From Bacteroidales bacterium (GTDB lineage: Bacteria > Bacteroidota > Bacteroidia > Bacteroidales > UBA1715), in NCBI GenBank assembly GCA_017516865.1, contig JAFXAU010000017.1:748-64747 (forward strand): DNA of 64,000 bases. Direction: 5' to 3'. Below the pieces are notes generated by a model. The model saw nothing but the letters and a program-made list of their open reading frames with translations. It was not told where the DNA came from and did no database searches. Of this stretch, positions 1 through 64,000 are shown in pieces (within the stretch, counting starts at the first letter, position 1; every line of letters starts with the position of its first letter). The position numbers and the translations under genes were made by a program.

Positions 1-317
1 TATAAAAAAACGTATACGAGTGTCACATCGTAGCCGTCTTTGTGAAATTCGTCCATCATTTTGGTAAGATACGTCCCCGAAAGTGTACTTTCAATAAGTA
101 TGCTTTCGCCTCGGGCTTTGTATTGTTCAAGCCGTTGGAAGAAGATTTTTCCCGCAGTAACACTAACTTTGCTGACATTTTCGGGATTGATGTCCTTGGC
201 AATTTCGTCGGCATTGAGACAGGCCATAGGATGCAATTCGACGTAACTTTGTGTAAACGTCGTCTTGCCCGAACCGTTCGGTCCTCCGATTATCACCAAT
301 TCCTTTGTTTCAGCCAT
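1..317 (-). CDS. zeta-toxin-like P-loop ATPase/kinase (COG4185-type); the 3' end runs off the window
   Basis: Not in the ORF track because no stop lies in the window. Reverse-strand translation from the ATG at 315-317 gives MAETKELVIIGGPNGSGKTTFTQSY...IESTLSG...GYDVTLVYVFL. Walker A is GPNGSGKT. The start lies 4 nt after the upstream CNNM stop. Confidence 0.7.
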   Translation of the reverse strand, partial: MAETKELVIIGGPNGSGKTTFTQSYVELHPMACLNADEIAKDINPENVSKVSVTAGKIFFQRLEQYKARGESILIESTLSGTYLTKMMDEFHKDGYDVTLVYVFL

Positions 318-320
318 GAA

Positions 321-1397
321 TTATTTATTGCCTTCCTGAACTTTGACTGGCAAAGTACGGAAGTTTTTGTTCTGTTTCTGTCGTTTTTGCCAGCGCTCAC
401 GTGCAAACTGTTGCAAGTCGCTTACTTCGTCATTCTCGTCAATTATTTCCAATCCAAGAATTGTCTCAATAATATCTTCAAGTGTCAATATACCTTGAAA
501 ACAGCCGTATTCATCAATAATCAACGCTATTTGTGCCTTGTTTTTCAGCAAAGACTCCCATACGGCACTGATAGACATTTCTTCGTTAAAGAAACTAATA
601 TCACGGCGAAGACTACCTAATGTCATGTCAAAATTATCTTCGGCAAGTTCTTCCAACGCGTCGCTTCGCAAAACATAACCAGTGATATATTCTTGCGATT
701 CTGCATAGACGGGTATTCTCGAAAAGTGGAGATAATCATCGCTGTCGTAAAATTCCCTAAGTGTCATTGATTCCGGTGCAATGGCCGCAACCACACGGGG
801 AGTCATTACGTCGTATGCCTTGATGTTGTCAAGTTTCATGATGTTTTGAATGATTTTGTTCTCATTCTCTTCGATAACTCCTTCTTCCTCGCCCACGTTA
901 GCCATGGCGGAAACTTCTTCGCGGCTGACTGCCTTTTCCGCTTCTTGGGGCGAAATCCATTTTGTGATGAGTTTTATGAGAATCACAAACGGGTACATGA
1001 TGACCAGCAACACACTTATGATATGTGCCACGGGACCCATGAGTTGTTTCCAGTAGGTTGTTCCGATTGTTTTTGGTATGATTTCGGAGAAAATAAGAAT
1101 CATCAAAGTTGTAATAATTGAAACAACTCCGAACCATTCGCTTCCAAAAACTAATGTTGCCTGTTTCCCAACACCGGCTGCCCCTATGGTGTTTGCAATC
1201 GTGTTTAACGAAAGAATTGCCGCTAATGCTCCATCGGTTTCTTGCTTGTATTTTTTGAATAAAACTGCACTTTTATGTCCTTCTTCCTCACGCATTGTAA
1301 TGTATGAAAGCGGCGTCGACAAAAGAACCGACTCCAATATGGAACATAGGAATGACGTGCATAGAGCGATTAGTAAATATGTAAATAATAACCCCAT
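321..1397 (-). CDS. CNNM / HlyC-CorC family transporter (DUF21 membrane domain, CBS pair, CorC_HlyC C-terminus)
   Basis: ORF 321..1430. Start moved to the ATG at 1397 (MGLLFTYLL...) because a TAnnTTTG box lies inside the longer ORF. Four N-terminal TM helices are followed by CBS-like segments. Confidence 0.85.
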   Translation of the reverse strand: MGLLFTYLLIALCTSFLCSILESVLLSTPLSYITMREEEGHKSAVLFKKYKQETDGALAAILSLNTIANTIGAAGVGKQATLVFGSEWFGVVSIITTLMILIFSEIIPKTIGTTYWKQLMGPVAHIISVLLVIMYPFVILIKLITKWISPQEAEKAVSREEVSAMANVGEEEGVIEENENKIIQNIMKLDNIKAYDVMTPRVVAAIAPESMTLREFYDSDDYLHFSRIPVYAESQEYITGYVLRSDALEELAEDNFDMTLGSLRRDISFFNEEMSISAVWESLLKNKAQIALIIDEYGCFQGILTLEDIIETILGLEIIDENDEVSDLQQFARERWQKRQKQNKNFRTLPVKVQEGNK

Positions 1398-1416
1398 TCT
1401 TAATGAAAATATTGCA

Positions 1417-1424
1417 CAAACATA
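1417..1424 (-). promoter_or_regulatory. Bacteroidetes -7 promoter box (TATGTTTG on the minus strand)
   Basis: Plus strand reads caaacata, reverse complement TATGTTTG, about 20 nt upstream of the ATG at 1397. Confidence 0.55.
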
Positions 1425-1475
1425 ACGCAAAAGCAGAAAAATAGCAAATTCTCACGGAAATAGAATAGAAATATG

Positions 1476-1483
1476 TATGTTTG
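1476..1483 (+). promoter_or_regulatory. Bacteroidetes -7 promoter box (TATGTTTG)
   Basis: Exact TAnnTTTG match 14 nt upstream of ATGATG at 1497. Divergent partner of the box at 1417-1424. Confidence 0.55.
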
Positions 1484-1496
1484 TGCTTGTGTGAAT

Positions 1497-2147
1497 ATGA
1501 TGAAAACAAAATCTGATTTACTGCTACAGGCTTATATTGAGGAGCATATTGAGGATGAACCGAAGTTGTTGAAAGAACTTCGTCGGCAGGCACATCTTAC
1601 GTTGCTTCGTCCCCGAATGCTGTCGGGCCATTTACAAGGAAGAATACTTAAAATGTTCATGCAGATGATACGGCCTGAACATGTGCTTGAAATAGGTACA
1701 TACACGGGTTATTCCGCCTTGTGCATAGCCGAAGGGCTTCCCGACGGTTCTTTGCTCGATACGATAGAAATAAATGACGAATTAGAAAACAAAATTCTTT
1801 CGTTCTTTAATGCTTCGGAACACGGCAAAAAAATAAAACTCCACATTGGCGATGCGCTGGAAATTATTCCTACGTTTCCATACTCTTTTGATGCAGTTTT
1901 CATGGATGGTAACAAACGGCATTACAAAGCTTATTACGAAGCATGTTTGGGCAAACTCCGTCAGGGTGGATACATTTTTGCCGATAATACGTTGTGGGAC
2001 GGTCATGTGGTTGACGAGGAAATTCGTAGAAATGACCAACAAACAAAAGGTATAATGGAATTTAACGATATGGTGAAAAACGACCCGCGGGTGGAGGTTG
2101 TTATTTTACCGATTCGGGATGGGATAAGCGTGATACGGGTGAAATAA
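1497..2147 (+). CDS. class I SAM-dependent O-methyltransferase (caffeoyl-CoA OMT / YrrM-like)
   Basis: ORF 1473..2147 trimmed to the ATG at 1497. Contains VLEIGTYTGYSAL (SAM motif I) and a FMDGNK...ADNTLW pattern typical of the family. Confidence 0.85.
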   Translation: MMKTKSDLLLQAYIEEHIEDEPKLLKELRRQAHLTLLRPRMLSGHLQGRILKMFMQMIRPEHVLEIGTYTGYSALCIAEGLPDGSLLDTIEINDELENKILSFFNASEHGKKIKLHIGDALEIIPTFPYSFDAVFMDGNKRHYKAYYEACLGKLRQGGYIFADNTLWDGHVVDEEIRRNDQQTKGIMEFNDMVKNDPRVEVVILPIRDGISVIRVK

Positions 2148-2187
2148 TGTGTAATGCTCAATTCTCAATGCGTAATGCTCAATTTAA
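2146..2187 (+). repeat. heptanucleotide tandem array (AATGYNY x6)
   Basis: Reads AATGTGT AATGCTC AATTCTC AATGCGT AATGCTC AATTTAA. More heptads at 2229-2249 and an inverted copy at 2261-2270. Related arrays lie at 14029-14091 and 37041-37075. Confidence 0.8.
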
Positions 2188-2293
2188 TTATGGGTGACGG
2201 GGTTGAGATTGGGTGTAACAGTAAAAGAAATTCACAATACATAATTAAATTTTGAAAAAAATTGTGAATGTTATGAAAAATAAAAGAAATGTG

Positions 2294-2301
2294 TATATTT
2301 G
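2294..2301 (+). promoter_or_regulatory. Bacteroidetes -7 promoter box (TATATTTG) for tRNA-Leu
   Basis: Exact TAnnTTTG match 11 nt upstream of the tRNA 5' end. Confidence 0.6.
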
Positions 2302-2312
2302 CACCACCAAAT

Positions 2313-2396
2313 GCCAAAGTGGCGGAATTGGTAGACGCGCTGGACTCAAAATCCAGTGATAGCAATATCGTGCGGGTTCGATTCCCGCCTTTGGTA
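2313..2396 (+). tRNA. tRNA-Leu (anticodon CAA), class II with a long variable arm; CCA not encoded
   Basis: Acceptor GCCAAAG/CTTTGGT (G1:U72), D arm GCGGAATTGGTAGACGC, anticodon stem-loop CTGGA-CTCAAAA-TCCAG, T arm GCGGGTTCGATTCCCGC, discriminator A. Confidence 0.92.
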
Positions 2397-2401
2397 CACG
2401 A

Positions 2402-2431
2402 AAGGTTGAAACTTATGTTTCAGCCTTTTTT
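2402..2431 (+). terminator. intrinsic terminator after tRNA-Leu
   Basis: Stem AAGGTTGAAAC / GTTTCAGCCTT (one G-U pair), loop TTAT, then a T-run. Confidence 0.75.
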
Positions 2432-2563
2432 GTTTTCATATTGCAGAGTCGATGTGTGAAGTCTTGACTTGTAAATTCACAAAAAATGATTATTTTTGAA
2501 AAATCTTACTAAATAGTGTAACCTTTTTGTTTTTATTCGAGTCTTGTTATTGAATTTGTAATA

Positions 2564-3109
2564 ATGTGTACAGATGAAGAAATCATAGACGGATGTCTGA
2601 GGAATGACAGAAAGATGCAGAAGGCCTTGTATGACAAGTATGCGTCGAAAATGTTCGCCGTATGTCTCCGTTATTCCCGTAGCAGGGACGAAGCTTCTGA
2701 CGTATTGCAGGAAGGATTCATGAAGGTTTTCACGAAAATCGAGCAATTTTCACGAGAACATTCATTCGAGGGATGGATTCGAAGGGTTATGACGAACACT
2801 GCAATCACATATTATTATAAGAACAAACAAATAAATGAACAAAAAGATATAAACGAGGTTAACGAATTAGAAATTGAAAATGTAGATTTTAGAGAAAGTG
2901 AGTTTTCGAATGAAGAGTTGATGGGGGTGATACAAGAACTTCCCGATGCATATAGAATAGTTTTCAATATGTTCGCAATCGAGGGGTACAAACATAAAGA
3001 AATAGCGGAATTGCTACAAATTGAGGTCTCAACCGTCAAAACTCAATATCATCGAGCAAGACACATGATTCAAGAAAAACTACAGAAACTGGGGAAAGAA
3101 AGGATTTGA
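2564..3109 (+). CDS. RNA polymerase ECF-type sigma-70 family factor
   Basis: 181 aa. Region 2 (DEASDVLQEGFMKVF) and region 4 HTH (YKHKEIAELLQIEVSTVKTQYHRAR) are both recognisable. Confidence 0.88.
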   Translation: MCTDEEIIDGCLRNDRKMQKALYDKYASKMFAVCLRYSRSRDEASDVLQEGFMKVFTKIEQFSREHSFEGWIRRVMTNTAITYYYKNKQINEQKDINEVNELEIENVDFRESEFSNEELMGVIQELPDAYRIVFNMFAIEGYKHKEIAELLQIEVSTVKTQYHRARHMIQEKLQKLGKERI

Positions 3110-3110
3110 G

Positions 3111-4757
3111 ATGTTGAACGAAAAAGGTAGCATAGAAGAATTATTCAGCACACGCTTTAAAGATGCCGAAGCAATGCCGTCCGAAGACATTTGGGCGAAA
3201 TTGGAATCGAATCTTGACAAGCAAAATGTAGAAGGACTTTACCAGACTGCATTTAATAATGCCGTTGTGGAACCTTCGGCTTTTGTTTGGAAAAAATTGT
3301 CTTCGATGTTGGCTTTGCGGGCATTCCTCACGTTCAAATTCAATACATTCAATATTTATTACGCTTCGATTATCGCAGCATTTTTCGGTGCTACGACATA
3401 TAATGCTGTTCAGGAACGTGAATGGCAAGGATGGGAAAGACGCAACATTCGTGAGGTTGCAAGTTCCACTCCTGTAAAAGAAAATAAAACTTCTGTTACA
3501 ATAGATGAAATTCAAAATGAAGAGACTGATTATGTTGTAACAAAAGAATATCTTTCTGAATCAAATCATGTTGCAACAACAAAATCAACAAGAGAAACAG
3601 GCCATTCTTCTGCACCCCAACATATTACAAGTGTCAATGTGCCAGAAGCTATTCCTACAACTGATGGGAAAGGCAAAAAGAATGCTTCTGAAAACGCAAG
3701 AAATGTGGATTGGCAATATGTGAAGATTTCTGGTGCAAATTCAATTTGTAAAGACGTTGCTTCGGTATACAGCATTGAAGGCTTGACCGTTCATGCCGAT
3801 GTGACATGGAAGTTGCCGAAAAGTGCAAAGAAGACATCGGACGCGGGTCACAATGTTTCGATTATGTGGCAGGAATCTGGCGAACAGATGCTGAGCGCCG
3901 TGGTGAATGTCGATGGAAACAAGAAAACGTTCGACTATGTTGTGAACGTAGAAGGAGTGACCATCCCGTCAATCAAAGGAAAGACAAAAGTTTGCCAAGG
4001 AATGGAGAAACAGTTGTATTTTGTTGACGAAAACATCAATAAGGAAATTTCTTACATGTGGGAATCGCAGCAAAACACGATTGACCAGATTGGTAACAAA
4101 TACATCAACGTGGATTGGACGAAGAGCGGAAAAGACACCTTGTTCGTGACAAAGATAAATACTGTAACTGGCTGTAAATCATCTGTTGCAATAGGAATAC
4201 TTATTTATCCGCAACCGAAAATTGACTTTGAATGTCATCCACTTGGCGACAATCAATTTGAATTTGCGTTCAGCGAATCGCAGCGGAAAGGCTACACGTA
4301 TGAATGGAACATTGAAGGAATGGAATACACTGAACCTACTGTCACTCATGTGGCAACAGGAACAGGAAGTTCTTTCGTGACGCTGAGTGTCACCGATAAA
4401 AATGGATGCGTCACCAAGAAAGTGAAAGAAATTGATTTCAACAAAAACCATATTTCAATTCCATCGAAATTCACACCTGAAGGCGGAAATTATTTCATCC
4501 CATACACAAATTCCGATCTGCAAAATTATAGGATTGAAATTTATAATGCCCGAAATGAAAAAATTTGGGAATCTACCGAGTTGAATAATGGGAAACCTGC
4601 TGTTGGTTGGGATGGAAAATACAAAGGAAACATAGTCCCAGGCGGAAAATATTTGTGGAAAATTTCGGCAACATTCGAAGACGGTACAAAGTGGAAAGGT
4701 CTTATCCAGCCTAATGGAACGTGTCAGCCGAACGGAATATTCATATTGGAGAATTAA
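3111..4757 (+). CDS. membrane-anchored sigma-partner (anti-sigma-like) protein with Ig/PKD-like repeats and a T9SS type-B C-terminal sorting domain
   Basis: ATG lies 1 nt after the sigma stop. The N-terminus carries a duplicated PSxxxWxKLxS motif. One TM helix spans about aa 70-95. The C-terminus reads IPSKFTPEGGNYFIP...YRIEIYNARNEKIWES...GWDGKYKGNIVPGGKYLWKI... Confidence 0.65.
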   Translation: MLNEKGSIEELFSTRFKDAEAMPSEDIWAKLESNLDKQNVEGLYQTAFNNAVVEPSAFVWKKLSSMLALRAFLTFKFNTFNIYYASIIAAFFGATTYNAVQEREWQGWERRNIREVASSTPVKENKTSVTIDEIQNEETDYVVTKEYLSESNHVATTKSTRETGHSSAPQHITSVNVPEAIPTTDGKGKKNASENARNVDWQYVKISGANSICKDVASVYSIEGLTVHADVTWKLPKSAKKTSDAGHNVSIMWQESGEQMLSAVVNVDGNKKTFDYVVNVEGVTIPSIKGKTKVCQGMEKQLYFVDENINKEISYMWESQQNTIDQIGNKYINVDWTKSGKDTLFVTKINTVTGCKSSVAIGILIYPQPKIDFECHPLGDNQFEFAFSESQRKGYTYEWNIEGMEYTEPTVTHVATGTGSSFVTLSVTDKNGCVTKKVKEIDFNKNHISIPSKFTPEGGNYFIPYTNSDLQNYRIEIYNARNEKIWESTELNNGKPAVGWDGKYKGNIVPGGKYLWKISATFEDGTKWKGLIQPNGTCQPNGIFILEN

Positions 4758-4911
4758 GATTTTTTCCCCTCATCATCTATTTATTTCGTAAACACGTGTC
4801 GCATGACAAAGAGTTTTGTTGCGAAACGTTGTGATTTCTAAAAAATGACGTTTTTCTCTATTGTGTGTAACAATTTATGTGAAAAATCTCAACAGCATCT
4901 GAATGTTCTTG

Positions 4912-4919
4912 TATCTTTG
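4912..4919 (+). promoter_or_regulatory. Bacteroidetes -7 promoter box (TATCTTTG)
   Basis: Exact match 17 nt upstream of the ATG at 4936. It lies inside the longer ORF-track call that starts at 4903. Confidence 0.6.
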
Positions 4920-4935
4920 CCTCAATTTAATTGCC

Positions 4936-6339
4936 ATGTACGACGTATTAAACGACAGTGTCTTGCAGAAAATATCGGAAATTGCCGATGCCGGAGGTGT
5001 TCAAGCCTTTGTAATCGGTGGTTTTGTGCGTGATATTTTTCTTCGTCGCCCCAACAACGACATCGACATTGTGACGCTTGGCAACGGCATTGATTTGGCT
5101 GAAAAGACGGCTCATGCGATTTCTCCAAAATTGAATGTTTCGGTTTTCAAAAATTTTGGCACTGCCATGTTCCGCTACAATGGAGTGGAATATGAATTTG
5201 TTGGTGCACGCAAGGAATCGTATTCGCACAATTCGCGGAAGCCGCACGTTGAAGCTGGCACGTTGCAGGAAGACCAGAACCGACGGGATTTTACAATCAA
5301 TGCGTTGGCGTTATCGTTGAACAAAGAGAATTTCGCCGAACTGCTCGACCCGTTCAACGGTTTGCAGGATATGAACGATAAAATTATCCGCACACCGCTC
5401 GACCCCGATGTGACTTTTTCCGACGACCCGCTTCGGATGATGCGTGCCGTAAGGTTTGCCACGCAGTTGGATTTCAGTATTGAGGAACGTACATTCGAAG
5501 GTATACAACGAATGCGTGAACGGATTTCCATTGTTTCTATGGAGCGGATAATGGACGAATTCAATAAAATAATGCTGACGGAAACGCCGTCGAAAGGAAT
5601 TTTATTGCTTGACAAAGCTGGTTTGCTTGAACTGATAATACCCGAACTTATGCGCCTGAAAGGAGTGGAAACCGTGAACGGCATAGGTCACAAGGACAAT
5701 TTTTTCCACACATTGGAAGTTCTCGACAATGTTGCCCGTCGTTCCGACAATCTGTGGCTTCGATGGACGGCACTGCTCCACGACATAGCCAAACCACGCA
5801 CGAAAAAGTTCGTGGAGGGCATAGGGTGGACGTTCTATGGTCACGATATTGTAGGCGGTAGAATGGTGGTTGATATGTTTCGGAAGTTGAAATTGCCGAT
5901 GAACGAGAAAATGAAGTATGTGCAAAAACTCGTTTCTCTGCATCTTCGTCCTATTGCGTTGGTTGACGATGTTGTGAGCGATTCGGCAATTCGTCGTCTG
6001 TTGTTCGACGCCGGCGACGATATTGACGATTTAATGCTGTTGTGCGAAGCCGACATTACCTCGAAAAACGAAGCCAAAGTCAAAAAATATCTTGACAATT
6101 TCCAACTTGTTCGCGAAAAATTGAAACAAGTTGAAGAGAAAGATGCGCTCCGTAATTGGCAGCCGCCAATCACGGGTGAAGAAATAATTGAAACATTCCA
6201 TATTCAACCTTCAAAAGAAGTGGGAATCATTAAGTTGGCAATCCGCGAAGCAATTCTCGACGGCGTGATTGGCAACAACCACGACGAGGCATTTGCTTTT
6301 ATGCTTGAAAAAGGGAAGGAGTTGGGGTTGGTGGAGTAA
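4936..6339 (+). CDS. cca: CCA tRNA nucleotidyltransferase / poly(A) polymerase family protein with an HD domain
   Basis: Contains GGFVRDIFL...NDIDIV (nucleotidyltransferase motif), RRDFTINA, and an HD region LLHDIAKP...GHD. Confidence 0.85.
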   Translation: MYDVLNDSVLQKISEIADAGGVQAFVIGGFVRDIFLRRPNNDIDIVTLGNGIDLAEKTAHAISPKLNVSVFKNFGTAMFRYNGVEYEFVGARKESYSHNSRKPHVEAGTLQEDQNRRDFTINALALSLNKENFAELLDPFNGLQDMNDKIIRTPLDPDVTFSDDPLRMMRAVRFATQLDFSIEERTFEGIQRMRERISIVSMERIMDEFNKIMLTETPSKGILLLDKAGLLELIIPELMRLKGVETVNGIGHKDNFFHTLEVLDNVARRSDNLWLRWTALLHDIAKPRTKKFVEGIGWTFYGHDIVGGRMVVDMFRKLKLPMNEKMKYVQKLVSLHLRPIALVDDVVSDSAIRRLLFDAGDDIDDLMLLCEADITSKNEAKVKKYLDNFQLVREKLKQVEEKDALRNWQPPITGEEIIETFHIQPSKEVGIIKLAIREAILDGVIGNNHDEAFAFMLEKGKELGLVE

Positions 6340-6364
6340 TAATGCTACTATTATTTATGATCAT

Positions 6365-6393
6365 AAAAAAACTGGCTCAAATAACCGGTTTTT
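6365..6393 (+). terminator. intrinsic terminator after cca
   Basis: AAAACTGG / CCGGTTTT stem (one G-U pair), 9-nt loop, T-run. Sits between convergent genes. Confidence 0.5.
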
Positions 6394-6426
6394 CGTGGGA
6401 TTGTAGAGAGATGTACACTCTACATG

Positions 6427-6987
6427 TTAAATCTTCATTACATCAGCTTCTTTTGCAGCTGCTTTCTCATCAACTTTTGCAATAGCGGCGTCAATAATTT
6501 TTTGAATTTTTGTCTCGCCGTCTTTAGCCATATCTTCGGCAAGACCGTCTTTCTGAAGTTTTTTCAACATTTCATTGGCATCGCGACGAATGTTGCGGAT
6601 GACAACTTTTGTATTTTCCGCTTCGGCACGAACTTGTTTGCAAATATCTTTACGGCGTTCTTCTGTCAGAACAGGAATAGAGATTCGAATGAGAGAGCCG
6701 TCGTTGATTGGAGTCAAACCCAAGTTTGCTGCCATAATTGCTTTTTCAATCGGGTCAATCATTTTCTTTTCCCATGGTTGAACGACCAACGTACGAGCAT
6801 CGGGAGTGTTTACGTTTGCCACTTGATTCAGCGGAGTCATTGTACCATAATAGTCAACTTTTACCGAGTCGAGCATTACTGGTGACGCTTTGCCTGCACG
6901 GAGTTTCGACAACTCTGTTTCAAGTCGCTGCAACGGTGCAGTCATTCTTTCCTTCGTATCTTCTATGACAAGTTCTAATTCTTCCAT
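6427..6987 (-). CDS. frr: ribosome recycling factor
   Basis: 186 aa. Family pattern ...LRAGKASPVMLDSVKVDYYGTMTPLNQVANV...PVLTEERRKD...RRDAN. Confidence 0.95.
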   Translation of the reverse strand: MEELELVIEDTKERMTAPLQRLETELSKLRAGKASPVMLDSVKVDYYGTMTPLNQVANVNTPDARTLVVQPWEKKMIDPIEKAIMAANLGLTPINDGSLIRISIPVLTEERRKDICKQVRAEAENTKVVIRNIRRDANEMLKKLQKDGLAEDMAKDGETKIQKIIDAAIAKVDEKAAAKEADVMKI

Positions 6988-6995
6988 ATCTCCTT

Positions 6996-7688
6996 TTATC
7001 GTAACTGAAATTGTATTGGTAACATGTAGTATACAGGAACTTTTTCACCTGCTTGTTCTCCAGGGGTGAATGTCGGCAATTTACTGATAATGTCTAATGC
7101 AGCCTTATCCAACATTGCATTTGCCGAATTTATAACTTTTGGATTCTTTGCTTTACCGTCTTTACCAACGACAAATTGGATCACAACAGTTCCTTGTACA
7201 CCTAAATCGGCTGCTTCCTGTGGATAAACCAAATTTCTACCGATGAATTCCAATAGAGCCTTGTTTCCGCCTGGGAATGCCGGCATTTTTTCTACTTTCA
7301 TGAATGGAGTTTCTTCAACTTCTTCCCCTCCATCTCCAAAATCTATAGGTGCTTCTACTTTTGCGTTTTGGTCATCATTGTTTGCCTGAATTTGATCTGA
7401 ATTATCGAGGGTTTCATCTTCAGTTTCTTCAATGTTCTCGGCTGGAGGTGGTTCTGGTAGTTCAGGCTTTGGTTGCTCTGGCTCTGGTTGTTGCTCGTCA
7501 CGAGTTACTTCTACCATTTCCATGTCGTCTTCTGAAATAATGCCTTCGCGCGTTATTTCTTTGTTGGATTCTTCCACTCCAAAATTGAATGCAGCTAATA
7601 AAATTCCAAGTATAACAACGAAACCTATCTCTCTGAATATGAGTTTCTTATCTTCCAAGTTAGCTTTATCGCTTTTTTTAACTTCCAT
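6996..7688 (-). CDS. tonB: energy transducer TonB
   Basis: N-terminal TM helix, Pro/Glu-rich spacer (EQQPEPEQPKPELPEPPP), and a TonB C-terminal domain (MPAFPGG...GVQGTVVIQFVVGKDG). Confidence 0.88.
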   Translation of the reverse strand: MEVKKSDKANLEDKKLIFREIGFVVILGILLAAFNFGVEESNKEITREGIISEDDMEMVEVTRDEQQPEPEQPKPELPEPPPAENIEETEDETLDNSDQIQANNDDQNAKVEAPIDFGDGGEEVEETPFMKVEKMPAFPGGNKALLEFIGRNLVYPQEAADLGVQGTVVIQFVVGKDGKAKNPKVINSANAMLDKAALDIISKLPTFTPGEQAGEKVPVYYMLPIQFQLR

Positions 7689-7765
7689 ATTTGTAAATAT
7701 TAAGCGTTAAAATTTTGGCTAAAATAATAAATCCTTTGCAAATCGTCAATGAAAAACGTGTTTTT

Positions 7766-9130
7766 TTATTCTGTCGCTGATTGTTTTTTGAAAATCTCGC
7801 GGAATGTCTGGTCAACTCTGGTGCATGGGATTACGTTGCATTGCGATTTGCTCTGTATGTCGCATGGAGGGACGAACATTTTTTGTATGCCGAGTTTTGT
7901 AGATTCTTTGATTCTTTTTTCGACTTGCGAAACGGAGCGGATTTCACCTGTCAGTCCGACTTCGCCGGCAAAGCAATAAGAACTTGGAATGTAAAAATCA
8001 AATAGAGAAGAAAGAATTGCTGCTACAACAGCAAGGTCTATTGCGGGGTCTTGAACTCTTATTCCGCCTGCGATGTTGAGGAATACGTCTTTGGTATAGA
8101 TTTTTACGCCTAATCGTTTTTCAATGATTGCAAGCAGCATGTTAAGTCGTTTTCCGTCGAAGCCGTTAACGGTTCTTTGCGGTGTTCCGTAGGCTGCTGT
8201 GCTTACAAGAGCCTGAACTTCAATCATCAGTGGACGAATGCCTTCCATAACGGACGCAATTGCCACACCGCTCAGTTTTTCGGGATTCCCGCTCAACATA
8301 ATTTCCGATGGGTTTGAAACCTCTCGCAGACCATTTTGCACCATTTCGAAAATGCCGATTTCCGCCGTTGAGCCGAATCGGTTTTTGTTGCTTCTGAGTA
8401 TGCGGTAGACGTTTTGCATGTCGCCTTCGAATTGCAGTACCACGTCGACCATGTGTTCCAAAATTTTTGGTCCAGCTATGCTTCCTTCTTTGTTGATATG
8501 TCCAATGAGAAGCATTGGAATGTGCGTCTGTTTTGCAAGTTCGATAAGTAGGTTTGTTGTTTCACGAATTTGCGATACGCTACCCGGCGACGCGTCAATG
8601 TCGGGGTGTTTCAGTGTTTGGACAGAATCTATTATAACTAATTCGGGCTGAAATGTTTTTATTTCTTGTATGATTGCCGCAACGTTTGTCTCGCTGTAGA
8701 TGTAACACGTATTTGACGGTACATTGAGTCGTTGGGCTCTAAGATAAATTTGTTGTGGACTTTCCTCGCCCGACACGTATAATACTTTTTTGTCGAGAGA
8801 AACCGCAACTTGCAGTAGCAAAGTCGATTTTCCAATACCAGGTTCTCCTCCTAATAAAATGACAGAGCCAGGAACTATTCCGCCGCCCACGACTTGATCT
8901 AATTCGTGTATGCCTGTTGCAATGCGGTTAAGTTTTTCTGTTTTGATTTCCGATAAAATTGTCGGTTTATGGCCCGACGTAGTTATAGGAGTGCTTGCTG
9001 TTGAAACAGAAGATTGTATGACTTCTTCCTGAAAAGAGTTCCATGCACCGCACGAAGTACATTTGCCCATCCATTTAGGTGATTGGGCTCCGCAACTCTG
9101 ACAGACAAATACCGTTTTTGATTTCGCCAC
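7766..9130 (-). CDS. radA: DNA repair protein RadA/Sms (GTG start)
   Basis: N-terminal zinc ribbon CQSCG...CTSCG, Walker A GEPGIGKST, KNRFG motif, Lon-like C-terminus. The start codon is GTG, 5 nt after the upstream stop. Confidence 0.95.
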   Translation of the reverse strand: MAKSKTVFVCQSCGAQSPKWMGKCTSCGAWNSFQEEVIQSSVSTASTPITTSGHKPTILSEIKTEKLNRIATGIHELDQVVGGGIVPGSVILLGGEPGIGKSTLLLQVAVSLDKKVLYVSGEESPQQIYLRAQRLNVPSNTCYIYSETNVAAIIQEIKTFQPELVIIDSVQTLKHPDIDASPGSVSQIRETTNLLIELAKQTHIPMLLIGHINKEGSIAGPKILEHMVDVVLQFEGDMQNVYRILRSNKNRFGSTAEIGIFEMVQNGLREVSNPSEIMLSGNPEKLSGVAIASVMEGIRPLMIEVQALVSTAAYGTPQRTVNGFDGKRLNMLLAIIEKRLGVKIYTKDVFLNIAGGIRVQDPAIDLAVVAAILSSLFDFYIPSSYCFAGEVGLTGEIRSVSQVEKRIKESTKLGIQKMFVPPCDIQSKSQCNVIPCTRVDQTFREIFKKQSATE

Positions 9131-9135
9131 AGCGG

Positions 9136-9531
9136 TTATTTCGTGAATTCTCTACGAAGAAACGCCCCTTTCGTATCGCCGTTTAGCCATTCTACACGGT
9201 TTAATATGAGGTGTTTATTGTTGCACTTTTCTACTCGCCAGTTCCCGTTGAGCGACAAATCACCCATTCCTTTTATACGAATGTAGGGTGTCACGAGCGA
9301 ACGGGTAAAAACTTCGTAGTTTCCTCTTTGGGTATTTCCAACGCCGACGATAGGATCGGAGAACACTTCCAAATCGCCACCTGAATAGAATGTCCATGTT
9401 AAATCTTCTGGCCAGCCGTTATCTCCAATTTGCTGGATTGTCCATGCACCGACCAATTTTGATTCCGTGCGTTTTGCACAGCTTGCACACGTCAGTATGA
9501 CCAAAAGTGCTAATAAAACATGTTTCTTCAT
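9136..9531 (-). CDS. hypothetical lipoprotein
   Basis: ORF 9136..9675 trimmed to the ATG at 9531. Begins MKKHVLLALLVILTCASC (lipobox). No family recognised. Confidence 0.6.
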   Translation of the reverse strand: MKKHVLLALLVILTCASCAKRTESKLVGAWTIQQIGDNGWPEDLTWTFYSGGDLEVFSDPIVGVGNTQRGNYEVFTRSLVTPYIRIKGMGDLSLNGNWRVEKCNNKHLILNRVEWLNGDTKGAFLRREFTK

Positions 9532-9565
9532 ACTTGTAATCTTTTGCATAGGGCAAATATAAATT

Positions 9566-10336
9566 TTATTTGTGAGAAACGGTATATTCGTATGTAATTT
9601 TTGCATATCGTATGCCAGAACCCTCGGCTTGTGGCGGAAATTTTGTTTTTCGTGCAGCAGCTTTTGCCGCGTCAATGCAACTTTGTTCCGATAGTGCCGT
9701 TTCTGTTGATTGAATCTCTATTACGTTACCGTTTGCATCAACCTTTACATTTAAAACAATTGGGTTGTTGCAGTTTGTTGTATTGCTCGGCTTAACCAAC
9801 TGTACTGCGTCGCCGTTACCGTAAGGACTTCCGTAAGTACCTTTTTTATTTGGAGATTTTCCTCCATTCGGACTTCCTGCATTTCCGTTAGTTTTTCCTT
9901 CGTTGGAATTTCCTGCCGTGCCTTCGCCTGTGCTGCCACCGCCCCCCAATTTTCCAGTAAGAGCATCCATTTTTGCTTTAAATTCAGCTTCTTGTCGGAT
10001 TCGTTCCTGTTCTTCGGGAGAAAGTTCTGGTGTTTTTGTTTCCTCAACTTTGTTTTTGTTCGTCTTTACAGGAATCGAAGGCACTTCGGTTTGTGTCACC
10101 GTGGGAGCATCGTTTACTTCTGGCTGTGCGGTAACAGGTTCTGTTACAGAAGACGGAGATTCCGCACCTGTGTTGTCGCCAACAACCAAATCTCCAAAAT
10201 CGACAAGAATACCATCAGGTTCGGGAAATTCAACTTTTGGTGGAGCGAAACCAAACAACAACAATATTAGCAGAACAATGCCGTGAACGACGATTGTTCC
10301 GATAATACCATACGTGTTGTTTTTTTCTAACTTCAT
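9566..10336 (-). CDS. TonB-family protein (second copy, in the exbBD cluster)
   Basis: ORF 9566..10384 trimmed to MKLEKNN at 10336, directly after the exbD stop. Has a TM helix, a Pro/Glu/Gly-rich linker and a TonB_C-like end. Confidence 0.7.
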   Translation of the reverse strand: MKLEKNNTYGIIGTIVVHGIVLLILLLFGFAPPKVEFPEPDGILVDFGDLVVGDNTGAESPSSVTEPVTAQPEVNDAPTVTQTEVPSIPVKTNKNKVEETKTPELSPEEQERIRQEAEFKAKMDALTGKLGGGGSTGEGTAGNSNEGKTNGNAGSPNGGKSPNKKGTYGSPYGNGDAVQLVKPSNTTNCNNPIVLNVKVDANGNVIEIQSTETALSEQSCIDAAKAAARKTKFPPQAEGSGIRYAKITYEYTVSHK

Positions 10337-10337
10337 T

Positions 10338-10727
10338 TTACGGTTGAGTTGCCAATGTAAATTTCCAGCGATTTCTATTCGCAATTTCCATTATTTTCAC
10401 CGTTTCGCCGGTCGGTACGTCTTTGTCAACACGAAGAACGATTGCCGGCTCCTCCTGACCTGCAAGTTCTTGACGTAATCGTGGCTCAACTTGTTCAAAT
10501 GGTAAAACGTCGGTATTTACCGCATATTGCCCTGCCGCATTGATGGAAACTGAAACGTGTGGTATCAATTTCACTTGCGACGAACTTTGTGGCAATGTGA
10601 CCTGCAAGCCGTTTGGCGCGATTTGCGTTGACGTCACCATGAAAAATATCAGCAATAGAAACACAATGTCCGTCATCGACGACATATTGAAACTTGTTCC
10701 TATCTTATTTCTTGCAACTATTGCCAT
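10338..10727 (-). CDS. exbD: biopolymer transporter ExbD/TolR
   Basis: 129 aa. Contains SSMTDIVFLLLIFFMV, the single TM helix typical of ExbD. Confidence 0.88.
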   Translation of the reverse strand: MAIVARNKIGTSFNMSSMTDIVFLLLIFFMVTSTQIAPNGLQVTLPQSSSQVKLIPHVSVSINAAGQYAVNTDVLPFEQVEPRLRQELAGQEEPAIVLRVDKDVPTGETVKIMEIANRNRWKFTLATQP

Positions 10728-11437
10728 TATGCCACAGGTTCGTTAAGCAAATCCATAAATTCCGTTGTGCGGAGCTCAAGTTTATTGACAACCTTACCAA
10801 TTTCCGCCACTAATATATTGTAGCCCAGCATGGCAATCACACCCACGATAAGACCGGCAACTGTTGTTACCATTGCAGTGTAGATACCGTTCGACAACAT
10901 TGCGATGCTGAAGTTTCCACCTGCGTTCGCCATATCGTAGAAGGCGGTAATCATACCCAACACAGTTCCCAAGAAACCAATCATAGGACCAACGCTCGAA
11001 ATTGTAGCCAACATAGGCAATCCTTTTTCAAGATTGGCAACTTCGAGTTTACCAACATTCTCTATCGCTTCGCGTACGTCGGCAAGCGGTTTCCCGATAC
11101 GGGAGATTCCTTTGTCAATCATGCGAGCGACAGGCGAATCGGTGCCTTGGCAACGAATATGGGCTTCCTCGATTTTGCCTTGTGCCACGAAGTTCTTCAC
11201 TTCGTTCATAAAGTTCACATCTTCTTTTGCAGCCTTGGTAATTGCAAAGGCACGTTCAACGATAATATATACCGCCACGATAGAAAACAAAGCGAGGAAA
11301 ATCATTATCCAGCCACCTTTTACTGCCATGTTCCAAAACGTCAGTTCATCAGCAGCTGGGGCTGCTTGTGCGGCAACATTAGCGGTCTGTGTGACCGCTA
11401 TGTCCGCCAAAAATTGTACTATTGATGCTAACACCAT
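10727..11437 (-). CDS. exbB: MotA/TolQ/ExbB proton channel protein
   Basis: 236 aa with three TM helices. Contains the conserved GPMIGFLGTVLGMI segment. Confidence 0.88.
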   Translation of the reverse strand: MVLASIVQFLADIAVTQTANVAAQAAPAADELTFWNMAVKGGWIMIFLALFSIVAVYIIVERAFAITKAAKEDVNFMNEVKNFVAQGKIEEAHIRCQGTDSPVARMIDKGISRIGKPLADVREAIENVGKLEVANLEKGLPMLATISSVGPMIGFLGTVLGMITAFYDMANAGGNFSIAMLSNGIYTAMVTTVAGLIVGVIAMLGYNILVAEIGKVVNKLELRTTEFMDLLNEPVA

Positions 11438-11440
11438 AAA

Positions 11441-12727
11441 TTATAAACCTAAATAAATACAAAATGCACCAGCTAAGTAACCTACAAGAGCCAACCAGCT
11501 AATGTGTTTCAAATACCAAATGAAGTCGATTTTTTCCAATCCCATTGCAGCAACACCGGCAGCAGAACCGATAATCAAAATAGAGCCACCAGTTCCCGCA
11601 CAGTACGCAAGCATGTGCCAGAATGTTCCGTCAACTGCGAAATCTGCAACAGATGGGTCAATTAAATACATTTTCATTGAAGCGGCTACAAGTGGCACAT
11701 TGTCGATAATTGATGACAAAACACCAATAACAGTGTCAATTACGTAAATATTTCCACCTGTTACCTCGCGCAACCATACCGAAAGTTTACCCAACTGACC
11801 TGCGGCACCAAGAGCACCAACAGCAGTCAAAATACCAAGGAAGAAGAAAATCGTTGGCGTTTCAACGTGTTTTAGAATGTGAACAACTGTCAAACGTTTT
11901 TTAATTTCCCATGATTTTTTCTTGTGCATCAACTCTGTTACCATCCACATAACGCCCAAGCCAAGCAACATTCCCATGTATGGAGGCAAGTGAGTGATTG
12001 TTTTGAAAACAGGAACGAACAACAACAAACCTACGCCCAAAATCAACAATGCCATTTGTTCACCCGGAGTGGTGATTGATTCTGCTTCTTCGCTTTCTTC
12101 GGGACGTTCAATTTCACCTTTCAAAGTGAATGACAAAATAATCAACGGAACAATCATCGAAACCAAACTTGGAAGTAGGATACCCGTAATGATTTTTGCT
12201 GCAGTAATTTGTCCGCCAATCCACAACATAATTGTCGTAACATCGCCGATTGGTGACCATGCGCCGCCGGCATTTGCGGCAATAACCACGATACTTGCGT
12301 AGGTCCAACGGGTATGTTGGTCATTTATAAGTTTTCGTAAAAGCGAAAGAATTACAATTGTTGTTGTAAGGTTGTCAAGCACAGCCGACATAAAGAATGT
12401 CAGGAAGCTAAGAATCCACAACAATTTAACTTTGCTTGTGGCGGTAATTCTGTCGGTAATGATTTTGAAACCATTATGACGGTCAACAATTTCCACAATC
12501 GTCATTGCGGCAAACAGGAAGAACAGCGTCTGCGCCGTTTCAGCCAAATTTTCGTTTAACGCTTCTCCGACTGAATGCGGGTCGTTGCCTCCAAATAAAA
12601 TGAAAACTGCCCAAGTTAATACACCAATCAACAAAGCCGAAGCAGCCTTGTCAATTTTTAATGGATGTTCCAATGCTATGCAAAGATAGCCAAGAACAAA
12701 AATCACAACCATTGCTACTGAGTACAT
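11441..12727 (-). CDS. nhaD: NhaD/ArsB-family Na+/H+ antiporter
   Basis: 428 aa polytopic membrane protein. Carries NhaD-like motifs (LDNLTTT, IDNVPLVAA). Confidence 0.75.
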   Translation of the reverse strand: MYSVAMVVIFVLGYLCIALEHPLKIDKAASALLIGVLTWAVFILFGGNDPHSVGEALNENLAETAQTLFFLFAAMTIVEIVDRHNGFKIITDRITATSKVKLLWILSFLTFFMSAVLDNLTTTIVILSLLRKLINDQHTRWTYASIVVIAANAGGAWSPIGDVTTIMLWIGGQITAAKIITGILLPSLVSMIVPLIILSFTLKGEIERPEESEEAESITTPGEQMALLILGVGLLLFVPVFKTITHLPPYMGMLLGLGVMWMVTELMHKKKSWEIKKRLTVVHILKHVETPTIFFFLGILTAVGALGAAGQLGKLSVWLREVTGGNIYVIDTVIGVLSSIIDNVPLVAASMKMYLIDPSVADFAVDGTFWHMLAYCAGTGGSILIIGSAAGVAAMGLEKIDFIWYLKHISWLALVGYLAGAFCIYLGL

Positions 12728-12828
12728 ATCTATTATTTTTTATTTTACGTGGGCAAAAATACGTATTTTACGTAAAATAATGTAAGAAGACGGAGATTTT
12801 TGTTTCCGAATATTTGATTTTCTAAAAC

Positions 12829-13998
12829 TTATCTTTTAAATGCTCTGCAATGCAGAAATGGAGCGGCTCGAAGAATAAAAACGACCATGATAGGAACTGC
12901 CGCAGGATGTATGTATTGTCCGACACTAAGAGAAACAATGACGGAAATAATTGTCATTACCGCAGAGAACAGTGTGTAAAAATCCGTTTTTGTCCGTATA
13001 AAGGGAATAGGTGACAATATGACGAATAACAAATGCAACGGTGTGAGCCAAAGTAAATTACAGTTTGGAAAGACGAAGGAATGTATGCTCACGAACGATA
13101 AAAACCACAGGAGACAGCCTAAAATGCCCGTGGCGGTGAAAAAGAGGATGTCGCACCAGAAAAATCGTTTCTTTTTGAAGAATTCCACAGTAGAAATGCC
13201 AAGGAACAAAATTGCAATGCTCCATAGAACAAACTGTGCATTTTCAAAAAACGTCGGTGAAGTTATCTCGCGTCCTTCCAAAATAACCTTCTTATTGTTG
13301 GCGAGTTTCCGCGTTCCATTGTCGATTGTCGCAGTTGAGAAGCTTTCCGACAAAGCGTCGGGGAGAAACATCAATTGATTGGTCGTGGCAGGTTTGTCGA
13401 GTGGTACGCCAAGAGCCATATTCGCTCCGAAACTTGTCCACGATTGTGTGCCCATATATCGTTTGACGAGAGGATTACGCCATGTCTCGGGTTCGTAAGG
13501 GGAATTCCATTGTATGTCGGGAAATTCCCGTTCAAGAATGTCGCGAATCCGTGTGGCACAGTTGTCTGTAAAGAAATTGTACAGATATTCCTGATTTTCG
13601 GGCTGAATGTTCCAAATGAGAAATTTGCCGATAGTTTTAACCTCTTCGGGAGTTAGATTCAATTCTTGTTCGATAATACCACGACCTTCGTAGCGATATG
13701 CCCACAATGTCTGGTAGAACGAGCGAATGTCGAGCATGTAGTAGGTTTTTCCTGTTAAGAAATTCCAGACAAAACGAGGAATGTCATTGATGTAAAATGC
13801 TCCGTAGTCAAATACAATATCTATCTGTTCTACCGTATCTTGCAACCTCAGTGCCGAATGACCGAACTGAGAATATATAGCTTCGCCCGGAGTACACGTC
13901 AGCAACGATATTTTTGCCGATTCCGAGGGCATGTAGTCTTGTGCGTGAATCCCAATGGAACCACACAATAATAATAGTATTTGAATAATTCGTTTCAT
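12829..13998 (-). CDS. DUF4105 (Lnb N-terminal periplasmic domain) membrane protein
   Basis: Signal peptide, then ISLLTCTPGEAIYSQFGHSALRL (the DUF4105 hallmark), then C-terminal TM helices. Confidence 0.75.
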   Translation of the reverse strand: MKRIIQILLLLCGSIGIHAQDYMPSESAKISLLTCTPGEAIYSQFGHSALRLQDTVEQIDIVFDYGAFYINDIPRFVWNFLTGKTYYMLDIRSFYQTLWAYRYEGRGIIEQELNLTPEEVKTIGKFLIWNIQPENQEYLYNFFTDNCATRIRDILEREFPDIQWNSPYEPETWRNPLVKRYMGTQSWTSFGANMALGVPLDKPATTNQLMFLPDALSESFSTATIDNGTRKLANNKKVILEGREITSPTFFENAQFVLWSIAILFLGISTVEFFKKKRFFWCDILFFTATGILGCLLWFLSFVSIHSFVFPNCNLLWLTPLHLLFVILSPIPFIRTKTDFYTLFSAVMTIISVIVSLSVGQYIHPAAVPIMVVFILRAAPFLHCRAFKR

Positions 13999-14028
13999 TT
14001 TCTATGCAAATGTAGGAGAAAAGTTAAG

Positions 14029-14091
14029 AATTATGGATTATTAGTTATGAATTATGCATTATGCATTGTGCATTGTGCATTGTGAATTATT
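14029..14091 (-). repeat. heptanucleotide tandem array (NATTRTG x9; reverse complement of the AATGCAC-type unit)
   Basis: Reads AATTATG GATTATT AGTTATG AATTATG CATTATG CATTGTG CATTGTG CATTGTG AATTATT. Confidence 0.85.
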
Positions 14092-14191
14092 TTACGTTGT
14101 TGATAACTTTTTAATATGTATAAATCAGCACGTTAGAGCGTTATTTTGACAAGCAGGAGATGGAGTATGATAGAGGCACAAAGTTTTTTTG

Positions 14192-14199
14192 TAATTTTG
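14192..14199 (+). promoter_or_regulatory. Bacteroidetes -7 promoter box (TAATTTTG) for parA
   Basis: Exact TAnnTTTG match 30 nt upstream of the ATG at 14229. Confidence 0.55.
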
Positions 14200-14228
14200 A
14201 GGCTCTAATGCATAAAATTGTATAGGAA

Positions 14229-15017
14229 ATGGGAAAAGTAATTGCTGTTGCAAATCAGAAAGGCGGAGTAGGGAAGACGACTACGGCCATCAACTTGGGT
14301 GCGAGTCTTGCTGCGCTTGAATATTCAGTTTTAATTGTCGACTTCGACCCACAGGGAAATGCGTCGACTGGACTGGGTATAGATATTAAGAATCCCGACA
14401 TGCTTGGCATATATGAATGTCTTGCCGAAAAATGTTCGCCGAAGGAGGCAATCCGTCATTATGAGGATATAGACAATCTCGATATTTTGCCGGCAAATAT
14501 AGATTTGGTCGGTCTTGAATTGGAACTTGCAAACGACGAAAATAGAAATAGTTATTTGAAAACGATACTTGACAAAGTTCGTAATGACTATGACTTTATA
14601 ATTATTGACTGTACGCCGTCGCTTGGAATTTTGACCGTCAATGCTCTTGTGGCTGCCGATTCGGTGTTGCTGACAATTCAATGTGAGTATTTCGCCTTGG
14701 AAGGTCTTTCGCAGTTGTTGAATACAATCAAATTGGTTCAAGATAACTTTAATCCGTCGCTTTCGATAGAAGGATTTTTGATTACTATGTACGATGTCCG
14801 TCTTCGTCTGTCGAACCAAGTAGTTGAGGAAGTTCACAAACATTTCGAAACGATGATTTTTGAAACTATCATTCAAAGAAATGTGAAACTTGCCGAAGCT
14901 CCAAGCTATGGCAAACCTGTTATAACATACGATGCGACTTCGGTCGGAGCCAAGAATTATTTGAATTTGGCACAGGAACTTTTGCGGAGAAACAATTTAC
15001 CAGAAACTAAGAAATAA
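14229..15017 (+). CDS. parA: ParA/Soj chromosome partitioning ATPase
   Basis: Deviant Walker A NQKGGVGKTT. 262 aa. Overlaps parB by 1 nt. Confidence 0.93.
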   Translation: MGKVIAVANQKGGVGKTTTAINLGASLAALEYSVLIVDFDPQGNASTGLGIDIKNPDMLGIYECLAEKCSPKEAIRHYEDIDNLDILPANIDLVGLELELANDENRNSYLKTILDKVRNDYDFIIIDCTPSLGILTVNALVAADSVLLTIQCEYFALEGLSQLLNTIKLVQDNFNPSLSIEGFLITMYDVRLRLSNQVVEEVHKHFETMIFETIIQRNVKLAEAPSYGKPVITYDATSVGAKNYLNLAQELLRRNNLPETKK

Positions 15018-15886
15018 TGGCAAAGAAACAATCAGGATTAGGAAAAGGATTGGATTCGCTTCTGACAGGACCGAAACCAACAAGCAATGTGGTGTTGTCG
15101 CATGCAGGCGTGTCGGAAATTGCAATAGAAAAAATTACTCCCAATCCCGACCAGCCACGAAAAACTTTTAACGATGCCGTGCTTCAAGACCTTGCAGATT
15201 CAATCAAGGAACATGGTGTTATTACACCTATCACGGTTAAGAAAAGTGGCGTCGATTCGTATCAGATAATTGCAGGAGAACGTCGTTGGCGTGCATCAAA
15301 ACTTCTCGGACTTGCAAAGATACCGGCGTTTGTGAGAGAAGCCGAAGATGATAATAAACTGCTTGTCTTAGGATTGGTGGAAAATTTGCAACGCGAAAAT
15401 CTTGACCCGATAGAGGTTGCACAGGCATATCAACGACTTATTGAGGAAGGCGGACTGACGCAGGAACAGCTTGGAAAACAGGTTGGAAAAAATCATGCCA
15501 CCATTGCAAATTCGCTTCGATTGTTGAAACTGTCTCCCGAAATTCAGGTTGGATTGATGAACGGTGACATTTCGGAAGGTCACGCAAAGTCAATACTTTC
15601 GTTGGATGACGAAAACAAACAGAAAGAAATTTATACGGAAATCATTGCAAAAGGACTTTCTGTCCGTGCAACCGAAGATTTAGTGCGTCGTTTGAAAGAT
15701 GGAAAGAAACCGTCGAAAAAAATTGCTAAGTCGAAGGAACAAAAAGAAATACAAGAAAGAATATCGACGAAACTTAATACGAAAATTGCGTTGAGTGTGA
15801 CGGAAAGAGGGAGCGGAAAAATTTCGATTCCGTTCAAGAATGCACGCGAACTCGAGGCAATTGTTGCGTTGTTTGATAAAATCTAA
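15017..15886 (+). CDS. parB: ParB/Spo0J partition protein
   Basis: ParB box IIAGERRWRA and HTH GLTQEQLGKQVGKNHATIANSLRLL. Confidence 0.93.
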   Translation: MAKKQSGLGKGLDSLLTGPKPTSNVVLSHAGVSEIAIEKITPNPDQPRKTFNDAVLQDLADSIKEHGVITPITVKKSGVDSYQIIAGERRWRASKLLGLAKIPAFVREAEDDNKLLVLGLVENLQRENLDPIEVAQAYQRLIEEGGLTQEQLGKQVGKNHATIANSLRLLKLSPEIQVGLMNGDISEGHAKSILSLDDENKQKEIYTEIIAKGLSVRATEDLVRRLKDGKKPSKKIAKSKEQKEIQERISTKLNTKIALSVTERGSGKISIPFKNARELEAIVALFDKI

Positions 15887-15890
15887 GACT

Positions 15891-16502
15891 ATGCGGAAGG
15901 CGTTTCTTTTGGGAATTGTCTGTTTTTTAACGGTGTCTGTCGTCGCTCAAAACGACAGCATTGTTGAACTGCAAGGTGTTTCGAAGGAAACGAAAGAGGA
16001 GGTAGAGAAAAAGCATTCTCCTAAAACTGCGTCGATTTTGTCGGCTGTGTTGCCAGGAACGGGACAGATATATAACGGTTCGTGGTGGAAAACACCTATC
16101 GTATATGCTGGTTTTGCAGGATTGGGATATGGATTGTATTTCTATCAGGATTATTATTCGTCGTTTAAAAAGGCATACAATAATTACAGAAACCCATATT
16201 TGGAGAATGGCTTGAATCCTCCCTCCGACACAGTTTTGACAGTACGCGGTGAATCGGGATATTCTCCGTTAGGCGTGCAACAAGGTAGAGATTATTACAG
16301 AAAATACCGTGATTTGTGCATTATTGGCGTTTGCGCGTGGTACATAATAAACATTCTTGACGCATACGTCGAAGCGCATTTGTTTGAGTTTGATGTTTCC
16401 GATGATTTGACCGTTCAATGGCAACCAACATTTAATTATGTGCCTGTCGGTTATGCTCCGTCGCCTTTGCCGTCGGGAGTACGACTGTCGTTGCAGTTTT
16501 AG
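15891..16502 (+). CDS. DUF5683 domain-containing protein
   Basis: ORF 15840 trimmed to the ATG at 15891 (MRKAFLLGIV..., a signal peptide). Contains LSAVLPGTGQIYNGSWWK. Its position after parB is typical of Bacteroidetes. Confidence 0.7.
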   Translation: MRKAFLLGIVCFLTVSVVAQNDSIVELQGVSKETKEEVEKKHSPKTASILSAVLPGTGQIYNGSWWKTPIVYAGFAGLGYGLYFYQDYYSSFKKAYNNYRNPYLENGLNPPSDTVLTVRGESGYSPLGVQQGRDYYRKYRDLCIIGVCAWYIINILDAYVEAHLFEFDVSDDLTVQWQPTFNYVPVGYAPSPLPSGVRLSLQF

Positions 16503-17290
16503 CGGACAATCTTGTCGTTCCCTTTGTAGGAAAGAACCTCCATGCCGTTTTCGGAAAGTACTGCGTAGGTCGAACCCCAAATCCAGTTACCAAGATTGAC
16601 ATAATATGAATTTGGAGCAACTTCTTTATTTGCAGCAACATGCCGGTGACCAAAGACAAAATAATCGTAGAAATTATTTTTAAGAACATCTTTGATGTGT
16701 AGAATCAGATATTCTTTGTCGTCGCCTAAATAGTAATGGTCAGGACATTCGGAGTCGCAAGGATTTTTGTGCTTTTTACGATTGTGTCGCGACCAAGCTC
16801 GCCCAAATCCGTATGCCCAATTGACAGGAATAAAGGCAAAAAGAAAGCGTAGAATTTTGCTTGTGAATATTCCATTCAAAAAATTCATGCCTTTGTCGTA
16901 TTTTCCGAGAGCGTGTCCGTGATGAATGTAGAGTTTTTTTCCGAAATATTCTCGTTCAATTGGTTCGTCAAAAATCGAGACGCCGATTTCTTTTTCGAGG
17001 TATTTGCCGTACCACATGTCGTGGTTGCCGCAGAATATGTTTACGGGAATGCCAGATTCCACAAATTCCGTCAACTTTGCCAGAAAACGGATGTTTCCTT
17101 GGGGTGCTACATATTTATATTCAAACCAGAAATCAAATATATCGCCCAAAAGGTACAGTTCTTTGCACGATGGTTTGATATCGTCTAACCATTTGATAAC
17201 CAATTTTTCTCGCTCTTTCGACTGCACTTCGTCGGGGTAGCCGAAATGAAAATCCGATGCGAAATAGATATTTTTTGTCATTTGTTCCAT
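16499..17290 (-). CDS. lpxH: UDP-2,3-diacylglucosamine diphosphatase
   Basis: Metallophosphoesterase motifs SDFHFG, GDIFDFW, GNHD and GHRH. Start at 17290 or 17281; the longer ORF would overlap the upstream gene. Confidence 0.85.
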   Translation of the reverse strand: MEQMTKNIYFASDFHFGYPDEVQSKEREKLVIKWLDDIKPSCKELYLLGDIFDFWFEYKYVAPQGNIRFLAKLTEFVESGIPVNIFCGNHDMWYGKYLEKEIGVSIFDEPIEREYFGKKLYIHHGHALGKYDKGMNFLNGIFTSKILRFLFAFIPVNWAYGFGRAWSRHNRKKHKNPCDSECPDHYYLGDDKEYLILHIKDVLKNNFYDYFVFGHRHVAANKEVAPNSYYVNLGNWIWGSTYAVLSENGMEVLSYKGNDKIVR

Positions 17291-17309
17291 CGGGTCAAAG
17301 GTAATAAAA

Positions 17310-18302
17310 TTAGGAAAAATGTACCATTTGTGAGGTGAAGAATGCAATTTCTTCTGAAAAATCCAGCTCTGGATGTTCGGTAGTTAATTTTTCACAATTG
17401 GTAAGATTTGTCTGCAAAAATGTTTTGTATGACAGACTTTGGGCGTTGAACGGCCTATGTTCCATTGCTTTATGGATAGAGCCAATTTGTGAAATCAACT
17501 CTATGGTTTGCTTGGAAAAATATGTTACCGAGAATTTTTCCCAGATATATTCAACTGCCGTGGCACTTGGGTGGAGCATGTCTTCGTCGTAGAAACGATA
17601 GTCGCGCAAGTCGTCCATAAGTAACTCATACGCAGGAAAATAACCAATGTTTTCCATCGTTTTTTGTAATTCGTCAATTGCCAAAAACAAGGTTGACTTG
17701 CTCACTTGGTTTTCGTGTGCACCGTCCTTCCAGTGACGGATGGGGCTCACTGTGAAAATAACTTGTAACTTGGAATTTTGTTTCCGTAAACGAGCAATTG
17801 CTTTTTCCAAAACTGCGACGCATTCTTCGACCGAAAGTTTACGACGATTGAATTGCGACGCAGGAGTTTTGTGACAATTGTTTACGATTTGTCCAGTTTC
17901 TTTTAATTCGTAAATCCACGCTGTTCCTAACGTAAGAATCAGATAGTCAATATTTTGATATTTCTCCAAAAACAAGTTCCTTACGTCGTTGAATGCTAAA
18001 AGGACATCTTGTTTTTCGACCGACGAAAATGAAGTGTGCAAATAATACGATTGCCACACATCGTTGGCGAAGAAAATCTGTTGCTCGTCGAAGGAAATTT
18101 CGCCGAGCAGCAAATCAATCGTTTGTGCAATGGAAACAGGGTTATAAACCGTTCCGAGCGGATTCACCATAATGGGAAACTTTGCCGCTTGCAGCCGATT
18201 TCCGATATTCGTGGTGAAACACGAACCAATAGCCATTCCTTTGTGTGCGTGAGAAATCTCAAACGAAGAATGAGGAACGTCTATGGTCGTTTTGAATTGC
18301 AT
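17310..18302 (-). CDS. GSCFA domain-containing protein
   Basis: 330 aa. Contains the family's eponymous motif, AIGSCFTTNIG. Confidence 0.8.
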   Translation of the reverse strand: MQFKTTIDVPHSSFEISHAHKGMAIGSCFTTNIGNRLQAAKFPIMVNPLGTVYNPVSIAQTIDLLLGEISFDEQQIFFANDVWQSYYLHTSFSSVEKQDVLLAFNDVRNLFLEKYQNIDYLILTLGTAWIYELKETGQIVNNCHKTPASQFNRRKLSVEECVAVLEKAIARLRKQNSKLQVIFTVSPIRHWKDGAHENQVSKSTLFLAIDELQKTMENIGYFPAYELLMDDLRDYRFYDEDMLHPSATAVEYIWEKFSVTYFSKQTIELISQIGSIHKAMEHRPFNAQSLSYKTFLQTNLTNCEKLTTEHPELDFSEEIAFFTSQMVHFS

Positions 18303-19837
18303 TATTCTTCTATGGTAATGGTTTCCAATGCTTTACGAACACGTTTAAGCGTTTCTTCCTTGCCAATCATTTCAAAAATGTCGAACAGATGGGCTCCCAT
18401 ACAGGCGCCAACCACAGCCAAGCGAAGGCAGTTGCAGATTTGCCCCACGTTGTATTCATTCTTTGCAATGAAAGCCATTGTTTTTTCTTCCAAAACCTTC
18501 GACGTGTAGTCAGTTTCATTTTCCAAAAATGCCAATGTTGCCTGAATCTTCTCGGCGGCATTGTCCTTCCAACGTTTTTTCACGTCTTTTGGCTCATACG
18601 ACTGCGGTGCTTCGAAGAAATAGTAGCCGTTTGTCCACAAATCTTGTACAAACACGGCACGCTCTTTAATCAGGTCGCATACCTTCACTACATAATCCAT
18701 TGACGCAGAGATATTTTTCTCTTTCAAAATTGGCAAAAACATTTCCGCTAATTTGTTCGACGGCGTACGGTGCAGCCACTGCTGGTTGAACCATTTTGTT
18801 TTTTCCGGGTCGAAGCGTGAGCCAGATTTTCCCACACGTTCAAGCGAGAATGCCTGAATGAGTTCGTCCATCGTAAAAATTTCTTGTTCCGTTCCCGGAT
18901 TCCAGCCCAACAGGGCAAGCATATTAACAAACGCTTCGGGCAAATAGCCGTTTTCGCGGTAACCTTGTGCCGTTTCGCCGTCGTCGCCTACCCAAAAGAG
19001 TGGGAATACAGGGAATCCGAGTTTGTCGCCGTCGCGTTTGCTCAACTTTCCTTGTCCTTGCGGTTTCAAAATCAACGGAAGATGGGCAAATTTCGGCATC
19101 ACGTCTTCCCAGCCGAATGCACGATACAAAAGCACGTGCAGAGGCATAGACGAAAGCCATTCCTCGCCACGAATCACGTGGGTGATTTTCATCAAATAGT
19201 CGTCAACCACGTTTGCCAAGTGGTAGGTCGGCATTCCGTCTGATTTATACAATACCTTGTCGTCAAGTTCGTCTGTGTTGAAATGTACTTCCTTACGAAT
19301 TTCGTCATACAAATCAACATTCTGATTTTCAGGCATTTTAAAACGAATTACAAAATGTTCTCCCGAGTTCAAGCGTTTTTCAACTTCTTCTTTTGAAAGT
19401 GTGAGCGAGTTGCACAATTCCATACGTGTTTTGTGGTTATACACGAACGGATTTTTCTCTTGTTCGCCTTTGGTACGTAAGGCAGTCAATTCTTCGGGGG
19501 TGTCGAATGCAAAATATGCATTGCCCGATTCTATCAATTGATATGCGTATTGTTTATACAACGGTTTGCGGTCGCTCTGGCGGTATGGTCCGTAGGGGCC
19601 TTCGGGCGTAACGCCTATACCTTCGTCAACTTTGATTCCGCACCATTTCAGCGATTCAACAATATATGCTTCGGCATTTTTCACAAAGCGAGTTTGGTCG
19701 GTATCTTCGATACGCAACAAGAAATCGCCGCCGTTTTTCTTTGCGAACAAATAATTGAACAATGCTGTACGAACGCCTCCCATGTGAAGCGGTCCCGTAG
19801 GACTTGGTGCAAAACGCACACGAACTTTTCTTTCCAT
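18302..19837 (-). CDS. gltX: glutamate--tRNA ligase
   Basis: RFAPSPTGPLHMGG (HIGH-type motif) and KLSKR (KMSKS motif). 511 aa. Confidence 0.95.
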   Translation of the reverse strand: MERKVRVRFAPSPTGPLHMGGVRTALFNYLFAKKNGGDFLLRIEDTDQTRFVKNAEAYIVESLKWCGIKVDEGIGVTPEGPYGPYRQSDRKPLYKQYAYQLIESGNAYFAFDTPEELTALRTKGEQEKNPFVYNHKTRMELCNSLTLSKEEVEKRLNSGEHFVIRFKMPENQNVDLYDEIRKEVHFNTDELDDKVLYKSDGMPTYHLANVVDDYLMKITHVIRGEEWLSSMPLHVLLYRAFGWEDVMPKFAHLPLILKPQGQGKLSKRDGDKLGFPVFPLFWVGDDGETAQGYRENGYLPEAFVNMLALLGWNPGTEQEIFTMDELIQAFSLERVGKSGSRFDPEKTKWFNQQWLHRTPSNKLAEMFLPILKEKNISASMDYVVKVCDLIKERAVFVQDLWTNGYYFFEAPQSYEPKDVKKRWKDNAAEKIQATLAFLENETDYTSKVLEEKTMAFIAKNEYNVGQICNCLRLAVVGACMGAHLFDIFEMIGKEETLKRVRKALETITIEE

Positions 19838-20141
19838 CTTTCAAATTTTATTGTGGCAAAGATAGTAATCGGACACAAATTTTACGAATGAGAACGAAAA
19901 AATCCCAAGATAAAACTAATTGTTTTTATGAAATCATGCTTTAGTTACACGGCAACTGCATCAAAACAATTGTAAATGGAGCAGTTTTTTGCAAGTCTAA
20001 AGTAAATAAATCCATTTTTTTTTCATCAATAACAATAGACAAACAGAAATAAAACGAAATATCAATAAAAAAAACAGAAGCAAAGCTATTCTTCCTATGT
20101 AAGACAGTGATTTTTCTGTTTGCATCGAAATATTTTTTTTA

Positions 20142-20149
20142 TATCTTTG
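20142..20149 (+). promoter_or_regulatory. Bacteroidetes -7 promoter box (TATCTTTG)
   Basis: Exact match 29 nt upstream of the ATG at 20178. Confidence 0.55.
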
Positions 20150-20177
20150 CACCGCATCACATAAAGGATTTAGATAG

Positions 20178-20495
20178 ATGAACGAAAGCAATAGAGAAAA
20201 TCTGTTACTCAAGGAAATTGAGACACTAAAGGCGGAGATTAAATTATTGAAAGAACTTGCAAATGATGTTCTGGCGTCGCAAGTTCAAAAAGTTGAATAT
20301 CATTGGTTATCCATCGACGATTTGGTTAAGTACCTTCCCAACAGCATTTCAAAAGCGACTGTTTATGGGTGGGTTTCGCAGGATGTGATTCCACATCATA
20401 AAATCGGGAAGAAACTAACGTTTTTAAAATCAGAGATTGATTCGTGGGTGCTTAACAATGGTGAGATCCGAAACAATCGGAAAACCTTTTCATAG
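20178..20495 (+). CDS. small excisionase/MerR-type helix-turn-helix (HTH_17-like) DNA-binding protein with an N-terminal coiled coil
   Basis: 105 aa. Contains WLSIDDLVKYLPNSISKATVYGWVSQDVIPHHKIGKKLTFLKSEIDSWV. Confidence 0.65.
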   Translation: MNESNRENLLLKEIETLKAEIKLLKELANDVLASQVQKVEYHWLSIDDLVKYLPNSISKATVYGWVSQDVIPHHKIGKKLTFLKSEIDSWVLNNGEIRNNRKTFS

Positions 20496-20565
20496 GTCAC
20501 AAACATACCCATTCATCACAGAGTATACGTCTGTATACTCAAACCAATCATATCAGTTATGTTGA

Positions 20566-20600
20566 GACCAAGTCCTTGTTGGGGGACTTGGTCGTTTTTT
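20566..20600 (+). terminator. intrinsic terminator
   Basis: GACCAAGTCC / GGACTTGGTC, a perfect 10-bp stem with an 8-nt loop, followed by GTTTTTT. Confidence 0.8.
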
Positions 20601-21897
20601 ATAGTCTTCCGAAATCAAGAAACAACGCGTAGAAGAATATGGCAAAAATAATTGCCATGCCAATCATCTGTGCTTTCATCAAGAATTTTTCACTTGGTTT
20701 GCGGCGGATAATCAGTTCCACAAGCAAAAATAACAGATGACCGCCGTCAAGTCCGGGGATTGGCAGAATGTTCATAAATGCAAGAATGACAGAAAACAGT
20801 GCCGCCAATGACCAGAAATGGCTCCAGTTCCATTCCTTGTCGTACATTTTGCCCATGGAAACAAAGCTGCCGACTTGCTGCGAGCCTTCTTTGGTGAATA
20901 TAAGTTTGAACTGCTTCACATAAAATGTGAGTGTTCCCAATCCCATCTTTATGCCTTCGGGTACTGATTGCAACAAGGAATATGTTTCCGTAACCTCGTC
21001 AAATAAGTCATACGCCGATTTTGTATAAGCACCGATTTTTCCTTCTTCGGAAACGGTTACGGGAATTTTCTCGTCAAATCCGTGTCTCACCACCGTTAAA
21101 ACAACCTCTTTGCCTGCGAATGGCTTCACTTCCTTAACAAAATCCATGAACGATACGGTTGGAATGGAATCTATTGCAACAATTTTGTCGCCCACCCGTA
21201 AGTTGGAACGGGAAGCTGGCGTGTTCGGCATAATGGAGTCAATCACGAAGGGAATATTTTCTATCATAAAGAAAGAATTCGGATTAGCAACGATACGATT
21301 TTCAATGTCGTCGGGAAGAGTGATTGTCACTTCTTTGCCGCCGCGTTGAACGGTGACGGTTTGGGCATTGTCGAGCAGGATTTGCGAAATGGCGTCGCCT
21401 AAAGTTTTAGGTTGTTTGCCGTCAATCGATAGGATTTTGTCACCGTTTTCGAAACCTATGCTTAACGCCGTTGAGTCGCAGTACACGCCGTATTGCAAAT
21501 TTTGAATTGGCAAATATGTTTTCCCGTATGTGAACGATAGAGCGGAATAAATCAGAATTGCTCCGATAAAATTGAACAAAACGCCGCCGATGATTATCAT
21601 AAATCGCTGTATCCATGGTTTTGAACGATATTCCCACGGCTTTGGCTCGGAATGCAGTTGCTCCTTGTCCATTGACTCGTCGACCATTCCCGCAATTTTG
21701 CAGTAACCGCCCAACGGAAGCCACCCGATGCCGTATTCCGTTTCGCCTTTTTTGAACTTGAACAGCGAAAACCACGGGTCAAAAAACAAGTAAAATTTGT
21801 CAACTCTCGTTTTGGAAAGTTTGGCAAACGTAAAGTGCCCCAGTTCGTGAATGAATACCAACAGGGCTAATGTTATAATGAGTTGAAGTGCCTGCAT
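20599..21897 (-). CDS. rseP: RIP metalloprotease RseP (site-2 protease)
   Basis: HELGHF zinc motif in the first TM helix, PDZ region, C-terminal LDGG motif. Confidence 0.92.
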   Translation of the reverse strand: MQALQLIITLALLVFIHELGHFTFAKLSKTRVDKFYLFFDPWFSLFKFKKGETEYGIGWLPLGGYCKIAGMVDESMDKEQLHSEPKPWEYRSKPWIQRFMIIIGGVLFNFIGAILIYSALSFTYGKTYLPIQNLQYGVYCDSTALSIGFENGDKILSIDGKQPKTLGDAISQILLDNAQTVTVQRGGKEVTITLPDDIENRIVANPNSFFMIENIPFVIDSIMPNTPASRSNLRVGDKIVAIDSIPTVSFMDFVKEVKPFAGKEVVLTVVRHGFDEKIPVTVSEEGKIGAYTKSAYDLFDEVTETYSLLQSVPEGIKMGLGTLTFYVKQFKLIFTKEGSQQVGSFVSMGKMYDKEWNWSHFWSLAALFSVILAFMNILPIPGLDGGHLLFLLVELIIRRKPSEKFLMKAQMIGMAIIFAIFFYALFLDFGRL

Positions 21898-21970
21898 ATC
21901 TTGGATTTTGTTTTCTATAAATTGTAGGCAAATGTATTGAAAAAATCGTCAATACCTTTGTATAGGACAC

Positions 21971-22000
21971 AAAAAAACCCGATTCGTAATGAACCGGGTT
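21971..22000 (-). terminator. intrinsic terminator of the 22027..23235 gene
   Basis: Minus strand reads ACCCGGTTC-attac-GAATCGGGT followed by T7. Confidence 0.75.
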
Positions 22001-22026
22001 TTGTTTGAATTTATAATCTATTCGAA

Positions 22027-23235
22027 TTATTTTACGAATTTGATTGTTCCTTCTTCAGCAACGATGAAGTATGCACCGGCAGCCAAAGTGTTTACGTTGA
22101 ATTCTTGAGAAGCTGTAGCAACAACTTGACCAGCTACGTTGTAAACAGTGATTACGCCAGCTGAGTAAACCATACCGCCTTCGATTGCGAAATCAGCAGC
22201 AGCAACTTCGTTTACAGCTGTTGGGATTGCGTATTTGTTTTGATCTGTAACATCAACTTCGAGTGAGTAGTTTTCAAATACAATGCTAGGTAATTCCTCT
22301 GTAGATTGTGCAAGGAACACATCTTTAAGTTGTGAAGATGCCTCTTTCATGTCTGCATCTAACGGAGCCGAAAATTGCAGAGAAACTGTTTCGCCAGCTT
22401 TAATATCCGATTTACATGTAATGAATTTGTTCAACTGATTGAAATAAATTTCTTTGCCACTATTGTACTCAATCAGAGTATACATAAGAGTAGAAACAGC
22501 GGATACGGCTTTCCCAGAGAAAGAAACATTTACATATTTGCCTGATGCTGCACTTTTAGCAGTTGAAAGCGTTGTAGATTGATATTTAAATCCATCTTCT
22601 GCTTTATCTGCAGGACCTTGATATTCCAACTCAACATAAGGATCCTCATATTCAATCGCTTCTGTATACATAACCTTTAACGAAGCATTTGTAATTGTAC
22701 GAGCTGCAGCCTTGTCACTATCTTCGTACTTAGATCCCTCTGGCATTTCGTATCCAATTATCAATGCGGCAACAGAAAGTTCTTTTCCAAATGATGGTTT
22801 CTGGTTATCTGTCTGTGTCAAGTTCGATATTTTTAGCGGAAATTTCTCTGAAAAAGCTTCCCCTTCTGTTACGTTAAACTCGAAAGAACCCGACCAAGCA
22901 CCCCAATAATCCACAGCTTCACTTTCATCTACAATAAAAAATTTAAGTACACCAGTCATGTCGGCTGTACCAGAAATAGTAATCGTAAATGTTTCTCCCT
23001 TTGCTGGAACCCATGCTGCATTTCCGCTGGCATCAAAAACGGCCTCTGATAGAATCTCAATACCAGCCGTTCCACCACCTTGCCAGCCAATACTTGGATT
23101 ATTAGGATACCCTTTACCATATGAATTATACGGAATTGAAAGAGTTTTCTCAGATTCGTCATAACTGAACGCTTCACCTGCCATTGCTGCAATGCCGAAC
23201 ATTGCACTTGTTAAAAGTAAAAATACCTTTTTCAT
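22027..23235 (-). CDS. secreted protein of unknown function with a T9SS (Por) type-A C-terminal sorting domain
   Basis: Signal peptide MKKVFLLLTSAMFGIAAMA. C-terminus reads ...VITVYNVAGQVVATASQEFNVNTLAAGAYFIVAEEGTIKFVK. By eye, its codon choice resembles that of tpiA. Confidence 0.65.
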   Translation of the reverse strand: MKKVFLLLTSAMFGIAAMAGEAFSYDESEKTLSIPYNSYGKGYPNNPSIGWQGGGTAGIEILSEAVFDASGNAAWVPAKGETFTITISGTADMTGVLKFFIVDESEAVDYWGAWSGSFEFNVTEGEAFSEKFPLKISNLTQTDNQKPSFGKELSVAALIIGYEMPEGSKYEDSDKAAARTITNASLKVMYTEAIEYEDPYVELEYQGPADKAEDGFKYQSTTLSTAKSAASGKYVNVSFSGKAVSAVSTLMYTLIEYNSGKEIYFNQLNKFITCKSDIKAGETVSLQFSAPLDADMKEASSQLKDVFLAQSTEELPSIVFENYSLEVDVTDQNKYAIPTAVNEVAAADFAIEGGMVYSAGVITVYNVAGQVVATASQEFNVNTLAAGAYFIVAEEGTIKFVK

Positions 23236-23350
23236 AATTTTTTTGTTTTTAAATTAGACTTTACAAAATTTTAACTTTGCAAATATAGAATACTTTTATG
23301 AAAAACGAACACAAAATTCGTTTTTTTTTAGACGAACTCAAAAGTAAGCG

Positions 23351-24583
23351 TTAACCAAAAATTTTTGAAATGCGTTTTACCGCTTCGACGCAGTTGTCGC
23401 GGTTGCCGAATGCGGTCATTCTTACGTAGCCTTCGCCTTGCGGACCGAAACCAACCCCTGGCGTCACCACCACGTTGCATTTGGTGAGCATTTGTTCGAA
23501 AAATGTCCATGAATCGGTGTTTTTCGGAGTCTTCACCCAGATATAGGGTGCGTTCACGCCTCCGTGGAGCGTCATTCCAATGTACGAAAGTCCGTCACGG
23601 ATTATTTTTGCGTTGGTCAGATAGTAGTCAATATTTTGTTTGATTTCTTTTTGGCCTTGTGCGGAATAAACTGCTTCGGCGGCACGTTGCACAATATATG
23701 ATGTGCCGTTGAATTTTGTACACTGACGACGGTTCCACAATCGGTTCAGTGCTATGTGCGAGCCGTCGGAGGCAGAAGCGGTGACTGTTTTCGGCACAAC
23801 CGTATAACCGCAGCGGAGTCCTGTAAATCCTGCCGTCTTCGAAAAACTGCGAAATTCTATGGCGACGTCTTTCGCACCTGCAATTTCGTAAATGCTGTGC
23901 GGTACGTCGGGTTCGGTGATGAACGCCTCGTATGCCGAATCGAACAAAATCAACGCTCCGTGTTCGCGTGCGTAGTCAACCCACATTTTTAGTTCGGACT
24001 TGGTGAGGGTGGTTCCCGTAGGATTGTTTGGATAACACAAATATATAATGTCGGGAACTAATTTCGGCAGAGCGGGAACGAACTTGTTCTCGCTGCTGCA
24101 CGGTAAATACTCTATGCTGCTCCATCGGCCGTTCTTTTCCAAAATTCCAGCCCGGCCGGCCATCACGTTGGAATCGACGTATACTGGGTACACGGGGTCG
24201 GTGACCGCCACCAAGTTGCCAAAGTCGAACAAATCGCCAATGTTGCCGAGGTCGCTTTTAGCGCCGTCGCTTATGAAAACTTCATCGGCGTCTAACTTAA
24301 TGCCTCGGGAAGCGTAATCGTGTTTTATGATTTTTTCTATAAGAAATTTGTAGCCCTGCTCCGGACCGTAGCCACGGAACGTTTTTTCGTCCGCCATTTC
24401 GTCAACGGCCTTGTGCAGTGCCTGAATGACCGACGGACACAACGGCCGCGTCACATCGCCAATGCCAAGACTGATAATAGAAGCATCGGCGTGCGACGCC
24501 TTGTAATCAGCAACTTTGTGAGCAATTTCCGAGAACAGGTAACTCTCTCGGATTTTTGTAAAATTGTTATTGATACAAGCCAT
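23351..24583 (-). CDS. dapL: LL-diaminopimelate aminotransferase
   Basis: 410 aa class-I aminotransferase. N-terminus ...[14 protein letters not shown]...[14 protein letters not shown]-lysine context [14 protein letters not shown]. Confidence 0.85.
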
Positions 24584-24712
24584 ATTGTAACCGTTTTGTG
24601 TTATTAACTAAATTTTTTGATGCAAATAAACGGATTATATTTCAAACCGAAAGCAAAATAGACTAAAATATTTAAATTTATAATAAAATTACGTAGATTT
24701 CGTATAAATGTT

Positions 24713-24740
24713 GTAAAAACGATGTGCACATCGTCTCTAC
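24713..24740. repeat. GTAGAGAC-family palindromic hairpin element (degenerate copy)
   Basis: GTAAAAACGATGTG|CACATCGTCTCTAC. The right arm is canonical; the left arm has two G-to-A changes. Confidence 0.6.
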
Positions 24741-24804
24741 TGCTCGAAAACACACATTTTTTTAAAAAAAATCCGCCAAAACGATATACATTAAAAAAAA
24801 GGTG

Positions 24805-24812
24805 TATCTTTG
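24805..24812 (+). promoter_or_regulatory. Bacteroidetes -7 promoter box (TATCTTTG)
   Basis: Exact match 46 nt upstream of the ATG at 24859. Confidence 0.55.
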
Positions 24813-24858
24813 TGGTGTCAAAAATTTAACTTATTAACAATTTAAAACAAAAAGTATT

Positions 24859-25383
24859 ATGAAAAAATTAAAATTCTTAGCACTTGGTTTAGTAGCTGCA
24901 TTCGGTTTCGCAGCATGTGGTGAAGAAGAAGAATCAAACTACACTGAATCAACAATCGTAATGGGTGGTGCAAAATCAGCTAACGGTTCTTTCTACACAT
25001 CTGACAATGGTGTTCAAACAAAAAAACAATTGGGTGATGTTGCTACTAACGTAGTATTCTGCTTCCAAACAATTGACGAAGCATTCCAATTCATTTCAGG
25101 AACTGAAGCTACAAACGAAATCGTTAAAGCACAAGCTTCTGAAACAAAATTCGCTGTTATCGGTGATGGTAAAGCAAGCAAATTCGAAAAATTAGCTGAT
25201 GCAGATTTCAATTTGACAGCAGTAGAAATCAGCAACAAACTTGAAGCTGGTAAAAAAGCTGTTGCTTTCAAGAACGACAAACTTAAATGCAAAGGTTTCT
25301 TCGAAGTTATGGACTACGCTGCTGAATCAGAAGATCTAACTATGAAGATTTGGGTTGCTAAAGAATTTGAAACTCAAGAATAA
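24859..25383 (+). CDS. hypothetical lipoprotein
   Basis: Begins MKKLKFLALGLVAAFGFAACGEEEE (lipobox). 174 aa, no family recognised. By eye, its codon choice resembles that of tpiA. Confidence 0.65.
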   Translation: MKKLKFLALGLVAAFGFAACGEEEESNYTESTIVMGGAKSANGSFYTSDNGVQTKKQLGDVATNVVFCFQTIDEAFQFISGTEATNEIVKAQASETKFAVIGDGKASKFEKLADADFNLTAVEISNKLEAGKKAVAFKNDKLKCKGFFEVMDYAAESEDLTMKIWVAKEFETQE

Positions 25384-25404
25384 TTTAGCAAAGCAATTTT
25401 AAAT

Positions 25405-25436
25405 AAAACCCGGTTCCAAAAGGATCGGGTTTTTTT
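25405..25436 (+). terminator. intrinsic terminator
   Basis: AACCCGGTTCC-aaaa-GGATCGGGTT (imperfect stem) followed by T7. Confidence 0.65.
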
Positions 25437-25443
25437 GTGCGGT

Positions 25444-25468
25444 GTAGAGACGCGATTCGCGTCTCTAC
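25444..25468. repeat. GTAGAGAC-family palindromic hairpin element
   Basis: GTAGAGACGCG-ATT-CGCGTCTCTAC, a perfect 11-bp stem. Confidence 0.85.
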
Positions 25469-25526
25469 GTGTTTTGTACGAAAAATGTTATTCAACCGTG
25501 TTGTTGTATTCTACCAAAATGTTCAT

Positions 25527-25534
25527 TAACTTTG
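25527..25534 (+). promoter_or_regulatory. Bacteroidetes -7 promoter box (TAACTTTG)
   Basis: Exact TAnnTTTG match 20 nt upstream of the ATG at 25555. Confidence 0.5.
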
Positions 25535-25554
25535 TATCATCAAAAAATAAAAAT

Positions 25555-26160
25555 ATGAAAAAGATTATATTAATTCTTGCTGTGTTGTTGGGTGTTGCTG
25601 TTGTGTCGCAGGCACAAAAGTCAGTTATTGAAAAACCAAAGGTTGAAGCAAAGAAGTTGTCAAAAGACGGATATAAGATTTTACCTGACGCTCTGCATCC
25701 AATGAAAAAGCAATTGGAATTTGTTTATGCCAATCAAATAATGAAAGATGAAGACGAAGATATGCCAAAATACCTTATGGGAGTCGGAACAGCGTCGGAT
25801 GCATCGTTAAATCAGGCAAAAATTTCTGCCCGGGAAAAAGCCGTACAAATAATTCTTCGCCAAGTAATGGTGCCGATGAAATCTATTATAGAAGAATACG
25901 GGGGAATTAATGAGAACGGTTCAGTATCTTTAGAGGAACTATTGAACATGGTTGAAGAGAAATGTAAGCAGAAAATGATGAGCGGACCTACTTTAGCAGC
26001 CTTTTATAAAAAAGAAGGGGGAAAGTATGTTGTAAAACGGTATTGTACATATAGTTACGTGGATGCACGTACGATGGCAACCGACTTTTTCGAGGCAGAA
26101 TTAAAGAATGAATCGGAAATGTTGAAATATGCTCTCAGAAAACCTTCAAATTGGAAATAA
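25555..26160 (+). CDS. hypothetical secreted protein
   Basis: ORF 25435 trimmed: its first 40 codons translate the hairpin repeat and the promoter. True start MKKIILILAVLLGVAVVSQAQ (signal peptide). Confidence 0.6.
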   Translation: MKKIILILAVLLGVAVVSQAQKSVIEKPKVEAKKLSKDGYKILPDALHPMKKQLEFVYANQIMKDEDEDMPKYLMGVGTASDASLNQAKISAREKAVQIILRQVMVPMKSIIEEYGGINENGSVSLEELLNMVEEKCKQKMMSGPTLAAFYKKEGGKYVVKRYCTYSYVDARTMATDFFEAELKNESEMLKYALRKPSNWK

Positions 26161-26176
26161 AAACGGATGATTTGTT

Positions 26177-26204
26177 GTAGAGATGTGCCATGGCGCATCT
26201 CTAC
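26177..26204. repeat. GTAGAGAC-family palindromic hairpin element
   Basis: GTAGAGATGTGCCA|TGGCGCATCTCTAC, 14-bp arms with one G-U pair. Sits between convergent genes. Confidence 0.85.
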
Positions 26205-26209
26205 TGAAA

Positions 26210-26662
26210 TTATTCCTTGTTTTTCGTGTCAATTATAATGGTAACGGGGCCGTCGTTGAGCAAATCAACTTTCATGTCGGCGCCAAATTCGCCTGTAACA
26301 ACTTTGCCTTGAATTTCGGATTGCAATTGTCTGATGAAAGCTTCGTACATCGGAATTGCCTTTTCTGGGCGGGCGGCACGTATGTACGACGGACGGTTTC
26401 CTTTCTTTGTGCTGGCAAATAGCGTGAACTGGCTCACCAACAGCACATTGCCGTGAACATCGTCAAGCGAAAGGTTCATTAAATCGTTTTCGTCGCTAAA
26501 CACACGCAATCGGGCAATTTTCCCCGAAAGCCATACTAAATCTTCGTCGGTGTCGGCATCCTCAATTCCAAGAAGCACCAAAAATCCAGTGCCAATTTCC
26601 GATTTAAGAGTTCCGTCAATCGTTACCGAGGCACGGGTAACTCGTTGAATTACAGCTCTCAT
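26210..26662 (-). CDS. dtd: D-aminoacyl-tRNA deacylase
   Basis: 150 aa. Starts MRAVIQRV and contains the SQFTL motif. Confidence 0.93.
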   Translation of the reverse strand: MRAVIQRVTRASVTIDGTLKSEIGTGFLVLLGIEDADTDEDLVWLSGKIARLRVFSDENDLMNLSLDDVHGNVLLVSQFTLFASTKKGNRPSYIRAARPEKAIPMYEAFIRQLQSEIQGKVVTGEFGADMKVDLLNDGPVTIIIDTKNKE

Positions 26663-27543
26663 TATAGTTCCGCGCTTTTCGCTTCAACATCGGCAACGGT
26701 CTTGGTGATAAGCCCTTGCAACACTGTTCCCGGACCAACTTCCACAAATTGGTTATAGCCGTCGGCAACCATATTTTTCACAATCTGCGACCAGCGCACT
26801 GGCGAAGTCAGTTGTAAAATAAGATTTGCCTTGATTTTCTCAGGGTCGGTGTATGGTTTTGCGTCAACATCTTGATAAATAGGACATTGCGGAGTATTGA
26901 ATTTTGTTGCCGCAATTGCTTCTTCCAATTCCTTGCGAGCTGGTTCCATAAGCGGAGAATGGAAGGCACCGCCAACTTGCAGCTTTATGGCACGTTTTGC
27001 GCCTTTTTCCAAAAGAATTTTGCAGGCTTCGTCAATCGCCTCGTTCGTTCCCGAAATCACCAATTGTCCCGTACAGTTGTAGTTTGCAGGAACAACAATT
27101 CCGTTGATTGACGCACATACTTCTTCTATAACGGCATCGTCCAAACGGAGAATGGCAGCCATTGTCGAAGGATTTTGCTCACAGGCTTTCTGCATCGCCA
27201 TGGCACGTTTCGAAACCAGTACCAAGCCGTCTTCGAACGACAACGCGCCCGAAGCAACCAATGCCGAAAATTCACCAAGCGAGTGGCCGGCAACGCCTTC
27301 GGGCTTGAATTTGTCGCCCAAAGCCTGTGCCAAAATAACCGAGTGTAAGAACACAGCAGGTTGGGTTACTTTTGTTTGTTTCAAATCGTCGGCTGAGCCT
27401 TCAAACATAATGTTGGAAATGCGGAAACCGAGAATTTCGTTTGCTTTTTCGAACAAATCTTTTGCCACAGGAATCGTGTCGTATAAATCCTTGCCCATTC
27501 CTGTAAACTGTGCTCCCTGACCTGGAAAAACGTATGCTTTCAT
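26662..27543 (-). CDS. fabD: ACP S-malonyltransferase
   Basis: FPGQGAQ and active-site GHSLGE. 293 aa. Confidence 0.93.
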   Translation of the reverse strand: MKAYVFPGQGAQFTGMGKDLYDTIPVAKDLFEKANEILGFRISNIMFEGSADDLKQTKVTQPAVFLHSVILAQALGDKFKPEGVAGHSLGEFSALVASGALSFEDGLVLVSKRAMAMQKACEQNPSTMAAILRLDDAVIEEVCASINGIVVPANYNCTGQLVISGTNEAIDEACKILLEKGAKRAIKLQVGGAFHSPLMEPARKELEEAIAATKFNTPQCPIYQDVDAKPYTDPEKIKANLILQLTSPVRWSQIVKNMVADGYNQFVEVGPGTVLQGLITKTVADVEAKSAEL

Positions 27544-27563
27544 AATTTTTATTTTTTTTTGTC

Positions 27564-27591
27564 GTAGAGACGCGATTAATTGCGTCTCTAC
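27564..27591. repeat. GTAGAGAC-family palindromic hairpin element
   Basis: GTAGAGACGCGATT|AATTGCGTCTCTAC, 14-bp arms with one G-U pair. Sits between the folE stop and the fabD start. Confidence 0.85.
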
Positions 27592-27598
27592 AGGATTA

Positions 27599-28234
27599 TT
27601 AATGTAATTTTGAATTTACCAGCAACATAAATTCCTCTCTTGTTTCTTTTCGGTTGAACGCCCCCGTGAATGCCGATGTGGTTGTGGTTGAATTTTGTTT
27701 TTGAACGCCACGCATCTGCATGCACAAATGTTGCGCTTCAATAATTACAGCCACGCCAAGTGGATTCAATGTTTCCTGAATGCAGTCACGGATTTGCACG
27801 GTCAATCGTTCCTGAACTTGCAGGCGGCGGGCATACACGTCAACAACTCTCGCGATTTTGCTCAGCCCTGTAATGTAACCATTGGGAATATACGCCACGT
27901 GAGCTTTCCCGATGAACGGCAACATGTGGTGTTCGCACATTGAGTAGATTTCAATGTCTTTCACCAAAACCATTTGTTGATATTCCTCCTTGAACATTGC
28001 CGCACGGAGAATTTCCTTCGGGTCGGTGTCGTAGCCTTGCGTAAGGAACTGCATGGATTTTGCCACGCGCAGAGGCGTTTTGAGCAGCCCTTCGCGTTCC
28101 ACATCTTCGCCGAGCAACGTCAGCGTTTCTCTGTAAAGTTCCGCCAAACGAGTCGTTTTTTCATCGTCGAACCGTTCTATTTTCTGGTAACTCCCGTCCG
28201 ACGGCGTTGAAAGTCCGTTGTTGTATATTTCCAT
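27599..28234 (-). CDS. folE: GTP cyclohydrolase I FolE
   Basis: Contains CEHHMLPF and the pattern following it. Start set at the ATG at 28234 (MEIYNNG...). Confidence 0.9.
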
Positions 28235-28351
28235 TACAATAAATTTTCGCGTAAAAATAATATAATTAGCCAAACTATTATGAATCTGTTTTATTTTTAT
28301 ATCTGTTGCTTCAGCAGGCTCAGCCCTCCTTAATTCTCAACTTGTATTTCG

Positions 28352-29605
28352 TTAGTCAAACCGTATTGCTTCCGACGGACTGATTTTTGTTACCAAAACC
28401 GATGGAAGAATAAGCATGAGAGAAGTTAGAATGAATGTTCCGGCATTAAGCAGTACAATGTAGAATACATTCAGTTTTATTGGCACGTACGACATAAAAT
28501 ATATTGACGGGTCAAGTCCGAATGGGTGGAAATAATATTGTATTAAACATAACCCTATGCCAACAATATTTCCCCACAGTAGCCCTTTGCCGATAAGCAT
28601 ACTGCCCACATAGACGAATATTTTGCGAATGCTTACGTTTTGGGCGCCAAGCGATTTCAGCACGCCAATCATTGTTGTTTTTTCAAGAATGATAACGAGT
28701 AAACCCGTAATCATGTTCATTCCCGCAACAAGCACCATCAAGGCAATGATGAGCCAGGCGTTCATGTCGAGGAGCGACAGCCAGTCGAAGATTTGCGGTG
28801 TGGTTTCCTGTAACGTCTGAACCCGCAGTTTTTGAATGTCGGGTGAAATGTCGAAGCCAACAATGTCTTGCACGGTTTCTTTTTGAATGTCAAGGTTTTT
28901 GTAATCGTTCAAAAAGACTTCGTAACCCGTACATTGATTTGATTCCCAATTATTTAAATCTTGAATGTGACGAATATCGGCAAGAATGAAACGGTCGTCA
29001 ATTTCGTTGAGGTGCGTTTCGTAGATGCCGTGTACCACAAACCGCCGTTTCCGTACTTTTTTGTTGCTGTCGTTCGGCACAAACGAAGTGGTGAATTTGT
29101 CGCCGAGCGAGAGTTGCAGCAGGTTCGCCAGTTTTCGCGAAATCACTGCGTCGTCGGTTGTGGTGTCGGATGGGAAAGAAAGTATCTCGCCTTCAACCAG
29201 ATGATCCTGAATGAATTTCCAATTGTAGGAATCATCGATTCCTTTCACAACAATGCCTCGTACGGTATTGTTGACTTTAACCAATGCGGGTTTTGTCGCA
29301 TAAATTTGTACGTGTGTGATTTTTTCTTCGTTGCGTAATTCGGCGAGCAACGTGCTGTCTGTGCGGACAGGCAATGATTCGAACGAGGAGTTCATGTCGA
29401 AATTCACAATCTCAATGTGCGACGAAAAGCCAAAAATTTGTTCCGAGATTGTCGATTTGAACCCGACAATCACCGAAACGGCAATAATCATCACCGCAAG
29501 TCCCAACGCGATTGCAATCATGGCAATGTTCACAATCGGGTTCGAAATAGCCTCGGAATTTCTGCGAGGAAGAATTTTTCGTGCTATATAAAGTTCCGTG
29601 TTCAT
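28352..29605 (-). CDS. FtsX-like ABC transporter permease (LolC/E / MacB-type)
   Basis: 417 aa. N-terminal TM helix, large periplasmic domain, then three C-terminal TM helices (FtsX fold pattern). Confidence 0.8.
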   Translation of the reverse strand: MNTELYIARKILPRRNSEAISNPIVNIAMIAIALGLAVMIIAVSVIVGFKSTISEQIFGFSSHIEIVNFDMNSSFESLPVRTDSTLLAELRNEEKITHVQIYATKPALVKVNNTVRGIVVKGIDDSYNWKFIQDHLVEGEILSFPSDTTTDDAVISRKLANLLQLSLGDKFTTSFVPNDSNKKVRKRRFVVHGIYETHLNEIDDRFILADIRHIQDLNNWESNQCTGYEVFLNDYKNLDIQKETVQDIVGFDISPDIQKLRVQTLQETTPQIFDWLSLLDMNAWLIIALMVLVAGMNMITGLLVIILEKTTMIGVLKSLGAQNVSIRKIFVYVGSMLIGKGLLWGNIVGIGLCLIQYYFHPFGLDPSIYFMSYVPIKLNVFYIVLLNAGTFILTSLMLILPSVLVTKISPSEAIRFD

Positions 29606-29670
29606 TCGTTAAAAACTATGCAAAAGTACGAAAATATTGTGAAGACGGAATGTGTCTGAGTTTAGAATGC

Positions 29671-29698
29671 AAAAAAGGGAGTACGAATCCGCACTCCC
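29671..29698 (-). terminator. intrinsic terminator of the 29722..30156 gene
   Basis: Minus strand reads GGGAGTGCG-gat-TCGTACTCCC followed by T6. Confidence 0.7.
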
Positions 29699-29721
29699 TC
29701 CTGCAAAATGAGTGAAAGATT

Positions 29722-30156
29722 TTATTTCTTGAACAATTTTCCTAAAATTCCTGTTGCCGCACCAAGAAGGTTACCCTTTGAACCTCCTGCTGCCGAAGCT
29801 CCCAATGCCGAAAGAATAGAGGTAAGGTCGAGGCCGCTGTCTTTCGACGTGAGTTTGCCAATGATGGTTGGTAACAACGATGTGGCTAAATTTGCCGTAG
29901 TTTTATCCAATCCAAGTTTGCTCGCAATGTTTTTGGTGAAAAGTTGCGTAGCCAATGATGTTATTGGGCTCGACTCAGCCGAAGTTTTGCCAGTGAACAA
30001 TTCGGTGATTTGTTCAATACCGCTTGCCGATTGAGCTTTTTCCTTTACGCTTCCGAAAATTGAATCCGACAATCCGCCTAATACGTCGGAACTTAAGTTA
30101 CTGCCCGATGCGGCAGATTGAACTTGCTTAAGAATTAAATCTGTGATTTGTGACAT
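29722..30156 (-). CDS. hypothetical Ser/Leu/Gly-rich protein (possibly DUF937-like)
   Basis: 144 aa of low complexity. The LGLDKTTANLATSLLPTIIGKL segment resembles DUF937. The family call is weak. Confidence 0.45.
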   Translation of the reverse strand: MSQITDLILKQVQSAASGSNLSSDVLGGLSDSIFGSVKEKAQSASGIEQITELFTGKTSAESSPITSLATQLFTKNIASKLGLDKTTANLATSLLPTIIGKLTSKDSGLDLTSILSALGASAAGGSKGNLLGAATGILGKLFKK

Positions 30157-30370
30157 AATAATTTTATTTTAAAAGTTATAGCATACAAATATATGAACTG
30201 TTTTGAAATAAATTGCAGAAATAGGATTTGTTTTTCCTAAAAGGGTAATGAGTTTGACAAAAGTAACCCCACTCTGACTTATAACCCTAACTCATAATTA
30301 ATAACTTAATCGTTCGTCTATTTTTTCAAAAAAAATATAACTAAATAGGTGAACAAATAAAAAAAATCTC

Positions 30371-30378
30371 TATGTTTG
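30371..30378 (+). promoter_or_regulatory. Bacteroidetes -7 promoter box (TATGTTTG) of the trp operon
   Basis: Exact TAnnTTTG match 20 nt upstream of the leader ORF ATG. Confidence 0.6.
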
Positions 30379-30398
30379 CGTCAACAAAAAAGAACAAA

Positions 30399-30455
30399 AT
30401 GAAAGTAATGAATAACAATTTTTGGTGGTGGCAAACTTATGACCGAATGTCGTAA
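30399..30455 (+). CDS. candidate trp operon leader peptide (MKVMNNNFWWWQTYDRMS)
   Basis: 18 codons plus TAA. Three consecutive TGG codons at 30423-30431. Located between the promoter and a terminator hairpin upstream of trpB. Confidence 0.7.
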   Translation: MKVMNNNFWWWQTYDRMS

Positions 30456-30511
30456 GTAGAGAGGCCATTTCCAAAAACAAAATATAAAGGGGGCTTGTCA
30501 ATCTTACGACA
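30448..30511 (+). promoter_or_regulatory. candidate antiterminator pairing
   Basis: TGTCGTAAG (30448-30456, spanning the leader stop codon) is perfectly complementary to CTTACGACA (30503-30511). The latter covers the terminator loop and the first 4 nt of its 3' arm. Confidence 0.5.
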
Positions 30512-30525
30512 AGCTCCCTTTTTTT
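30489..30525 (+). terminator. attenuator terminator upstream of trpB
   Basis: GGGGGCTTGTC / GACAAGCTCCC (11 bp, one G-U pair), 8-nt loop, T7. It lies 31 nt before the trpB ATG. Confidence 0.8.
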
Positions 30526-30556
30526 GTTGAATTATGAATCGAAAAAAATTAAAAAT

Positions 30557-31747
30557 ATGAAATCATATCAAGTTGACAACAATGGTTACTACGGAGAATT
30601 TGGCGGGGCGTACATTCCCGAAATTCTCTACAAAACGGTGGAAGATTTGAAAAAGGCGTATCTTCCCATAATTGAAAGCGATGCGTTCCAAAAGGAATAT
30701 CGCGCATTGCTCAAGAACTATGCTGGTCGTCCGTCGTCGCTGTATTTTGCAAATCGCCTGAGCGAAAAATATGGTTGCAAAATTTATTTGAAACGCGAAG
30801 ACCTGAACCATACGGGTGCCCACAAAATCAACAATGCTCTCGGACAAATTCTGATTGCCAAGGCGATGGGCAAAAAGCGTATCATTGCCGAAACGGGCGC
30901 TGGTCAGCACGGTGTGGCAACGGCCACGGTGTGTGCCTTGATGAATATGCCGTGCAGAATTTATATGGGCGCGACCGATGTGAAACGTCAGCACATGAAC
31001 GTGGAACGAATGAAAATGCTTGGCGCGGAGGTTTTCCCCGTTGAAAGCGGAAATATGACGCTGAAAGATGCCACGAACGAAGCCATCCGCGACTGGTGCT
31101 GTCATCCTGCCGATACATTCTATATTATTGGCTCAACGGTTGGACCACATCCGTATCCCGATATGGTGGCTCGTCTGCAAAGTGTTATCAGTGAGGAAAT
31201 TAAATATCAGCTGAAAGAACAGGAAGGTCGTGAAAATCCTGATTATTTAATCGCCTGCGTTGGTGGCGGAAGCAATGCCGCCGGAACAATTTACCATTAT
31301 ATTGACGACGAAGATGTGAAAATCGTTCTTGCCGAAGCTGGCGGAAAAGGCGTGGATTCTGGACTCACTGCCGCCACAATTCAATGCGGTACGCTCGGCA
31401 TCATTCACGGAAGCCGCACGCTCGTTATGCAGACCGAAGATGGTCAGATTGTGGAACCATATTCAATTTCCGCTGGACTTGACTATCCAGGAATCGGTCC
31501 TATGCACGCCAATCTTGCTAAACAGCACAGAGCAACCGTTTATGCAATAAACGACGACGAAGCCGTTCGTGGTGCGTACGAGCTCACCAAGTTGGAAGGC
31601 ATCATTCCCGCTCTTGAGTCGGCTCACGCTCTTGGCGTTTTGCCAAAATTGAATTTTAAACCTACCGACGTGGTTGTGCTAACCGTAAGCGGGCGCGGCG
31701 ACAAGGATTTGGAAACGTATCTCAATTATAAGAAAGAATTAAAATAA
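30557..31747 (+). CDS. trpB: tryptophan synthase beta chain
   Basis: ORF 30524 trimmed to the ATG at 30557, because the extension overlaps the terminator T-run. Contains YGEFGGAYIPE and the PLP-lysine motif HTGAHKINN. Confidence 0.95.
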   Translation: MKSYQVDNNGYYGEFGGAYIPEILYKTVEDLKKAYLPIIESDAFQKEYRALLKNYAGRPSSLYFANRLSEKYGCKIYLKREDLNHTGAHKINNALGQILIAKAMGKKRIIAETGAGQHGVATATVCALMNMPCRIYMGATDVKRQHMNVERMKMLGAEVFPVESGNMTLKDATNEAIRDWCCHPADTFYIIGSTVGPHPYPDMVARLQSVISEEIKYQLKEQEGRENPDYLIACVGGGSNAAGTIYHYIDDEDVKIVLAEAGGKGVDSGLTAATIQCGTLGIIHGSRTLVMQTEDGQIVEPYSISAGLDYPGIGPMHANLAKQHRATVYAINDDEAVRGAYELTKLEGIIPALESAHALGVLPKLNFKPTDVVVLTVSGRGDKDLETYLNYKKELK

Positions 31748-31758
31748 AAGATAGAAAG

Positions 31759-33165
31759 ATGAAAAAGTTTAGTTATACTGTTTTTGAAAAACAAATGTTC
31801 GGCGACACGTGTACTCCCGTAAGTGTCTATATGCGAATCAGAAATCTCTACACGCAAAGTGCTTTAATGGAATGTTCCGATTACCACAGTTCTGAAAACG
31901 GCTGCTCGTATATCGGCGTTCGCCCAATCGCCCATGTTGCCATAGAGCACGGTCTGGGTAAATGCGTCTATCCCGACGGCAGTTTGTACCAACATCCAAT
32001 CAATGCAAACTATCTTCCGTCGGATATTATCAATGAATTTTTGAACGAATTCAATGTAAACAACGACAAAAATCTGGGACTGTTCGGCTACACGTCGTTC
32101 AATTCCGTTCGTTACTTGGAAAACATTGCCGTGAAAGACGAGACACAGGTGAAGAACGATGCACCCGATATGATTTACATTCTTTATAAGTATGTCATCA
32201 CGTTCAATCATTTCGACAACACTATGAGCATCAGCGAACTTGCTGCCGACGGCGAAAAATCGGACATCGAAACGATTGAAAAGGCGATTCAAAAACCTTT
32301 TGTGACAAAATATGAATTTCATCATATTGGCGAAACAACCAGCACGCTCACCGACGAGCAGCATAAAGAAAACATTCGCAAGGGAATTGAACATTGCAAG
32401 CGCGGCGACGTGTTTCAAATCGTGCTGAGCCGTCGTTTTGTGCAACCTTACGAAGGCGACGATTTCAATGTTTACCGTGCGTTGCGGAGAATCAATCCGT
32501 CGCCGTACTTGTTTTACTTTGATTTCGGCGGATTTCGAATCTTTGGTTCGAGCCCCGAAACGCATTGCCGTGTGAAAAACGAAAATGGAAAATTCATTGC
32601 ATACATCGACCCGATTGCGGGAACAACAAAACGTACTGGCGACGAGGAACAAGATGCCCGCAATGCCGAATATCTTCGCAACGACCCGAAGGAAAACGCC
32701 GAACACGTGATGTTGGTTGACTTGGCACGAAACGACTTGAGCCGTAACTGTCACGACGTGCACGTGGATTTTTACAAAGAATTGCAATATTACAGCCACG
32801 TGATTCACTTGGTAAGCCGTGTGAGCGGTACGCTGGACGACGACAAAAATCCTGTCAAGGCGTTTATGGACACGTTCCCCGCAGGAACATTGAGCGGAGC
32901 GCCAAAAATCCGTGCTATGCAACTGATTAGCGAATACGAACCGCACAATCGCGGAATGTACGGCGGTTGCGTCGGATTCATCGGATTCGACGGTTCTCTG
33001 AATCAGGCAATTACAATCAGAACATTCGTTTCGAGAAACAATGAATTGTGGTTTCAGGCAGGCGGCGGCATTGTTGCCCAAAGCGACGAAGAATATGAAT
33101 TGCAAGAAGTTAACAACAAATTAGGTGCATTGCGCAGAGCAATCATACTTGCCGAAGAAGCATAA
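31759..33165 (+). CDS. trpE: anthranilate synthase component I
   Basis: 468 aa. Contains PSPYLFYF, GTLSGAPK and GGGIVAQSD motifs. Confidence 0.93.
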   Translation: MKKFSYTVFEKQMFGDTCTPVSVYMRIRNLYTQSALMECSDYHSSENGCSYIGVRPIAHVAIEHGLGKCVYPDGSLYQHPINANYLPSDIINEFLNEFNVNNDKNLGLFGYTSFNSVRYLENIAVKDETQVKNDAPDMIYILYKYVITFNHFDNTMSISELAADGEKSDIETIEKAIQKPFVTKYEFHHIGETTSTLTDEQHKENIRKGIEHCKRGDVFQIVLSRRFVQPYEGDDFNVYRALRRINPSPYLFYFDFGGFRIFGSSPETHCRVKNENGKFIAYIDPIAGTTKRTGDEEQDARNAEYLRNDPKENAEHVMLVDLARNDLSRNCHDVHVDFYKELQYYSHVIHLVSRVSGTLDDDKNPVKAFMDTFPAGTLSGAPKIRAMQLISEYEPHNRGMYGGCVGFIGFDGSLNQAITIRTFVSRNNELWFQAGGGIVAQSDEEYELQEVNNKLGALRRAIILAEEA

Positions 33166-33176
33166 AACTGAACGAT

Positions 33177-33740
33177 ATGAAAATAGCATTGATTGATAAT
33201 TACGACAGTTTCACGTACAACCTGTACCACTTGTTGAAAGAACTCAACGTGGAAGTGAGTGTGTTCCGAAACGACCAGTTTCAAATGAACGAGCTGGAGG
33301 CATTTGACAAGATTTTACTCAGTCCCGGACCGGGCATTCCAAAAGAATCGGGCTTGCTGATGGACGTGATAAAAACATACGCCGGCAAGAAACCGATTTT
33401 GGGAATTTGCCTTGGCGAACAAGCCATCGGCGAAGCATTCGGAGGTACGTTGACAAACCTATCCAACGTGTTCCACGGAGTTCAAACGCCAACCGATATT
33501 GTAAGAGAGGATTATTTGTTCAATAATCTTGACAAGGAAATTCCCGTCGGACGCTATCATTCATGGGTTGTTGACAAGGATTCGCTCCCAGCCGATTTGG
33601 AAATTCTTGCGGAAAGCAAGGAAGGGTTTATAATGGCTCTGCGTCACAAGACATACGATGTGCGCGGCATTCAATTCCACCCCGAATCGGTACTTACTCC
33701 CGACGGAAAACAAATAATGAAAAACTGGATTTTAAACTAA
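33177..33740 (+). CDS. trpG: anthranilate synthase component II (glutamine amidotransferase)
   Basis: Contains LSPGPG, catalytic GICLGEQ, and IQFHPES. Confidence 0.93.
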   Translation: MKIALIDNYDSFTYNLYHLLKELNVEVSVFRNDQFQMNELEAFDKILLSPGPGIPKESGLLMDVIKTYAGKKPILGICLGEQAIGEAFGGTLTNLSNVFHGVQTPTDIVREDYLFNNLDKEIPVGRYHSWVVDKDSLPADLEILAESKEGFIMALRHKTYDVRGIQFHPESVLTPDGKQIMKNWILN

Positions 33741-33746
33741 TGTGAT

Positions 33747-34751
33747 ATGGAAAATTGTTTAAGAAAAATTGTTGCTCAAGAAACGTTCACACGAAACGAG
33801 GCAAAAGAAATAATGCACGAAATTGTTGACCAAAAATATTCCGATATGCAAATCGCCGCAATATTGATGGGTATTCAAACTCGCGGCGTTACCGTTGATG
33901 AAATTTTAGGATTACGCGACGGTTTGTTGGAAACTGGCGTTCACACCGATATGAAACCGTATCAGGTGATTGACATTGTCGGTACTGGCGGTGACGGGAA
34001 AAATACGTTCAACATCTCAACTTGTTCGTGTTTCGTTGTTGCTGGCGCTGGCTACAAGGTTGCAAAACACGGAAACTACGCCGCTTCGTCGGTGAGTGGT
34101 GCGAGCAACGTGCTCGAAGCCCACGGCGTTAAGTTTACAGCCGACAACGATGCGCTGAAACGCAGTTTGGAAGAATGTGGCTTTGTTCACCAACACGCAC
34201 AATTGTTCGCCAAAGGAATGAAATGGGTCGGTCCTGCCCGAAAAGCACTGGGACAACTGGGAACTCCTTCGTGCTTCAATTTGTTAGGTCCGCTGGTAAA
34301 TCCCTGCAATCCCGATTATCAGTTGCTTGGAACGGCAAACTTAGACCAACAGAGATTGTATCATCAAGTATATCAACGAATTGGAATAAAATATGGCATT
34401 GTAACCAGCATAGACGGCTACGACGAAATTTCGCTTACTGGAAGTTTCAAAATAGTGTATAATGAGGAAGAACACGTCTATCAGCCGGAAGAATTTGGCA
34501 TGCAGGTCATCAATCCTAAGGAAATCTACGGCGGAAGTACGCTGGAAGACGCAAAAGAAATTTTCGACGCTGTGTTGGAAAACAGGTCAACTTTGGCACA
34601 AAAGAACGTGGTTCTTATAAACTCCGCATTCGCAATCCACGTGATTGAACAACAAAAGACGTTCAACGAATGTCTGTCGCTTGCAAAAGAATCGCTCGAA
34701 AGCGGACGTGCATTGCAATGTCTGAAAAAATACATCGAACTAAATTCGTAA
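33747..34751 (+). CDS. trpD: anthranilate phosphoribosyltransferase
   Basis: Contains DIVGTGGDGKNTFNIST and KHGN. Confidence 0.93.
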   Translation: MENCLRKIVAQETFTRNEAKEIMHEIVDQKYSDMQIAAILMGIQTRGVTVDEILGLRDGLLETGVHTDMKPYQVIDIVGTGGDGKNTFNISTCSCFVVAGAGYKVAKHGNYAASSVSGASNVLEAHGVKFTADNDALKRSLEECGFVHQHAQLFAKGMKWVGPARKALGQLGTPSCFNLLGPLVNPCNPDYQLLGTANLDQQRLYHQVYQRIGIKYGIVTSIDGYDEISLTGSFKIVYNEEEHVYQPEEFGMQVINPKEIYGGSTLEDAKEIFDAVLENRSTLAQKNVVLINSAFAIHVIEQQKTFNECLSLAKESLESGRALQCLKKYIELNS

Positions 34752-34754
34752 GCT

Positions 34755-35558
34755 ATGGCCGATATTTTGGAGGAAATTGTTGATAATAAGCGTATTGAAG
34801 TTGATGCGGCAAAACAAAAACTGCCGTTTTACGAACTTACCAAACGTGTGGAGCAGTTTTTGACAGAAAATCCGCTGAAACCACGTTCCATGCACGATAC
34901 GCTGATGGCAAGCAAGTCGGGAATCATTGCGGAATTTAAGCGTAAATCGCCGTCGAAAGGATGGATTCATGCCGACGCAGTGCCGACCGACGTGGTGCCG
35001 TTGTACGAGAAGAATGGAGCTTCGGCGGCTTCCATTCTTGTTGACGAAAAATACTTCGGCGGCTCGAAACAGTTCATCGAAACGGTACGCCCGATGGTTT
35101 CTCTTCCAATTTTGTACAAAGAATTTATTGTTGACGAATATCAGTTGTACGAGGCGAAACTTGCTGGTGCCGACACCGTGTTGCTCATTGCGGCTACGCT
35201 TTCGGCTCCGATGGTGAAAAAATTGGTGGAAACCGCCCATCAGCTTGGTCTGGAGATTTTGTTCGAGGTTCATTCCGTGTCGGAATTGAACAAAGTCGTG
35301 CCAGAAATTGATATGCTCGGCGTGAACAACCGTCATTTGGGCACGTTCGTCACCGATGTGCAATGGTCATTTGACATTGCCGACAAACTATCGAAGGATT
35401 TTTTGCTCGTGAGCGAAAGCGGCATAAGTAATCCGCAGACTGTGAAAGAATTACGGAATGTTGGCTATAGAGGATTTCTCATTGGAGAATGCTTTATGAA
35501 AGAACAAAATCCGGGCGAGGCGTTGAAAACATTTATTCAAAAGATAGAGCAATGTTGA
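34755..35558 (+). CDS. trpC: indole-3-glycerol phosphate synthase
   Basis: Contains IIAEFKRKSPSKG and the VNNRHLGTF pattern. Overlaps trpF in an ATGTTGA arrangement. Confidence 0.93.
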   Translation: MADILEEIVDNKRIEVDAAKQKLPFYELTKRVEQFLTENPLKPRSMHDTLMASKSGIIAEFKRKSPSKGWIHADAVPTDVVPLYEKNGASAASILVDEKYFGGSKQFIETVRPMVSLPILYKEFIVDEYQLYEAKLAGADTVLLIAATLSAPMVKKLVETAHQLGLEILFEVHSVSELNKVVPEIDMLGVNNRHLGTFVTDVQWSFDIADKLSKDFLLVSESGISNPQTVKELRNVGYRGFLIGECFMKEQNPGEALKTFIQKIEQC

Positions 35559-36175
35559 TAAAAGTGTGCGGAATGCGTGATTCCGAAAATATGAAGGCAA
35601 TTGCCGATTTAGACGTGGATTTTATGGGAATGATTTTCTATCCACGTTCAAAGCGCTATGTTTCGGAAGTGCCGTCGTTCCGCCCGTTGCGGCAGAAATT
35701 GATTGCGGTGTTTGTGAATGCCGACATCGACGAAATCATCAAAACAGTGGAAACCTTTCACTGCGACGGCATTCAGTTGCACGGCGATGAAACGCCTGAA
35801 TTTGTACGTTCGTTGAAAAGCACGTGCAATTGTCTGGTTATTAAAGCATTCCAAATTGCAAAAGTCGAAGATTTGCAGAAAACGTGTCAGTACGAAAACA
35901 TGTGCGACTATTTTTTGTTCGACACGGCAACGCCTTCGTACGGTGGAAGCGGTGAATCGTTTGACTGGTCGGTACTTGCCGAATACAAAGGTAAAACGCC
36001 GTTTTTGTTAAGTGGCGGCATCGGAGCAGATAGCGTGGAAAGAATCAAACAATTTTCGCATCCGCAGTTTGCTGGAATCGATATAAATTCTAAATTTGAA
36101 ACCAGTCCTGCTGTGAAAGATGTGGAAAAAACAAGAAGGTTTGTAGAAGAATTAAGAATTGTAGAGACGCAATGA
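35552..36175 (+). CDS. trpF: phosphoribosylanthranilate isomerase
   Basis: ORF 35489 trimmed to the ATG at 35552 (MLIKVCGMRD). Contains LSGGIG. The stop codon lies inside a GTAGAGAC-type hairpin. Confidence 0.9.
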   Translation: MLIKVCGMRDSENMKAIADLDVDFMGMIFYPRSKRYVSEVPSFRPLRQKLIAVFVNADIDEIIKTVETFHCDGIQLHGDETPEFVRSLKSTCNCLVIKAFQIAKVEDLQKTCQYENMCDYFLFDTATPSYGGSGESFDWSVLAEYKGKTPFLLSGGIGADSVERIKQFSHPQFAGIDINSKFETSPAVKDVEKTRRFVEELRIVETQ

Positions 36176-36185
36176 ATTGCGTCTC
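36161..36185. repeat. GTAGAGAC-family hairpin element (truncated copy overlapping the trpF stop)
   Basis: GTAGAGACGCAAT-GA-ATTGCGTCTC, stem of 10 bp (GAGACGCAAT/ATTGCGTCTC). Confidence 0.7.
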
Positions 36186-36212
36186 ATTGAATAAAAATGA
36201 ACGATTATTAAT

Positions 36213-36240
36213 GTAGAGAAGTGCCATGGTGCGTCTCTAC
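36213..36240. repeat. GTAGAGAC-family palindromic hairpin element
   Basis: GTAGAGAAGTGCCA|TGGTGCGTCTCTAC, 14-nt arms with one mismatch and two G-U pairs. It lies 18 nt before the trpA ATG. Confidence 0.8.
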
Positions 36241-36257
36241 GATAAAAACAAAAGAAT

Positions 36258-37034
36258 ATGAACAGAATTAATCAATTATTTAAGACAAAGACCAACAATA
36301 TTTTGAGTCTTTATTTTTGTGCAGGGGCACCAACGTTGGACGGCACAGTTTCGGTGCTTCAGGCAATGGAACAGAACGGAATCAATATGGTGGAAATTGG
36401 CATCCCGTTCAGCGACCCTATGGCCGACGGTCCGGTTATTCAGACGGCGGCAACCAAGGCGTTGCGAAATGGAATGTCGCTGAACCTGTTGTTTTCGCAG
36501 TTGAGAGATGTGCGTAAATCGGTAAACATTCCGCTCATTCTGATGGGATATTTGAATCCTGTGATTCAATACGGCTTTGAAAACTTCTGCAAAAAATGCG
36601 TCGAAGTCGGTGTTGACGGAATGATTTTGCCCGATTTGCCTTTCAAAGACTATTTGGAAGACTATAAACCTATTGCCGACAAATACGATTTGCGAATCAT
36701 CATGCTCATCACTCCCGAAACGAGCGAGGAGCGTATTCGTTTCATAGACGAACACACCGACGGCTTTATTTATATGGTTTCGTCGGCAGCCACAACAGGG
36801 GCACAAAAAACGTTCGACGACCAGAAACAGGCCTATTTCAACCGAGTTCACGCAATGAATCTTCGCAATCCGTTGATGATTGGCTTTGGCATCTCGAACA
36901 AACAAACGCTGGAATCGGCACAGGCAAACGCCAACGGGGCTATCATCGGCTCCAAGTTCGTACAACTGCTCGACGATGCAAATGGCGATGCGGAAAAAGC
37001 AGTGAAGAATTTGTTTGAGTGCTTGGGGAAATGA
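36258..37034 (+). CDS. trpA: tryptophan synthase alpha chain
   Basis: Contains EIGIPFSDPMADGPVIQ and the GFGIS motif. Confidence 0.93.
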   Translation: MNRINQLFKTKTNNILSLYFCAGAPTLDGTVSVLQAMEQNGINMVEIGIPFSDPMADGPVIQTAATKALRNGMSLNLLFSQLRDVRKSVNIPLILMGYLNPVIQYGFENFCKKCVEVGVDGMILPDLPFKDYLEDYKPIADKYDLRIIMLITPETSEERIRFIDEHTDGFIYMVSSAATTGAQKTFDDQKQAYFNRVHAMNLRNPLMIGFGISNKQTLESAQANANGAIIGSKFVQLLDDANGDAEKAVKNLFECLGK

Positions 37035-37040
37035 GATTTT

Positions 37041-37075
37041 AATGCACAATTCACAATGCATAATGCACAATGGTG
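37041..37075 (+). repeat. heptanucleotide tandem array (AATKCAY x5)
   Basis: Reads AATGCAC AATTCAC AATGCAT AATGCAC AATGGTG. Followed at 37098-37116 by TGACGGGGCTTAGATGGGT, a box shared with 2195-2214. Confidence 0.8.
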
Positions 37076-37120
37076 AGATGCCTCATTCCGTTCGGCATGA
37101 CGGGGCTTAGATGGGTTAAA

Positions 37121-37163
37121 AAGAAAGGGAAAAATTGCGGAGCAATTTTTCCCTTTCTTTTTC
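37121..37163 (+). terminator. trp operon intrinsic terminator
   Basis: AGAAAGGGAAAAATTGC-gga-GCAATTTTTCCCTTTCT, a perfect 17-bp stem followed by a T-run. Confidence 0.85.
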
Positions 37164-37316
37164 TCTTTCTGCCCCAAATGCACGTCTTTTCGAGCAAAGC
37201 GAGAAATCTCTTCAATCCCACTAAAGAATTCAATTTTAATTCTCAATTATTATAAATAGTCTTTTGTGTGCAGAACGAAAAATATCGTATCTTTACCAAG
37301 ATTGAATTGACACGAT

Positions 37317-38543
37317 ATGAAATATGTAAAAATTGCGGTTGGAATGCTGTGCGTGATGGCAGTGGGACTATATGCGTATAGCGAGATTGCTGAAAATGAG
37401 ATTGCAAAGGTAGAATCTGCGGTGCAAAAAACAGAACAAACAACAATACCGTTGAAAGTCGGGGCGGAGCGGATGGAAGTATATTTGCCACTGTTGCAGG
37501 GGAAAAATGTGGGTGTTGTCGGTAATCAGACATCGGTTGTAAAGCAGACGCATCTTGTCGACACACTTATCAAACGAGGTGTTTCGGTAAAGAAAATCTT
37601 TACTCCCGAACATGGTTTTCGTGGTACTGCCGATGCAGGTGCGAGTGTGAACAACGGTGTTGACGAAGTGACAGGCCTGCCATTGATTTCGTTGTACGGA
37701 AAACATAAAAAGCCCACTCCCGACGATTTTCAGGGAATTGATGTGATTGTGTTCGATATTCAAGACGTAGGAGCTCGTTTCTACACTTATATTTCCACAA
37801 TGCACTACGTGATGGAAGCCTGTGCGGAAAACAACGTTCCCTGTATCGTTCTCGACCGTCCGAATCCGAACGGATTCTATGTCGATGGACCAGTGTTAAA
37901 ACTTGCTAATCAGTCATTTGTGGGAATGCACCCCGTCCCAATCGTACATGGAATGACAATTGGCGAATATGCCCAAATGATAAATGGTGAAAAATGGCTT
38001 GCCAACGACGTGAAATGTGATTTGAAAGTTATTCCATGCGAGGGTTACGACCATACGGTGAAGTATAAAATTCCTATTCCGCCGTCACCGAATTTGCCGA
38101 ATATGCAGGCAATTTATTTATATCCTACGCTATGTCTGTTCGAAGGTACGGTTATGAGTGTCGGCCGCGGTACGGATTTCCCTTTCCAAGTAGTCGGACA
38201 TCCGCAATATAAAGATTCAACTTTTTTCTTTAGGCCCGAAAGTAGGACGGGGGCGTCAAGTCCATTGTATGAAAATAAAAAATGCTACGGGAAAGATTTT
38301 CGCACGTATGATGTTTCGAAAATACACTCGCTCGACATTTCAATTTGGAAGGAAATGTATAAGAAATATGGCGGCAATGAATTGTTTTTCAACCGTTTTT
38401 TTATAAAACTTGCTGGTACTCCCGATTTGCAACGCTCAATAGAATTGGGGCTGTCCGAAGAAAAAATTAGAGAAAGTTGGAAACAAGATTTGGATTTATT
38501 TCGGCAAATTCGTCAAAAATATTTGCTTTATAAAGACTTCTAA
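37317..38543 (+). CDS. DUF1343 family protein (exo-beta-N-acetylmuramidase NamZ-like)
   Basis: Signal-like N-terminus. Contains GVVGNQTS...FTPEHGFRGTADAG...VFDIQDVGARFYTY, the DUF1343 hallmark. Confidence 0.8.
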   Translation: MKYVKIAVGMLCVMAVGLYAYSEIAENEIAKVESAVQKTEQTTIPLKVGAERMEVYLPLLQGKNVGVVGNQTSVVKQTHLVDTLIKRGVSVKKIFTPEHGFRGTADAGASVNNGVDEVTGLPLISLYGKHKKPTPDDFQGIDVIVFDIQDVGARFYTYISTMHYVMEACAENNVPCIVLDRPNPNGFYVDGPVLKLANQSFVGMHPVPIVHGMTIGEYAQMINGEKWLANDVKCDLKVIPCEGYDHTVKYKIPIPPSPNLPNMQAIYLYPTLCLFEGTVMSVGRGTDFPFQVVGHPQYKDSTFFFRPESRTGASSPLYENKKCYGKDFRTYDVSKIHSLDISIWKEMYKKYGGNELFFNRFFIKLAGTPDLQRSIELGLSEEKIRESWKQDLDLFRQIRQKYLLYKDF

Positions 38544-38587
38544 TTACACGGAATATCTATATTTGTAAATGTTTTTTACGTGGGGTT

Positions 38588-39877
38588 ATGATTGAGGATT
38601 TAAAGTGTAAGGAAAAGAAGATTGCCGTTGTGGGTTTGGGCTATGTCGGTTTACCTTTGGCATTGGAATTTTCAAGAAAATATTCGGTTATCGGTTTTGA
38701 CATCAATGAGGCTCGTGTTGAATTGATGAAAAAACATATTGATCCAAGTAACGAATTGCCGACGGAGGCATTTGACGGATGCGATATTCAATTTACTTCG
38801 AAAGAAGAAGATTTGAAACAGGCTCAATTTTTCGTTGTTTCCGTTCCGACGCCGATAGACAGTCATAACATTCCTGATTTAAAACCGCTTTTGTCTGCAA
38901 CGGAATCTGTCGGGAAAGCCTTGAAGAAAGGCGATTACGTTGTATATGAATCAACCGTATATCCTGGTGCGACCGAAGAAGATTGTCAGCCGATTTTGGA
39001 AAATCTTTCGGGATTGAAAATGGGAGTTGACTTTAAACTCGGTTATTCTCCGGAACGAATCAATCCGGGTGACAAGGTAAATACGCTCACCAACGTTTTG
39101 AAGATTGTTTCTGGCTGTGATGCCGAAGCATTGGACACAATAGCTCAAGTCTATGGTTCTATTTTGAAAAAAGGCGTATATCGTGCAAGTAGCATAAAAG
39201 TTGCCGAGGCAGCAAAAATCATTGAGAATACCCAACGTGACATCAATATTGCTTTGATGAACGAGTTGTCGATGTTGTTCAAGAAAATGGGCATCAGTAC
39301 GAACGAAGTCGTAGAGGCTGCATCGACAAAATGGAATTTTTATAAAGTTACGCCGGGGTTGGTCGGCGGACACTGCATTGGCGTAGACCCGTATTATCTT
39401 ACATATAAGGCAAGTTTGTTGAAGCATCATGCCGAATTGATAAGTGCTGGTAGAAAAATCAACGACGACATGCCGCATTATGTAGCAAATCAAATCATAA
39501 AAAACATCAACGCTGTAGGCAAGGTTCTAAAAGAATCCCGCGTGTTGGTAATGGGGGCGACGTTCAAGGAAAACGTGAGCGATATCCGTAATTCGAAAAT
39601 TTTCGACGTCGTTTCTGATTTGGTTTCATTTGGTATCGAAGTGACGGTGATTGACCCGTATGCTTCGGCAGAGGAAGTCCTTCGTCACTATAATCATCCT
39701 TTAAGCTCGGAACCGACAGGTACATACGATGTGATTGTGCTTGCGACAAAACACGACGATTATGTGAAGTGGACCGAGGCTGATTATAGAAAATGGGCTC
39801 GTGAGCCGTTTATTTTCTTTGACATAAAAGGAGTTTATAAGAATAATTTTAAAGATTGTAAATATTTTAGTTTGTAA
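38588..39877 (+). CDS. nucleotide-sugar dehydrogenase (UDP-glucose/GDP-mannose dehydrogenase family)
   Basis: Rossmann motif VVGLGYVGLP and catalytic-cysteine context GGHCIGVDPYY. Substrate not assignable. Confidence 0.85.
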   Translation: MIEDLKCKEKKIAVVGLGYVGLPLALEFSRKYSVIGFDINEARVELMKKHIDPSNELPTEAFDGCDIQFTSKEEDLKQAQFFVVSVPTPIDSHNIPDLKPLLSATESVGKALKKGDYVVYESTVYPGATEEDCQPILENLSGLKMGVDFKLGYSPERINPGDKVNTLTNVLKIVSGCDAEALDTIAQVYGSILKKGVYRASSIKVAEAAKIIENTQRDINIALMNELSMLFKKMGISTNEVVEAASTKWNFYKVTPGLVGGHCIGVDPYYLTYKASLLKHHAELISAGRKINDDMPHYVANQIIKNINAVGKVLKESRVLVMGATFKENVSDIRNSKIFDVVSDLVSFGIEVTVIDPYASAEEVLRHYNHPLSSEPTGTYDVIVLATKHDDYVKWTEADYRKWAREPFIFFDIKGVYKNNFKDCKYFSL

Positions 39878-39880
39878 TAT

Positions 39881-40249
39881 ATGGCAAAGCAACCGTCGTC
39901 AACACAGTTACTGAAAGCTATAGTGGAGGGAATGCAGGAGAAGAAAGCCAAGAATGTGGTTTCTCTTGATTTTAAAAAGATTGACAATGCCATTTGTCGT
40001 TTTTTCGTCATTTGCGAAGGTGAATCTTCAACGCAGGTTGATGCAATAGCAGATTCGGTACGTGATTTTGCCCGTAAAAAGACAGGTGCGTCGGTGTGGG
40101 GAAGTGCAGGATACGAAAATGCCGAGTGGATTTTTTTAGACTACGGCGACGTGATTGTGCATATTTTTCAGCCGCAAATCCGCCAGTATTACCAATTAGA
40201 AGAATTATGGGCTGATTGTCCTAAAAAAGTGTACCCTAACGTAGAATAA
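39881..40249 (+). CDS. rsfS: ribosome silencing factor RsfS
   Basis: 122 aa with the iojap-like pattern ...WIFLDYGDVIVHIFQP..R.YY.LE.LW. Confidence 0.9.
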   Translation: MAKQPSSTQLLKAIVEGMQEKKAKNVVSLDFKKIDNAICRFFVICEGESSTQVDAIADSVRDFARKKTGASVWGSAGYENAEWIFLDYGDVIVHIFQPQIRQYYQLEELWADCPKKVYPNVE

Positions 40250-40254
40250 AAAGT

Positions 40255-42195
40255 ATGGCAGCTGAAGAGAATAAGAACGCAACTAATCAGGAAAAGGATA
40301 AGAAAAAGAACGAATTCGGCGGTCCTGATTTTATGAATTTTAAGAATCCGAAGAAGAAAGATCCTGATGGTGGAAATTTTTGGATTTATATAGTGATTTT
40401 TGCCGCTTTGGCACTATTTTCATTTATTGATTTTGGAAAGGCTTCGGATAAAATCACGTCGACGGAATTCGAAACACGCCTTCGTAACGGCGAGATAGGG
40501 AAAGTCGTTGTCGTTAACAAAGAGTATGTTGAAATTTATCTGAATTCGAGCAATACGGGACATGGCTATAAGTCGCCCGATTACACGATGACGATTGGTT
40601 CGGTCGATAGTTTTGAAAAGAAACTCGAAAATTACAATGTCGATATAGAATATCAGACTCATCATAATTATGTCGGTGAAATCATTGGCTGGCTGTTGCC
40701 GATTGTGCTTATGGTTGTGATTTGGATGTATTTTATGAGAAAAATGGGCGGAGGCGGCTCGGGTAGCGGCGGAGGTCCGGGTGGAATATTCAATATAGGC
40801 AAGTCGCGCGCAAAACTGTTCGAACAGGGCGGAAAAGTGCAGACGACATTCAAAGATGTGGCAGGATTGGAAGAGGCTAAAGTTGAAATACGCGAAATTG
40901 TAGATTTCTTGAAAAATCCGAAAAAATATACAGAACTCGGAGGAAAAATTCCTAAAGGAGCTTTGCTCGTAGGTCCTCCGGGAACGGGTAAGACGTTGTT
41001 GGCGAAAGCTGTCGCAGGCGAAGCGGGTGTGCCGTTCTTCTCGTTGGCAGGTTCCGATTTCGTTGAAATGTTCGTCGGCGTGGGCGCGGCACGAGTACGA
41101 GATTTGTTTAGAGAAGCAAAGTCAAAGGCTCCGTGTATCATTTTTATTGACGAAATTGATGCCATAGGTCGTGCTCGTGGTAAAAATGGATTCAATACAA
41201 ACGACGAACGTGAAAGTACATTGAATCAATTACTTACCGAGATGGACGGATTTGGTACCGACTCGGGTGTAATTGTGCTTGCAGCGACAAACCGTGCCGA
41301 AATTCTCGACAAGGCATTGCTCCGTGCTGGTCGTTTCGACCGTCAAATTCATGTGGAATTGCCTGATTTGAACGAGCGTCAGGCTATTTTCGACGTTCAT
41401 TTGAAACCGTTGAAATTGTCGACGGAAATTCAATCTTCGTTTCTGGCAAAACAAACACCTGGTTTCTCAGGCGCCGACATAGCAAATGTTTGTAACGAAG
41501 CGGCTCTTATTGCGGCACGAAAGGATAAAAAGGTTGTCGAAAAGCAAGATTTCCTCGATGCTGTCGATAGAATTATCGGCGGTCTTGAAAAACGAAACAA
41601 GATAATGACGCAGGAGGAAAAGCGCACAATTGCCTTTCACGAAGCTGGTCATGCAACGTTGAGCTGGTTCTTGGAATACGCTCATCCGCTTGTTAAAGTC
41701 ACTATAGTTCCTCGTGGACAGGCTCTCGGGGCGGCGTGGTATCTGCCCGAAGAGCGTCAGATTGTGACGAAAGAGCAAATGCTCGACGAAATGTGTGCTA
41801 CGCTTGGCGGTCGTGTAGCCGAACAAATCACGTTCGGAAAAATTTCTACTGGTGCGTTGAACGATTTGGAAAAAGTGACGAAACAAGCCTACGCAATGGT
41901 GCAGTATTATGGAATGAGCGACAAAATTGGAAATTTGAGCTTCTATGATTCCACAGGTCAGTCGGAATATTCATTTGCAAAGCCGTATGGCGAGGAAATG
42001 GAAAAGTTGATTGACACCGAAGCACAGGAAATTATACGCAAATCATATCAGCGTGCTTACGATATTCTTACGCAAAATCAGGAAGGTTTTGTCCGTCTTG
42101 CCGAGTTGTTGCTCGACAAAGAAGTGATTTTTGGCGAAGATTTGGAAAAAGTTTTTGGAAAACGTCCGTTTGCGGATCAACAAAAAAGTAACTGA
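40255..42195 (+). CDS. ftsH: ATP-dependent zinc metalloprotease FtsH
   Basis: Walker A GPPGTGKT, Walker [12 protein letters not shown] region, and HEAGHA zinc motif. Confidence 0.96.
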
Positions 42196-42211
42196 CGAAA
42201 CAAGAAAGACA

Positions 42212-42844
42212 ATGAGTAATCCAGATTCAGAACAAAATAAAAAAGCAATCCTTGCCGATTTGGAGTCGGTAAAGATAACACCTCAATACGACTACGAAAA
42301 GTTGTCGTCAACTAAGGAATTTTTCGTGCAGCCCGAAGGCGATTTGTGCGAGGCGTATTGTGCAAAATTACAGTTAGTTGCAGGGAAGCCAGAAATCGTA
42401 GATTCTGTAGACTCCGCTTTTTCTCGTATAAAAGAAATCATCGGCGATGATGTATTGTTGTGTAATAATCCTGATTTGCTCAAAATCCTTGATGAAAAAG
42501 GTATGACGTACAACACCGACCCTGAATATGCTCGTGTGGCAAAGTTCTCGCTCACAACGTGCGAAGCATTGGTGGCACGGACAGGTAGCATTTTTGTGTC
42601 GTCTGCTCAAATAGAAGGCCGTCGGTTGATCTCGGCTGCTGAAACACATATTGTGCTGGCATATGCCGACCAAGTATATCCCGATTTTCCGCAGGCAATG
42701 GATGTGATTGAGGCAAAGTATGGAGACAAATTTCCATCGCAAGTCACGGCAATCACAGGCCCGAGTAGAACGTCGGATATAGAGAAAACGCTTGTGCTGG
42801 GTGCACATGGACCTAAAAATTTGTATGTACTGATAATAAAGTAA
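42212..42844 (+). CDS. LUD domain-containing protein (LutC/YkgG family)
   Basis: ORF 42131 trimmed to the ATG at 42212, because the extension overlaps ftsH. The family call is made by overall pattern only. Confidence 0.55.
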   Translation: MSNPDSEQNKKAILADLESVKITPQYDYEKLSSTKEFFVQPEGDLCEAYCAKLQLVAGKPEIVDSVDSAFSRIKEIIGDDVLLCNNPDLLKILDEKGMTYNTDPEYARVAKFSLTTCEALVARTGSIFVSSAQIEGRRLISAAETHIVLAYADQVYPDFPQAMDVIEAKYGDKFPSQVTAITGPSRTSDIEKTLVLGAHGPKNLYVLIIK

Positions 42845-42845
42845 T

Positions 42846-43673
42846 ATGAAAAATTTCATTCTTCGTGTCATAACAGGTGCCGCCTACGTTGCAGCGATTT
42901 TTGCTGCGTTGTTTACGACTATGCCTGTGTTTTTTGCCGTTTTTGGCATCATAATGTTATTCGCGTTGAATGAGTTTTATAAAAATCTGAAGGTCAAAGA
43001 TATAACCGTCGATTTAGTCTTGTCGAATGCTTTGGCTGTCGGTATTTATTTGCTACCAATAGTAAAATTTTATTCGATAGAATTTCCACTGTTGTCTATT
43101 GTGATTGTATTGGCGTTGGCACTTTTTGCCATTGAGTTGTTTCGCAACGACGAACAACCGTTTCAGAGAATTGCGTTTTCGTTGTGCGGAATAATATATG
43201 TGTGTGTACCGTTTTCGTTGTTGGCTCTTTATAAAGTTGAAAATAGCGTAGACTTCTTTTGCACTTTTGCGCCGTCATCTTATATGATTTTGCTTTTGTT
43301 TGCTTTCACGTGGATAAACGACACATTTGCATATCTAACGGGAATGCTACTGGGAAAACATCCGCTTTGTCCGAAAATTTCACCGAAAAAAACTATAGAA
43401 GGGTTTGCAGGAGGATGCTTTTTTACAATTGTCTGTGCGGCTGTAATTGCATACGTATACATGGAAGGTATGGAATTGCATATTGTTGGTCTGGCGGTAC
43501 TTATTGTCATTGCATCAACATTGGGTGACATGGTGGAATCGCGTTTCAAACGGTGGGTAGGCGTGAAAGATTCGGGGAAAATGTTGCCAGGTCACGGAGG
43601 TTTCCTCGACAGATTTGATAGTGTAATTTTTTCAATTCCCATATTTTTTGCATATTTGCAAATATTTGGTTAA
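42846..43673 (+). CDS. cdsA: phosphatidate cytidylyltransferase
   Basis: Polytopic membrane protein with the signature SxxKRxxxxKDxxxxxPGHGGxxDRxD (here SRFKRWVGVKDSGKMLPGHGGFLDRFDS). Confidence 0.92.
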   Translation: MKNFILRVITGAAYVAAIFAALFTTMPVFFAVFGIIMLFALNEFYKNLKVKDITVDLVLSNALAVGIYLLPIVKFYSIEFPLLSIVIVLALALFAIELFRNDEQPFQRIAFSLCGIIYVCVPFSLLALYKVENSVDFFCTFAPSSYMILLLFAFTWINDTFAYLTGMLLGKHPLCPKISPKKTIEGFAGGCFFTIVCAAVIAYVYMEGMELHIVGLAVLIVIASTLGDMVESRFKRWVGVKDSGKMLPGHGGFLDRFDSVIFSIPIFFAYLQIFG

Positions 43674-43684
43674 ACAAGTAGCGG

Positions 43685-44335
43685 ATGAAAATACATAAAG
43701 AAGGATATTCAACGATAATTTTAGTGTTCGGGGTGCTTTGCCTTTTGAACTTGTACCTTAATCAGATACACCTTCACCCTGCAATTTTATGGACGGTGTT
43801 TTTGGTCTCAGCATTATTTTTCTTCGTGATAGTATTTTTCTTTAGAATCCCCAAACGCGTGTTTACCGAAAATGCAGAAAGTCTGATTGCTCCTGCCGAT
43901 GGCGAGGTGGTTGTGATTGAGGACGTGTACGAACCCGATTATCTTAAGTGCGACTGCCGTCAGATTTCAATTTTTATGTCTCCGTTGAATGTTCACGTAA
44001 ATCGCTATCCTATAGCGGGAAAGGTAATAGAAAGCGACCATCACGACGGTGTGAAATTACCTGCATTCAATCCTAAATCTTCAACGAAAAACGAACGTAC
44101 ATCTATAATGATGGAAACAGCGTGCGGTAAAATACTTTGCCGTCAGATTGCCGGAGCAGTTGCACGCCGAATTGTAACGTATGCGGTTGCCGATACGGAG
44201 GTAAAACAAAATCAGGAACTTGGATTTATAAAATTCGGTTCACGGGTGGATATGTTTATACCGAAAGATTTGAAAATAGAAGTTTCGCTTAATCAAAAAG
44301 TCCGCGGAGGACAGACGGTTATTGCACGAAAATAA
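43685..44335 (+). CDS. psd: phosphatidylserine decarboxylase family protein
   Basis: 216 aa, the short Bacteroidetes type. Contains the FGSRVD self-cleavage region. Confidence 0.85.
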   Translation: MKIHKEGYSTIILVFGVLCLLNLYLNQIHLHPAILWTVFLVSALFFFVIVFFFRIPKRVFTENAESLIAPADGEVVVIEDVYEPDYLKCDCRQISIFMSPLNVHVNRYPIAGKVIESDHHDGVKLPAFNPKSSTKNERTSIMMETACGKILCRQIAGAVARRIVTYAVADTEVKQNQELGFIKFGSRVDMFIPKDLKIEVSLNQKVRGGQTVIARK

Positions 44336-45084
44336 TGAAAACGCGAGTTTCTATAATCAATTATAGTAACACAATACCTTTTACCTACGGTCTGTTGAAT
44401 AGTAAAAATCTGCACGATTTGGCTGATTTTTCGTATGGCTATCCTGCTCAGGTTGCCGACATGTTGTGCCAAAATCAGGTTGACATGTCTATTATTTCGG
44501 TTGGGGCAATACCGACAATCCCGAATGCACAAATTGTAACAAATTATTGTATCAGTGCCACGCAGAAGGTCGATTCCGTGCTAGTGTGTAGCAACAAGCC
44601 TCTTGATGAGGTTTCTACGATTACGTTGGATTATCAGTCGCGGACGACGAACATTCTGGTGCAGATTTTAGCCCGATATGCGTGGAACATTTCGCCTCGA
44701 TTTGTTATGGGAGCACAGGGTTACGAAACTGCCGATGACGGCTCTGCCAAGGTGATTATAGGCGACCGCGCGTTGAATAACGCTTCGAATTTTTTGTACG
44801 TATATGATTTGGCAAACGAGTGGTATAAAGCATTCCATCTGCCGTTTGTATTTGCCGCGTGGGTCGCAAATAAAAAGCTCTCCGATGTGTTTGTAAATGA
44901 ATTCGAGGCTGCGTGTAAGTTTGGCGTAGAAAATATAGAAGACGCAATTGCATTTATAAATAAATCGTTTTCATTCGATATTCGTGATTATCTGCACAAT
45001 AGCGTGGAATATGAGTTGTCTGATGAAAAACGAACGTCCATGGAGCTATATTTTGAGAAGGCTCGGGCGATGAAGATTCTATAA
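44335..45084 (+). CDS. mqnA: chorismate dehydratase MqnA (futalosine pathway)
   Basis: 249 aa. N-terminus VSIINYSNTIPFTYGL is typical of MqnA/DUF178. Confidence 0.7.
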   Translation: MKTRVSIINYSNTIPFTYGLLNSKNLHDLADFSYGYPAQVADMLCQNQVDMSIISVGAIPTIPNAQIVTNYCISATQKVDSVLVCSNKPLDEVSTITLDYQSRTTNILVQILARYAWNISPRFVMGAQGYETADDGSAKVIIGDRALNNASNFLYVYDLANEWYKAFHLPFVFAAWVANKKLSDVFVNEFEAACKFGVENIEDAIAFINKSFSFDIRDYLHNSVEYELSDEKRTSMELYFEKARAMKIL

Positions 45085-45100
45085 AGAATGCAACGTAATA

Positions 45101-45133
45101 AAAAAAGCCATAGCATTGTGCTATGGCTTTTTT
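45101..45133. terminator. bidirectional intrinsic terminator between convergent genes
   Basis: A6-GCCATAGCA-ttg-TGCTATGGC-T6. Confidence 0.85.
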
Positions 45134-45150
45134 ATGTAGTTGAAAATGTT

Positions 45151-45972
45151 TTACTTATCCGAGCCGAGAATAAGCGGAAGACCGTTGCTGCCGGCACTAC
45201 CGACGATAACAGTCTTGGAATTTTGCGATTTACTTAATTCCAAAGTTGCTTCAATACCTCTCATCTTTAACAGGTTTGGTGTCAAACTGTTGTTGATGAT
45301 GTTGTTCGCACGAGCCTCACCTTCTGCTGCAATACGTTTACGTTCAGCTTCTGATTTTTCTTTGTCCAAACGGAACTGATAAGCAAGAGCTTCTTGTTCT
45401 TGTTTCAATTTGTTTTCGATAGCCTGACGGATATCTTGTGGCAAATTGATTGAACGGATAAGCAAGGCTTTCATTTCTATGTGGTTGTCGCGAAGTTTTT
45501 TGCCTGCTTCGTCAATAATTGTCTGTTCAACTTCGGAACGTTTGGTCGAATAAATTTCTTCGGCGGAGTAACGTCCGGCAACCTGACGGACAGAAGAACG
45601 AACTTCAGGAATGACCAGCACATTGGCGTAATCGGTACGGAACGCTTCATACAAATAACCTACGCTATTGTAAATTGGGAAGAAACGAACCGTTATTTCA
45701 ATATTGATGGAAAGTCCGTTTTTGTCAAGTACGTCCATCGTTTCCTCAATTTTCTGCTCCGCAACATTGAATACGTACATGTCGTTCCACGGTGCAATGA
45801 TGTGGAAACCTGGTTCGTAGACATTCTCTTTGTCCAAACCTGTTGTAAACTGGCGGAAAATGACACCGCGTTCTGTCGCTTCGAGTTTAATGAACATGCT
45901 GTTGCCAAACAGAACTAAGAAGAATACGGCTACGATGCCGAAGATTATTAGTTTTTGATATTTACCTTTCAT
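45151..45972 (-). CDS. SPFH/band-7 (prohibitin-like) domain protein
   Basis: N-terminal TM helix, SPFH core, and a coiled-coil C-terminus (EQEALAYQFRLDKEKSEAERKRIAAEGEA). Confidence 0.85.
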   Translation of the reverse strand: MKGKYQKLIIFGIVAVFFLVLFGNSMFIKLEATERGVIFRQFTTGLDKENVYEPGFHIIAPWNDMYVFNVAEQKIEETMDVLDKNGLSINIEITVRFFPIYNSVGYLYEAFRTDYANVLVIPEVRSSVRQVAGRYSAEEIYSTKRSEVEQTIIDEAGKKLRDNHIEMKALLIRSINLPQDIRQAIENKLKQEQEALAYQFRLDKEKSEAERKRIAAEGEARANNIINNSLTPNLLKMRGIEATLELSKSQNSKTVIVGSAGSNGLPLILGSDK

Positions 45973-46071
45973 TATTGTATTGTTTTAAACTTGTACAAAG
46001 ATAGCAATTTTATTAGACATACAAATTCTGAATAAAATTGTTTTTTTTATTGGATTTCGTGATTAAGTATC

Positions 46072-46079
46072 TACATTTG
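46072..46079 (+). promoter_or_regulatory. Bacteroidetes -7 promoter box (TACATTTG)
   Basis: Exact TAnnTTTG match 18 nt upstream of the ATG at 46098. Confidence 0.5.
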
Positions 46080-46097
46080 TAGAAAAGATTTTTTGAG

Positions 46098-47150
46098 ATG
46101 AAGATACTGCCACATAAAAATATTGCAATACGGATTGCTCTTGTAGGTCTGCTGACGGCTGTGATTGTCGGTGTGGTTCTGTATTTTTTGCATGTGGAGA
46201 ATCCTTTTATCGCCGTGGCGACACTTGCTGTGTGTGAAATTGTTGTGCTGTATTTTGTCTCACGGATATTGATGAAGTCCTTCATCGTAGAGAAAATTCG
46301 CCCGATTTATAAGATAATCCGTTCCGCTCAAATGCCGAAATTCAAGGAATTGGTGAAAAGCGACGAGAATTTATTGGAAACAGCTTCGAAAGATGCCGAA
46401 GAATGGGCGGCACGTAAAAGCGAAGAGTTGGAACAACTTAAAAAGCAGGAGTTGTTCCGAAAGGAATATATAGGTAATGTGGCTCACGAGCTAAAGACAC
46501 CGATTTTTACAATTCAAGGCTATGTTTCCACATTGCTCGACGGCGGCTTGTACGACGAGTCAATCAACCGTAAATATTTGGAACGGTCCGACAAGGTGAT
46601 TCAACGCATGACGTCGATTGTAAACGATTTGGACGCCATCAACCGATTGGAGTCGGGAGAGCTTAAGATGGAATATACCGCATTTAATATTGTGGATTTA
46701 GTGAATGAGATATTCGAATCGCAGGAATATTTGGCAAAAGAAAGAAATGTTACGCTCTCGCTTGAACTGACATATCCTAAAAACACCATGGTGGTGTATG
46801 CCGACCGTATGAGAATAAGTATGGCATTGTCGAATCTTATTGTCAATGCAATAAAATATAATAAACCCGAAGGTGGCTCGGTGCGAGTGCGTTTTTTCGA
46901 CATGGACAGCCGTTTCCTTGTAGAGGTTTCCGATACGGGTATCGGTATTCCGCAGGATTGTCAGGGACGAATTTTTGAACGGTTTTTCCGTGTTGACAAA
47001 AGCCGTTCACGCGAACAGGGCGGAACCGGTCTCGGACTTGCAATAGTAAAGCACGTGGTCGAGGCTCACGGTGAAACAATAAATATGAAAAGTACACTTA
47101 ATAAAGGTACCTCGTTTTCATTTACAATAAAGAAAGGTGTAATACAATAA
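46098..47150 (+). CDS. sensor histidine kinase (two TM helices with a minimal external loop; HisKA + HATPase_c)
   Basis: H-box NVAHELKTPI, N-box NLIVNAIKYN, G-boxes DTGIGI and GGTGLGL. Confidence 0.9.
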   Translation: MKILPHKNIAIRIALVGLLTAVIVGVVLYFLHVENPFIAVATLAVCEIVVLYFVSRILMKSFIVEKIRPIYKIIRSAQMPKFKELVKSDENLLETASKDAEEWAARKSEELEQLKKQELFRKEYIGNVAHELKTPIFTIQGYVSTLLDGGLYDESINRKYLERSDKVIQRMTSIVNDLDAINRLESGELKMEYTAFNIVDLVNEIFESQEYLAKERNVTLSLELTYPKNTMVVYADRMRISMALSNLIVNAIKYNKPEGGSVRVRFFDMDSRFLVEVSDTGIGIPQDCQGRIFERFFRVDKSRSREQGGTGLGLAIVKHVVEAHGETINMKSTLNKGTSFSFTIKKGVIQ

Positions 47151-47159
47151 ATTCCGTCT

Positions 47160-47837
47160 ATGTCTCAGGAAAATACAATATTGATTGTTGACGACGAACC
47201 AGATATTATAGAAATTCTCCGTTATAACTTGGAGAAGGAAGGCTATAAGACGTATTCTGCCACAAATGGTTTGGATGCAGTTGCCAAAGCGGAATCTATT
47301 TTGCCAGATTTGATTTTGTTAGACGTGATGCTGCCCGACATGGACGGCATTCAGACGTGCGAAACAATACGGAGCAAGCCGGAACTTCGCGACACGCTCA
47401 TTGCTTTCTTGACAGCCCGAAGCGAAGATTACTCCGAAATAGCGGGATTTCAGGCAGGCGCCGACGATTATATTACTAAGCCGATTCGTCCGAAAGTTCT
47501 TATCTCGCGCATCCAGTCGCTTTTGAAAAGAACCCGTCAGCAGGTCGATACAAAAATTATTTCGTACAACGAGATTGTCTTGAATAAAGAAAAAATGCTT
47601 GTCGAAATGGACGGAGTATCGCTAACGTTGCCCAATAAGGAGTTCCGCTTGCTGGAATTGCTGATTTCCAAACCCGAACGGGTGTTTACCCGTAAAGAAA
47701 TTTATTCTTTGATTTGGGGAAGCGACATTATTGTCGGCGATAGAACAATTGACGTGCATATTCGTAAGTTGAGGGAAAAATTACAAGAACGCTACATTTA
47801 TACAATAAAAGGAGTGGGATATGTGTTTACAAGATAA
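47160..47837 (+). CDS. OmpR/PhoB-family response regulator
   Basis: Receiver domain ILIVDDEPDI...LLDVMLPDMDG and a winged-helix C-terminus ...RTIDVHIRKLREKL...IYTIKGVGYVF. Confidence 0.92.
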   Translation: MSQENTILIVDDEPDIIEILRYNLEKEGYKTYSATNGLDAVAKAESILPDLILLDVMLPDMDGIQTCETIRSKPELRDTLIAFLTARSEDYSEIAGFQAGADDYITKPIRPKVLISRIQSLLKRTRQQVDTKIISYNEIVLNKEKMLVEMDGVSLTLPNKEFRLLELLISKPERVFTRKEIYSLIWGSDIIVGDRTIDVHIRKLREKLQERYIYTIKGVGYVFTR

Positions 47838-48486
47838 AAAAATTCGTGCGTGTATTTTTGATATGGACGGTGTGCTGGTGAACACCGAGAAATATCATTT
47901 TATGGCGTGGCAACGACTGACCGAGACGTTGGGATTCACGATAGACGAGAAATTTAACGAAAATCTAAAGGGCGTAAGCCGTTCGGTATGTGTTGATTTA
48001 ATACTCAAACATGGAGGTTTGACAAAAACTCAAGAAGAGAAAAATGCTCTTGCCGCTCAAAAAAATGAGTGGTTTTTGGAGTTCGTCAAGACGGAAGTAA
48101 CTCCGGCAAACGTCTATCCGGGTGTTTTGGACTTTTTGCATTCGTTGAAATCGAAGGGTTATAAAACAGCGGTTGGTTCTGCAAGTAAAAACACAATGCT
48201 GCTGCTCAATAAGTTGGAAATAATTCAATATTTCGATGCCATTGTCGATGGAAACATGATTGAGAAGGCGAAGCCAAATCCCGAAGTGTTTTTGAAAGGT
48301 GCGGAACTTTTGAATGTCAGACCATGCGAGTGCGTTGTGTTTGAAGATGCGTACAGCGGTGTAGAGGCCGCGAAAAACGGCGGTATGTATTGTATTGGCG
48401 TGGGTTCGCCCGAAGTGCTCTCGAAAGCAGATTTTTGTATTCGTACATTTATGGAAATGAATGTGGAAAGATTGAAAGAATTATAA
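47821..48486 (+). CDS. pgmB: beta-phosphoglucomutase / HAD-IA hydrolase
   Basis: Contains CIFDMDGVLVNTE (DxD nucleophile), GSASKN and EDAYSGVEAA. Overlaps the response regulator by 17 nt. Confidence 0.75.
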   Translation: MCLQDKKIRACIFDMDGVLVNTEKYHFMAWQRLTETLGFTIDEKFNENLKGVSRSVCVDLILKHGGLTKTQEEKNALAAQKNEWFLEFVKTEVTPANVYPGVLDFLHSLKSKGYKTAVGSASKNTMLLLNKLEIIQYFDAIVDGNMIEKAKPNPEVFLKGAELLNVRPCECVVFEDAYSGVEAAKNGGMYCIGVGSPEVLSKADFCIRTFMEMNVERLKEL

Positions 48487-48498
48487 ATCCAAAATTTA

Positions 48499-48506
48499 TA
48501 TATTTG
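48499..48506 (+). promoter_or_regulatory. Bacteroidetes -7 promoter box (TATATTTG)
   Basis: Exact match 35 nt upstream of the tpiA ATG. Confidence 0.55.
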
Positions 48507-48541
48507 CACGGTAAAAAAGTAAGTACTTAATTTTTATAACA

Positions 48542-49291
48542 ATGAGAAAAAAAATAGTAGCAGGAAACTGGAAATGTAACACTACTCTGCAAGAAGGTGT
48601 TGCATTGGCAAAAGAAGTAAACAGTATCGTAAAAACTTCTGACGTTCAAGTAATTTTGGGAACTCCGTTCATTCACTTGACAGAAGTTGTAAAATTAGTT
48701 GACAATAAGGCAATTGCAGTTGCAGCTCAAAACTGTGCGGCAGAACCGAAAGGCGCTTTCACAGGCGAAGTTTCTGCAGCAATGGTTAAATCAACAGGTG
48801 CACAATATGTAATTCTTGGTCACAGCGAACGTCGTGGTTACTACGGCGAAACAAGCGAAATCTTGAACAAAAAATTGGCTTTGGCGTTGGAAAATGGTTT
48901 GACACCAATCTACTGCTGTGGTGAAGCTCTTGATGTTCGCGAAGCTGGAAAACAAAACGAATTTGTTATCAATCAGTTGGAAGAAACAATCTTCAAATTG
49001 TCTGCTGACGATTTCAAAAAATTGGTTATCGCTTACGAACCAATTTGGGCAATCGGTACAGGTAAAACTGCTACTTCTGACCAAGCAGAAGATATGTTGA
49101 AGACAATCCGTGAAGCTATTGCTGCTAAATATGGTAAAGCAATCGCAGACGAAACTTCTATTCTTTACGGTGGTAGCTGCAATGCGAAAAATGCAAAAGA
49201 ATTGTTCGCAAAACCAAACATCGACGGTGGTTTGATTGGCGGCGCTTCGTTGAAGGCAGAAGACTTCAACACAATCGTGATGTCGTTCTAA
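48542..49291 (+). CDS. tpiA: triose-phosphate isomerase
   Basis: Contains GNWKCN, GHSERR and [11 protein letters not shown]. Confidence 0.96.
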
Positions 49292-49315
49292 TCATTTGAT
49301 AGATATAGAGAGCAA

Positions 49316-49348
49316 AGAGAGGGTTTTGTGTAAAATCCTCTCTTTTTT
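49316..49348 (+). terminator. intrinsic terminator after tpiA
   Basis: AGAGAGGGTTTT-gtgt-AAAATCCTCTCT (one G-U pair) followed by a T-run. Confidence 0.8.
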
Positions 49349-49421
49349 ATTGTACCTGTAGCAAGTTATAACGAGTAATGTTTTTTCAAAAAAATCATTA
49401 CTTTAGCGAAAAATTTCAGCG

Positions 49422-50801
49422 ATGTCACAGATAAAGTATTTTTCTACAAATCATAAGGCTGCCGAAGTGACGTTCGGCGAGGCTCTGTTGAAGGGTTTGG
49501 CTCCCGATAAGGGCTTGTTCATGCCCAATGCAATCCCGTCGTTTTCTCCGCAGGAGTTAAATAGTTTGAAGGGGAATCAGTATTATGAGATAGCTGCAAA
49601 AGTGTTCTCGAAATTTCTTGGCGACGAGGTTCCTATGGCTGATTTGTTGGCGATGACGAAGGATGCCTACAATTTTGCCGTTCCGTTGGAACAGGTTGTC
49701 GACAGAAAATATGTGATGCGTCTTGACCAAGGACCGACGGCTTCTTTCAAGGATTTTGCCGGTCGTATGATGGGACGTATGATGCAATATTATCTGAAAC
49801 AGAAAAATGAAAATAAGTTGATTCTTACTGCAACATCGGGCGACACGGGTAGTGCGATGGCTCATGCGTTTTATGGTTTGAACAACATTCAAATTGCCGT
49901 GCTTTTCCCGAAAAACGAGGTGAGCGAACGTCAGCGTAAACAAATGACTACGTTGCAGAAAAATGTCCAGATTATCGCAATCGACGGCAAGTTCGACGAC
50001 GCTCAGGCTATGGTGAAACAAGCGTTCTCCGACCCTGATTTGGCGTGTTTGAATTTTACGAGTGCAAACTCTATAAATATTGGTCGACTGATTCCGCAGA
50101 TTGTGTATTACATTTATTCATATACACAGTTACGGAAACAAGACAGCGACGAACTTGAACCAGTTGTGTTCTGCATTCCGTCGGGAAATTTCGGCGACAT
50201 GATGGGCTGTGTTCTTGCAATGAAAATGGGCTTGCCAGTTAAGAGAATTCTTGTGGCGACCAACGAAAACGACGAGTTCGAAACGTTGATGAAAACTCAC
50301 ACATACAAAAAAATAGAACCGTCGAAAAACTGTCTCTCAAGTGCCATGAACGTCGGTCACCCAAGTAACTTGGCCCGTCTTATAGAGTTGTTCGATGGAA
50401 ATATGGACGAGAACGGCGTCATTCACAAGGAGCCAAATTACAAAGAAATGGATAAAATCTTTGTAGCTCAAAGTGTGACTGACGAACAGACTCGTGAGAC
50501 TATCCGTCAGGCGTGGGCACAGTATCACATTGTGCTGGAACCTCATGGTGCGGTAGGGTGGAAGTGTGTCGAAGATTTTATTGCTAAAGAGAAACCATCT
50601 GCGGAACAGTTGCTCATCTCTTTGGAGACGGCGCATCCTGCTAAATTCCCGCAGGCAATAATCGATACCATTGGTGTTGACCCTGAATTGCCCGACAGTT
50701 TGAAGGAAATTGAATCGAAAGAAGAACATTACGATTCCATCGACGGTAATTATCCTACATTCAAGGAGTATTTGGATAAACGCTACGGATGGAGAAAATA
50801 A
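49422..50801 (+). CDS. thrC: threonine synthase
   Basis: 459 aa. PLP-lysine context GPTASFKDFAG, plus SSGNFG-like SGNFGD. Confidence 0.88.
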   Translation: MSQIKYFSTNHKAAEVTFGEALLKGLAPDKGLFMPNAIPSFSPQELNSLKGNQYYEIAAKVFSKFLGDEVPMADLLAMTKDAYNFAVPLEQVVDRKYVMRLDQGPTASFKDFAGRMMGRMMQYYLKQKNENKLILTATSGDTGSAMAHAFYGLNNIQIAVLFPKNEVSERQRKQMTTLQKNVQIIAIDGKFDDAQAMVKQAFSDPDLACLNFTSANSINIGRLIPQIVYYIYSYTQLRKQDSDELEPVVFCIPSGNFGDMMGCVLAMKMGLPVKRILVATNENDEFETLMKTHTYKKIEPSKNCLSSAMNVGHPSNLARLIELFDGNMDENGVIHKEPNYKEMDKIFVAQSVTDEQTRETIRQAWAQYHIVLEPHGAVGWKCVEDFIAKEKPSAEQLLISLETAHPAKFPQAIIDTIGVDPELPDSLKEIESKEEHYDSIDGNYPTFKEYLDKRYGWRK

Positions 50802-51376
50802 TTCTTGGCATTGACCCTGGTACGAATGTTTTGGGCTACGGCTTGCTGAAAGTCGAAGGCAAGACATTGTCGGTGTTGGAAATCGGCGTTGTTGAAATGC
50901 AGAAAATTGGCGACCCGTATGTCAAGTTACAGAAAATATACAAGACGCTTTCCGAAATTGTGGAACGCTATGCTCCCGACGAGATGGCGTTAGAGGCTCC
51001 TTTCTATGGGAAAAATGTTCAGTCGATGTTGAAGCTTGGTCGTGCTCAGGGCGTTGCCATGGCGGTCGGACTGTCTCGCGACATTGTAATACACGAATAT
51101 GCTCCGAGAAAGATAAAATTGTCGATTACGGGCTCGGGTGCGGCTTCGAAAGAACAAGTTTCAGCCGTGTTGTCGAAAATGTTGAGGTACGAAAACACAC
51201 AGAAGTATCTCGATGCAACCGATGCGTTGGCTGTCGCTGTCTGTCATTATTATCAGATTTCGAAACCGAATTTCGACGAAGTTGAAAAATCGATAAAGAA
51301 AACACCGGTGAGACATGGTAAAAAACAATCGTGGGAGCAGTTTGTCGTTCAAAATTCTAATAGAGTAATCAGATAA
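50789..51376 (+). CDS. ruvC: crossover junction endodeoxyribonuclease RuvC
   Basis: Contains ILGIDPGTNVLGYG...LEAPFYGKNVQS...TDALAVAVCH. Confidence 0.92.
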   Translation: MEKIILGIDPGTNVLGYGLLKVEGKTLSVLEIGVVEMQKIGDPYVKLQKIYKTLSEIVERYAPDEMALEAPFYGKNVQSMLKLGRAQGVAMAVGLSRDIVIHEYAPRKIKLSITGSGAASKEQVSAVLSKMLRYENTQKYLDATDALAVAVCHYYQISKPNFDEVEKSIKKTPVRHGKKQSWEQFVVQNSNRVIR

Positions 51377-52101
51377 TGAATCAGATACATGAAATAGAAT
51401 TCAACAAAGTTCGTTCGACTACGGAAATTTTCGAAGATTTTTGGAATTTCATCAAAGAAGAATGGCGGCAATATTTTTTGCTTATGTCTGTTGCGGTTTT
51501 GCCGTTCTTAATGATTCAGGCGTATTTTATGACGCAGATGGCCGCTGACGGTTTTCTCGATGCGGTGGAAATGGAAAAATCGATGAATAGTTTACTGGTT
51601 GCGGCTCTTATGGCTTTTTTAGCAAAATTTGCTGCCATTTTTGTTACTTCGTCGTATATAATAAGTTACCGAAACGGAAAAACCTTGGATTTTGACGGGC
51701 TAAAATCTATGCTGTCTACGCATGGTCTGCGTGCATTGGGTGCAACAGCCGTCATGATGGTGCTTCTTTCGTTGGGATTTATCTGTTTTTTCATTCCCGG
51801 AGTCATATTGTTGCCGCCGTTGTCAATGTTGGTGTACGATGTAATAGTGTCGGGGCTGCCGACGTTCACGTGTCTTTCGCGTTGTATAAATCTTTGTAAG
51901 ACAAATTGGCGGCAGAGTTTCGGCGTGGTACTGATTTGTTATGCAGCACTTTTAACGGTGTCGTGGCTTGTCGGTTATGTGCCTGTAGGCGAGACAGCTT
52001 CGATATTTGTCGCTTCGTTTTTCTCAATGGTGTCGGAATCAGTTGTGATACCTTTTATATTGATGTATTATAGTTTAGCAAATCAGAATTTACAATTATG
52101 A
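51376..52101 (+). CDS. hypothetical polytopic membrane protein
   Basis: 241 aa with about 5 predicted TM helices. No family recognised. Confidence 0.55.
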   Translation: MNQIHEIEFNKVRSTTEIFEDFWNFIKEEWRQYFLLMSVAVLPFLMIQAYFMTQMAADGFLDAVEMEKSMNSLLVAALMAFLAKFAAIFVTSSYIISYRNGKTLDFDGLKSMLSTHGLRALGATAVMMVLLSLGFICFFIPGVILLPPLSMLVYDVIVSGLPTFTCLSRCINLCKTNWRQSFGVVLICYAALLTVSWLVGYVPVGETASIFVASFFSMVSESVVIPFILMYYSLANQNLQL

Positions 52102-52397
52102 TTGTCGTTAATGAAACAATATCGTTTGCCGAAACTATACAGGATGCGGCGTTGAACTGGATAAAGACGGATTATATGCCTTTGTTGAAGGCTTGTCCGG
52201 TGGTTCTCAGTGTTGAATTTTTTCAAGTTGAAACACAGCAAGGTGCCGACGACACGTTTGCTCTGCAAATTCGTTTTAATACGCAAGAAGCTTATAGTCA
52301 ATACACATCTCTGTTTCAAAGAGATTTTGACGGAGCGTTGTTTGCAAAATTCGGAAATCAGTTTGGCATATTTAAGACAATATTGACTTCGCTATGA
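52098..52397 (+). CDS. DUF4286 family protein
   Basis: 99 aa. The N-terminus MIVVNETISF...W...YMPLL resembles DUF4286. The call is moderately weak. Confidence 0.5.
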   Translation: MIVVNETISFAETIQDAALNWIKTDYMPLLKACPVVLSVEFFQVETQQGADDTFALQIRFNTQEAYSQYTSLFQRDFDGALFAKFGNQFGIFKTILTSL

Positions 52398-53242
52398 TTC
52401 TTTTGGCTGACAGTGGTTCCACAAAGACTGAGTGGATGTGCGTTTCGTCCGAAACAATACGTTTTACGACTATAGGACTGAATCCATATTTCGCGGATGA
52501 AGATACGATTTGTATGGAACTGCGTGAGAAAATGCCACAATCGTTGAAGGCGGAGCAGGTTGAAAAAGTCTTTTTTTACGGTTCGGGGTGCGGTAGTGCG
52601 GAATCGAAAAATGTTGTCCGTAAAGGATTGCAACGTGTTTTTACAAAGTCGGAAATAACCGTGGAAACCGATTTGGTGGGTGCGGCGATTGCCTGTTATG
52701 GAGCAGGACAGGGCGTTGTTGCAATTTTGGGAACGGGAATGAATATCGGATATTGGAATGGTAAAACCGTGGAGACTCCGTTGCCTTCGTTGGGTTACGT
52801 GTTAGGTGATGCCGGCAGCGGTGCGGTTATTGGGCGTCGGTTGCTTCGGGCGATTTACGAACAGCGTGTTTCACAAAAAATCGTTGAATCTTTTCAAGAA
52901 GAATATCATTTAGAAGTTCCAGAACTTTTGAGTCGGGTGTACAAACAACCCCGTCCCAATACGTTTCTTGCGCAATTTGTCCCTTTTGCCGCAAAATATC
53001 GTAATGAAGCGGCAATACAGGAATTGTTACAAACTTCGTATCGGGAATTTTCAGATTTTTATGTAAAACCAGTGGCAAAGAAATACGATGTGAAAGAAAT
53101 TTCCATCGTTGGCTCGTTGTCGGTCGTTTTTAAAGAAGAAATAATGCAGAATTTGCGTGAAGTTGGAGTTGATTTGCAGAAAACTATCGCCAATCCGCTA
53201 GACGAGATTGGTAGTAATTTTGAACAACGAAAGGTGCTTTAG
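52394..53242 (+). CDS. BadF/BadG/BcrA/BcrD-type ATPase (N-acetylglucosamine kinase-like)
   Basis: Contains ILLADSGSTKTEW and ILGTGMN...GYVLGDAGSG, motifs of the ASKHA fold. Confidence 0.8.
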   Translation: MILLADSGSTKTEWMCVSSETIRFTTIGLNPYFADEDTICMELREKMPQSLKAEQVEKVFFYGSGCGSAESKNVVRKGLQRVFTKSEITVETDLVGAAIACYGAGQGVVAILGTGMNIGYWNGKTVETPLPSLGYVLGDAGSGAVIGRRLLRAIYEQRVSQKIVESFQEEYHLEVPELLSRVYKQPRPNTFLAQFVPFAAKYRNEAAIQELLQTSYREFSDFYVKPVAKKYDVKEISIVGSLSVVFKEEIMQNLREVGVDLQKTIANPLDEIGSNFEQRKVL

Positions 53243-53411
53243 TAAGAGCGGAAGTGGATAGCCAATAGTAATCCCATAAAATTGAAAAATCGTGTTTTAT
53301 TTAAAAAGTTTTTTCTGAAAAAATCGTGCTTTGAAAATTCTGAATATCAATATTTTGAGAAAAAGTTTCAAGAAAGGTAATTGTAAATTATACACTTTTT
53401 GAAGAAAACAC

Positions 53412-53441
53412 TTGACAAGAATAAAAAATGTTGTATCTTTG
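53412..53441 (+). promoter_or_regulatory. full Bacteroidetes promoter: -33 TTG, a 19-nt gap, then -7 TATCTTTG
   Basis: TTGACA at 53412 and TATCTTTG at 53434-53441. No plausible ORF lies downstream before a terminator-like hairpin. Confidence 0.6.
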
Positions 53442-53447
53442 TCTCAT

Positions 53448-53636
53448 CAAAATCAAGCAAATTATGCGAGGTTTGATATTAGTACATTGAGATTTCATAA
53501 TCAAGATAAACGGGTAGCCAGATCTTCTCTTTTTTTCATGGTGTTGCGGCTTTTTCATGATTGGTTATGTGGTGTTTGAGGTTAATGTAAGGTAGTTTTT
53601 AGTTAATTTCTTCTTCTCTGGTTACCCGTTTTTATA
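53448..53636 (+). ncRNA. candidate small non-coding RNA of about 190 nt (unnamed)
   Basis: Bounded by the promoter at 53412-53441 and a 15-bp stem (53508-53522 with 53617-53631, one G-U pair) followed by a U-run. The downstream gene has its own -7 box. Confidence 0.35.
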
Positions 53637-53675
53637 TTTTCCCTTTTTATATTTTTTATTTACGTTTTATAATTT

Positions 53676-53683
53676 TATCTTTG
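53676..53683 (+). promoter_or_regulatory. Bacteroidetes -7 promoter box (TATCTTTG) of the PASTA gene
   Basis: Exact match 23 nt upstream of the ATG at 53707. Confidence 0.55.
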
Positions 53684-53706
53684 TTCATGCGTTTAAATGA
53701 ACAATT

Positions 53707-54480
53707 ATGGATTGGAAAAAACATAAATATCTATTTGTAAACCTGATTTGTATCCTTGTTTTTATAGTGGTAGCCTTTGTGTTGTTCGATGTGTGGCTAA
53801 AATCGTGGACTTCGCATGGCGAAACGATAGAGGTTCCCGATCTGTCGTCATTGGAGGTTTCCGACGCTCAGTTGGTGGCAGAAAAAGACGGCCTGTTGGT
53901 GAAGGTGAACGATACGTTGAGTGTCGAAGGTTTTGCTCCTGGCGTTGTGGTTGACCATTTCCCGAAAAAGGGAGCAAAAGTGAAGACGGGACGAACAATT
54001 TATTTGTCGGTCAATTCAATGTCGCCAGTGATGGTTGTGATGCCTAAAGTTACGGACGTTTCGTTGCGTCAGGCTACGCAGTTGCTGGAAAATAGAGGAT
54101 TGAAGTTGGGAACAATTGAGTACAAACCCGATTTTGCCGATAATTATGTGTTTGAACAGCGAATTGCATCTCGTCAGATTGAGCCGGGTTCAAAAGTCCC
54201 AAAAGGAACTGCCATAGATTTGTTGGTCGGCAAAGGCGGAGCCGGTGTTGAAATTTCCGTTCCCGACCTTGTGGGTATGTCGTGGCGCACTATTTCCGAT
54301 TCGTTGGTCGCACGTGGACTTGTTGTCAATCCAATTTATAAAAGCGACGTAAGAACGGCCGAAGATTCTATCAAAGCTCGTGTACAGTCTCAGTCTCCAG
54401 TTGGTGGCTCACGTATGATGGCAAGTGGCGTAATAGATGTTTGGCTCGGAACAGGGACTGAAGAAATAATAATTGATTAA
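53707..54480 (+). CDS. PASTA domain-containing membrane protein (three PASTA repeats)
   Basis: N-terminal TM helix followed by three repeats of about 65 aa, each beginning V(P/T)D(L/V)(S/V). Confidence 0.8.
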   Translation: MDWKKHKYLFVNLICILVFIVVAFVLFDVWLKSWTSHGETIEVPDLSSLEVSDAQLVAEKDGLLVKVNDTLSVEGFAPGVVVDHFPKKGAKVKTGRTIYLSVNSMSPVMVVMPKVTDVSLRQATQLLENRGLKLGTIEYKPDFADNYVFEQRIASRQIEPGSKVPKGTAIDLLVGKGGAGVEISVPDLVGMSWRTISDSLVARGLVVNPIYKSDVRTAEDSIKARVQSQSPVGGSRMMASGVIDVWLGTGTEEIIID

Positions 54481-54496
54481 TCTATAAGGCTGGAGA

Positions 54497-56983
54497 ATGG
54501 CGAAGAAACTTGTAACTCTCATATTTCCCTTGCTTTTTCACATTGCGGTTTTCGCCCAGTCTGAATATATTTCCGTAAATTCTACCAAGGATTTTCACTT
54601 GAAAAGCGAGGAAAACACTCCTGTTTTGTTGAAGTCGCTTCCGTTTTTCGACGATTTTGCATACCCGTATCACACACCGCTCAGTACATTGTGGAAAGAC
54701 GCTGATGTGTACGTCAACACTGCATTTGCGAAAAACGAAATCACTATTGGCGTTGCTTCGCTCGATGCCATGGCAGGAAACGGGAAATTGCACGAAAATG
54801 TATCGACAACATCAACGATTTCGGATTATCTGACTTCACGTCCGATAAACCTAAAAACGTATGAACTAATGTATTACAGCGACAAACTGTATCGCCATGT
54901 TGGTGAATCGTTTCAATTGTTAGATGAGAATTATTTTTTGTTCGATTCGGAGAAGAATGAATATGTTCCCGTGACTCAGGGAATTGCATATCGTGCAGGT
55001 GATACGTTATATAATTTGAGTGCCGATGTATATACTCCAGTTCAAGATTCGCTTTTTGACGAACATCATAAATATATAAAAGGTTCGCGTACAACGGAGC
55101 ATGTCTTTTATAATTATGAATTGGCTGATTCGCTTGCGTTAAGTTTTTATTATCAGTCGGGTGGAGTAGTTGATACTCCAGAAGCAACCGATAGTCTGGT
55201 GTTGGAATTTTATGTCCCGTACGACACCTCGGGGATTTTTATCAATGAAATGTCGTCGGCGGGAATTGAATTGTACAATGCAACAGACACGGTTCTTTCT
55301 CTAAAAGGCTATTTTTTGATATTCAGTCCGTTAGAAACGTTGATTGAAAAAGATTCTTTGAAGTTTTTCCAATTGTCAGACGGAATAATTGACCCGTACC
55401 ATCATTATTTTTTCACGCCGGAACAGTTCTCAATGCAGTCGTTTACAAAGACGTATGCATATTTGTATTCGCCTGATACAGTTTGTGTCGACAGTATAGA
55501 TTTGCAACAAAAATTGTCTCAAAATGTCGTGTATGCACGTCTGACCGATGGGAATCCAGTGTGGTCGTACACGGCAATCGAAACGTTGGGTGACTGTAAT
55601 CCTTCGTGGCAGTGGGTTTGGTCGACGAGCAAGGCGACGGGAGACACGTTTGTCCCACAATTTGTTCCATTGAATTCTCAAGAATATTTGGTGAAGGGTT
55701 TTCGATTCCGCTTTAAAAATTATACGAGTTTGAGCAATGACGTAAGTCATGCCCGAAACGAGGATTTTTGGCACCTCGACGTGATTCTGCTTGATGCACA
55801 CCGCACGGCGAAAAATCTTCAATTCCCCGATGTGGCGTTTACAAAAAATATAACACCGCTCTATTCAAGGTACAAGGCTTTGCCTATGTCGCATTTCTCT
55901 CAGGTGACGGCAAACGATTTCCGTTTGACGATACCCTCGTCGTTCAAGAATTTTGACTCAGATTACAGAAAGGTGAAGTTTAATTTTGCAGTGAAAGGTC
56001 TGCATAAAGACGATGAAGTTGCTTTTACAACCTATGAGGCTGATATTCCTGCAAATACATTGGCTACGGAACGTGATATTTTGACGGATTTTGATGTGGA
56101 TTTTTATGATTTCATCGCTGACGATATCGATGTGTACGAGTCTGGTCAGTATGAATTTCAATATTATTTTACAGATAAAAATAATCCTTTGTATACGCAA
56201 TATCATTGGAACGATACCTGTCGGGTATTGTTGACGTTGGCGAATTATTATGCATACGATGATGGTTCGCCCGAGGCGGGCTATGGACTCCGCGACGCTC
56301 CGATGGGACGTGTTGCGTATAAATATGATATTTTGCAGAAAGATACGCTCCAGGCAATTTCCATGTATTTTAATCCTACTATGTTGGAAAATGCGGTGAC
56401 GTTTAATTTGTGCGTATGGGCGAACGATAATGGCTATCCGGGCGAGTTGTTGTATTATTCTCCAAGCGAGAAAGTTCAGTATGCCGAAGGCATGTATCAG
56501 TTTGTGGATTATGAGATTAAGCCAGAAAATATTGGGTCGGGCGAGAAGAATTTGATTGTCGAGAAATCCTTTTTCGTCGGCTGGGAACAGCCACACGATG
56601 TTTTGTTGAATGTCGGCATTGATTTGAACGCAAGTTTGAGCAACCGACTGTATTACAATTTGGGCTTTGAATGGGAAAATTCGGTTCAGACGGGTGCATT
56701 GCTGATGCGACCTGTTTTCGGAAAATTTCAATCTGCGCTGGCTGTAGAGCCAGTTACCGACAATCAGTCTGTTGTAATATATCCGTCTGTTGCGGACAAT
56801 GTTGTACACGTTGATGCGGAAACACACATTTTGTCGGTTGCCGTTTATGATATGAACGGGCAGAAGGTTTTGGAAACTGCTTCGTCGGAATTGTCTGTTT
56901 CGGCGTTACAAAACGGATATTATGTGGTTGTTGTGCGGACAAGCCAAGCTGTTGTCGCCAAACAAATAATTGTGCTGAAATAG
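54497..56983 (+). CDS. large secreted protein of unknown function with a T9SS type-A C-terminal sorting domain and a lamin-tail-like segment
   Basis: Signal peptide MAKKLVTLIFPLLFHIAVFAQ. IFINEMSSAGIELYNATDTVLSLKGYFL is encoded at about 55231-55325. C-terminus reads VVIYPSVADNVVHVD...VAVYDMNGQKV...LQNGYYVVVV... Confidence 0.65.
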   Translation: MAKKLVTLIFPLLFHIAVFAQSEYISVNSTKDFHLKSEENTPVLLKSLPFFDDFAYPYHTPLSTLWKDADVYVNTAFAKNEITIGVASLDAMAGNGKLHENVSTTSTISDYLTSRPINLKTYELMYYSDKLYRHVGESFQLLDENYFLFDSEKNEYVPVTQGIAYRAGDTLYNLSADVYTPVQDSLFDEHHKYIKGSRTTEHVFYNYELADSLALSFYYQSGGVVDTPEATDSLVLEFYVPYDTSGIFINEMSSAGIELYNATDTVLSLKGYFLIFSPLETLIEKDSLKFFQLSDGIIDPYHHYFFTPEQFSMQSFTKTYAYLYSPDTVCVDSIDLQQKLSQNVVYARLTDGNPVWSYTAIETLGDCNPSWQWVWSTSKATGDTFVPQFVPLNSQEYLVKGFRFRFKNYTSLSNDVSHARNEDFWHLDVILLDAHRTAKNLQFPDVAFTKNITPLYSRYKALPMSHFSQVTANDFRLTIPSSFKNFDSDYRKVKFNFAVKGLHKDDEVAFTTYEADIPANTLATERDILTDFDVDFYDFIADDIDVYESGQYEFQYYFTDKNNPLYTQYHWNDTCRVLLTLANYYAYDDGSPEAGYGLRDAPMGRVAYKYDILQKDTLQAISMYFNPTMLENAVTFNLCVWANDNGYPGELLYYSPSEKVQYAEGMYQFVDYEIKPENIGSGEKNLIVEKSFFVGWEQPHDVLLNVGIDLNASLSNRLYYNLGFEWENSVQTGALLMRPVFGKFQSALAVEPVTDNQSVVIYPSVADNVVHVDAETHILSVAVYDMNGQKVLETASSELSVSALQNGYYVVVVRTSQAVVAKQIIVLK

Positions 56984-56987
56984 CGAC

Positions 56988-57401
56988 CTATTTTTGCTGT
57001 TCCATAAAAGATTGAAGAATGATTGTCGCACTTATGCTGTCGACGACGGCTTTGTTTTGCCTGTCTTTTTTCTTCATACCTCCCGCAATCATAGTCTGGT
57101 GGGCGATGGTCGACGTGAATCGTTCGTCGATTTCGCTAAGAGGCATGTTAGGAAATTCTTTTTTGAACTGTTTCTCGAAAATCTTTACATATTGGGCATT
57201 TTCGGCAGGTTCGTTCCGCAATGTCGTGGGCATGCCTATTACCACTTGTTCCACATTCTCTTTTGAGAAATAGTCTTTCAAGAATTGAATCAAATCGCAG
57301 CTTCTGACTGTTGTCAGCGAATTGGCAATGATTTTCAACGGGTCGGTGACCGCAATCCCCGTCCGTTTTGTACCATAATCTATAGCAAGTATTCGTCCCA
57401 T
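56988..57401 (-). CDS. ruvX: Holliday junction resolvase-like RuvX (YqgF)
   Basis: Begins MGRILAIDYGTKRTGIAVTD. 137 aa. Confidence 0.92.
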   Translation of the reverse strand: MGRILAIDYGTKRTGIAVTDPLKIIANSLTTVRSCDLIQFLKDYFSKENVEQVVIGMPTTLRNEPAENAQYVKIFEKQFKKEFPNMPLSEIDERFTSTIAHQTMIAGGMKKKDRQNKAVVDSISATIILQSFMEQQK

Positions 57402-57508
57402 ATCGGTACAAAAATAAAAAAAGTATGTCGAAAAATGAGGCTGACGCGTTCAAAGTTGGACAAAAAATTGTACTTTTACCTCATTAAGCAATTTAAATTA
57501 AAATTTGT

Positions 57509-58099
57509 ATGAGTAAGTTTGAACTAATTACGTTACCGTATGCGGCAGATGGTTTGGAACCTGTCATCAGTCGCTCTACTATAGAATTCCATCACGGAAA
57601 ACATTTGGCTGGATATGTGAATAATCTCAATAATTTGATACAAGGAACAGAATTTCAGGAACTTTCGTTAGAAGAGATTGTGAAAAAATCCGAAGGTGCT
57701 ATAAGCAATAATTCCGGGCAGATTTTGAATCACAATATGTACTTTGAACAATTTACGTCAAAAAGCGAGAAGTCTGCTCCGACGGGAAAACTTGCCGAAG
57801 CAATTGCCAGTGCGTTTGGTTCGTTCGATTCTTTTAAGGAAGAATTTCAGAAGAAAGGTGCCGGACTGTTCGGTTCGGGGTGGGTATGGCTTTCGGCGGA
57901 CGCCGGTGGCAAACTTGTGATTACACAGGAGACCAATGCCGCAAATCCCGTACAGAAAGGTTTGCGCCCATTGTTGACGTTCGATGTATGGGAGCATGCA
58001 TATTATCTTGATTATCAGAATCGTAGACCAGATCATCTTGCTTCTTTATGGAAAATTGTTGATTGGAATGTGATAGAAAAACGGTACGAAAAACTATGA
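57509..58099 (+). CDS. sodB: Fe/Mn superoxide dismutase
   Basis: Contains LPYAADGLEPVIS..T.EFHHGKHH-like and DVWEHAYYLDYQN. Metal specificity cannot be read from the sequence. Confidence 0.92.
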   Translation: MSKFELITLPYAADGLEPVISRSTIEFHHGKHLAGYVNNLNNLIQGTEFQELSLEEIVKKSEGAISNNSGQILNHNMYFEQFTSKSEKSAPTGKLAEAIASAFGSFDSFKEEFQKKGAGLFGSGWVWLSADAGGKLVITQETNAANPVQKGLRPLLTFDVWEHAYYLDYQNRRPDHLASLWKIVDWNVIEKRYEKL

Positions 58100-58599
58100 A
58101 AAAAATTATCATATTTTGTTTGTCGTTGTGCTTTCTCTTGAGTTGTTCCAATTCCAAAGTCGACAATTCCGTCGTAAAAGAATTTGATATGGAACGATTT
58201 ACGGGCGACTGGTACGAAATTGCCCGGTTTGACCATCATTTTGAACATGGAATGGACTACGTAAAGTCGAATTTTGTGATAGACAAAGACGGCTCTATTA
58301 TTATGACAAATTACGGCATTCGTGAGGGACAAATGAAAATGGCTCGCGGGATTGCAAAACAGACAGATACTCCGGGATTGCTGGATGTTACGATGTGGAA
58401 ATTGGTTTTCGCCGATTATCGTGTCATGTTGCTTGACGAGAATTATCAATACGCATTGGTCAGCAGTGGCGGTGAAAAATGTTTGTGGCTGCTTGCCCGT
58501 ACACCGCAAGTTTCTGATGAGGTGAAAGATATACTGACACAAGAGGCGGAACGCCGTGGTTACGATGTCGCAAAACTTATATGGATAAAGCAGAAGTAA
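58096..58599 (+). CDS. blc: lipocalin family lipoprotein (Blc-like)
   Basis: ORF 58063 trimmed to the ATG at 58096, which overlaps the sod stop as ATGA. Lipobox LLSCSNS, and FTGDWYEIARFD. Confidence 0.8.
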   Translation: MKKIIIFCLSLCFLLSCSNSKVDNSVVKEFDMERFTGDWYEIARFDHHFEHGMDYVKSNFVIDKDGSIIMTNYGIREGQMKMARGIAKQTDTPGLLDVTMWKLVFADYRVMLLDENYQYALVSSGGEKCLWLLARTPQVSDEVKDILTQEAERRGYDVAKLIWIKQK

Positions 58600-59303
58600 A
58601 AAAACGTGTGAGCTCCGACGAAATTATTTCTCTGCTACAAGCCCTGCAAGACGAGAAATATGCTGCGTTTCAGCGTCCGCTTATGCCGACGGTTTCACCT
58701 GATACAATTATAGGTGTACGTACTCCAGATTTAAGACGTCTGGCTAAGAACATTCTGAAAACAGCAGATATTTCGGCTTTTTTGACACAATTGCCACATT
58801 CGTATTTCGAAGAAAATCAGTTACATGCGTTTCTCCTTTCTGGCGAAAAGGACTTCCAAACCTGTGTGCAAAATGTGGAACAATTTCTTCCGTATATTGA
58901 CAATTGGGCGACATGCGACCAACTTTCTCCACAATGCTTTGCAAAACATACGGCACAATTGCTGCCACATATTGAAAAATGGCTGAAATCCGAGCACGAA
59001 TACACGGTTCGTTTCGCCATTGGTATGTTGATGCGCTATTTTCTTGACGATGCGTTTTCGTCGCGGTATCACAAACTTGTAGCTTCGATTAAACGAGAGG
59101 AATATTACATAAAAATGATGCAGGCATGGTATTTTGCCACTGCACTTGCCAAACAATACGAGGCAACGTTGCCGTTTTTGCTCAATCATAAACTTGAGCC
59201 GTGGACTCATAACAAAACAATACAAAAAGCCGTTGAAAGCTATCGCATAACTGACGAGCATAAAACGTGTTTACGCACATTGAAAGTTGCGGTTAAGAAG
59301 TAA
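58581..59303 (+). CDS. DNA alkylation repair protein (AlkD-like HEAT-repeat family)
   Basis: 240 aa. Carries the family's typical pattern ...GVRTPDLRRLAK...DNWATCD... Confidence 0.7.
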   Translation: MDKAEVKKRVSSDEIISLLQALQDEKYAAFQRPLMPTVSPDTIIGVRTPDLRRLAKNILKTADISAFLTQLPHSYFEENQLHAFLLSGEKDFQTCVQNVEQFLPYIDNWATCDQLSPQCFAKHTAQLLPHIEKWLKSEHEYTVRFAIGMLMRYFLDDAFSSRYHKLVASIKREEYYIKMMQAWYFATALAKQYEATLPFLLNHKLEPWTHNKTIQKAVESYRITDEHKTCLRTLKVAVKK

Positions 59304-59354
59304 AAACAAGGTGCAATCCGCTTTATTTTTCAGTACAAAATTCGCCCGAATGTC

Positions 59355-59362
59355 TATCTTTG
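59355..59362 (+). promoter_or_regulatory. Bacteroidetes -7 promoter box (TATCTTTG)
   Basis: Exact match overlapping the TTG start used by the ORF track at 59360. It supports the ATG at 59378 as the true start. Confidence 0.55.
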
Positions 59363-59377
59363 CAAAAAAAGAAAAAG

Positions 59378-59983
59378 ATGGAACTGATTTTTGCGTCAAA
59401 TAACAGACATAAATTAGAGGAAATCGCCAAGATTGCAGGTAACCAATTTACTATCAAAAACTTAAAACAGGCAAATTGCGAAGGCGAAATTCCCGAAACA
59501 GGCACGACGTTGGCAGAGAATGCCCTCCAAAAGGCTCATTGGGTATACGACAAAACGGGGAAAAACTGCTTTGCCGACGATACCGGACTTGAAATTGAAG
59601 CGTTGAACGGTGCCCCGGGCGTCTATACTGCACGTTTTGCCGGCGACGATTGTACTCCCGAAGACAACATTCAGAAAACATTGCGGCTGTTGAAAGGCGA
59701 AACGAACCGTCGGGCTTGTTTCCGAACGGTGATTGCATGTATAATAGACGGGAAAGAGTATCTATTCGAAGGCGAAGTGAAGGGAAGCATTGCAACGGAA
59801 AAAATGGGCGAAGGCGGTTTCGGCTACGACCCGATTTTTGTCCCCGAAGGGTTTTCGGAATCGTTTGCACAAATGCCGCTGGAACAAAAAAACGGCATGA
59901 GTCACCGCGGACGTGCAACAGCAAAGTTTGTGGAATTTCTCAATACGTTAAAAAAAGTAAGTATTGAAAATAAGAGTAAATAA
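59378..59983 (+). CDS. rdgB: non-canonical purine NTP pyrophosphatase RdgB/HAM1
   Basis: Contains ELIFASNNRHKLEE, DDTGLEIEALNGAPGVYTARF and GFGYDPIF. Confidence 0.9.
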   Translation: MELIFASNNRHKLEEIAKIAGNQFTIKNLKQANCEGEIPETGTTLAENALQKAHWVYDKTGKNCFADDTGLEIEALNGAPGVYTARFAGDDCTPEDNIQKTLRLLKGETNRRACFRTVIACIIDGKEYLFEGEVKGSIATEKMGEGGFGYDPIFVPEGFSESFAQMPLEQKNGMSHRGRATAKFVEFLNTLKKVSIENKSK

Positions 59984-61777
59984 ATGACGCTCATTCAGTT
60001 ATTCAAAAACATTTCGGTGTACGTCCGTCCGTATCGGTGGATAGTGTTGATTACGCTTATTCTCACGCTTATCGGTTCGTTGTTGGCACAGGTTAATGCC
60101 ATCGTGCTCGACAAAACCGTCGATGCGATAAATCAGTTAGTTGGAACTACTGATTTTACGTGGGCGAAAGCGGCCCGGATACTGACTGTCATTAGTGTAA
60201 TTTTATTGTCGAAAGAACTTGTATCGGCACTTGTGACGTATGCGCAGAATTTTTTCGGCGAGAAAATGCGTATCGGCGTTTCGAAAGATATGTCGCTGTC
60301 GGTTGTGCGGAAAATATTGACGTTCAGGGTTGCGTTTTTCTCTCACGAAGAAAATGCTGCAGGAATGTTGCAGACGAGAATTACACAGGGCGTAATGAAT
60401 TTGTCGCGGACAGTACAAAATTTCTTCATCGACTTGCTGCCATTGTTCACGAGTGCGATAATCGCTCTGATTCTCATGTTTTCGGCAAATGTGTACGTCG
60501 GTCTGACGGCTCTCGCCATCGTGCCCGTGTATTTCATCATCACCGTCCGTCAGGCAAAGAAGTTAAAAGGCTGGCGGAGAAACATGCGTTCGTCGCACGA
60601 AAAACGCAGTCATGGAATTATGAATATAATTGAAAGTATTCAAGTGATTAAGTCGTTCAATCGCGAAAGTATTGAAGATGAAAAACATAGCAAAATCCAA
60701 AGTGAATTTTACGACAATCAGATGAACGTCCGCCGGACTTCGTTTTACTACGATGCGTTGAAAACCTTTGTCCGTCAGTTGGGGACTGTTTTGATTATCA
60801 TTCTCACCGCATATCTCGTACTGATTGACTATCCGGGAATGACGATAGGAAAAATCATGTATCACGTGATGTTGTTTGCCAACGTCACGGCACCGATTAG
60901 CCAGCTACAACGGATTTTCGACGACATGAACGATGCGTTGGTGTATGCCGAAAGTTTCTTTGACATTCTTAACGCCGATTCCGAAGTTGAAACGACGGGA
61001 ACGTATCGTCCCGAAAAAATTCAGGGCGAAATAGAAATTTCGCACGTGGATTTCACCTATCCAAACGGTACCAAGGCTTTGCACGATATTTCAATGAAAA
61101 TAGAAAGCGGCAAGATTACCGCTTTCGTTGGATTGAGCGGGGCTGGAAAGTCCACCATAATCAATTTGTTGGATAAGTTTTACGAACCCGATTGTGGTTC
61201 AATAAAGCTTGATGGCGTTGATTTGCGGGAATACGACACGCAATATTTGCGAGAACATATAGGTTTGGTTCTGCAGAAAAACCACATTTTTGAAGGCAGT
61301 ATAGAGGAAAATATCCGCTACGGCCGTCCCGATGCCACTCACGAAGAAATTCTCGAAGCGGCAAAGAAGGCATACGTTTATGACCAGATTATGGAATTGC
61401 CGAAGAAATTTGAGACTTTGGCGACAGAATTGTCGGGTGGACAACAGCAGCGCATTGCAATTGCACGAATGTTCCTTAAAAATCCGCCAATAATCTTTCT
61501 TGACGAGCCTACCGCTTCGCTCGACGCGGTTGCAACGGAGCAAATCAAGTCTGCTATCGACGATATGAAGAAAAACCGGACGGTAATCATCATTTCTCAT
61601 TCCATTTCGCAAATCATCGACAGCGACCAGATTTATGCACTGAAAGAAGGCCGTGTGGAACAAAGCGGCAATCCCGACGAGGTGTATAAACAAGGAGGCG
61701 TTTACAAGGAAATTGTCGATGCGTCGGCAAGAAGTCTTAATATAGAAAAACTTGCACAGACGATTGAACTTGATTGA
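59984..61777 (+). CDS. ABC transporter permease/ATP-binding protein (type I exporter, MsbA-like)
   Basis: Six-TM N-terminal half. Walker A GLSGAGKST, signature LSGGQQQR, Walker B IIFLDEPT. Confidence 0.9.
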   Translation: MTLIQLFKNISVYVRPYRWIVLITLILTLIGSLLAQVNAIVLDKTVDAINQLVGTTDFTWAKAARILTVISVILLSKELVSALVTYAQNFFGEKMRIGVSKDMSLSVVRKILTFRVAFFSHEENAAGMLQTRITQGVMNLSRTVQNFFIDLLPLFTSAIIALILMFSANVYVGLTALAIVPVYFIITVRQAKKLKGWRRNMRSSHEKRSHGIMNIIESIQVIKSFNRESIEDEKHSKIQSEFYDNQMNVRRTSFYYDALKTFVRQLGTVLIIILTAYLVLIDYPGMTIGKIMYHVMLFANVTAPISQLQRIFDDMNDALVYAESFFDILNADSEVETTGTYRPEKIQGEIEISHVDFTYPNGTKALHDISMKIESGKITAFVGLSGAGKSTIINLLDKFYEPDCGSIKLDGVDLREYDTQYLREHIGLVLQKNHIFEGSIEENIRYGRPDATHEEILEAAKKAYVYDQIMELPKKFETLATELSGGQQQRIAIARMFLKNPPIIFLDEPTASLDAVATEQIKSAIDDMKKNRTVIIISHSISQIIDSDQIYALKEGRVEQSGNPDEVYKQGGVYKEIVDASARSLNIEKLAQTIELD

Positions 61778-61804
61778 GTTTAATTTTGATTTCAGCTTAC
61801 TCTT

Positions 61805-61871
61805 CGTTGATAAAAAACACCGATACTTTTTCTAAGAACTATAAAAACCAACAACAATTTTTTTCTTGTAA
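61805..61871 (+). repeat. left copy of a direct repeat of about 65 bp
   Basis: Shares the blocks ACCGATACTTTTT (61819-61831) and AAAACCAACA (61844-61853) with 62003-62067. Block spacing is 25 nt in both copies. Confidence 0.7.
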
Positions 61872-61913
61872 GAAATATTCTTTTTTAGAGGAACATTTTG
61901 AGCGAAAAGAGGA

Positions 61914-62004
61914 CCAAAAAATTTTTCTCTCTCGAGAGAAAATTTTTTCTCTCCCCATTTTTTTAATTTTCCCTCTCTATCAAAAAAAAATTTTCTCTTT
62001 ATCG
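61914..62004. repeat. four degenerate 22-24-bp tandem units (A-tract, T-tract, CTCTC) including a 32-bp palindrome
   Basis: T-tract/CTCT junctions fall at 61927, 61949, 61971 and 61995. The palindrome spans 61917-61948 and is centred on CTCGAG (61931-61936). Confidence 0.7.
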
Positions 62005-62067
62005 TTAAAAAAAATGTACCGATACTTTTTTCAAAATATATGAAAACCAACAGTTATTTTTTTGTAA
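62003..62067 (+). repeat. right copy of the direct repeat of about 65 bp
   Basis: ACCGATACTTTTT at 62018-62030 and AAAACCAACA at 62043-62052, 199 bp from the left copy. Confidence 0.7.
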
Positions 62068-62445
62068 CCCTTGATTTGTATTGTTTTTTGACTTATTCTC
62101 TCACGTTTGTTTGTTTTTGAACGAAAAATTTTTCCTTCAAGATACTTGACTTTCGCTATTTCAATGTTGTATGTTTGCCCTCGGTTTTAGAAACCACTTC
62201 TGACATATTGACGACTCCAATTTTTTCACTGTAACCTAAATAGTCAATATGTCTTGCGCCAGCAAACGGGTCTGACGATTCTCTGTAATCAGACCTTAAA
62301 AACTTCAGAGAACGTGCTTCAGCATGCAGAGTTCCTTCTGATAGAGAAGGACGCCAACCGAGCAGAAAAGCAACGGTGGTCTTATATGCGAGGGAGTTGT
62401 CGCCCGATGCGGCGAACAATGAACTAAACAAAATCGCAGGAACTT

Positions 62446-63162
62446 ATGATGAGAGACCTTGCTGGCTTCTTGTTGACAGACGAGGAAGGGAAGAGGATGC
62501 GTCCCGACGTGATTCTTCATCTTGATAAGACACGTGAGGTTATTATCGATTCAAAAGTGTCGTTGACCGCATTTATGGACTACGTGAATGCAGAAGACGA
62601 AACAACCCGTCAAGCAGCTATGAAAGCCCATATCGAAAGTTTGCTCAAACACGTGAAGGAACTTTCCACCAAGGATTATTCCTCATACATTCAGGCACCC
62701 AAGGTGAAAATGGATTACGTGATAATGTTTGTACCTCATTCTGTTGCATTGTGGACTGCGTTGAACGCCCAGCCAGACTTGTGGCGGAAGGCAATGGACA
62801 TGAATGTATATATAGCCGACGAGCAGACGCTGTTTGCCGCCCTGAAAATCATAAACTTGACGTGGACACAAATCAAACAAGCCGAAAATCACGAAAAGGT
62901 GTACGAGTTGGCAAACGAAATGTTGAAACGTGTAGCATTGTTCGAAAATTCTTACAATGAAATAGGCAAGGCACTTGATAAAGCCCGTGGCGCGTACTCC
63001 GACGGCATGAAGAAGCTTACCGAAGCAGGACAGAGCATTCCTAACACCTGTAGAAAGCTGATTGCCCTCGGTGCAAAGGAAAACGACAAGAACAAACTCA
63101 CTATACATGAGGTTGACGATGTTCCCGCATTAGAAGAAAGCAAGGAGGGGGACAGTTTGTAA
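62446..63162 (+). CDS. rmuC: RmuC-family nuclease domain protein lacking the usual N-terminal half (possible 5'-truncated pseudogene)
   Basis: 238 aa: ...RMRPDVILHLDKTREVIIDSKVSLTAFMDY...DYVIMFVPHS...IADEQTLFAALKIINLTW. The TM/coiled-coil region and GxWGE motif are missing. The same frame is open back to 62212 except for TAA at 62425-62427. Confidence 0.7.
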   Translation: MMRDLAGFLLTDEEGKRMRPDVILHLDKTREVIIDSKVSLTAFMDYVNAEDETTRQAAMKAHIESLLKHVKELSTKDYSSYIQAPKVKMDYVIMFVPHSVALWTALNAQPDLWRKAMDMNVYIADEQTLFAALKIINLTWTQIKQAENHEKVYELANEMLKRVALFENSYNEIGKALDKARGAYSDGMKKLTEAGQSIPNTCRKLIALGAKENDKNKLTIHEVDDVPALEESKEGDSL

Positions 63163-63180
63163 CTCGGATAGTGAAAACCT

Positions 63181-63242
63181 AACTTTTGGGGAATTGATTC
63201 CCGAAAAGTTGTAACTTTTTTGGAATTGATTCCGGAAAAGTT
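63181..63242. repeat. two tandem 30-bp imperfect palindromes
   Basis: AACTTTTGGGGAATTGATTCCCGAAAAGTT (63181-63210), then gt, then AACTTTTTTGGAATTGATTCCGGAAAAGTT (63213-63242). Confidence 0.85.
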
Positions 63243-63243
63243 A

Positions 63244-63251
63244 TATATTTG
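63244..63251 (+). promoter_or_regulatory. Bacteroidetes -7 promoter box (TATATTTG)
   Basis: Exact match 20 nt upstream of the ATG at 63272, directly abutting the second palindrome. Confidence 0.55.
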
Positions 63252-63271
63252 AACTCGAAAACTTGTTGATT

Positions 63272-64000
63272 ATGATAAAAAGACTATTGCAAGATATTGT
63301 TGAAAAACGACTCTTTTCGGGGAAGGCATTGTTGTTGTTAGGTGCTCGACAAGTAGGAAAAACAACGTTACTGAATGATTTGGTCTCAAAAAGTAACGAA
63401 TGTTTATGGTTGAACGGTGATGAACTGGACGTTCAAAAAATGTTTGAGAATGCTTCGGTTGACGGATTGAAAAAACAATTCGGACAGAATAAAATTGTTG
63501 TCATTGATGAAGCTCAGAGGATAAAAGACATTGGATTGCGGATGAAACTTATAACCGACCAAATAAAAGACGTTCAACTTATAGCAACGGGTAGTTCTGC
63601 CTTTGATTTGGCGAACAATGTAAACGAACCTTTGACAGGGCGGAAATGGCAGTATCAAATGTTTCCACTCTCGTTTGCGGAAATGGTTCAGCATCACGGA
63701 CTTATAACGGAAAAACGGCTCTTGCCCCAACGTCTTGTGTATGGCTACTATCCTGAAGTGGTGACGAGCAATGGCGACGAAAAAATGGTGCTAAAACAGC
63801 TTACCGACGCGTATCTTTACAAAGATATCCTTGCGTGGGAGAATATAAAACACCCCGCTAAACTTCTTACGCTTTTGAGGGCTTTGGCTTATCAAATAGG
63901 GTCGCAAGTTTCGTTCAACGAGTTGGGCGAACTATGTTCTATGGATGCAAAAACAGTGGAACGATACGTAACATTGTTGGAGCAATGCTATATAATATTT
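63272..64000 (+). CDS. AAA-family ATPase (AAA_14 + DUF4143 type); the 3' end runs off the window
   Basis: Not in the ORF track because no stop lies in the window. The frame is open for 243 codons from the ATG at 63272. Walker A GARQVGKTT, Walker B VVIDEAQ. Confidence 0.75.
   Translation, partial: MIKRLLQDIVEKRLFSGKALLLLGARQVGKTTLLNDLVSKSNECLWLNGDELDVQKMFENASVDGLKKQFGQNKIVVIDEAQRIKDIGLRMKLITDQIKDVQLIATGSSAFDLANNVNEPLTGRKWQYQMFPLSFAEMVQHHGLITEKRLLPQRLVYGYYPEVVTSNGDEKMVLKQLTDAYLYKDILAWENIKHPAKLLTLLRALAYQIGSQVSFNELGELCSMDAKTVERYVTLLEQCYIIF

Follow-up and report, generated by a model that had tools for sequence, protein, structure and literature searches.

The leader upstream of the trpBEGDCFA operon is very probably a classical four-segment, ribosome-mediated transcription attenuator and a divergent member of the Bacteroid-trp leader family, as indicated by comparative sequence analysis and RNA folding. 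The leader is real but largely ordinary, and it most likely switches the operon on when tryptophan is scarce. The core of the initial annotation, namely that the antiterminator is masked by a ribosome at the leader stop codon and released when the ribosome stalls at three consecutive Trp codons, is supported by both the comparative and the folding data, whereas its claims of a two-hairpin architecture, of unusual compactness and of an unusual gene order do not hold. The elements of the model are listed below in the coordinates of the window, by which we mean the entire 64,000-nucleotide stretch of DNA that was analyzed.

30371–30378, + strand: putative −7 promoter box of the Bacteroidetes type, TATGTTTG, which fits the TAnnTTTG consensus.
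30399–30455, + strand: leader ORF of 18 codons plus TAA, product MKVMNNNFWWWQTYDRMS, with ATG at 30399 and TAA at 30453–30455, read from the sequence.
30423–30431, + strand: Trp codons UGG UGG UGG, the proposed sensing site, read from the sequence and the only TGGTGGTGG in the window.
30420–30443, + strand: segment 1, the 5′ arm of hairpin P1, containing the Trp codons and ACUUAUGAC (30435–30443); predicted by minimum free energy (MFE) folds, with a covarying inner helix.
30448–30476, + strand: segment 2, which serves either as the 3′ arm of P1 or as the 5′ strand of the antiterminator, with the stop codon within UGUCGUAAG (30448–30456); predicted by folding.
30489–30511, + strand: segment 3, running from the terminator 5′ arm through the loop into the upper 3′ arm, and forming the 3′ strand of the antiterminator; predicted by folding, with a covarying outer helix.
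30486–30525, + strand: intrinsic terminator with a 14-bp stem (30486–30499/30508–30521), a loop (30500–30507) and a U-tract (30519–30525); found by hairpin scan and folding.
30557–37034, + strand: the operon trpB-trpE-trpG-trpD-trpC-trpF-trpA, with NCBIfam equivalog matches for all seven genes.

Direct reading of positions 30100–30800 found every sequence feature of the initial annotation in its place, and the NCBIfam matches bear out the operon order that it gave. The trpB gene occupies 30557–31747 and starts 31 nt past the U-tract. A trpB-first operon had been regarded as unusual, but trpB leads, with trpE directly after it, in 80/80 related loci, and this is therefore the normal order in the Bacteroidales group. 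At the other end of the element, a TAnnTTTG box lies no more than 110 nt 5′ of the Trp codons in 52/61 related leaders, mostly 18–40 nt 5′ of the first in-frame ATG, and the spacing of the box in two close relatives (L089 and L090) is the same as in the window. An in-frame ATG at 30372 falls inside the −7 box and probably lies outside the transcript; L090 keeps the ATG at 30399 and has TTG in place of the second ATG (30408).

The core of the terminator stem, GGGGGCUUGUC/GACAAGCUCCC (30489–30499/30508–30518), is G+C-rich and has 11 bp, one of them G–U, and A–U pairs lengthen it to 14 bp (30486–30521). The stem is capped by an 8-nt loop, AAUCUUAC (30500–30507), and followed by a run of seven Ts at 30519–30525, and the hairpin was recovered independently by a terminator scan. 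The sequence TGTCGTAAG (30448–30456), which spans the leader stop codon, is the exact reverse complement of CTTACGACA (30503–30511), a 9-nt complementarity that was equalled or exceeded in 1/200 shuffles of the upstream segment. As a whole, 30384–30530 folds at −49.6 kcal/mol, compared with −25.8 ± 3.7 kcal/mol for dinucleotide shuffles (z = −6.5).

In the free RNA, the MFE structure consists of two hairpins, P1 (30420–30476, about −23 kcal/mol) and the terminator (−23.2 kcal/mol by folding). In the outer part of P1, UUUUUGG.UGGUGG, the stretch with the Trp codons, pairs with CCAUUU.CCAAAA, and in the inner part ACUUAUGAC (30435–30443) pairs with GUCGUAAGU (30449–30457). In our structural model, P1 is the classical 1:2 anti-antiterminator, with the regulatory codons on its 5′ strand. 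The existence of this strong 1:2 hairpin contradicts the initial description of two hairpins in place of four segments. Nor is the element unusually compact, with its stop codon ∼70 nt from the end of the U-tract. The suggested check of masking the ribosome in folds of the complete leader went against a simple switch: the terminator is the MFE structure of the full-length RNA under every ribosome mask tried, and the 9-bp helix, which alone is worth −9.3 kcal/mol, never displaces it. We consequently dropped the simple equilibrium two-state model. Since the terminator always wins at full length, the switch would have to depend on co-transcriptional kinetics, which our folds approximate solely by hiding 3′ nucleotides, with a ribosome footprint of −15/+12 nt around the first A-site base that is assumed and borrowed from other bacteria.

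Constrained folding yields an antiterminator that is a 19-bp composite of −22.1 kcal/mol, in which 30448–30472 pairs with 30489–30511. The outer helix, UGUCGUAAG:CUUACGACA (30448–56:30503–11), is joined by three inner helices, GA:UC (30459–60:30498–99), AGGCC:GGCUU (30462–66:30492–96) and UCC:GGG (30470–72:30489–91), so that in the constrained fold 30459–30472 sequesters the terminator 5′ arm at 30489–30499. Together with P1, this sequestration of the 5′ arm gives the classical four-segment layout. An antiterminator that contacted only the loop and 3′ arm of the terminator would have been awkward kinetically, and this initial concern was dropped because the constrained folds gave the additional helices. 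Folding thus predicts two alternative partners for segment 2, namely segment 1 in the free RNA and 30489–30511 once segment 1 is masked.

The predicted outcome depends on where the ribosome sits. When the third UGG occupies the A site (mask 30414–30441), the antiterminator is the MFE structure for RNA ends from 30506 to 30518. In these folds the terminator 5′ arm is thus already captured when its 3′ partner has yet to appear, which matches the classical 2:3 pairing. When the RNA is free to 30518 in this stalled configuration, the antiterminator (−22.1 kcal/mol) is preferred to the terminator (−20.9 kcal/mol), which overtakes it only when the RNA is free to at least 30519, reaching −24.6 kcal/mol. 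A ribosome on the stop codon (mask 30438–30465) covers segment 2, and terminator formation then proceeds from 30512 on; in length-limited folds with no ribosome, P1 keeps segment 2 and the terminator forms. The inner 1:2 helix is still able to form when the ribosome is on the first UGG, and antitermination would therefore need a stall at the second or third UGG.

To place the leader among its relatives, we used a TrpB-based scan with one genome per species, which returned 80 loci, all from Bacteroidales. The best TrpB matches, at 89% identity, come from Paludibacteraceae MAGs from horse faeces and ruminants. These loci contain 57 distinct leaders in which a short ORF with WW or WWW lies 150–220 nt 5′ of trpB and is followed by an intrinsic terminator. 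Most of the seemingly empty loci have a WRW leader or a non-ATG start, and a WW, WWW or WRW leader ORF with a terminator is present in ∼71/76 loci with enough upstream sequence. The tandem UGG codons are kept across relatives while the remainder of the leader peptide is variable. Also conserved are the spacing from the last UGG to segment 1, with the first base of that codon 7–8 nt before segment 1 in both the window and the common Bacteroides-type leaders, and the position of the stop codon, which is within or just 5′ of segment 2. The alignment of related trpB upstream regions proposed in the initial annotation thus came out in its favor, with both tandem Trp codons (in the ∼71/76 loci) and covarying arms conserved.

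A pattern scan of metagenomes gave 19 matches, of which 13 were discarded as unrelated coding sequence and six were leaders (L081, L089, L090, L092, L094 and L097). L081, L092 and L094 are near-identical copies of the window leader; L089 and L090 are closely related but diverged, and they fold like the window under ribosome masks. The substitutions in these two diverged leaders are consistent or compensatory: an A–U pair in segment 1:2 has become U–A, AGGCC in the antiterminator has become AAGUC with pairing to GGCUU retained, and GGGGGCUU/AAGCUCCC in the terminator has become GGAGGCUU/AAGCCUCC.

Covariation of the alternative pairings was tested on a MAFFT alignment of the 57 distinct leaders. 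In the main terminator helix, 97% of cells pair and compensatory changes occur at all 11 pairs. In the inner helix of 1:2 (30435–43:30449–57), 80.5% of cells pair, with double changes in 4/9 pairs; alignment columns 30–50, for example, are UA in 29 leaders and CG in 24. For the outer antiterminator helix, 82% of cells pair, compared with 23–60% when the 3′ partner is slid by 1–3 columns, both sides change in 7/9 pairs, and no shuffle reaches the observed covariation score. The 9-bp pairing between the stop-codon segment and the terminator loop, first proposed from the window by itself, therefore covaries across the family, terminator-loop positions included.

The most direct view of this pairing comes from the stop codon itself. 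Its middle base and the loop partner are AU in 29 leaders, GC in 15, GU in 11 and unpaired in 2, and the next two pairs between the stop segment and the loop are AU 40/GU 6/GC 1 and GC 40/GU 8/AU 2, counts that are not independent events because shared ancestry and group structure inflate covariation. Leaders ending GUCGUAAG have the loop CUUA (UAAG with CUUA), UGAG leaders have CUCA or UCAC, and one UAGG leader has CCUG. The window carries the A–U version, whereas its closest TrpB relatives (Paludibacteraceae L001–L004 and L060) carry G–C. In a Prevotella-like subgroup, the stop codon lies 5′ of the segment, yet GUUGUG still pairs with the apical terminator loop CACAAC, and a matched one-base insertion is found on both sides (ACGUUGUG:CACAACGU versus ACAGUUGUG:CACAACUGU).

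In an all-against-all scan of alignment columns, the 1:2 pair ranked first and the stop-codon/loop pair was in the top 7, against a background of group structure in which many unrelated column pairs also score. RNAalifold on the same alignment recovered the terminator alone and was neutral on P1 and the antiterminator. The antiterminator spacer aligns poorly, with registers one column apart across subgroups, and for this reason the evidence for the inner helices consists of per-sequence folds compared with shuffles. We carried out this comparison for 55 leaders, applying a ribosome mask and hiding the final 6 nt of the 3′ arm of the terminator. With the mask at the last UGG, the antiterminator fully supplants the terminator in 44/55 leaders, compared with 5/55 with the mask at the stop codon and 71/550 (13%) in the shuffled-spacer control. 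Within the set of 44, medians of 7 nt of the terminator 5′ arm and 8 nt of the loop and 3′ arm pair upstream.

According to the sequence comparisons, the element and the Bacteroid-trp leader (Rfam RF01692) are homologous but divergent. In a permissive scan of 501 nt, RF01692 matches 30379–30499 with 29.8 bits and E = 0.23, which makes it the first-listed and best-scoring of 13 weak Rfam matches to 30150–30650 at E ≤ 10. The curated gathering score of this model is 49 bits; the element falls short of it and for that reason is absent from a gathering-threshold Rfam scan of the window. No T-box model, and no credible model of another riboswitch or Rfam family, is found among the matches to 30150–30650 at E ≤ 10. 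The window shares with the RF01692 consensus the blocks UGGUGGUG, UCGUAAG and GGCUUGUC, and covariance-model alignment sets it on the same hairpin with many non-canonical pairs. The context also agrees: the genome is from Bacteroidetes, the element occupies the 5′ region of its trpB/trpE operon, and it has UGG UGG UGG inside a short (18-codon) ORF and encloses these codons in P1 (30420–30476), where they are paired with 30464–30476.

A stronger connection is provided by an nhmmer profile built from 56 other leaders, excluding that of the window. This profile matches 30413–30522 on the + strand with E = 1.3e-13, the sole strong match in the window, and five of its leaders (L013, L014, L025, L038 and L061) pass the Rfam threshold. 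Among 20 relatives tested, 5 reach the gathering score (from Bacteroides, Phocaeicola, Parabacteroides and the Bacteroidaceae MAG L013) and 15 share the architecture yet miss it. The RF01692 model, which ends at the terminator 5′ arm, therefore captures only part of the homologous family, mainly leaders of the Bacteroides, Phocaeicola and Parabacteroides type. The Bacteroid-trp motif was described in the supplement of Weinberg et al. 2010 (Genome Biol 11:R31, PMC2864571) as “a loosely conserved hairpin”, with neither a consensus diagram nor an antiterminator; these leaders lie 5′ of trpB/trpE in Bacteroidetes and have a short ORF with tandem UGG codons in a hairpin (PMC2864571). Since the family has been in Rfam since 2010, the novelty implied by the initial annotation was overstated. 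Our literature search on the family returned only this prediction and a passing mention in Flavobacterium psychrophilum, with no experimental study of any member by expression analysis, Term-seq or reporter assay, and PMC1173090 and PMC2395257 held nothing informative on this leader.

The model that we infer from these data also covers which promoter is used and where transcription starts, how the ribosome stalls, in what order the RNA folds during transcription, how the polymerase pauses and how the leader responds to tryptophan. Transcription would probably start a few bases past the −7 box, and a ribosome would then translate the 18-codon leader. When Trp-tRNA is plentiful, the ribosome would get to the UAA inside segment 2 (UGUCGUAAG) and cover this segment; the terminator (3:4) would therefore fold, and transcription would end at the U-tract near 30525. 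If the leader is not translated, segment 1 would pair with segment 2 to form P1, and the terminator would form again. When Trp-tRNA is scarce, the ribosome would stall with the last UGG codons in the A site, masking segment 1. The freed 30448–30472 would first capture the emerging terminator 5′ arm through UCC:GGG, AGGCC:GGCUU and GA:UC, after which segment 2 would extend its pairing into the terminator loop and the upper 3′ arm (UGUCGUAAG:CUUACGACA). This would block the terminator as RNA polymerase passes the U-tract and allow transcription of trpB and the genes behind it.

The most serious challenge to this model accepts a Trp attenuator and disputes the role of 30448–56:30503–11, which would be a by-product of a GUCGUA-like sequence shared by segment 2 and the terminator 5′ arm; read-through would then be set only by other contacts or by the speed with which the ribosome clears the leader. 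We regard this as unlikely. Segment 2 does resemble the terminator 5′ arm in most leaders, the outer helix is worth only −9.3 kcal/mol against −23.2 kcal/mol for the terminator and never wins at full length, and its targets, the loop and 3′ arm, are transcribed after the 5′ arm. The group structure of the alignment also yields spurious covariation elsewhere. However, the loop nucleotides track the type of stop codon, which they would have no reason to do unless the two were paired, and at the middle base of the stop codon there are 15 double changes and only 2 unpaired cases. A by-product is equally hard to reconcile with the A–U pair of the window at a place where its closest TrpB relatives have G–C, or with the Prevotella-like leaders, which keep GUUGUG:CACAAC with its matched insertion even though their stop codon is outside the segment.

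It is very improbable that the hairpin is a constitutive terminator or one regulated in some other way, such as the 3′ end of a trans-acting small RNA or a target of a protein or Rho, with read-through controlled by something other than the Trp-rich ORF. A 5′ UTR of this kind would give a stable ∼140-nt transcript with a strong terminator end, and the literature search on the family leaves room for such a reading. Nothing in it, however, accounts for tandem UGG codons kept 5′ of trpB at ∼71/76 Bacteroidales loci in an otherwise variable peptide, for the conserved UGG-to-segment-1 spacing and stop-codon placement, or for a dependence of the predicted fold on ribosome position that is far above shuffled controls, and the region has no match to a T-box or other riboswitch model at E ≤ 10. 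A chance coincidence of ORF, complementarity and terminator in an AT-rich intergenic region is scarcely credible. Such regions often contain short ORFs and A/U-rich complementarity, and TAnnTTTG by itself occurs 92 times within the 64-kb window; against this, TGGTGGTGG has a single occurrence in the window with both strands counted, the fold has z = −6.5, and the arrangement is conserved across Bacteroidales families with a family-profile match of E = 1.3e-13. Leader conservation, covariation and the profile match effectively refute coincidence. The attenuator reading, with the stop-codon segment as part of a functional antiterminator, is the one we retain.

The classical leader-peptide attenuator is E. 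coli trpL, studied by Yanofsky, which has two Trp codons. The window leader resembles it in having a short ORF whose consecutive Trp codons fall in segment 1, 1:2, 2:3 and 3:4 alternatives, a ribosome at the stop codon that would occlude segment 2, and a stop codon ∼70 nt from the end of the U-tract. Like trpL, it has an intrinsic terminator between the leader ORF and trpB, a mutually exclusive antiterminator and a 1:2 anti-antiterminator. In both leaders the antiterminator is less stable than the terminator, and the decision must therefore be kinetic. The two have no detectable sequence relationship, and the trpL model is absent from the Rfam matches to 30150–30650 at E ≤ 10. They differ in that the window leader has three Trp codons rather than two, that its stop codon is inside the antiterminator strand itself, and that the outer helix of its antiterminator draws on the loop of the terminator and the beginning of the 3′ arm, not on the 5′ arm alone. 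The window leader also has a putative Bacteroidetes −7 promoter, lacks a Shine–Dalgarno sequence and precedes an operon that begins with trpB.

B. subtilis TRAP senses through a protein, and Firmicutes T-box leaders sense through uncharged tRNA. In these systems, as in the window, an intrinsic terminator in a trp leader competes with an antiterminator. Sensing in the window would be by a translating ribosome, in contrast to both, and a conserved ORF with tandem UGG codons has no role in a TRAP or T-box mechanism. Trp-codon leader-peptide attenuators with experimental support occur in Corynebacterium glutamicum and Streptomyces venezuelae, as cited in PMC4833913. They share with the window the terminator/antiterminator alternatives outside the Proteobacteria, which shows that the mechanism recurs across phyla; their sequences are unrelated, and their operon context is different.

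Compared with the published description of Bacteroid-trp and with RF01692, which include neither a three-state model nor a covarying helix between the stop codon and the terminator loop, our analysis adds an explicit three-state model, a stop codon placed in the antiterminator strand, a covarying terminator-loop contact and the finding that RF01692 misses most Bacteroidales leaders. These points refine a known kind of system rather than define a new one, and they extend the 2010 prediction with a concrete, testable structural model; the leader does not overturn existing understanding. We see about an even chance that the following generalization holds: across Bacteroidales, the outer helix of the antiterminator is formed by the leader stop-codon segment and the apical loop and upper 3′ arm of the terminator, such that a terminating ribosome sits directly on the antiterminator strand and the loop serves as a toehold whose sequence varies together with the stop codon used (UAA, UGA or UAG). 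An Rfam model rebuilt to include the terminator and a wider alignment would recover trp leaders across Bacteroidales.

Tryptophan supply in gut Bacteroidales matters for host indole and tryptophan metabolism, and a switch for the trp operon is therefore of some practical interest. Leader-peptide attenuation needs a ribosome close behind RNA polymerase. Conservation of this leader across gut and rumen Bacteroidales is thus indirect evidence of transcription–translation coupling in a phylum with unusual promoters, and the toehold model, if true, implies that coupling is tight in a phylum that initiates translation without Shine–Dalgarno sequences. At ∼150 nt, the leader would provide a compact and mutable test system for transcription–translation coupling in Bacteroidota.

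The closest TrpB relatives come from four Paludibacteraceae MAGs (leader loci L001, L002, L004 and L060), in which the leader lies ∼190 nt upstream of trpB. The leader ORFs at these loci are 26–28 codons in length. Their antiterminator segment, GUUGUGAGG, carries a UGA that does not lie in the reading frame of the ORF. A ribosome would therefore pass through the segment and reach the stop codon ∼30 nt later, whereas the stop codon of the window leader falls within the antiterminator segment itself. The Paludibacteraceae leaders and the window leader represent differing timing solutions inside one bacterial family.

The leader peptide varies in other ways among the related loci. UGG CGU UGG (W-R-W) replaces the tandem Trp codons in L019, L033, L050, L055, L062, L069, L070, L073, L075 and L078, as in the example MTQNNSTYWRWRSLGFKKS; this subgroup retains both the ending ...AAAUCGUAAG and the terminator GCCUGUCGUACUUGCGAUAGGC. 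A Prevotella-like set of leaders (L008, L011, L017, L018, L023, L024, L026, L027, L041 and L051) was also recognized. Here the ORF ends early, as YWWWRxS*, and a small palindromic hairpin, GGGUUGCAACCC, immediately follows on the 3' side of the GUUGUG segment, the stretch that pairs with the terminator apical loop. These leaders have longer terminators, in which the apical GGAC-ACAAC-GUCU is conserved.

Within the trp operon, trpC and the longest trpF ORF overlap by 70 nt (window 35489–35558), and the NCBIfam TrpF match starts at residue 22 of that ORF. Translation of trpF probably begins further along, at a codon near the trpC stop. The operon is flanked by two ORFs, neither of which was matched by NCBIfam at E ≤ 0.001:

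window 29722–30156, minus strand, ORF of 144 aa
window 37317–38543, plus strand, ORF of 408 aa

The 144-aa ORF and the leader are divergent and are separated by an A/T-rich spacer of 240 nt.

Searches against Rfam gave further RNA matches, two in the window and a pair at the Paludibacteraceae locus L060:

window 62317–62441, plus strand, SAM-I/IV riboswitch aptamer (RF01725), 42.7 bits
window 2313–2396, plus strand, tRNA gene, 84 nt, long variable arm, 62 bits
L060 5801–5846 and 5902–5947, minus strand, Acido-Lenti-1 RNA motif (RF01687), matched twice, 37.5 bits each

The aptamer match barely exceeds the RF01725 gathering score of 41.1 bits. The anticodon loop of the tRNA is CUCAAAA, and the gene therefore probably encodes tRNA-Leu(CAA). 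The RF01687 copies, spaced by ∼100 nt, score against a gathering threshold of 37 and occur outside the taxa for which the motif is named; they may belong to a repeat element, or the threshold-level match may be due to chance.

Leaders almost identical to that of the window are present on three metagenome contigs:

L094, Ga0247609_10000260, contig of 76.8 kb
L081, one additional A ahead of the terminator relative to the window
L092, AAC to AGC in the peptide relative to the window

All three contigs probably belong to the window's own species, and they could identify the habitat of the window organism.
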